Notes: generated by a model not told the origin, from the sequence alone. Positions 1-28,752 are shown, counted from the stretch's first letter. The stretch is DNA of 28,752 bases from Thermodesulfovibrionales bacterium (GCA_044450345.1 JBIOIY010000040.1:1-28752); one strand, 5' to 3'. Translations and numbers: made by a program.

Positions 1-76
1 CGGCCTGTAACAGTATGTGCGACACTAAGCCCGGGCGAATTCGCTTTGGCGACTCTGTAAGACTTCTTTTGAACAT
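1..76 (-). CDS. 5' end of a CDS running off the window edge (MFKRSLTESPKRIRPGLVSHILLQA...), possibly a cupin-domain protein
   Basis: ATG at 76 with SD AAGGAG at 82-87 (minus) and an extended -10 TGcTATACT at 125-133 (minus). The frame is open to position 1. The product guess rests only on N-terminal resemblance. Confidence 0.55.
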   Translation of the reverse strand, partial: MFKRSLTESPKRIRPGLVSHILLQA

Positions 77-328
77 CCCCTCTCCTTAGGCAACGATTGA
101 TAATTTTAATTTAAAATATTCATAAGTATAGCAAAAAGTTAACTGATGCGGAGTTCAGGAAGAATTAATTCATGTGAAGGCCGCAAGAGCAGGGAGTTTC
201 TTGTCCGGCTTTTTCCGCCTTGGAGTGACAATGCAGTGACAATGGCTAATTATCTTTGTTGTTTAGAAGTTAAGAGGTGGTTTGGCTTAAATAAGCCATT
301 TAAACTACTGCGCAAAATTAATAAATTA

Positions 329-403
329 TGGTGGGCGATACTGGGATTGAACCAGTGACCCCTCCCGTGTGAAGGGAGTGCTCTCCCGCTGAGCTAATCG
401 CCC
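329..403 (-). tRNA. tRNA-Val (anticodon CAC), CCA encoded
   Basis: The reverse complement reads GGGCGATTAGCTCAGCGGGAGAGCACTCCCTTCACACGGGAGGGGTCACTGGTTCAATCCCAGTATCGCCCACCA. Acceptor stem GGGCGAT/ATCGCCC, anticodon stem CTCCC/GGGAG with loop TTCACAC, T-arm CTGG-TTCAATC-CCAG. Confidence 0.97.
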
Positions 404-413
404 TTTAAAAACC

Positions 414-448
414 GTGAATAGTGAAAAGTGAACAGTAAATAGTAAAAC
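414..448. repeat. Degenerate heptamer tandem repeat, 5 copies
   Basis: GTGAATA GTGAAAA GTGAACA GTAAATA GTAAAAC, read directly in the ugd-tRNA spacer. Confidence 0.75.
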
Positions 449-465
449 AAAATACGTCCGAAACG

Positions 466-1770
466 TCAACTCCTGCCGACGGAGAAATACTTGAACCCGA
501 GCCCTTTCATCTTTTCGGGCTCGTAGATATTTCTCAGGTCGAAGAAGTAGGGCTTCTTCAGTAGCTTTTTTATCCGAAGGAGTTCGAGGTTCCTGAATTC
601 GTTCCACTCGGTGATGATCACGACGCCATCGGCGCCTTTTACACAGTCATAGACCCCTTCCGCAAAATGTATTCGCCGGCCGAAGACCTTTTTTGCATCG
701 GGCATCGCGACAGGGTCGAAGGCCCTGACCACGCCTTTTTCCTTCAGCAGGCTCTCTATGATGAAGACCGAAGGGGCCTCGCGCATATCGTTCGTGTTCG
801 GCTTGAATGAAAGCCCCAGCACTGCGAGGGTCTTGCCTTTGACGCCGCCCATACCTTTCCTGATCTTATCGATCATGAAGCTCATCTGCCTCTCGTTGGC
901 GGCTATCGCAGACCGGACGACCCCAAGTTCGGAGCCGTTTCTCTCGGCTATCGTCAGAAGCGCCCGGGTGTCCTTCGGAAAGCAGGACCCCCCATATCCG
1001 GGTCCGGTGTGGAGAAACTTCGGTCCTATCCGGTGGTCCAGCCCCATCCCCTTTGCGACCATCTGTACGTCGGCGCCGACCTTCTCGCAGAGGTTCGACA
1101 GCTCGTTGATAAAGGATATCTTGACCGCAAGGAACGAGTTGGAGGCATATTTGATGAGCTCCGCCGTCTCGATACTGGTGATTACAAAAGGGGTCTCTAT
1201 GAGATAGAGAGGCCTGTAAATGTCTTTCAGTATCGCTACCGCCTGCTGGCTCGAAGCGCCGAGGACCACCCTGTTGGGCCTCATAAAGTCCTCTATCGCG
1301 GCCCCCTCTCTCAGGAACTCGGGGTTGGAGACGATATCGAAGTCGATACGTTCAGTCAGCTTCTTCGAGATGATCTCCCGGAGGCGTGCGCCTGTGCCGA
1401 CCGGTACGGTGCTCTTAGTGACTATGACCTTATAGCTCGTGATCTCGCGGGCTATTTCCGCTGCGACCTCTTCAACATAACTCATGTCTGCCGACCCGTC
1501 CCCCCGGGGAGGCGTTCCGACGGCGATAAAGACCGCAAGAGAAGAGTCCACTGCATCATGTATCTTGGTCGAGAACCGGAGCCGTCCGTTCTTTAAGTTG
1601 CGTTTTACGAGTTCGTCGAGACCGGGTTCGTAAAAGGGCACGACCCCCTTCATCAGGGACCTTACCTTTTTTTCATCCTTGTCGACGCAGGTCACGAAGA
1701 CCCCGAACTCGGCGAAGCATGCGCCTGTTACAAGCCCTACGTACCCTGTCCCTATTATTCCGATATGCAT
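466..1770 (-). CDS. ugd: UDP-glucose/GDP-mannose dehydrogenase family protein (UDP-glucose 6-dehydrogenase)
   Basis: 434 aa with GTGYVG Rossmann motif, IAVGTP, KSTVPVG, SNPEFLREG, catalytic GYGGSCFPKD, LGLSFKPNTNDMRE and TEWNEF. Confidence 0.95.
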   Translation of the reverse strand: MHIGIIGTGYVGLVTGACFAEFGVFVTCVDKDEKKVRSLMKGVVPFYEPGLDELVKRNLKNGRLRFSTKIHDAVDSSLAVFIAVGTPPRGDGSADMSYVEEVAAEIAREITSYKVIVTKSTVPVGTGARLREIISKKLTERIDFDIVSNPEFLREGAAIEDFMRPNRVVLGASSQQAVAILKDIYRPLYLIETPFVITSIETAELIKYASNSFLAVKISFINELSNLCEKVGADVQMVAKGMGLDHRIGPKFLHTGPGYGGSCFPKDTRALLTIAERNGSELGVVRSAIAANERQMSFMIDKIRKGMGGVKGKTLAVLGLSFKPNTNDMREAPSVFIIESLLKEKGVVRAFDPVAMPDAKKVFGRRIHFAEGVYDCVKGADGVVIITEWNEFRNLELLRIKKLLKKPYFFDLRNIYEPEKMKGLGFKYFSVGRS

Positions 1771-1984
1771 AACGAGTTATTATACTAAATTAATCGGCGA
1801 TTGTCTCTTTAAAGTCCTCTGAAGGGTTTGACCCTCCCTGAACATCGCCTTTACGTTTTTCATGGGCGTAGGTTACAATAAAATAAGTTATGTTCTATTA
1901 CGGCGCACCCTTGAAACTTCATTCTTCATGCAAAGCGAATAACCGGTCCTTCGGGAAAGATACCCGGTATTACGTGACGGTCCA

Positions 1985-2572
1985 GTGTTGATCCGGCCAT
2001 CTTTCCTCTCCAAATCCCTGGTACGAAGGATTTTCTTTCTGGCGTTTATCGTAGCGCTTGTCCCGGGTGCTCACCTTGCGAACATATTGGTCCACGGCAA
2101 TTTCCAGCCGATAACAAAGGGAGAAGCCTACCGGTCCGGACAGATCAATAAAGACAAGCTGGAACAGTATCTGAAAGAGTATCGCATCAAGAGCGTACTG
2201 AATCTTCGCGGAGAAAATAGCGGGGCGGATTGGTATGAGGATGAAATAGCGGTATGCAGCAGACTCTCGGTCCGGCATTATGATCTGGCGATGAACTCCA
2301 CAGGGAAACCGACCCCTGATGTTGTCGGCAAGCTAATGGCTATTTTCAGAGAGGCGCCCCGCCCTGTGCTCATCCACTGCAGGAGCGGTTCGGACAGGTC
2401 GGGACTTGTGGCCGCTCTCTGGAAGGTGGTTGTGGACGGTGAGCCGAAATCGATCGCGGAAAAACAGCTCTCGATCCTTTATGGCCATTTCCCCGTGGGG
2501 CAGACCGCGGTACTGGATGATTTCTTCAAAGACTGGAAGCCCGCTCCTCCACTTTCCGCAGCCGGAAAGTAG
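1985..2572 (+). CDS. Membrane-anchored tyrosine/dual-specificity (CX5R) phosphatase family protein
   Basis: HCRSGSDRSG P-loop, YRSGQ and IKSVLNLRG motifs, and an N-terminal hydrophobic segment. The start (GTG/TTG) is uncertain. Confidence 0.85.
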   Translation: MLIRPSFLSKSLVRRIFFLAFIVALVPGAHLANILVHGNFQPITKGEAYRSGQINKDKLEQYLKEYRIKSVLNLRGENSGADWYEDEIAVCSRLSVRHYDLAMNSTGKPTPDVVGKLMAIFREAPRPVLIHCRSGSDRSGLVAALWKVVVDGEPKSIAEKQLSILYGHFPVGQTAVLDDFFKDWKPAPPLSAAGK

Positions 2573-2575
2573 CCG

Positions 2576-3718
2576 TTAATAATACTGCGAACGCGCAACC
2601 AGGCCGTAGAATATCTTCTCCGTCTCACGCACGGCGTTATCTATATCAAAGAGACGTGCTACCTTCTCTTTGCCGTTTCGGATAAAGCGGTCCCTTATCT
2701 CCGCGTCTTCCCGCAGAGTGCGAATTTTTTCAGCCAGGGCATTGCTGTCTCCGGGGGCAAAGAGAAAACCGTTTGCGCCGTCATCGATAATCTCGCGGAT
2801 CCCCCCGCTGTCGGCGCCGATGCAGGGGACCCCGGCGGCCATAGCCTCAATGAGAGTGAGCCCCAGTCCCTCGTTGCGGGACGGCAATACATTCAGGTCC
2901 ATAATTTTATAAAACGGCGCTATGTCTTTCTGGAAGTCGCAAATAGTAAGCGCTGCCGGTGACAGTCCGTTATATTCGGCTACCAACTTCAGGGTATCGA
3001 TGTCCCTGCCGCCCCAGACACCGAGCACAAGCACGTTGAAATCTCCCGGGAAGTCCGAGAGTGCCCGAAAGAGGAATTCGTGCCCCTTCATGGAAGGATT
3101 ATCAGGTCTAAAATGTTTTCCGCCGTTGAACCGTGCTACGATTCCTATGTTGAAGGCGCCGGGGCGGCAATACTTGTTCCGTACGTTAGCGACTCTTTCA
3201 GCTGAAACGGTCCTGAATTTGTTTATGTCGATCCCCCCGTAGACCATGACTGCTCTCCCGGGTAATATGCCGCCCCGCAACAGGCTTTTTTTTATGACCT
3301 TACTTACCGCGATATTCATGTCGACCAGATTGAAATAGAAGGCACCCACATAAGGTAAGCCCGACAGGATACAATGTCTTGTAAACACTATTTTTGATCG
3401 GAGACCACGAAGGCGGGCGAGCAGGAGAAGGTGCCTGGCCGGGGAATCATGGGTATTGACAATGTCGACTGCCTCACTCTTGCAAATCTTTAGTAACTGG
3501 GCCAGGGCGAAGGCTCCGGTGTGTGAAGGCTCAAGATCAAAGATTTCAACATTTCCTTCCCGGGCTTCTCCATTCATTTGACAACTTGCGGGGGCGGCCC
3601 AAATTACCCTGTGACCTTTTTCCCGCAGGCCGATCGAAAGGTCAAGGGCAAAACGATCAGCCCCTCCCATACACGCATAGGAGACAACATTTACGATCGT
3701 AAGGGGCCTATTTATCAT
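2576..3718 (-). CDS. Glycosyltransferase family 4 (GT-B)
   Basis: MGGAD N-terminal motif, KGH, and LPSRNEGLGLTLIEAMAAG (EX7E). Start placed at ATG 3718, while the ORF track extends to 3763. Confidence 0.9.
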   Translation of the reverse strand: MINRPLTIVNVVSYACMGGADRFALDLSIGLREKGHRVIWAAPASCQMNGEAREGNVEIFDLEPSHTGAFALAQLLKICKSEAVDIVNTHDSPARHLLLLARLRGLRSKIVFTRHCILSGLPYVGAFYFNLVDMNIAVSKVIKKSLLRGGILPGRAVMVYGGIDINKFRTVSAERVANVRNKYCRPGAFNIGIVARFNGGKHFRPDNPSMKGHEFLFRALSDFPGDFNVLVLGVWGGRDIDTLKLVAEYNGLSPAALTICDFQKDIAPFYKIMDLNVLPSRNEGLGLTLIEAMAAGVPCIGADSGGIREIIDDGANGFLFAPGDSNALAEKIRTLREDAEIRDRFIRNGKEKVARLFDIDNAVRETEKIFYGLVARSQYY

Positions 3719-3800
3719 ATGACCAAAGCGTTCACTCCCGGTTAGGAAAACGCAAAAACCCAAAGTGAGTTTCCTGATATCTGTCGGCAGGTTGGTGCAA

Positions 3801-4532
3801 TTACTTACGTGCGCTAAGTATCAGTGTCCTTCCTGTCAGAAGGCTTCCTCTAAATAAATTCATAGTCAGGTCAAAGTTGGAATCGTCCAAAGTCTTATAT
3901 TTATTCCTCTCTTTTACAATAAAGACCTGCTTCCCCAATAACAGGAGAGGGAAAAAGGCATAATGCAGGGCTGATGATGATCTCTGACGTTTATCAATCG
4001 TAAATGATATGTCCCGGAAACCTTCTCTGAATAACAAAATATATAAGTAAGGATAGCTTAACGGCATGATATGCCCGTGTGTGGAATGTTTGTCTGTGCT
4101 ATTCAGATGGATTGGCCCAAAAAGATTATAAAATCCGGAAAACAAGAATCGCAGTCTTGACTTCATATTCAGAATATTGGGAGTGGTTAAAACGAACAGG
4201 CCGCCTTTTCTTAGCAGGCGGTAGCCTTCCCTTATCAGATTCCTCGGATTATGTAAATGTTCTATCACCTCGGAGGCAGTTATGATATCGAACGCTTCGT
4301 CCTGATAAGGAAGCTTTTCCTCGTCGATATCGGCTCTCTTGAAAGGGACGTCTCCGATGCGGAATGATTCAGGATAGTAGTCGCATGCATGACAATCGAA
4401 CATCTCATGTTCAGATCTCAATCGGCTGATAAGGTCACCGCCCCCGGCCCCGATGTCCAGCAGCCTGGCGGGCCCCATTTTTTGCTGTCTGATAATCGCG
4501 CCAACGGCGTCGTAGATTAATTCCGTACTCAT
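3801..4532 (-). CDS. Class I SAM-dependent methyltransferase
   Basis: LLDIGAGGG motif I, FDIITASEVIEHL and GGLFVLTTPN, typical of glycan-locus methyltransferases. Confidence 0.88.
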   Translation of the reverse strand: MSTELIYDAVGAIIRQQKMGPARLLDIGAGGGDLISRLRSEHEMFDCHACDYYPESFRIGDVPFKRADIDEEKLPYQDEAFDIITASEVIEHLHNPRNLIREGYRLLRKGGLFVLTTPNILNMKSRLRFLFSGFYNLFGPIHLNSTDKHSTHGHIMPLSYPYLYILLFREGFRDISFTIDKRQRSSSALHYAFFPLLLLGKQVFIVKERNKYKTLDDSNFDLTMNLFRGSLLTGRTLILSARK

Positions 4533-4673
4533 GTCAAATTAAATCGTTCTTTGATCACATAGGGGACTGTTCACGCAACCTTTTTTGCCTTGCCTCATAC
4601 TGTGGAGATTGCGCATATATCTTAACATATTGCTCCCCATGTCTTGTTGACCTGCCCTGTGACGGTTAGCCGC

Positions 4674-5396
4674 CTATTTCTCATACACTGCCATCCATAT
4701 CCTGCAATACTCTTTCATCGAAAACCTCATGAAGCCCTCGGCGTAGGTCCCTGCTCCGGAGGTGACGCCTCGGTAACGGTTCAGAGAGATTGCCGCTTCA
4801 ATCCAGTCATTAGATGTAAGCTGGCTTTTGTATCGCGAAAGAGCTTCTTTCTTCCGGGCGACCGTATCTGCAATGTCGATGATGAGGTTCGGGACCACCG
4901 TGGTCCAGACCTCATACGCGCAGACAGTAAACCGGTACCGGTATTTTTTATGAAGTTTTGCCAGAAGATGATTCACCGCAAGGTGGTCGTTGTGCCGGTC
5001 GAAGAGAGACGGCAGATAAACGATATCGGGTCCGTAATCACTTACGATCGATGAAAGCCTTGCTGGGAGATCACCCTTTTCAAGAAGCCTCTTCGATTCG
5101 TACCCGAGAAACTCGAGGTCAGTGAGTCCGATCACCTTTGCCGCTTCTTCGGCCTCTCGTATGCGCTCCTCCGTACAGTCGGCGAAATAGACGACCTTCA
5201 CTCTATTCCCCATAAGGACATGCTTTCTCATACTACCGCCTGCCCCTATGACGTCATCGTCGATATGAGGAGAGAGTATTAGAACACGTCCGCTTTCGGG
5301 GGCGTCCATTTTGATCGGGGACGCCTTTAAAAAAGGGGCCACTGTCTCATAGAGGCGCCCGACATGTCTCCATGTTATTCTCGCCGGAAATTTCAC
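4674..5396 (-). CDS. PIG-L/LmbE family N-deacetylase
   Basis: SPHIDDD (PHxDD) and HNDH Zn-binding motifs, EAEEA and YKSQ. The GTG start overlaps the upstream TGA. Confidence 0.88.
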   Translation of the reverse strand: MKFPARITWRHVGRLYETVAPFLKASPIKMDAPESGRVLILSPHIDDDVIGAGGSMRKHVLMGNRVKVVYFADCTEERIREAEEAAKVIGLTDLEFLGYESKRLLEKGDLPARLSSIVSDYGPDIVYLPSLFDRHNDHLAVNHLLAKLHKKYRYRFTVCAYEVWTTVVPNLIIDIADTVARKKEALSRYKSQLTSNDWIEAAISLNRYRGVTSGAGTYAEGFMRFSMKEYCRIWMAVYEK

Positions 5397-6484
5397 CGGG
5401 CCTCCAGTTCCTTGAGTACTTCTTCGAAGCGGTCGCCGAGTGTTCTGTCGGAGAACTCGGCTTCCACCGTCCGTCTGCCCGCGGCCGCGACCCGTGTGGA
5501 AAGGTCCTTGTCCGTCAGATAGTCCTGTATCGCCCTGGCGAGTGCCTTCTCGTTTCCGGGCGGCACAAGCGTCCCGTTTTTCCCGTCTGAAATGAGTTCC
5601 GGTATCCCCCCCACCATAGTCCCGATAACCGGCTTACCCATCGCCATCGCCTCGATGAGCACCATGCCGAAGGCCTCTTCACAGGTTGAGGGGAGGACGA
5701 ATACGTCCATGGCGGCATAGATCCGCTCGACGTCCTTCCTCACCCCGGTAAAAATGACCTTGTCGCGCATGCCCAGTCTCTCCGCTTCTTTTCCGAGTCC
5801 TTCCCTTTCCTCCCCGTCGCCCGCAAAGACCAGTTTGATGGCCCTGTTTCCTCCGGAGATCATGCCGGTAGCCCGGAGGAGTTCATACACGCCCTTCCCG
5901 CGGTTGAGTTTCCCGGTCGTGCCTATAAGGAATTCGTTGCTATCGATCCCGAGTTCATTGCGGATCGCTTCGCGGTCTATGCCGGAAGGATCGAATTTCT
6001 CAAGCGATACGCTGTTGTGTATCAAGGCTATCTTGTTCGCCCTTATCCCGCTCCTGATAAGGGCCTGCATCACTGCCCCGCTTACGGCGACGACCGCGTC
6101 GACATGGTTATTGATGAGCCAGCGAGTGGTCTTTCTGATCGGGTCTGTCTGGTGCCTGACGAAGAGCATCTTCACTCCGAGAAACATCGCAGCCAGGGCT
6201 GAGGGCCAGTATTCATGGCCGCCGTTGGCTATTATGACATCGATATTTTTACTGCGGCATATTCTGATTATTTTTATTACAGCCCTGATATCACCGGAGT
6301 TCCTTATCCAAATCTTTTTCGAAGGGAGACTAATCCCCCCGGTTACTTTCACAGAGCCTTCGCTCCCGCATCCCATTGTTATCGTATGACCCCTCCTGGC
6401 TAATTCTGCCCCCAGGATGTCAGAATGGGACTCAATTCCGCCCCAGCCTCGACCAAAAGCAACATTCAGCAGCAGGATATTCAT
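5393..6484 (-). CDS. Glycosyltransferase family 4 (GT-B)
   Basis: WGGIE, KG, and EEAFGMVLIEAMAMGKPV (EX7E). ATGA overlap with the upstream gene. Confidence 0.92.
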   Translation of the reverse strand: MNILLLNVAFGRGWGGIESHSDILGAELARRGHTITMGCGSEGSVKVTGGISLPSKKIWIRNSGDIRAVIKIIRICRSKNIDVIIANGGHEYWPSALAAMFLGVKMLFVRHQTDPIRKTTRWLINNHVDAVVAVSGAVMQALIRSGIRANKIALIHNSVSLEKFDPSGIDREAIRNELGIDSNEFLIGTTGKLNRGKGVYELLRATGMISGGNRAIKLVFAGDGEEREGLGKEAERLGMRDKVIFTGVRKDVERIYAAMDVFVLPSTCEEAFGMVLIEAMAMGKPVIGTMVGGIPELISDGKNGTLVPPGNEKALARAIQDYLTDKDLSTRVAAAGRRTVEAEFSDRTLGDRFEEVLKELEAR

Positions 6485-7212
6485 ATTCTCAATCCCTTCC
6501 GGTCTTCATAGGTCGAATGTAACTTAATCATGAACAATAATGGATGAGTATTTAATCTGACAAATAACCTCCTGATCTCAAAAGGATCATCCCCAATACG
6601 GATAAATCCTCTACTCATAGTGACGGCCCCAAGATAACCGGCTTTCTTTACAGTTGTCACCACCCTATCATCATAATCACCGTAGGGGTAACAAAAGAGT
6701 TCAACTGGAACCCCCAGCTTCTTTTCAAGGGCGGTCTTTGACCCGGACAGTTCGTCTTCTATCTCACGTGTTGAAAGTTTGCTCAGAAATGGATGTGTTT
6801 TTGTGTGTGACCCGAAAACAACACGATGATCTCTCAGTTCGACGATCTTATCCCAGTCGAGAAGTCGCTTCCGTATATTCAGCTCCCGGTTATCCCAGAG
6901 GTTCTCCTTGCCTATAAGGTCCGTCACGAGAAAAACCGTTGAAGGATATCCAAACATTTTCAATACAGGATAGGCATTTTCGTAAAAATCCTGATAGCCG
7001 TCATCGAAGGTAATGGCAACCAACTTTTTCCCGGAAATGTTCCCCTTCATAAAGGAAATAATTTCATGAAGAGGGACTACTTTAAATCCGGATGCCTTTA
7101 AATACCACATTTGGAATTTGAACATTCGGGAAGTCACATAAAGGCTATGCAAATTCCCGTGACCGGGGGGCGTCCCAATATTGTGGTAAGTGAGAACTAT
7201 TGCCTGACTCAA
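6481..7212 (-). CDS. Polysaccharide deacetylase (CE4/NodB, IcaB/PgaB-like)
   Basis: LTYH, TFDDG, SHTKTH and YPYG motifs. TTG start with SD AAGGAAGG. Confidence 0.92.
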   Translation of the reverse strand: MSQAIVLTYHNIGTPPGHGNLHSLYVTSRMFKFQMWYLKASGFKVVPLHEIISFMKGNISGKKLVAITFDDGYQDFYENAYPVLKMFGYPSTVFLVTDLIGKENLWDNRELNIRKRLLDWDKIVELRDHRVVFGSHTKTHPFLSKLSTREIEDELSGSKTALEKKLGVPVELFCYPYGDYDDRVVTTVKKAGYLGAVTMSRGFIRIGDDPFEIRRLFVRLNTHPLLFMIKLHSTYEDRKGLRI

Positions 7213-7366
7213 GAAACCTTCCTTGTTTAGGGATAGACGCCGACTTTTTTCAAGCGACGTTCCCTTTTTTAGCGCTGCCTCGATATTTATCTTACCTTAA
7301 TTATCCGATCCAAGGTGATTATTTGTCACTGTTGGTAGCGGGTCAGTTTAATGACCTGCTCCCTCA

Positions 7367-8449
7367 CTATTTCGTCGCTATGAGAACAAGTTCCTCTCCG
7401 GCAAGGGGAGAAAGGACGAGATATAGACGCTCAAGACTTCCGACCATTTTTGCCAGGCGTTTTAGAAGAAAAGGTTGACGCCTTCCCCACACGTGCTTCC
7501 CCGTCCGTTTGATGTCTTTTCCCGCCAAAAAAATCCCATTGGCCTGTCGGATGGTGGTGAATAACCTGTTGTTATCGAAACCGGCCCCGCCGACCAAAGA
7601 AGAGAGCGACTGAGGAGAATAAAGATGAAGATGACGCGGAGGCTCCAAAGGAAACCATGCTGACTTAAGAAGCGTATGCCCGACTGAAGCGACATTCGGC
7701 GTCACTATGACAAGTCGTCCTGAAGGTTTGAGAATCCTTCTGCATTCGCACAGCAGATCATGCGGTCCATGCACATGTTCGATGAGATGGCTCATCGTTA
7801 TTACGTCGAAGCAATCATCGGGATAGTGTTGTTCTTGTAAGGTTCCATGGCGCACAGGCAGCCCTTTTCCCCGGGCATTCTGTACGGCTTTCGCATCGAA
7901 ATCCACTCCCTCGACTACCCATCCCAGATCTTGCAATGCCTTTAGATTGTCGCCACTGCCGCAGCCGACTTCGAGAAGAAGATGGTTCCTTTCCCGGGCG
8001 TTCAGGTACATGACTTTAAAGTCGAGTTCAGCACTCCGGAGCGGCTGTAGAAGGCGGTAAATGGCGAAGATGCGTCTCCACGCCGATGATTTTCCCTCTG
8101 CCGTGTACCCGTATTTTGCGAGGATATAACAGCTATCAAGAAACCCAGATACTCGTCTATGCAGGGACGGCGGTCCGGCTTTTTTGCCCTTGTGATGGGT
8201 GTAATAGTCCTGGTACGCCTGCATGATATCTTCTTCAATCGGCATGGGATCCAGCCAGATCAGTCCGCAGTTCTGTGACGGGCATTTTCTCAGACTCCAG
8301 ATGCCCGGGGCGTTAAAAATGCGGTCTTCAAGTCCGCTGTAGAGAATATCTCCTTGCGAGCCGCATAAAAAGCATTTGTCCCTGGGCGTGGAGCGCATAC
8401 CGTTAAAGATTACCTTATCTCCGTGATTGTCCATATCATTCCCCTGCAT
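7367..8449 (-). CDS. Class I SAM-dependent methyltransferase with an N-terminal Cys cluster
   Basis: CFLC...CPSQNC, LLEVGCGSG, FDVITMSHLIEH and PPRHL. The true start may be ATG 8434 (SD AGGGG). Confidence 0.88.
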   Translation of the reverse strand: MQGNDMDNHGDKVIFNGMRSTPRDKCFLCGSQGDILYSGLEDRIFNAPGIWSLRKCPSQNCGLIWLDPMPIEEDIMQAYQDYYTHHKGKKAGPPSLHRRVSGFLDSCYILAKYGYTAEGKSSAWRRIFAIYRLLQPLRSAELDFKVMYLNARERNHLLLEVGCGSGDNLKALQDLGWVVEGVDFDAKAVQNARGKGLPVRHGTLQEQHYPDDCFDVITMSHLIEHVHGPHDLLCECRRILKPSGRLVIVTPNVASVGHTLLKSAWFPLEPPRHLHLYSPQSLSSLVGGAGFDNNRLFTTIRQANGIFLAGKDIKRTGKHVWGRRQPFLLKRLAKMVGSLERLYLVLSPLAGEELVLIATK

Positions 8450-8469
8450 TTTTTTCTGTATGCGATATC

Positions 8470-9408
8470 CTAAAATCGAAGCTTACGATAGAATTTCAAG
8501 AGCGGCTTATAGATTTTGTAGAACGGATAATAGGCAAGAAACCTCGCATAGCCATATCGTGCGTTAATCGCACTTACTGCCTCCTCTTTGGTGATATAGT
8601 TGGCCGTATATAATTTCCAAATTTTGTATGTATGATCATACCATATATATTTTTTTTGGAATTCACTTGCGGTTATATACTGTTTGTTCATGTATTCTTC
8701 GTACAGCCGGAAATTGTCTTCCGCTGCGAAAAAGCTCTCCATGTTCTTCGCTGTCTGCTGGGCGGAATGAACACGGAAGGAGGATAATGGTTCATCGAGA
8801 TATGCGAATTTCCCCTTTTCCAAAAGGTGAAACCACATCTCTGAATCGACTATATGTCTGTAAGAAGGTAAGAAACCCCGTCCGGCATCCTTTTTCCTGA
8901 ATATCACCGCCGATGGTTCTCCCACGAGGTTTTTCTGCTCGATAAGGCAGCGGTTTATAACTGCTTCGCCCGCCAGGGTAACATTTTCTTTGAAATGCCC
9001 CAATACCTTTACATGCCTGGAATTCGCATCGATAACATATCTCGCGGAACTCGCGAGCGAAATGCCCGGGTCTGCATCGAGAACTGACACCATCTTTTGC
9101 AAAGAGTCACAAGAAGACAGAAGGTCATCGCCAAAAACAAACTTAATGTATTCCCCTCTCGCCTCATTCAAGCATAAATTCCAATTATTCACCATGCCGA
9201 CATTGACCGGGTTCACCTTAACCCGTATCCTCTTGTCTCTCCCCGCATAATCACCTACAACCTCCGGCGTATTGTCATGGGAACAATCATCGATAATCAG
9301 AATCTCAAAGTCGCTGAAAGTCTGCGTGAGAACGGAGTCAATGGCCTCCGGAAGGAACCTGGCGTAATTATAAGTAGGAATGCAGATGCTTACCTTTGGG
9401 CTGGTCAT
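8470..9408 (-). CDS. Glycosyltransferase family 2
   Basis: VSICIPTYN, IIDDCSHD and FGDD motifs. SD GGAGGAG. Confidence 0.92.
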   Translation of the reverse strand: MTSPKVSICIPTYNYARFLPEAIDSVLTQTFSDFEILIIDDCSHDNTPEVVGDYAGRDKRIRVKVNPVNVGMVNNWNLCLNEARGEYIKFVFGDDLLSSCDSLQKMVSVLDADPGISLASSARYVIDANSRHVKVLGHFKENVTLAGEAVINRCLIEQKNLVGEPSAVIFRKKDAGRGFLPSYRHIVDSEMWFHLLEKGKFAYLDEPLSSFRVHSAQQTAKNMESFFAAEDNFRLYEEYMNKQYITASEFQKKYIWYDHTYKIWKLYTANYITKEEAVSAINARYGYARFLAYYPFYKIYKPLLKFYRKLRF

Positions 9409-9501
9409 TGCATACTCCTCCTCCGTAACATCTTCGAGTTTGATTTGCGGGTTTTCAGGAAAGCTTCCGGCAGAAAGCAGATACGGCCACTGAGCCTGGT
9501 T

Positions 9502-10317
9502 TTAGAAATAGCGAAGTCGTCCATCGATCAATTTTTCAACCAAGGTATGCCCATAAGATGCTTTCTCCGATATCCGCCACCACGCCGCACGGATTTTCAA
9601 ACGTCTTCTCTCCAATAGCCTTTTCCACAATGTGAGACCATGCTTTTTACGATAATAAGCTCTATTTTTCTTTCCATATGGGCCTGCTGTTTTTTCTCGC
9701 CGGATTGAATTCTGGGTGACCGAACCGAAATGATGGATGAAAGACCTCCCCGTGGTGCCGAGTGAGAACCCGGCTTGCATTGCACGCCGGAAAAAATCCG
9801 CATCCTCAAATTGGCCAATGCTGAAGTTTTCGTCGAACAAGCCGATTCGATTGAATACACGCCGATGTACCATGAAGCAGATTCCCTGCGCAGTCCCTAT
9901 ACGCGCAACAGTGCCCATACGGCACACAAAGTCACGCGAGTATCCTTCGATATCATAGGTGTATTCTCCCTCGCGGAAAGCAGGGCTGGCGATGTCCAGA
10001 CCTCTTTCTCTGGTAAAATGAAGAAGTCCGCACAACCAGTTAGGGGAAAGAATAACGTCGTTGTTCAGCATAACGACCCAGTCGGCGTGGGATGCAGTAA
10101 CCCCCTCGTTCCATGCACTTGCACAGCCGCGGTTTTCGCCATTCGTAAAGACCCTGATGCGCGGGAATTTTGAAAGGTATTCGGCGGTACCATCCGAAGA
10201 TCCATTGTCAATAACTATAATCTCAGCGTCGGTCGGTATGGTCGGCCATAGACTTGCTAAACATATCTTTGTAAAATGGACCTGGTTAAAGACAGGAATT
10301 ACAATGCTGATTTCCAT
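9502..10317 (-). CDS. Glycosyltransferase family 2 (rhamnosyltransferase-like)
   Basis: ISIVIPVFN, IDNGSSD, LNND, FDENF..GQFEDAD and HHFGS motifs. Confidence 0.9.
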   Translation of the reverse strand: MEISIVIPVFNQVHFTKICLASLWPTIPTDAEIIVIDNGSSDGTAEYLSKFPRIRVFTNGENRGCASAWNEGVTASHADWVVMLNNDVILSPNWLCGLLHFTRERGLDIASPAFREGEYTYDIEGYSRDFVCRMGTVARIGTAQGICFMVHRRVFNRIGLFDENFSIGQFEDADFFRRAMQAGFSLGTTGRSFIHHFGSVTQNSIRREKTAGPYGKKNRAYYRKKHGLTLWKRLLERRRLKIRAAWWRISEKASYGHTLVEKLIDGRLRYF

Positions 10318-10389
10318 GCCACTATACTTTCCTCGAGAAATTTCAGAGACCCGGCGGTGAAGACGAGAAGGAACCTCTTCTTTCCCTCG

Positions 10390-11148
10390 CTAGTCACTCT
10401 GTCCACGCTGCAGTTCGAGAAGCTTTGCATACTTGAAAAATGATCCGCCCGCCTTTGTCAGTGCGGTCACGAGGCCGTCCAGGCCGTCCAGAAACCCTTT
10501 CTCGATAACGAAGATCTTAAAGAACATCCCCCCGCCGTGAAGAATCGGGGACAGGGCATTGGCGCGTTTCCCGGACACATAAAGTTCCCTTGCGATGACA
10601 GAGGAATATTCATCAAGAGTTTTAAGCATATCGGAATAGTCAGAGAACGCGTAATGCTCGATACAGGCATCCAAATCCGCTATCGGCCCGTCTGTCACCC
10701 ATCTCTCATGGATCGTCCCATGGAAAGAACCGCGAGACTTGTTGATCAACCGGATCTGCGGGTCCGGCCAGTATCCCGAATGTTTCATCCATCTGCCGTG
10801 CAGATAGTTCTTTCTCTTAAAGGTATATGCGTCGGCTGAAGGGGCCCTCAGGATATCCGCGATGAGTTCCCCGGCCCCCGCCGACAGCCTCTCGTCGGCA
10901 TCGAGCAGAAGGATCCAATCGTTGCTGCACTTTTCGATCGCGCTCATTTTCTGCGGACCGTAGCCTTTCCAGTCTTCCTGATAAACCCTGCATCCGAATT
11001 TTTGTGCGATCTCAACGGTCCTGTCGGTGCTCCCTGAATCGACGACTATGATATCGTCCGAAAAGGAGACACTGTCAAGGCAACTCGGCAGTTTTTTCTC
11101 TTCGTCCTTGGTTATTATCGCCACCGACAAGGGCATAGTATTATTCAT
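10390..11148 (-). CDS. Glycosyltransferase family 2, WaaE/KdtX-like LPS core beta-glucosyltransferase
   Basis: LSVAIITKDEE, VDSGSTD, LDADE, HE, GFLDG and KYAKL. Start placed at ATG 11148, overlapping the ligase stop (alternative 11136). Confidence 0.9.
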   Translation of the reverse strand: MNNTMPLSVAIITKDEEKKLPSCLDSVSFSDDIIVVDSGSTDRTVEIAQKFGCRVYQEDWKGYGPQKMSAIEKCSNDWILLLDADERLSAGAGELIADILRAPSADAYTFKRKNYLHGRWMKHSGYWPDPQIRLINKSRGSFHGTIHERWVTDGPIADLDACIEHYAFSDYSDMLKTLDEYSSVIARELYVSGKRANALSPILHGGGMFFKIFVIEKGFLDGLDGLVTALTKAGGSFFKYAKLLELQRGQSD

Positions 11149-12352
11149 TAGAGCAGTCCTTATCCGCAGGTCCATCTATCGCCGCAGAGATCCCCGTGAA
11201 AAGCGGGAGGGCTACCGCTGTTGCAAAAACAATAACCTCCGTATCGGTGAGGCTCCCGAGGATAAACACCGCGGTAAACGCAAACGAGGCAAATCCCATG
11301 GCCGACTCACGGTTTTTCCATCCTTTCTTTACCATAATGAACAGTAGCCAGCAAAAGGAAACCAGCCCAAAGATGCCATAGCTTACCTGCATATAGAGGA
11401 AACTGTTATGAGGATGAAACATGGAAGGAGGAAATGAAGGATCGTCTTTCTTATATACTTCCCATGACTTCTTAAACCCCGCTGTACCCACGCCGAGAAA
11501 TGGATGACTCTTTATTTCTGATAATGCTATCTTCCACATGTAATAACGTAACCCCAGAGATGTGTTCACATTGCCTTGCTGGTACTGACTGATGTCCTCC
11601 TTTGCCTTCTCAAATCGAGACCGGACCACAGGAGAAGTAAATAAGAAAGATACTGCTAAAATGCTGATGACGAGTATCTTCACTCTGTGCCTCTGTCCTA
11701 CGATATTATAAGCAATAACCGGAGACAGGACTATCAGCGCGATATACCCGCTCCTTCCCCCCGTGAATCCCAGGACGAAAAAATACAGGAGCATGAGGCA
11801 TGCGTACAGCGCGCGCTCTTTTTTCGAGCCGGACTTAAAGAAATAAAATGACGCTACGAGTATCCCCGTCGTGAGCAACAATGAAAATGCTATCCACGCC
11901 GAGCTGCCACCCAGCAGACCTGTTGCAACTCCCTTCTTCAGCGGCACAATACCTACATATTGCAATATCGAAACGGCACTATTAAGCGAAAGTCCGGCAA
12001 TGAACATCCTGAGCAGAAAATCCGCGTTCCTTCGCACGGTGAGGAGGCCGCTCAGGGCGAACGCATAAAGCCAGTAATGGGTCTTTAAGGCAATAGGAAA
12101 TCCGTCCTCGGGAACTGGGGTATAGATAAGGCCGACCCATGGGAGGACGATCAGCAGGCCCACGGGTACCATCATGCCCGAATGCGTCCAGCCGGATATG
12201 TCTTTCAGAAACCTTCCGGAAAGGAGCCAGACAAGCAGCACAAAGGCCCCGCAGATTACTGTTGGAGATGTAGCAAGCGGCACGCTGAAAAAAAGCCCCG
12301 CATAGCCGTACCAAAGCAGAGCTTCTGGATTAATTCTTCTTAATGAGCCCAT
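11141..12352 (-). CDS. waaL: O-antigen ligase family protein (WaaL/Wzy_C)
   Basis: Multi-pass hydrophobic protein with GRSG, TSLGLRYYMW, HPFLGVG and HPHNSFL motifs, in an LPS context. Start placed at ATG 12352. Confidence 0.85.
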   Translation of the reverse strand: MGSLRRINPEALLWYGYAGLFFSVPLATSPTVICGAFVLLVWLLSGRFLKDISGWTHSGMMVPVGLLIVLPWVGLIYTPVPEDGFPIALKTHYWLYAFALSGLLTVRRNADFLLRMFIAGLSLNSAVSILQYVGIVPLKKGVATGLLGGSSAWIAFSLLLTTGILVASFYFFKSGSKKERALYACLMLLYFFVLGFTGGRSGYIALIVLSPVIAYNIVGQRHRVKILVISILAVSFLFTSPVVRSRFEKAKEDISQYQQGNVNTSLGLRYYMWKIALSEIKSHPFLGVGTAGFKKSWEVYKKDDPSFPPSMFHPHNSFLYMQVSYGIFGLVSFCWLLFIMVKKGWKNRESAMGFASFAFTAVFILGSLTDTEVIVFATAVALPLFTGISAAIDGPADKDCSNE

Positions 12353-13151
12353 TTTCACAAAAATATTTATCCGAAGCAACGGCGGCCGTGAGGAGCAGAT
12401 TGTTGCAGTGCGGCGCGACCTTGTTTGTCGGATGCCACAGATGGAAGCAGACAGCCATGAAAGGATGGACCTTTTTAAAGAGGCCGTATTTGAAAAACCT
12501 GCAGGCGAGTTCCGAATCTTCGTTCCCCCAGCCTTCGAAATCTTCGTTAAATCCGTTCACGGCGACAATGTCTTTCTTGAAAAAGCTCATGTTGCAGGAT
12601 TTTATGCCTTTCAGTTTCCTGTTCTTAAAGCCGGAATAATGGGCAAGCCGTAAGAGGTGATGGGCGTTCGTGATCCTGCGCAACAACGCCATCCGGATCA
12701 AGGCAGACGGTGAATCTGCAACCGCATGGTCGAAGGCAGCCACAGCGATCCTGTTTACCAGGATCCTTTTGCCCTGGATAAAACATCTTTCCTCCGACAG
12801 AAGTTCATGGTCTGCAACAAAGTGACGGTTCATCACACAGTCACCGTCAAGAAGTACGATGTAGTCCCCGGAAGATATCGAGATCGCCTTGTTGCGTATC
12901 ATTGCGGCCCTGAACCCCCTGTCCTCCTGCCGCACATGAATGACGGGGAACGGAGCATATCCGACAAAATGTTTTACCGCGTCGGCGGTTTTTTCATCTG
13001 AGCCGTCTTCTGCGATGATTACCTCGTCGGGGGGGCGAGTCTGGTGGAAAGCGCTCTCAGCGGCCTTCTTCAGTCCCAATGGGTTATTGTAGGTCGTGAT
13101 TACAAGAGATACCTTCACTCTACGCACCAACCGGACTTCGCGCTGCAGCAC
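12330..13151 (-). CDS. Glycosyltransferase family 2 with a galactosyltransferase-like C-terminus
   Basis: VSLVITTYN, EDGS, GFRAAMIRN, DGDC, NGFNEDFEGWGNEDSE and HLWH. The real start may be GTG 13118. Confidence 0.9.
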   Translation of the reverse strand: MLQREVRLVRRVKVSLVITTYNNPLGLKKAAESAFHQTRPPDEVIIAEDGSDEKTADAVKHFVGYAPFPVIHVRQEDRGFRAAMIRNKAISISSGDYIVLLDGDCVMNRHFVADHELLSEERCFIQGKRILVNRIAVAAFDHAVADSPSALIRMALLRRITNAHHLLRLAHYSGFKNRKLKGIKSCNMSFFKKDIVAVNGFNEDFEGWGNEDSELACRFFKYGLFKKVHPFMAVCFHLWHPTNKVAPHCNNLLLTAAVASDKYFCENGLIKKN

Positions 13152-13256
13152 AAGAGGTGTCAGCCAAAATGCAGAAAATCATCCTATATTTTACCGGAAA
13201 AACATATGACAAAACCAGGCAGTGGGTAAGTTTTCAAGTTGATGAACTACCGTCCT

Positions 13257-14993
13257 TCAAACGGGCCCCCGGACGTCCTGCCCGCTGAACTGAAGTTCAT
13301 AAAGCTTTTTGTAAAGTCCGCCGCTCTCGTAAAGCTCGTGGTGAGTTCCCGATTCCAGGACCCTGCCTTTATCAATCACAATAATCCTGTCCGCCCTTTT
13401 AATTGTCGAAAGTCTATGGGCGATTACAAACGTAGTCCTGTTCCTCATGAGGTTTTCGAGCGCCCTTTGCACCATCATCTCCGATGCGGTGTCGAGAGAG
13501 GACGTGGCTTCATCGAGTATAAGTATGGGAGGGTTTTTCAGTATGGCCCTGGCTATCGAAAGCCTCTGTCTTTGCCCCCCGGACAGCCTCGCCCCGCGCT
13601 CCCCGATTATTGTGTCATAACCGTGGGGGAGTTCCGTGATGAAATCGTGGGCATAGGCAGCCTGCGCTGCGGCGACGATCTCTTCCTGCTGCGCCCCGGG
13701 CTTCCCGTAAGAGATATTTGAAGCGACGGTGTCGTTGAAGAGGATCACATCCTGGCTGACTATCCCAAACTGCCCCCTCAGTGAAGTGAAGGTCGCCTTC
13801 GAAATGTCGGTGCCGTCGATCGATACAACGCCTTCTGCCGGGACATAGAACCTGGGGAGGAGGTTCGCAAGGGTGGTCTTACCGCCTCCGCTCTTTCCGA
13901 CAATCGCGATGATCTCGCCTTTCCTGACCGTCAGGTTTACGTTGTCCAGGGCCTTGTGCTTCGCGGACGGATAGGTGAATGAGACTCCCTTTAATTCAAT
14001 ATATTCGCTGATGGGCTTAAATTCTTCGGTCCCATCCGTTTCCATGGGCTCGGAGAGGAGTTTGTATACCCTGTCCAGGGGCGGGCGCGCCTGCTGGATG
14101 CCGATATTTATCTTTGCGAGCCTCTTCGCCGGAGTGTATACGAGAAAGATGGCGGTCAAAAAAGAGGTGAAATCGCCGACCGTCATCGCGTTGCTGAAGA
14201 TGAGTCTTGCGCCGTACCAGATCACAAATGCTATCCCGAGGCCGCCGACTGCCTCCATCATGAGCGTCGAAGATTCGGAGACCCTTGTGGCCCGCATGTT
14301 TTCGCGATAGTACTCTCTTGCAATGTCCTTGAACCGGCCAGCCTCGTCCGTCTGTCTGCAGAAGGCCTTTATGATCTTGATGCCGGAGAAACTCTCGCTT
14401 AGGAATTCCGTGATCAGCGATATCTTCTCTTGTGCCCTCCTGCTTATCTGTCTCATCCTCTTGCCGAGTTTTCCGACTCCGTAGAGGGCCATCGGCAGAA
14501 CGGTGATGGAAATCAGCGTGAGGTCCCATCTGCGCCAGAGGGCGACGAATACCAGTGCGAACGCGGTCGCGCTTTCCCGGAACAGGTCCTTAATGGTCAA
14601 GGATACGAGTTCCTGGAGTACCGAGGTATCGTTTATCACCTTAGAGATGAGCTCGCCGCTGGAATTCTTCCCGAAGTACCCCATCGGCAGTTGCACGATG
14701 TGGCTGTAAAGCCTGTTCCTGAGCTGCATTACCATCTTCTGGCTCGCGGACCTCATCAGATATTCCTGGACGTACGTGAAGATGCCCTTACCCAGGAAAA
14801 TAAAGAAGATAGCGAGAGGGAGAAGGGAAAGCAGGGTCGCGTCTTTTTTTATGAGAACGTCATCCATGACAGGTTTGGCAAGCCAGGCGATGGCCGCATT
14901 CAGTCCCGAGACCAGAAGACCCGCAAGCACGGCGAGAGCCACCCTCTTCCAGTGGGGCTTGACGAGCTGAAATATCCGTCTGTAATCTTCCAA
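13257..14993 (-). CDS. msbA: Lipid A export ABC transporter permease/ATP-binding protein MsbA
   Basis: N-terminal TMD plus NBD with GKSGGGKT, LSGGQRQR, ILILDEATSSLD and IAHRLST. It heads an LPS operon. TTG start with SD GGGAG. Confidence 0.88.
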   Translation of the reverse strand: MEDYRRIFQLVKPHWKRVALAVLAGLLVSGLNAAIAWLAKPVMDDVLIKKDATLLSLLPLAIFFIFLGKGIFTYVQEYLMRSASQKMVMQLRNRLYSHIVQLPMGYFGKNSSGELISKVINDTSVLQELVSLTIKDLFRESATAFALVFVALWRRWDLTLISITVLPMALYGVGKLGKRMRQISRRAQEKISLITEFLSESFSGIKIIKAFCRQTDEAGRFKDIAREYYRENMRATRVSESSTLMMEAVGGLGIAFVIWYGARLIFSNAMTVGDFTSFLTAIFLVYTPAKRLAKINIGIQQARPPLDRVYKLLSEPMETDGTEEFKPISEYIELKGVSFTYPSAKHKALDNVNLTVRKGEIIAIVGKSGGGKTTLANLLPRFYVPAEGVVSIDGTDISKATFTSLRGQFGIVSQDVILFNDTVASNISYGKPGAQQEEIVAAAQAAYAHDFITELPHGYDTIIGERGARLSGGQRQRLSIARAILKNPPILILDEATSSLDTASEMMVQRALENLMRNRTTFVIAHRLSTIKRADRIIVIDKGRVLESGTHHELYESGGLYKKLYELQFSGQDVRGPV

Positions 14994-15141
14994 AAGGACT
15001 ATCTCCCGACAGTAAGAGGATTCATAAGCCTAGGGCACCATCCGACAAAAACATTATAATGCAATGAAGAACTTAATAGAAAGCCCCGCCGGGAGCAGTT
15101 ACTTCCAGTTGTGCGCGTGCCCGAATGCGCAATGGGGGCGG

Positions 15142-15678
15142 TTATGGTCTTTTCTTACGGGCCGAATAATACTCTGCCACCTGGAGGGCATCCCATGGTC
15201 TGCAATCTTCCTTTGAGAATCCGAGTGCGGCAGCACTTTCGTAAATGGCCTCGGTGTCCGGTCCTTCTATTTCGAGGAACTCCGGGATGAAGCCGAATTC
15301 TCCGGTGTACCTGTCGAATTCGAAATGGAAGCCCGGAAGCGCATAAGTGGTCCTGTGTTTTTTCATCTCCAGCCAGGGAGAAAAGCCGATGGATTTCAGG
15401 ATCGACCTCATCGCATCGAAGTCCGAAACCGCAACTTCGGTCTCTTCCCTGACCTTTGCGGCGCTGTTATCGACGTGTGCCTTGAAAGTCAGCACCGATA
15501 TACCGCCCTCCCTTCTCAGCCTGAAAGTGCCTTTCTGCCGCCTTATCGAACGGTCGGCGGTGTCGTAGTAGAGCGCATGGATTTCGTCGTCGAAGAGTTT
15601 TTTCGCTCCCAGTGATCTCAGCTTTTTTTCGAGCTTCTTCCTGTCAATTTCAAGGATTTTAATCTCCGTTTCGTACAC
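15142..15678 (-). CDS. CYTH domain protein (class IV adenylate cyclase-like)
   Basis: ETEIK (ExExK), FRLR, LTFK, REETE and FLEIE. GTG start with SD AAGGGG. Confidence 0.88.
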   Translation of the reverse strand: MYETEIKILEIDRKKLEKKLRSLGAKKLFDDEIHALYYDTADRSIRRQKGTFRLRREGGISVLTFKAHVDNSAAKVREETEVAVSDFDAMRSILKSIGFSPWLEMKKHRTTYALPGFHFEFDRYTGEFGFIPEFLEIEGPDTEAIYESAAALGFSKEDCRPWDALQVAEYYSARKKRP

Positions 15679-15838
15679 GGGACCCCCTTAAGGTTATAAC
15701 GCACTATGGAGTACATTATAGCCTATTACCCCGAGGCGGAGAAATTGCAGGCGACGGCGCTTTATATCTGGCGTTTCGGGTAAAGGTAAAAATTCTGCTT
15801 TAGGCTTGTTCGTGTCTTTTTTTACATTGTTTTTAGGC

Positions 15839-15867
15839 TTGACAAAAAAATAAGTTCTTGATAGTGT
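15839..15867 (+). promoter_or_regulatory. Sigma70-type promoter of the HU gene
   Basis: TTGACA (15839-15844), 17-bp spacer, and TAGTGT (15862-15867) preceded by TGn. Confidence 0.7.
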
Positions 15868-15916
15868 TATCTCAGAACTTTTTCCAACAATATATACAAT
15901 GAAAGGGGGGAGAATT

Positions 15917-16192
15917 ATGACGAAGACGGAGCTTATCGAAAAGATAGCATTGGGTGCCGGCCTCAGCAAGGCTGATGCGACAAGGGCCTTTGATGCCACG
16001 CTCGACGCGGTCAAGGCGGCGTTAAAGAAAGGGCAGAAGGTTACTATCGTCGGTTTCGGGACCTTCGGAGTAACTAAGAGGAAGGCCAGGAAAGGGCGTA
16101 ATCCCAGGACCGGGCAGGTTATCAATATACCCGCTGCCAAGACTCCGAAGTTCACCGCAGGCAAGGCTTTAAAAGACGCGGTTAAGAAATAA
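15917..16192 (+). CDS. hup: DNA-binding protein HU
   Basis: MTKTELI...GFGTF...[12 protein letters not shown]...[21 protein letters not shown] before ATG 15917. Confidence 0.96.
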
Positions 16193-16210
16193 GTATTATT
16201 TCCCATTGGT

Positions 16211-16246
16211 ATTAAAAGGGACAGGCATACGCCTGTCCCTTTTAAT
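16211..16246. terminator. Intrinsic terminator after hup (bidirectional form)
   Basis: Perfect 16-bp inverted repeat ATTAAAAGGGACAGGC-ATAC-GCCTGTCCCTTTTAAT. Confidence 0.88.
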
Positions 16247-16318
16247 TTCCACCTTTATTTGCTATCCTTTCGTTGTATCCCCTGTTTTTCGCCGGCGCGC
16301 AGAGAGAAGGAGAGGAAG

Positions 16319-16444
16319 ATGAGTATTGAATTCAGCATTGCCGCCATCCCAAGAGGTCTTTCATATGTGGAAAGCGTACTCATCGGAGGCACGACCGACG
16401 CTGTCCTTAAATCATCCTATTGTCCTGTTCCGATTATCCATTGA
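16319..16444 (+). pseudogene. Truncated/internally deleted universal stress protein (41 aa)
   Basis: SD AGGAGAGG before the ATG. RGLSYVESVLIGGTTDAVLKSSYCPVPIIH matches the USP C-terminal G-x9-G(S/T)...C-x-V pattern, but most of the domain is absent. Confidence 0.6.
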
Positions 16445-17463
16445 TGATTATCCCGATAGTATCGCTAGTCTTCGGCCTCCTTATGATCCTTGCTGCGGCT
16501 GAATTTTTTACCAATGGGATAGAGGCCGTCGGCAGGCGGTTTTCATTTTCCCAGGCGGTGGTCGGCAGCCTGTTTGCCGCAGTCGGCACAGCCCTTCCCG
16601 AGACTATCCTCCCGGTTGTCGCGATCTTTATGTACGGAGGGCGGTCGGCGAAGGAGATCGGGGTCGGCGCAATACTCGGCGCGCCCTTCATGCTGTCGAC
16701 CCTCGCCTTTTTCCTGGTGGGTCTGACAGCTGCGGTGGCGGCGATACGCAGGAGGAGGGGGTTCGAACTCCGCGTCGAAGTGCATTCGGTCAGGAGGGAC
16801 ATGTCATTCTTTCTGGTAATGTATTCCTCCGCGGTGCTGCTGCCGCATATTGCGGGCCGGTCTGTCGCAGTCCCCCTGGCGTTCGCACTGATGGGCGGTT
16901 ACGTATTGTATGCATGGATGACGTTTCGCAGCGAAAGCGCCGCGATCGAATACGCGGAAGAGATGCATTTCTGGATGCCGGCAAAATGGTTCAGGGGGTC
17001 GGCAGCTGTCGGGGCCCCACCTCTATCTCTGATACTTTTCCAGGTATTCGCCGCCCTGGCAGTCATGGTTAAAGGGGCCCATATTTTTGTACGGAGCCTC
17101 GAGCAGATTTCGATCAGGTTCGGCATGGACCCTCTTCTCTTTGCTCTCCTCCTTGCCCCCGTGGCGACAGAACTGCCGGAGAAATTCAACAGCGTGACGT
17201 GGACATGGAAGGGGAGGGACACGCTCGCCGTCGGAAACGTCACAGGGGCCATGGTATTCCAGTCGACATTTCCTGTTTCCGTCGGGCTTATTTTCACAGA
17301 CTGGGAAATAACGGGCATGGCGCTTTTTTCCGCCCTGATCGCCATCCTTTCGTCCCTAGTCCTGCTCGGGACGATACTGATAAAAAAGCGGATCACGCCG
17401 CTTACGATGCTCTTTCCAGGGTGCCTCTATCTGGTATATGCGCTGGTGCTGGTACTGAGATAA
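16444..17463 (+). CDS. Sodium:calcium (CaCA/YrbG-like) antiporter
   Basis: About 10 TM segments, with alpha repeats GTALPE...GAILGA and ATELPE...GNVTGA. The ATG at 16444 overlaps the upstream TGA. Confidence 0.87.
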   Translation: MIIPIVSLVFGLLMILAAAEFFTNGIEAVGRRFSFSQAVVGSLFAAVGTALPETILPVVAIFMYGGRSAKEIGVGAILGAPFMLSTLAFFLVGLTAAVAAIRRRRGFELRVEVHSVRRDMSFFLVMYSSAVLLPHIAGRSVAVPLAFALMGGYVLYAWMTFRSESAAIEYAEEMHFWMPAKWFRGSAAVGAPPLSLILFQVFAALAVMVKGAHIFVRSLEQISIRFGMDPLLFALLLAPVATELPEKFNSVTWTWKGRDTLAVGNVTGAMVFQSTFPVSVGLIFTDWEITGMALFSALIAILSSLVLLGTILIKKRITPLTMLFPGCLYLVYALVLVLR

Positions 17464-17512
17464 ACGCAGTTCAAAGAGGTATCATACTTTCAGGAAACCC
17501 CTCCCGACTGGC

Positions 17513-17797
17513 TTATTTTTTAAATAAATCGTCCAGTTTTTTCAGTGCGTCGGCCTTGCCCGCGTCCGAAGTTGCCCGGCGTTCCTGGGCAAACACAAAG
17601 TAATCGCAGAAGTTCGCCTTTTCCCTGGACCTCTGGAATTCGGCCTTCGGTTCAGTGCATTTGTTATGAGCCCTCTCTGAGAAGAACCTGCAGTTCATGC
17701 AGATATGCAGATCACCGCCGCATTTGGGGCATACCGATTTACGGGAAAAATATTTGTCTACCTCGATCCGTTTGCCGCAGAGTGCGCAGATATTCAT
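17513..17797 (-). CDS. Cys-rich hypothetical metal-binding protein (94 aa)
   Basis: SD GGAGGAG. Eight Cys arranged CxxC-x15-CxxC-x6-CxxC-x10-C-x16-C. Confidence 0.85.
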   Translation of the reverse strand: MNICALCGKRIEVDKYFSRKSVCPKCGGDLHICMNCRFFSERAHNKCTEPKAEFQRSREKANFCDYFVFAQERRATSDAGKADALKKLDDLFKK

Positions 17798-17868
17798 TTC
17801 CTCCTCCTTCCAGTGACATCAGAATTATGATAACAAGAGAGCTGCGGATTTGTTAACTCTCAATCTTA

Positions 17869-17897
17869 TTGACAGCCTTTATCTGCTGTGATATCTT
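17869..17897 (+). promoter_or_regulatory. Sigma70-type promoter of the small peptide gene
   Basis: TTGACA (17869-17874), 17-bp spacer, and TATCTT (17892-17897) with an extended TGn. Confidence 0.75.
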
Positions 17898-17929
17898 GAA
17901 ATAAGAATTCTCAAAAAAGGAGGATCTAT

Positions 17930-18007
17930 ATGGCCTGCAAATCAAAGGGACCGTGCGGCACCGCAAAAAAGGCTGCTCCGAAGACGGCGAAGAAGACCAA
18001 GAAATAG
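17930..18007 (+). CDS. 25-aa basic, two-Cys small protein MACKSKGPCGTAKKAAPKTAKKTKK
   Basis: SD AAGGAGG at 17917-17923, 6 nt before the ATG. It has its own promoter upstream and a terminator downstream, and falls below the ORF-track length cutoff. Confidence 0.8.
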   Translation: MACKSKGPCGTAKKAAPKTAKKTKK

Positions 18008-18029
18008 CGTTATCGCCAGTTTCTCTGTG

Positions 18030-18060
18030 AAAAGGACGGCTCGCGCCGTCCTTTTTTTTT
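18030..18060 (+). terminator. Intrinsic terminator after the small peptide gene
   Basis: AAAAGGACGGC-TCGC-GCCGTCC followed by nine T. Confidence 0.9.
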
Positions 18061-18085
18061 GGCGTCTTTTCCGCTATCCTAATAG

Positions 18086-19222
18086 GTGACTATGTTCGAA
18101 AAGGGATTGCGAAGGTTAGAGAAGGGCAAATTGCTCCGTTATTTGCTGACGAGGGGATCGCCCCAGGGACCGGTCATTACAATCGGGGGCAAACGATATC
18201 TCAACTTCTCGTCCAATGATTACCTCGGACTCGCCTGCCGCCCTGAACTCCTGAAGGCCGCTGCCGAAGCAGGGAAGAGATTCGGGTTTGGTTCAGGCGC
18301 ATCGAGGCTTCTCGCCGGGGGCAGTTCCATCCATGAAAGACTCGAAAAGATGACCGCTGCCTTCAAAGAGACTGAAGCGGCATTGGTCTTCAATTCCGGC
18401 TATGCGGGCAACACCGGGCTAATCCCGTCTCTAGCACCCGGGCCCTGCGCGATCTTCAGCGACGAACTGAACCACGCGAGCATTATAGACGGATGCAGGC
18501 TGAGCGGCGCGAGGGTCCTTGTATTCAGGCACAGGAATGCCGGCCATCTCGAAGAGTTGATGAAGAGGGAGAGAGGAGGGCAAAAGGTCGTCGTTACGGA
18601 CTCTGTCTTCAGCATGGACGGGGACATCGCCCCGCTTCGGGACCTCTATTCCCTCTGCCTTCGGTATGATGCGGTCCTATACATCGACGATGCCCATGGG
18701 ACAGGAGTGCTCGGGAACGGCAAAGGGGCGCTTGCACATTTCGGTCTTATGCCGGGGCCGTGGATAGTACAGATGGGGACATTCTCGAAGGCGCTCGGCT
18801 CTTTCGGGGCTTTTGTTGCAGGGGACAAGGACGTCGTCGCCTGGATAACGAACACCGCCCGCAGTTTTATTTTTTCCACCGCGCTTCCGGCTCCGGTTGT
18901 GGCGGCGTCGATGAAGGCGCTCTGCATGGTGAAAAAAGGACGCGGACTTGTGCGAAAACTCTGGACGAACAGAAAGAACCTTGCGGGAGGACTCAAAGAT
19001 ATCGGCTATGATGAAGGACCGAGCGAGACGCCGATCATTACGATCAAACCTGGCACTATCAAAGAGACCATCGCACTGTCTGAATATCTGTGGAGAAAGG
19101 GGATTTATGCCCCCGCGATTAGACCCCCTACGGTAAGGGAACCGAGGCTCAGGATCACGGTGACCGCGGCCCATACGGAAAGGCATATCGGCAGGCTTAT
19201 CGGGATACTGAAAAGATTTTGA
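18086..19222 (+). CDS. bioF: 8-amino-7-oxononanoate synthase
   Basis: NFSSNDYLGL, GASRL, SGY, DELNHASIIDG, VFSMDGD, DDAHG, PLP lysine motif GTFSKALG, and AIRPPTV. Confidence 0.92.
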   Translation: MTMFEKGLRRLEKGKLLRYLLTRGSPQGPVITIGGKRYLNFSSNDYLGLACRPELLKAAAEAGKRFGFGSGASRLLAGGSSIHERLEKMTAAFKETEAALVFNSGYAGNTGLIPSLAPGPCAIFSDELNHASIIDGCRLSGARVLVFRHRNAGHLEELMKRERGGQKVVVTDSVFSMDGDIAPLRDLYSLCLRYDAVLYIDDAHGTGVLGNGKGALAHFGLMPGPWIVQMGTFSKALGSFGAFVAGDKDVVAWITNTARSFIFSTALPAPVVAASMKALCMVKKGRGLVRKLWTNRKNLAGGLKDIGYDEGPSETPIITIKPGTIKETIALSEYLWRKGIYAPAIRPPTVREPRLRITVTAAHTERHIGRLIGILKRF

Positions 19223-19249
19223 TGAGACGGAAAAGAAAAAGTGCTGCTG

Positions 19250-19882
19250 CTAGCCTCTCGGTATCAGGTAAAGACAGGACTGTGCCCCCTCTGACAGGGC
19301 CTGTTCCCGCGTAATGTTTTTGTTGATAAGGTCCCTGTACAACTGCAGCTCGTACGTGCAGGCGTCTTTGAATTCCGAAGAGATCTTGTATATAGGACAG
19401 TGGAACTGCTTTAGGTGGTAATTGCCGTTGTTCCTGCTGATCTCGATTAAGTGTCCGTTCGCCTCGAGGATATTCTTGAAGACGTGCAGGGTGTCCTCCA
19501 GGTTCTCTTTGCCCGAGAGCGCCTCCTTGTTCATATTGAAAAGCCTGTCCCTGCGCCAACTGAATATCTTATCGATTTTTTCACTGCCTTCATGTTTCTT
19601 GATGTCCCTCAGAAGGCCGACTGCGAAGCTGTCATAGGCGTCAGGGAACAGGACGTTGGCGGCTTCCGTAAGCATGTAGATAAAGCCCGGCCGTCCTATG
19701 CCTTTTCTCTTTGTGACATAAGTGACAATGCCTTTTTTCTCGAGCGCGAGAAGGTGCTGTCTTATTCCCATAGGTGTTATGTCGATGACTTTGCTGAGGT
19801 CTTCTATCGACATCCCACTGTTTTTCTTCAACAGGAGGATGATATTTTTCCTCGTTGAATTCTCTTCGATGAAAATGTCCAT
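19250..19882 (-). CDS. Winged-helix (ArsR-type) transcriptional regulator, SufR-like, with C-terminal Cys residues
   Basis: HTH ITPMGIRQHL..LE and GRP wing, with C-terminal HCPI-x10-C..E...C. Start moved to ATG 19882 because the 40-aa extension in the ORF track is AT-rich promoter DNA. Confidence 0.85.
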   Translation of the reverse strand: MDIFIEENSTRKNIILLLKKNSGMSIEDLSKVIDITPMGIRQHLLALEKKGIVTYVTKRKGIGRPGFIYMLTEAANVLFPDAYDSFAVGLLRDIKKHEGSEKIDKIFSWRRDRLFNMNKEALSGKENLEDTLHVFKNILEANGHLIEISRNNGNYHLKQFHCPIYKISSEFKDACTYELQLYRDLINKNITREQALSEGAQSCLYLIPRG

Positions 19883-19889
19883 ACCTGTC

Positions 19890-19918
19890 AAAATAGCACA
19901 TATTGAAGTTTTTGTAAA
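19890..19918 (-). promoter_or_regulatory. Sigma70-type promoter, probably leaderless, of the SufR-like regulator
   Basis: On the minus strand: TTTACA (19918-19913), 17 bp, then TATTTT (19895-19890) with an extended TGc, then 7 nt to the ATG. No SD. Confidence 0.65.
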
Positions 19919-19985
19919 CAAAAAAGTAAAAAAACTTAATATTTTACAAAAAAAGTGTCTTTCGTATTTTAATGTTGATAGAACC

Positions 19986-20103
19986 CTGGATCCCCGGGTC
20001 AAGCCTGCCTGCCGGCAGGCAGGCCCGAGGATGACGATCTTAACAGCATGCCATTCCCGCAGGTTTTAACCAGAAGTAGGTGCATTAAGCAGCGGGAATC
20101 CAG
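19986..20103. repeat. Pair of CGTC/GTCAT-type palindromic repeats, one containing a nested perfect palindrome
   Basis: CTGGATCCCCGGG-TCAAG-[CCTGCCTGCCGGCAGGCAGG]-CCCGAGGATGAC (19986-20035) and GCCATTCCCGC-31 nt-GCGGGAATCCAG (20050-20103). Confidence 0.75.
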
Positions 20104-20324
20104 TTAGAATTATGGTCATTTCAACATATTTACGAATGAACCCAAAAAAAGGAAGGTTTGCCAGATAAAGCGGGCTGTGCAGTTTCAAAATACGAAAAGG
20201 AGCAGCTACGTCATCGCCGGATCTTCCCTGATGAGAAAAAAGAGTGATATTTCGCCCCTGACGTATTATGATAATAATAACCTCGTGAGAGTGTTTTATC
20301 CTTAATAATAAAAAGGAGATTGCT

Positions 20325-20819
20325 ATGGTAACTGGGAAGGAAGATCTGTTAAGGTCCCTTATCGAAGTGTTCATTATGGAAAAGGGGACGCATGAATTCT
20401 ATGAAAAGGCGGCGACAAAGGCGATCAGTACCGAAGCAAGAAATACCTTCCGGGAGCTTTCCGCCTGGGAGGAGAAGCATATGGAGTACATCGAGTTCAT
20501 TTACCTTTCGCTCCAGGATGACAGGGACTTGGAAAAGTTCGAGGATTTCAAACGAAGAACAGAGGCGCCCGTTACCGAAGGCGGCATCCCCGTTAAAGAT
20601 CTGGAATCGAAAATCGAGGAGTCGTTCTTCCTTGATGACATGGGGGCTTTGATCATGGCGCTCGAGATAGAGGGGAAGGCATACAATCTTTACCGGAACC
20701 TGTCCGAGAAGGCTGAGGACGGAAACGCCCGGGTAGTATTCAAGGAGATGATGGATATGGAGCTCGATCATATCTCGTATCTGAAGAAATTGAGGCCCAA
20801 ACTTGCTGAAACTGCGTGA
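20325..20819 (+). CDS. Ferritin-like/rubrerythrin family di-iron protein
   Basis: Two E-x6-Y...ExxH repeats (EKGTHEFY/EEKH and EGKAYNLY/ELDH). SD AAGGAG. No rubredoxin domain. Confidence 0.88.
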   Translation: MVTGKEDLLRSLIEVFIMEKGTHEFYEKAATKAISTEARNTFRELSAWEEKHMEYIEFIYLSLQDDRDLEKFEDFKRRTEAPVTEGGIPVKDLESKIEESFFLDDMGALIMALEIEGKAYNLYRNLSEKAEDGNARVVFKEMMDMELDHISYLKKLRPKLAETA

Positions 20820-21648
20820 CGGCATCGTAGAGCTTTATAAAAAGGTCGCCACTTCACTCCCTCCGGACATAGAGGACGCTTTGCGTTCGGCGCTCTCTCG
20901 TGAGGCGGAAGACTCGCCGGCCTATTCTTCTTTGTCTATAATGATCGAAAATGTCCGGAGGGCAAGAGATACGGCAAGGCCGATATGCCAGGACACCGGG
21001 GTGCCGGTCTTTTTCGTCAGGGTACCTGTGGGACTGAGCCAACTGGATTTGAAGGAGACGATCTTCGATGCCACGCGGATTGCTACCGCAAAAGTACCTT
21101 TAAGACCGAACGCGGTCGACGTTATCACGGAAAAGAATTCCGGCGACAATACGGGGACGGGGTTCCCTCTTGTGTATATCGAAGAGACGAGCGGGGGGAC
21201 GCTGACGATAGACCTCATGATGAAGGGCGGCGGCAGCGAAAACGCCGGACAGCTTTACAAGCTCCCCGTTGAGGAGCTGAAAGCGCAGCGTGACCTCGAC
21301 GGGGTGAGAAAATGCGTGCTCGATGCGATACAAAAGGCGCAGGGCAGAGGGTGTCCGCCTTATATCATAGGTGTCGGCATCGGCGCTGCCAAGGACCAGG
21401 TGACAAGACTGGCCAAGGACCAGTTGATGCGAAAACTCACCGACTCCAGCAAGATCGACGAACTTGCAAAACTGGAAAATAAATTGCTGGAAGAAATCAA
21501 TGATCTCGGAATCGGCCCCCAGGGCCTCGGCGGGAGGACGACTGCGCTTGGGGTCAAGATCGGCGTCAACCATCGGCATCCTGCATCCTATTTCGTGGAT
21601 GTATCGGTGAGCTGCTGGGCACACAGGAGGGGAAGGCTTATATGGTAA
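20803..21648 (+). CDS. Class I Fe-S fumarate hydratase / tartrate dehydratase, alpha subunit
   Basis: PICQDTG, KGGGSEN, GCPP, GIGPQGLGG and HPAS...CWA motifs. The TTG start overlaps the upstream gene. Confidence 0.92.
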   Translation: MLKLRDGIVELYKKVATSLPPDIEDALRSALSREAEDSPAYSSLSIMIENVRRARDTARPICQDTGVPVFFVRVPVGLSQLDLKETIFDATRIATAKVPLRPNAVDVITEKNSGDNTGTGFPLVYIEETSGGTLTIDLMMKGGGSENAGQLYKLPVEELKAQRDLDGVRKCVLDAIQKAQGRGCPPYIIGVGIGAAKDQVTRLAKDQLMRKLTDSSKIDELAKLENKLLEEINDLGIGPQGLGGRTTALGVKIGVNHRHPASYFVDVSVSCWAHRRGRLIW

Positions 21649-22235
21649 GGCCTGTTGCACTGAATCTTCCGCTTTCCGCCCCCGACGTTCGCGGACTGAA
21701 GGCCGGAGATATCGTTACCCTGAGCGGCAGAATAGTTACGGGAAGGGACAGGGTCCATAAATATCTGGCGGAAAAAAGACCCCCAAAGGAGGACATCCCT
21801 TTTGAGTTGTCCGGTGCGGTCCTTTATCACTGCGGCCCTGTAATGGAAAAGTCAGGAGACGGGTACAGGGCTGTGTCGGCGGGGCCGACGACGAGTATGC
21901 GCGTCGAAATGTACGAGGCACAGATAATAAGGGAATATAATCTCAGGGGGATAATGGGCAAAGGGGGCATGGGCGAAGCGACGCGCCGGGCGCTGAAGGA
22001 AGACGGCTGCGTGTATCTCCACACCATAGGCGGCGCAGCCGTCTACCTCGCAGACAGGATCAGGAAGGTTCCCGGCGTATGGAAATTGGAGGAGTTCGGC
22101 CCGACCGAGGCGATGTGGCTGTTCGAGGTAGAGGGGTTTCCTGCGATCGTGACGATGGATTGTCAGGGGAACGACATCCACCGGGAATTGGAAAAAGAGT
22201 CTTTCAGAAGATTCCGGGAGCTTGTCGGGAAATGA
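21642..22235 (+). CDS. Class I Fe-S fumarate hydratase / tartrate dehydratase, beta subunit
   Basis: GRDRVH, YHCGP, GPTTSMR, GKGGM, GGAA and EAMW motifs. Confidence 0.92.
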   Translation: MVRPVALNLPLSAPDVRGLKAGDIVTLSGRIVTGRDRVHKYLAEKRPPKEDIPFELSGAVLYHCGPVMEKSGDGYRAVSAGPTTSMRVEMYEAQIIREYNLRGIMGKGGMGEATRRALKEDGCVYLHTIGGAAVYLADRIRKVPGVWKLEEFGPTEAMWLFEVEGFPAIVTMDCQGNDIHRELEKESFRRFRELVGK

Positions 22236-22248
22236 GGGGATATAATAA

Positions 22249-23139
22249 ATGAGCATCTTTATCGCCGGAGCCAGCGGGTTTGTGGGGGGTCATCTTGTGA
22301 ATGACCTGCTTTCCCGCGGGCAGAGAGTGAGGTGCCTGGTCCGTTCCGAAAAAAAAAGGGCCCTTTTGTCCGCAAGAGGCGCCGAAGTCGTCCGCGGCGA
22401 CATAACATCTCCTGAAATGGTGCGCGGCGTACTGGGGCCGGACGATTTTGTTGTCCATCTTGTGGGGATCATCGAAGAGAAGGGAAGTGCGACTTTCAGG
22501 GCCGTCCATGTAGAAGGGACGTCCAACCTGGTCGCCGAGGCAAGACGCGCGGGGGTGAAACACTTCTTCTATCAGTCTGCCCTCGGGGCGGATAGGGATT
22601 CCTGGTCCGGATATCTAAAGACAAAGGGGGAGGCCGAGGAGATCGTGAAGCAGAGCGGGCTGAACTATACGATATTCAGACCTTCGCTCATCATAGGGCC
22701 CTGGGACGGTTTTACGAAAAAGATACTGGACATGCTGAGACTCTCTCCGGTCATTCCGATACCCGGCGAGGGAAGGGCGAAATTTCAGCCTGTATATATC
22801 AAAGACTGGCTCGCGTGTGTCAAAAAAGTCATCGATACCCCTTTGTCCTATCTATCGACCGTTGATATCGGCGGGCCGGAGCATCTTACCTACAGAGAGA
22901 TCGTTGAGGCGCTTGCGGAATCCGCCGGCAGAAAGAAACCCGTCTTTAATATCCCTATGGGCCTGATGAAGATATCGACCCTTTTTCTTGAGGCTGTGTT
23001 ATCTTCGCCACCGGTCACCTCGGACCAGTTGCGTCTGCTTGAGTCCGACAACATCTGCGACATGGGGACGATAGAAAAGAATTTCGGGTTCAGGCCTATG
23101 AAGCTGCGGGAAGCGCTGAAGGAATTTATTAAGGAGTAG
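22249..23139 (+). CDS. NDUFA9-like atypical SDR (NAD(P)-dependent epimerase/dehydratase family)
   Basis: GASGFVG, HLVGII, SALGA, YLKTK (YxxxK-like), RPSLI and FQPVYIKD motifs. Confidence 0.88.
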   Translation: MSIFIAGASGFVGGHLVNDLLSRGQRVRCLVRSEKKRALLSARGAEVVRGDITSPEMVRGVLGPDDFVVHLVGIIEEKGSATFRAVHVEGTSNLVAEARRAGVKHFFYQSALGADRDSWSGYLKTKGEAEEIVKQSGLNYTIFRPSLIIGPWDGFTKKILDMLRLSPVIPIPGEGRAKFQPVYIKDWLACVKKVIDTPLSYLSTVDIGGPEHLTYREIVEALAESAGRKKPVFNIPMGLMKISTLFLEAVLSSPPVTSDQLRLLESDNICDMGTIEKNFGFRPMKLREALKEFIKE

Positions 23140-23163
23140 GGGCGAACAGTCGTTCGCCCTTAC
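23136..23163. repeat. GTAG-type REP between convergent genes
   Basis: GTAG-GGGCGAAC-AGTC-GTTCGCCC-TTAC. The TAG of GTAG is the stop codon of the SDR gene. Confidence 0.75.
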
Positions 23164-23582
23164 TATTTTTTTACCACGAGCACGTCGCATTCCGCATGGT
23201 CCACGATTTTCGAAGACACACTGCCCAGAAGGAACCTCTGCGCGCCGTGTCTGCCATGGGAACCGGTGATGATGACATCGGCCTTCATTCTTTCCGCTGT
23301 ATTTAGGATCTCATCGGCGGGGTCGCCCTGCTTAATAACGGTCTTCAGGGATTTTACATGTTTCGACTTTGCCTTTATCTTTTCCATCATTTCCCGGGTC
23401 TCTTTGGCCATAGTGTCGAGTATTCTGACTCTGTCCATCTCCATCAGTTCAGTGAGATAGAGTTCCGGAATGACCGACAGCACTGTAAGGGATGATCCGA
23501 ACGTCTCGGCGATCTGAAACGCCTTCTTCAGTGCCTTTTCCGAAGACTTTGACCCGTCATGCGCAATAAGAATTTTTTTCAT
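23163..23582 (-). CDS. Universal stress protein
   Basis: KKILIAHDGS, GDPADEI and GSHGRHGAQRFLLGSVS...CDVLVV. SD AGGAG. Confidence 0.95.
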   Translation of the reverse strand: MKKILIAHDGSKSSEKALKKAFQIAETFGSSLTVLSVIPELYLTELMEMDRVRILDTMAKETREMMEKIKAKSKHVKSLKTVIKQGDPADEILNTAERMKADVIITGSHGRHGAQRFLLGSVSSKIVDHAECDVLVVKK

Positions 23583-23692
23583 ATATACTCCTCTTTTCTT
23601 AAATTCTAGCAGATATGACCGTCTCTGTCTTTTTTTTTTTTCGAGAAAAGATTAGAATAGTTGATTCCGTTTACGTTAAAAGGAGAAGACTT

Positions 23693-24844
23693 ATGGCAAA
23701 AAAGGACTATTACTTTACTTCCGAATCGGTCACTGAAGGGCATCCGGATAAGATCGCCGACCAGATTTCCGATTCTATCCTTGATGCGATATTGGCACAG
23801 GACCCCATTGCCAGAGTCGCTTGCGAAACGCTTGTGACTACAGGACTCGCCTTCGTGGCTGGTGAAATATCCACGACGTGCTATGTCCATATACCCGATA
23901 TAGTCAGGGAGACGATAAAAAACATAGGATACACCCGTGCCAAGTACGGCTTTGATTACGAGACCTGTTCGGTCATCACCTCGATCGACCAGCAATCTTC
24001 GGATATTGCCATGGGCGTGGATACGGGAGGGGCAGGAGACCAGGGACTCATGTTCGGGTTCGCCTGCAACGAGACCGAGGAGTTGATGCCGCTGCCTATA
24101 ATGCTGGCCCACAAGATCGCCATGCGTCTGTCCGAGGTGAGGAAAAACGATGTCCTTGCCTATCTCAGACCCGACGGGAAGTCTCAGGTCACCGTCGAAT
24201 ACCAGGACGGAAAGCCCTTCAGGATAGACACGGTAGTGGTGTCGTCCCAGCACAGTCCGGATGTGCACCTCAAGGACCTGAAGGACGACATCATAGAGAA
24301 GGTCGTGAAGCCGGTGCTTCCGAAGGCCCTCCTCGATGAGGAGAATATAAAGTATTACATCAATCCCACCGGCCGGTTCGTCGTGGGCGGTCCGATGGGT
24401 GACACCGGACTGACGGGCCGGAAGATTATCGTCGACAGCTACGGCGGGGTGGGCAGTCACGGAGGGGGATGTTTTTCAGGGAAGGACCCCACGAAGGTCG
24501 ACCGCTCGGGCGCGTATATCTCCCGCTACATTGCGAAGAATATTGTTGCTGCGGGGCTCGCAGAGAGGGTCGAGGTACAGCTCGCTTACGCGATCGGCGT
24601 TCCGGAACCTGTCTCGATCCTTGTCGACACCTTCGGCACCGGGAGGATACCTGAGGAGAAGATTGTGCCCCTGATCAGAAAAAATTTCAATCTCACACCG
24701 AAGGGGATCATAGAAACACTGAATCTCAGGAGGCCGATATATAAGAAGACCGCTGCCTACGGCCACTTCGGGAAAAACGATCCCGATTTCACCTGGGAGG
24801 CCACGGACAAGGCGGCGACCCTAAAGAGAGAGGCCGGACTGTAA
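23693..24844 (+). CDS. metK: S-adenosylmethionine synthetase
   Basis: [49 protein letters not shown] and AAYGHFG. SD AAGGAG before ATG 23693. Confidence 0.98.
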
Positions 24845-24851
24845 GATTATT

Positions 24852-24915
24852 GTAGGGGCGCAGTTACTGCGCCCTTGCTATGGCAAAAAAGAGGGCGGGG
24901 AAACCCCTCCCCTAC
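24852..24915. repeat. Inverted pair of GTAG-type REPs (REPIN-like doublet)
   Basis: GTAG-GGGCGCAG-TTA-CTGCGCCC on the plus strand (24852-24874) and GTAG-GGGAGGGG-TTT-CCCCGCCC on the minus strand (24915-24893). Confidence 0.8.
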
Positions 24916-24930
24916 AAATAAGGAGGATAG

Positions 24931-26190
<1,260 letters not shown>

Positions 26191-26223
26191 GGAAATAGAT
26201 TATAACATTGTCTGAACTTCTCT

Positions 26224-26260
26224 AAGAAAGCCCTCCTCACAAAAGGAGGGCTTTCTTTTT
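26224..26260 (+). terminator. Intrinsic terminator after metK-ahcY
   Basis: 14-bp stem AAGAAAGCCCTCCT-CACAAA-AGGAGGGCTTTCTT followed by TTT. Confidence 0.88.
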
Positions 26261-26376
26261 GGCCAAGGCTGATCCCGCAAGCAAAGAATTCAAGGTACTT
26301 GGCAGTGGGTCAGCCAACCAACCCACTACCAGATCCTTTTCTTGTTACTACGCCGTAAAGTATGGTATTTTTAAGT

Positions 26377-26823
26377 ATGTCCGGTAAGGTTGTCTCGGTC
26401 AACATCAGCGGGAAAAAAGGCATCAGGAAGAAACCTGTGGAAGAGGTCGTACTGAAGACAGAGTACGGCATCGAAGGTGATGCGCATGCCTCTTCAGAAT
26501 GGCACAGGCAGGTGAGCCTCCTTGCGCTGGAGAGCATACAAAAGATGCGGGAGATGGGGCTCAATGTATCACCGGGCGATTTTGCCGAGAATATCACCAC
26601 GGAAGGAATAGACCTTGTCTCTCTCCCCGTCGGAACAATAATGCGTATCGGCGACGAAGCGACCGGGGAGGTGAGCCAGATAGGGAAGGAATGTCATACG
26701 CGGTGCGCCATCTACTATCAGGCCGGCGACTGTGTGATGCCGAAGGAAGGGATATTTATAAGGGTCATCAATGGGGGCAGAGTAAAAAAAGGGGACAGAA
26801 TTAGTGTCACTGTCGGTGAATAA
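26377..26823 (+). CDS. MOSC domain protein
   Basis: GIEGDAH, RQVSLL, GDFAENIT, QIGKECH..CAI...GDCVMP.EG motifs. Start placed at ATG 26377 (MSGKVVSVNIS). Confidence 0.9.
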   Translation: MSGKVVSVNISGKKGIRKKPVEEVVLKTEYGIEGDAHASSEWHRQVSLLALESIQKMREMGLNVSPGDFAENITTEGIDLVSLPVGTIMRIGDEATGEVSQIGKECHTRCAIYYQAGDCVMPKEGIFIRVINGGRVKKGDRISVTVGE

Positions 26824-26880
26824 GGTCCATGATTTCGTCTTTGTCTCAAATCAGACAATGTCCAGTGAGGGAGTTAGGTT

Positions 26881-26995
26881 GTCATTCCCGCTTGTCGGGA
26901 ATCCTTTCGAGTCGTGCAAAAAACAAATGAAAGAAAGATTCCGGACAAGTTTACCCGCCTCCGGCGGCGCCAACGGCGACCACGGCCGGAATGAC
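26881..26995. repeat. Inverted pair of GTCAT-type palindromic repeats, the second with a 36-nt nested insert
   Basis: GTCATTCCCG-CTTGT-CGGGAATC (26881-26903) and GATTCCGG-ACAAG-[36 nt]-CCGGAATGAC (26937-26995). Confidence 0.8.
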
Positions 26996-27032
26996 ATTAA
27001 AGCAATAGATGGCTACTATTTTGAATGACAGG

Positions 27033-27530
27033 ATGATCAGCGTTGCTATTATTACTTTGAGCGACAAGGGTTCGCGCGGGGAACGGGAAGACCTTGGCGG
27101 TCCTGAAATTAAGGAGATGATAAAAGGGATAGGCACTGTCCAATACTACGAAGTGATGCCCGACGAAAAGGAATTGATAAAAGAAAAGCTGATCGATTAC
27201 AGTACCAAGGTGGATCTGATCATAACTACCGGAGGCACCGGGCTTTCCCCAAGAGACGTAACACCCGATGCGACCCTCGAGGTCATCGACCGCGAGATAC
27301 CCGGCATCGCCGAAGCGATGAGGATGGAGGGTCTGAAGAAGACGGACAGGGCAATGCTTTCGAGGGCGGTTGCCGGGGTCAGGGGTAACGCATTGATCAT
27401 CAACCTGCCGGGAAGCCCGAAGGCGATCAGAGAGGGTCTCGCTGCTGTCGTGGGCGTCATACCTCATGCGGTCGAAAAGATAAAAGGGAGCATGGAAGAC
27501 TGTGCCCCCGGGAACACGGGCGCACGATGA
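27033..27530 (+). CDS. mog: Molybdopterin adenylyltransferase, MogA/MoaB family
   Basis: TLSD, PDE, TTGGTGLSPRDVTPDAT, LSR and INLPGSPKA. Start placed at ATG 27033. Confidence 0.9.
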   Translation: MISVAIITLSDKGSRGEREDLGGPEIKEMIKGIGTVQYYEVMPDEKELIKEKLIDYSTKVDLIITTGGTGLSPRDVTPDATLEVIDREIPGIAEAMRMEGLKKTDRAMLSRAVAGVRGNALIINLPGSPKAIREGLAAVVGVIPHAVEKIKGSMEDCAPGNTGAR

Positions 27531-28249
27531 AGGATGTCTCGTTCCCCCTCGCCTTTCTGGCCGGTGTCTTTTCTTTCCTGTCTCCCTGCGTCCTGCCGCT
27601 AGTCCCCTCATATGTCTCTTTTATTACCGGCGTTTCCTTCGAGGACCTGAAGGAAGGGGCGGACAGAAAAAAAATACGGTTTCTTACGATCACCAATTCC
27701 CTTGCCTTTATCTGCGGCTTCTCCCTTATCTTTATCGCGCTCGGCGCGTCATCTTCCGCAGTGGGGCAATTCTTCTTCAATTACCAGGACTGGATAAGGA
27801 TTGTCGGAGGCGTCCTCGTGATTTTGTTCGGGCTGTTCATCTCGGGCATCGTGAAAATAGATTTTCTGACAAGGGAGAGGAAATTTCATATGAGCGGAAA
27901 GCCGGCGGGGTATATCGGCTCATTCCTTGTGGGGATGACGTTTGCGGCCGCATGGACGCCATGCATCGGCCCGATCCTCGGGACTATCCTGCTCTACGCC
28001 AGTTCCCATGGCTCGGCTGCCTACGGGTTTAAGCTGCTTTCGGTGTATTCCCTCGGCCTGGCCTTGCCGTTCTTCCTGTCTTCCCTGATGTTCAACTCCT
28101 TTCTGAGTTATTCCGCAAAGATAAGGAAATACATGAGGGTCGTCATGCTGGCAAGCGGCGCCCTGCTTGTCGTCTTCGGAATTCTCCTCCTTACTAATAA
28201 TGTACGGCTGCTTTCCGCCTTGTTCCCGGACATCGGGATAAGCTTCTAG
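27527..28249 (+). CDS. ccdA: Cytochrome c biogenesis protein CcdA (DsbD transmembrane domain)
   Basis: SFLSPCVLPLVPSY and WTPCIGPIL redox Cys motifs, with 6 TM segments. ATGA overlap with mog. Confidence 0.93.
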   Translation: MKDVSFPLAFLAGVFSFLSPCVLPLVPSYVSFITGVSFEDLKEGADRKKIRFLTITNSLAFICGFSLIFIALGASSSAVGQFFFNYQDWIRIVGGVLVILFGLFISGIVKIDFLTRERKFHMSGKPAGYIGSFLVGMTFAAAWTPCIGPILGTILLYASSHGSAAYGFKLLSVYSLGLALPFFLSSLMFNSFLSYSAKIRKYMRVVMLASGALLVVFGILLLTNNVRLLSALFPDIGISF

Positions 28250-28259
28250 CAGCGCCTGT

Positions 28260-28616
28260 ATGCTAGAACATCACAGTCAACCGTTGAGCAGCCGAAGGGA
28301 ATTCTTCTTAAGGCAGATGCGCTATGCAGGGTTTTCCCTGTTGATCCTCCTGTTTGCTATCGGGCTGGGCGTCCTCGGGTATCATCACTTTGGTAATCTC
28401 CCCTGGGTTGATTCTTTTCTGAACGCCTCGATGATACTTGCCGGAATGGGACCCGTGGACAAGATGGAGACCGAGGCCGGGAAACTTTTTTCCGCGTTCT
28501 ATGCGTTGTTCAGCGGTATTTCCTTCATTACGTTTGTCGGGCTCCTCTTCGCACCTGTCTATCACCGGTTCCTGCATAAGTTCCATCTCGATATCGAGGG
28601 CAGGGGCAGGAGGTAA
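28260..28616 (+). CDS. Small two-TM membrane protein resembling an ion-channel pore module
   Basis: TM1 ending in GY, then WVDSFLNASMILAGMGP (pore-helix-like), then GKLF and TM2. Confidence 0.75.
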   Translation: MLEHHSQPLSSRREFFLRQMRYAGFSLLILLFAIGLGVLGYHHFGNLPWVDSFLNASMILAGMGPVDKMETEAGKLFSAFYALFSGISFITFVGLLFAPVYHRFLHKFHLDIEGRGRR

Positions 28617-28625
28617 GATTTAACG

Positions 28626-28752
28626 ATGTCCAAAACAAAAACTTTCTTTCAGTGCCAGTCATGCGGCAATGCGAGTCCTAAGTGGATGGGAAAGTGCCCG
28701 GACTGCGGCGGCTGGAACACGTTTGTGGAGGAGAAATCCTCGCCGGCCAACC
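28626..28752 (+). CDS. radA: DNA repair protein RadA/Sms, 5' end (truncated by the window)
   Basis: MSKTKTFFQCQSCGNASPKWMGKCPDCGGWNTFVEE is the RadA N-terminal C4 zinc finger. Confidence 0.92.
   Translation, partial: MSKTKTFFQCQSCGNASPKWMGKCPDCGGWNTFVEEKSSPAN

What the first reader, a model, noticed from the sequence alone, without database searches (positions are those of the whole stretch)
17869..18060. Unannotated stand-alone gene for a 25-aa Cys/Lys-rich peptide with an H1-like tail
Seen: a complete monocistronic unit missed by the ORF track, with TTGACA-17-TGnTATCTT promoter, AAGGAGG SD, ORF MACKSKGPCGTAKKAAPKTAKKTKK and a strong intrinsic terminator. The peptide has 9 Lys, no acidic or aromatic residues, a C-x5-C head and an AKKAAPKTAKK tail. 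Established: such Lys/Ala/Pro tails condense DNA in histone H1, chlamydial Hc1/Hc2 and mycobacterial HupB. It does not resemble any small ribosomal protein I recognise. Inference: an abundant nucleic-acid-binding microprotein whose Cys pair could oligomerise it through metal or disulfide bonds, making it a redox- or metal-switchable nucleoid peptide. A tailless HU is encoded 1.7 kb upstream. This is the strongest candidate for an undescribed system in the window.
Basis: partly seen in the sequence, partly recalled or inferred. Interest (0 to 1): 0.8.

Follow-up and report, generated by a model that had tools for sequence, protein, structure and literature searches.

The report
Unannotated lysine-rich two-cysteine microprotein gene
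A tiny, strongly signalled gene for a 25-residue lysine-rich peptide with two invariant cysteines is real and conserved in one group of anaerobic Nitrospirota bacteria, is missing from protein databases, and most likely makes an abundant peptide that coats DNA or another cellular polyanion.

Summary
Window 17930-18007 (+) encodes MACKSKGPCGTAKKAAPKTAKKTKK. It has a TTGACA-17-TGnTATCTT promoter, an AAGGAGG ribosome-binding site and a strong hairpin-plus-T9 terminator.

The gene is real. I found 40 distinct loci, and 49 distinct peptides of 23-32 aa, all in Thermodesulfovibrionales-type Nitrospirota. Every frame is intact and every indel is a multiple of three. pN/pS is 0.23, and third-codon positions vary most. 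The ribosome-binding site is kept in 40 of 40 loci and the promoter template in 34 of 39.

It matches nothing in Pfam, NCBIfam, Rfam or the PDB, and 0 of 10 exact peptides are in a 15-billion-protein collection.

Function is inferred, not shown. The tail is 35% Lys and 0.2% Arg with no hydrophobic residues, and its length varies. That fits a histone-H1-tail-like polyanion binder better than an rRNA-embedded ribosomal protein. The invariant Cys-x5-7-Cys head suggests metal or redox chemistry, which is untested.

Neighbouring genes vary, so the gene is free-standing. bioF, however, may depend on read-through of its terminator.

The scan holds no sequence look-alike. Two analogous Lys/Cys microproteins were noted in other phyla.

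The parts
17869..17897 (+). Sigma-70-type promoter: -35 TTGACA (17869-17874), 17-nt spacer, extended -10 TGaTATCTT (17889-17897). The transcription start is inferred to be near 17904.
   Evidence: One search gives 10 of 12 consensus matches with TG present. The same template, TTGACA-17-TGnTAnnnT, is found in 34 of 39 homologous loci that have at least 70 nt of upstream sequence. Only 17 such sites exist in the 3.19-Mb genome, among them those of HU, S12, ATP synthase b and an S30AE-CSD protein.
17917..17923 (+). Shine-Dalgarno sequence AAGGAGG, 6 nt before the ATG
   Evidence: Read directly. An SD-like motif lies within 20 nt of the start codon in 40 of 40 distinct loci.
17930..18007 (+). Microprotein ORF of 25 codons plus TAG: MACKSKGPCGTAKKAAPKTAKKTKK. 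It has a head (M-A-C-K-x-K-G-x0-2-C-G-T) and a Lys/Ala/Thr/Pro tail.
   Evidence: Searches give the ORF. Forty distinct loci keep the frame intact, and indels occur only in multiples of 3. pN/pS is 0.23 overall (head 0.155, tail 0.31), and codon-position entropy is 0.68/0.30/1.27. M1, C3, K4, K6 and the second Cys are invariant in the 19-row alignment A1.
18029..18060 (+). Intrinsic terminator: A-tract, 7-bp G+C core stem (18034-18040 / 18045-18051), UCGC loop, then a run of nine T (18052-18060)
   Evidence: One search gives -25.6 kcal/mol with z = -3.6, and 0 of 200 shuffles fold as well. In my script, 29 of 40 loci have a clean hairpin directly followed by at least 4 T. The simple scan did not list it.
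18086..19222 (+). BioF-like PLP acyltransferase gene (an alternative ATG lies at 18092). It is a context gene and may be transcribed by terminator read-through.
   Evidence: TIGR00858 scores 419.3 bits against a cut-off of 426.45. Aminotran_1_2 at 6.5e-60. No promoter-like site lies between 18061 and 18091. It lies downstream of the peptide gene in 18 of 39 loci.
17513..17856 (-). Divergent neighbour: a 94-aa Cys-rich zinc-ribbon-like protein (17513-17797) with its own promoter-like site (17856-17827), back to back with the peptide promoter. Context only.
   Evidence: One search finds TTAACA-18-TATCAT with TG. One search gives only weak zinc-ribbon hits, all below their cut-offs. Homologues lie directly upstream in 10 of 39 loci.

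Best explanation
Window 17930-18007 is a real, free-standing, probably very highly expressed gene of a new microprotein family. The family is confined to a Thermodesulfovibrionales-type lineage of Nitrospirota, and record titles of close relatives include Candidatus Sulfobium.

The 23-32-residue product has two parts.
- **Head.** An almost invariant N-terminal motif, M-A-C-K-x-K-G-x(0-2)-C-G-T.
- **Tail.** A low-complexity Lys/Ala/Thr/Pro stretch that varies in length and has essentially no Arg, acidic or hydrophobic residues.

Most likely mechanism (inferred):
1. The peptide is intrinsically disordered.
2. It neutralises and bridges a cellular polyanion through the tail. DNA of the nucleoid is the most likely target, in the manner of histone H1 C-terminal tails and of bacterial KPAA/AKK-repeat proteins.
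3. The two-cysteine head gives a specific contact. That could be a shared metal site between two peptides, a redox-sensitive loop, or docking onto a partner.

What is shown:
- The gene and its purifying selection.
- The conserved promoter, SD and terminator.
- The lineage restriction and the absence of any known homologue.

What is inferred:
- High abundance.
- Polyanion binding, and the choice of DNA over RNA or polyphosphate.
- Any role of metal or redox state.
For: **Real coding gene**
- 40 distinct loci, and 49 distinct peptides in all, keep the frame intact. Indels occur only in multiples of 3.
- pS is 0.77 against pN 0.18, a ratio of 0.23. Third-codon-position entropy is 1.27, against 0.68 and 0.30 for positions 1 and 2.
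- An SD motif is present in 40 of 40 loci.

**Probably highly expressed**
- 34 of 39 loci carry TTGACA-17-TGnTAnnnT.
- The same template occurs only 17 times in the 3.19-Mb genome. Those sites include HU, ribosomal protein S12, ATP synthase b, a cytochrome c and an S30AE-CSD protein.

**Free-standing**
- Downstream genes vary: BioF-like, secretin, RelA/SpoT, CoA-ligase-like, class-V aminotransferase, CHASE2 and an AHAS small subunit.

**H1-tail-like rather than ribosomal in composition**
- The family is K 35.4%, A 17.5%, T 14.6%, P 5.9% and R 0.2%. It has no F, W, Y, L, I, H or D.
- This genome's own L34, L36 and two S21 proteins have K/(K+R) of 0.44-0.79 and contain hydrophobic residues.
- Tail length varies from 23 to 32 aa in total, and the tail evolves faster than the head (pN/pS 0.31 against 0.155). 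That fits non-specific electrostatic binding.
- One long-tailed relative, P0005, gives a sub-threshold match to Pfam HC2, 'histone H1-like nucleoprotein' (27.2 bits against a cut-off of 40).

**Literature**
- PMC9239181 (passages read): short KPAA-repeat peptides bind DNA in vitro, and AlgP's tail resembles that of H1.
Against: - No direct evidence of transcription, translation or any binding. No RNA-holding run was available.
- No family, structure or homologue supports any function.
- The composition argument cannot separate DNA from RNA, polyphosphate or acidic membranes.
- The peptide's size (25 aa) is that of lineage-specific ribosomal peptides.
- The head is the most conserved part, which implies a specific partner that the nucleoid model does not explain.
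- Distribution is patchy. In the order sample: f1 19 of 22, but f6 4 of 21, f12 3 of 21, and 0 of 21 in genus g25. Three well-assembled f1 genomes gave no copy even at E <= 10 (G001, G009, G205). The peptide is therefore dispensable.
- The genome also encodes HU and a second Lys-rich small protein, so a further nucleoid protein is not obviously needed.
Confidence: 0.4

Rival explanations
1. It is a lineage-specific ribosomal or ribosome-associated peptide. It would be comparable in size to bTHX, bS22 or bL37 and would lodge on rRNA, with the Cys pair contacting rRNA, a metal or a neighbouring ribosomal protein.
For: - It is 25 aa long and polycationic.
- It has strong, conserved expression signals of the class that also drives the S12 gene.
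- It is near-universal in family f1: 19 of 22 genomes, plus a divergent copy in the closed genome G018.
- Small lineage-specific ribosomal proteins are a known phenomenon. Search listings and abstract starts only: PMC10081302, PMC10085706, PMC6133939.
Against: - There is no similarity to any PDB chain, ribosomal ones included. Both the profile and the single sequence give 0 hits at E <= 10.
- Arg is virtually absent (0.2%) and there are no hydrophobic or aromatic residues. This genome's own small ribosomal proteins use both K and R.
- Tail length and sequence drift freely, which is unlike a peptide fitted into an rRNA pocket.
- It was not found in most families of the order, nor in three well-assembled f1 genomes.
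Confidence: 0.25
2. It binds another polyanion or surface, such as polyphosphate granules (as AlgP does) or acidic membrane lipids, or it acts as a general RNA chaperone or coacervate former.
For: - The same composition argument applies.
Against: - No conserved gene neighbour points to polyphosphate or membrane biology.
- The peptide has no hydrophobic or amphipathic element.
Confidence: 0.12
3. The head is the functional part. The peptide would be a small metal, Fe-S, sulfur or redox carrier or chaperone that uses its Cys pair, and the Lys tail would serve only for solubility or targeting.
For: - The head is the most constrained part (pN/pS 0.155), and both Cys are invariant in all 40 distinct loci.
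- The carriers are anaerobes of a sulfate-reducing lineage, judging by record titles and the abstract start of PMC5812927.
- Two other Lys-rich/Cys microproteins noted by this scan in other phyla were read as metal-linked. Those are unchecked leads.
Against: - There are only two Cys.
- No metal-transport, Fe-S-assembly or sulfur-metabolism gene is consistently adjacent.
- A tail that makes up more than half of the peptide and always keeps its Lys content is unlikely to be a passive appendage.
Confidence: 0.12
4. It is a regulatory leader. A Lys-codon-rich upstream ORF and its terminator would attenuate transcription of bioF, or whatever gene lies downstream.
For: - bioF starts at most 31 nt after the T-run, with no promoter-like site in between.
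- A BioF-like gene lies downstream on the same strand in 18 of 39 loci, and in 16 of those 18 the gap is at most about 200 nt.
- 9 of the 25 codons are Lys.
Against: - The unit keeps its promoter, SD and ORF where the downstream gene is convergent or unrelated, for example secretin, CoA ligase or RelA.
- Selection acts on the amino-acid sequence of the head and not only on the Lys codons.
- I did not see an alternative antiterminator pairing. No systematic search was made for one.
- A consensus promoter with a perfect SD is unusual for a leader of a biotin gene.
Confidence: 0.06
5. It does not code for this peptide. The locus would be a small RNA, or the functional product would be the hydrophobic antisense ORF (24 aa, 17926-18000, minus strand) as a type I toxin.
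For: An antisense ORF exists in the window, and antisense to Lys codons is necessarily Phe/Leu-rich. The terminator region gives weak sub-threshold Rfam sRNA matches, the best being 26.8 bits against a gathering score of 55.
Against: - 26 of 40 loci have no ATG-started antisense ORF of at least 18 aa, and the remaining 14 are unrelated to one another.
- The codon-position pattern and pN/pS fit the plus frame.
- The SD and ATG are conserved in 40 of 40 loci.
Confidence: 0.02

Closest known systems
Histone H1 C-terminal tail and bacterial H1-like repeat proteins (chlamydial Hc1/Hc2, Pfam PF07382; Pseudomonas AlgP/PhaF KPAA repeats)
   Same: - A Lys/Ala/Pro/Thr low-complexity polycation with almost no Arg and no hydrophobic residues, and with variable repeat number.
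- KPAA peptides bind DNA in vitro (PMC9239181, passages read).
- A long-tailed relative, P0005, gives a sub-threshold HC2 match.
   Different: - It is 5-10 times shorter, with only 12-20 tail residues.
- It has no helical or globular domain.
- It carries a unique, invariant two-Cys head.
- The peptide itself has no HMM match.
- DNA binding is untested.
Coxiella burnetii ScvA / Hq1 (small basic DNA-binding proteins of the small-cell variant)
   Same: Very small, basic, lineage-restricted proteins described as DNA binding (PMC4766238, one passage read).
   Different: No sequence relationship was found. ScvA's composition (Arg/Gln-rich) is recalled, not checked here. There is no evidence of developmental regulation in this case.
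Lineage-specific small ribosomal proteins (bTHX, bS22, bL37)
   Same: A size of about 25-35 aa, strong positive charge, frequent omission from annotation, and restriction to particular phyla (listings).
   Different: - There is no similarity to any ribosomal chain in the PDB.
- The peptide is Lys-only rather than Arg/Lys mixed.
- The tail varies in length.
- The peptide is not universal, even within its own order.
Polylysine/cysteine microproteins noted earlier by this scan (e1-2049393 in Omnitrophota; e1-1308176)
   Same: Unannotated, conserved microproteins of about 27-53 residues from uncultivated bacteria that combine a Lys-rich stretch with clustered Cys (AI notes, unchecked).
   Different: - The scan holds no sequence look-alike of this peptide.
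- Those peptides carry their Cys at the C-terminal end, in clusters of more than two, and one of them sits in a metal-transporter operon.
- This one has an N-terminal Cys pair and no fixed neighbour.

Membership tests
Histone H1-like bacterial nucleoproteins (Pfam HC2, PF07382, and relatives) | Sequence match to the family model above its gathering score | tested here: not met
   The peptide matches 0 Pfam families at E <= 1, and two 31-aa homologues match 0 at E <= 10. Only the singleton long variant P0005 reaches 27.2 bits against a cut-off of 40.
Histone H1-like bacterial nucleoproteins (Pfam HC2, PF07382, and relatives) | Lys/Ala/Pro-rich, Arg-poor, low-complexity basic region | tested here: met
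   Across 49 distinct peptides the composition is K 35.4%, A 17.5%, T 14.6%, P 5.9% and R 0.2%.
Histone H1-like bacterial nucleoproteins (Pfam HC2, PF07382, and relatives) | Binds and condenses DNA | not testable with these tools
   This needs EMSA or condensation assays with the synthetic peptide.
Small lineage-specific ribosomal proteins (bTHX, bS22, bL37) | Sequence similarity to a chain of a solved ribosome | tested here: not met
   The profile of A1 and the single peptide each give 0 hits at E <= 10 against 177,635 distinct PDB sequences.
Small lineage-specific ribosomal proteins (bTHX, bS22, bL37) | Physical, stoichiometric presence in purified ribosomes | not testable with these tools
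   This needs gradient fractionation or cryo-EM of a carrier organism.
Small lineage-specific ribosomal proteins (bTHX, bS22, bL37) | Near-universal presence within the lineage that has it | tested here: inconclusive
   Family f1 has it in 19 of 22 genomes, plus a divergent copy in G018. Elsewhere in the order it is scarce: f6 4 of 21, f12 3 of 21, f2 1 of 11, f5 1 of 19 and 0 in eight other families. No copy was found in G001, G009 or G205 at E <= 10.
Transcription-attenuation leader peptide | A fixed downstream operon whose pathway matches the enriched codon | tested here: not met
   The downstream gene is BioF-like in 18 of 39 loci. Elsewhere it is secretin, RelA/SpoT, a CoA ligase, an aminotransferase, CHASE2 and others, several of them convergent. 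None is a lysine-pathway gene.
Type I toxin-antitoxin (antisense hydrophobic peptide) | A conserved small hydrophobic ORF on the opposite strand | tested here: not met
   26 of 40 loci lack any ATG-started antisense ORF of at least 18 aa, and the others are unrelated to one another.
Zinc ribbon / metallothionein-type metal peptides | Four or more metal-ligating Cys/His in one chain (CxxC pairs or Cys clusters) | tested here: not met
   The chain has only two Cys, spaced by 5-7 residues, and no His. A shared site between chains remains possible but is untested.
RiPP precursor peptide | Adjacent, co-conserved maturation enzymes or transporter | tested here: not met
   Neighbours vary, and no radical-SAM, cyclase, protease or ABC-exporter gene recurs among the annotated neighbours. 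Only 15 neighbour proteins were scanned against Pfam.

The most novel reading that the evidence does not exclude
The peptide would be the smallest nucleoid-associated protein yet described. Two or more 25-residue chains would be joined through their invariant Cys-x5-7-Cys heads, by a shared Zn or Fe site or by disulfides. The result would be a multivalent H1-like cross-linker whose power to bridge DNA (or polyphosphate or RNA) is switched by metal supply or redox state in anaerobic, sulfur-cycling Nitrospirota.
Probability: 0.12. Interest if true: 0.8.

Novelty: new variant of a known kind. Interest (0 to 1): 0.55.

Why it matters
**Annotation.** The family shows that a strongly signalled, purifying-selected gene can be absent from 15 billion predicted proteins simply because it is shorter than gene-callers allow. 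In the searched databases it appears only as mis-started, over-long ORFs. Adding it would correct annotation in a whole order of environmentally widespread soil, peat and groundwater sulfur-cycling bacteria.

**Biology.** If it is a nucleoid or ribosome component, it is probably among the more highly expressed products of these cells. It would then be a cheap target for study, because a 25-mer can be synthesised. That would open a route into how minimal polycations organise bacterial DNA or RNA, and into whether a two-cysteine module can make such binding responsive to metal or redox state.

**Limits.** All carriers found are metagenome-assembled or uncultured, and the function is still inferred from composition alone.

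Tried and rejected
**Searches that found nothing**
- Rfam: 5 matches, all far below their gathering scores.
- Pfam and NCBIfam on the peptide: 0 families.
- PDB by profile and by single sequence: 0 hits.
- ESM Atlas: best score 0.80 to an unnamed cluster. That is below any useful level.
- Full-text search for four head strings: 0 papers.
- Earlier scan notes by sequence and for this genome: nothing.

**Database searches that returned only artefacts**
- With the 45-aa over-extended database ORF P0002 as query it found only P0002 and P0001.
- With P0005 as query it found only P0005 itself.
- The search for related loci with A1 confirmed only 2 of 119 pattern stretches. Its tblastn confirmation uses a single short query, so I used a DNA pattern scan instead.

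**Expression**
- No RNA holder was listed among 23 runs, and read laying was not used. This says nothing about expression.

**Structure and complex prediction**
- Complex prediction with two copies of a 30-aa homologue plus Zn gave no verdict, score 0.03 against a mark of 0.42. That is neither for nor against pairing.

**Readings rejected**
- Antisense toxin.
- Dedicated bioF leader.
- Paralogues in the same genome: only a chance-level second hit, E 0.94.
- The hit in G007 at E 0.7 lies inside a 123-aa open frame and is not a copy.

Full report
**1. The observation**

Reading 17700-18200 and listing ORFs confirms an ATG-started ORF of 25 codons at 17930-18007 (+). It encodes MACKSKGPCGTAKKAAPKTAKKTKK. 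The peptide has 9 Lys, two Cys five residues apart, and no acidic or aromatic residue.

- **Promoter.** The consensus scan finds TTGACA at 17869-17874, a 17-nt spacer and TATCTT at 17892-17897, preceded by TG. That is 10 of 12 matches. Two promoter-like sites were found in 1.1 kb, against 0.7 +/- 1.0 in shuffles. The other one points the opposite way, toward the divergent 94-aa zinc-ribbon-like gene.
- **Ribosome-binding site.** AAGGAGG lies 6 nt before the ATG.
- **Terminator.** The simple terminator scan did not list the claimed terminator. Folding 18005-18065 gives a 12-pair stem with a 7-bp G+C core, followed by nine T. The energy is -25.6 kcal/mol with z = -3.6, and 0 of 200 shuffles fold as well.
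- **Neighbours.** HU at 15899-16192 is tailless. The next gene is BioF-like: 419.3 bits against a cut-off of 426.45 for TIGR00858.

**2. Is it a gene?**

A 301-nt DNA query matched 19 of 41 related genomes. Within the window's own family that was 18 of 24, and in other families 0 of 16.

In every full-length hit the same small frame is open. A 19-row protein alignment shows M1, C3, K4, K6, the second Cys and several Lys to be invariant. Profile searches gave the following.

| Sample | Genomes with a match | Detail |
|---|---|---|
| Order | 29 of 201 | f1 19/22, f6 4/21, f12 3/21, f2 1/11, f5 1/19, none in eight other families |
| Phylum | 22 of 401 | only one hit outside the order (same class); large families 0/64, 0/75, 0/28 |

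A closed f1 genome that first seemed to lack the gene holds a divergent 31-aa copy. Three other f1 genomes (G001, G009, G205) gave nothing even at E <= 10.

A degenerate DNA pattern (SD plus back-translated head) was scanned over one genome for each of 185,579 species. It hit 43 stretches, all in records titled Nitrospirae/Nitrospirota, Nitrospiraceae, Nitrospira sp., Thermodesulfovibrio/Thermodesulfovibrionales or Candidatus Sulfobium. All 43 encode an intact peptide.

In total I hold 49 distinct peptides of 23-32 aa.

Over the 40 distinct loci held:
- Pairwise pS is 0.771 and pN is 0.179, a ratio of 0.23. The head scores 0.155 and the tail 0.31.
- Mean column entropy by codon position is 0.68, 0.30 and 1.27.
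- All length changes are whole codons.
- An SD motif is present in 40 of 40 loci, and TTGACA-17-TGnTAnnnT in 34 of the 39 with enough upstream sequence.
- A clean hairpin directly followed by at least 4 T is present in 29 of 40. Several of the other 11 show hairpins with interrupted T-runs by eye.
- The antisense frame is not conserved: 26 of 40 loci have no ATG-started antisense ORF of at least 18 aa.

This is a protein-coding gene under purifying selection. It is not an sRNA and not a chance ORF.

**3. Is it known?**

No. The searches came back as follows.
- Pfam and NCBIfam: 0 families.
- Rfam: nothing near threshold.
- PDB, which contains the solved bacterial ribosomes: 0 hits by profile and 0 by single sequence at E <= 10.
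- A profile search of 1.84 billion representative proteins: 6 hits.
  - Five are gene-caller artefacts that start upstream and carry the peptide at their C-terminus.
  - The sixth, P0005, has the head followed by a long Arg/Lys/Ala/Pro tail. It is a singleton on a 568-bp contig. Its tail gives a sub-threshold match to Pfam HC2, 'histone H1-like nucleoprotein' (27.2 bits against 40).
- Exact look-up: none of ten peptides is in the 15-billion-protein collection.
- Full-text search for four head strings: no paper.

**4. Context**

In the window's family the usual order is Na/Ca exchanger (+), zinc-ribbon-like protein (-), peptide (+), BioF-like gene (+). Among the 39 loci examined, the BioF-like gene follows in 18, the exchanger precedes in 12 and the zinc-ribbon protein in 10. 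Some of those loci are the same place fetched twice, for example L014 and L052.

Elsewhere the downstream gene differs. It may be a convergent secretin, a convergent CoA-ligase-like gene, RelA/SpoT, a class-V aminotransferase, a CHASE2 protein, an AHAS small subunit or an Rrf2 regulator (in which 15 neighbour proteins were scanned).

The gene therefore moves as a self-contained unit. No neighbour can be taken as a functional partner.

One local point qualifies the word 'monocistronic'. bioF begins at most 31 nt after the T-run, and no promoter-like site was detected there. It may therefore be fed by terminator read-through.

**5. Expression level (inferred)**

The exact promoter template occurs only 17 times on both strands of the 3.19-Mb genome. 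By my arithmetic, about 1.5 would be expected by chance with equal base frequencies.

Besides the peptide, these sites sit in front of HU, ribosomal protein S12, ATP synthase subunit b, a cytochrome c, an S30AE-cold-shock-domain protein and a second Lys-rich small protein of 61 aa.

This places the peptide in the company of housekeeping, high-output genes. No RNA data could be obtained.

**6. How it most likely works**

The family's pooled composition is K 35.4%, A 17.5%, T 14.6%, G 8.6%, C 7.7%, P 5.9%, S 5.4% and R 0.2%. It has no F, W, Y, L, I, H or D. A peptide like this cannot form a hydrophobic core, so it is almost certainly disordered and acts by charge.

The near-total exclusion of Arg is not a genome-wide bias:
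- ORFs of at least 300 aa have K/(K+R) of 0.50.
- The genome's own L34, L36 and two S21 proteins have 0.44-0.79 and contain hydrophobic residues.

Lys/Ala/Pro/Thr tails with variable repeat number are the hallmark of histone H1 tails and of bacterial H1-like proteins. KPAA-repeat peptides of AlgP bind DNA in vitro, and AlgP also associates with polyphosphate granules (PMC9239181, passages read). [quoted passage not shown]

My preferred reading is therefore a minimal H1-tail-like polyanion binder, with DNA as the most likely target.

The head is the most constrained part and must do something specific. The obvious candidates are a metal site shared between two chains, a redox-sensitive loop, or docking on a partner. 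None of these is tested.

My layered odds:

| Claim | Probability |
|---|---|
| Real translated gene | about 0.95 |
| Polyanion binding through the tail | about 0.65 |
| DNA / nucleoid | about 0.4 |
| Ribosome | about 0.25 |
| Other polyanion or surface | about 0.12 |
| Head-centred metal or redox role | about 0.12 |
| Leader function | about 0.06 |

**7. Comparison and novelty**

The peptide works like an H1-type tail or a ScvA-type small basic protein, or possibly like a bTHX/bS22-type ribosomal peptide. It is not a member of any of these families by sequence (see the membership table).

It is a new family of a known general kind, the small basic nucleic-acid-binding proteins. Its head is unprecedented among the proteins compared here.

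Earlier notes of this scan record two analogous but unrelated Lys-rich/Cys microproteins in other phyla (unchecked). They hint that such peptides may be a recurrent, overlooked class in uncultivated anaerobes.

**8. Verdict**

It is conserved, lineage-restricted and unannotated. Interest is moderate to good (0.55). It would rise sharply if metal- or redox-switched nucleoid binding, or a ribosomal location, were demonstrated.

Noticed in passing
window 18052-18092: The BioF-like gene (GTG at 18086, ATG at 18092, with AGGTGA just upstream) begins at most 31 nt after the terminator's T-run, and the scan found no promoter-like site there. bioF may depend on read-through from the peptide promoter. 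In 16 of the 18 loci with bioF downstream, the gap between the peptide's stop codon and bioF is about 200 nt or less.
   Followed up: partly
window 17513-17856 (- strand): A 94-aa Cys-rich zinc-ribbon-like protein with three CxxC pairs gives only sub-threshold Pfam and NCBIfam hits. It is transcribed divergently from a back-to-back promoter (TTAACA-18-TATCAT, 17856-17827). Homologues hold the same position in 10 of 39 loci.
   Followed up: partly
G000:C1:209830-210015 (- strand) = L100:531-716: A second small Lys-rich protein of 61 aa (23 K, 1 R, with KKAVKK-type repeats) lies behind the same rare promoter template. It has no Pfam family above cut-off. Copies were found in 11 of the 24 other genomes of the family and in none of 16 from other families of the order. 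It is another candidate nucleoid or polyanion-binding protein.
   Followed up: partly
G000:C16:38774-39307 = L106: A 178-aa protein combines an S30AE / hibernation-factor domain (residues 7-99) with a C-terminal cold-shock domain (residues 116-177). It also lies behind the strong promoter template.
   Followed up: no
Homologous loci L002-L037 (downstream of the peptide ORF): The terminator stem is conserved at sequence level across several genera (GGATGGC-NNNN-GCCATCC, flanked by an A-run and a T-run). That is more than a terminator needs, and could reflect slow drift or an extra role.
   Followed up: no
G016 (C14 and C217) and G211 (C24 and C17): Two genomes show the peptide unit on two contigs with identical peptides. 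In G016 one copy is cut off by a contig end. This could be a true duplication or assembly redundancy.
   Followed up: no
L041:1501-2430: In one genome of another family the peptide ORF has no terminator, and a CHASE2-domain gene follows 7 nt later. There the two genes look operonic.
   Followed up: no
P0005 (database protein, 94 aa, on a 568-bp contig): A singleton relative carries the same head fused to a tail of about 50 residues rich in Arg, Lys, Ala and Pro, followed by a Gly/Ala/Glu-rich end. It is either a natural long form or a stop-loss. The tail gives a sub-threshold Pfam HC2 match.
   Followed up: partly
G000:C21:17334-17492 and G000:C2:207988-208143: The genome carries two ribosomal protein S21 paralogues, both above the Pfam cut-off.
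   Followed up: no
G000:C9, minus strand (position 62345 on the reverse complement): A 38-aa Lys/Asp-rich ORF (MGDKGGKKDKDKDRKQK...) preceded by an SD-like motif. It was not examined further.
   Followed up: no
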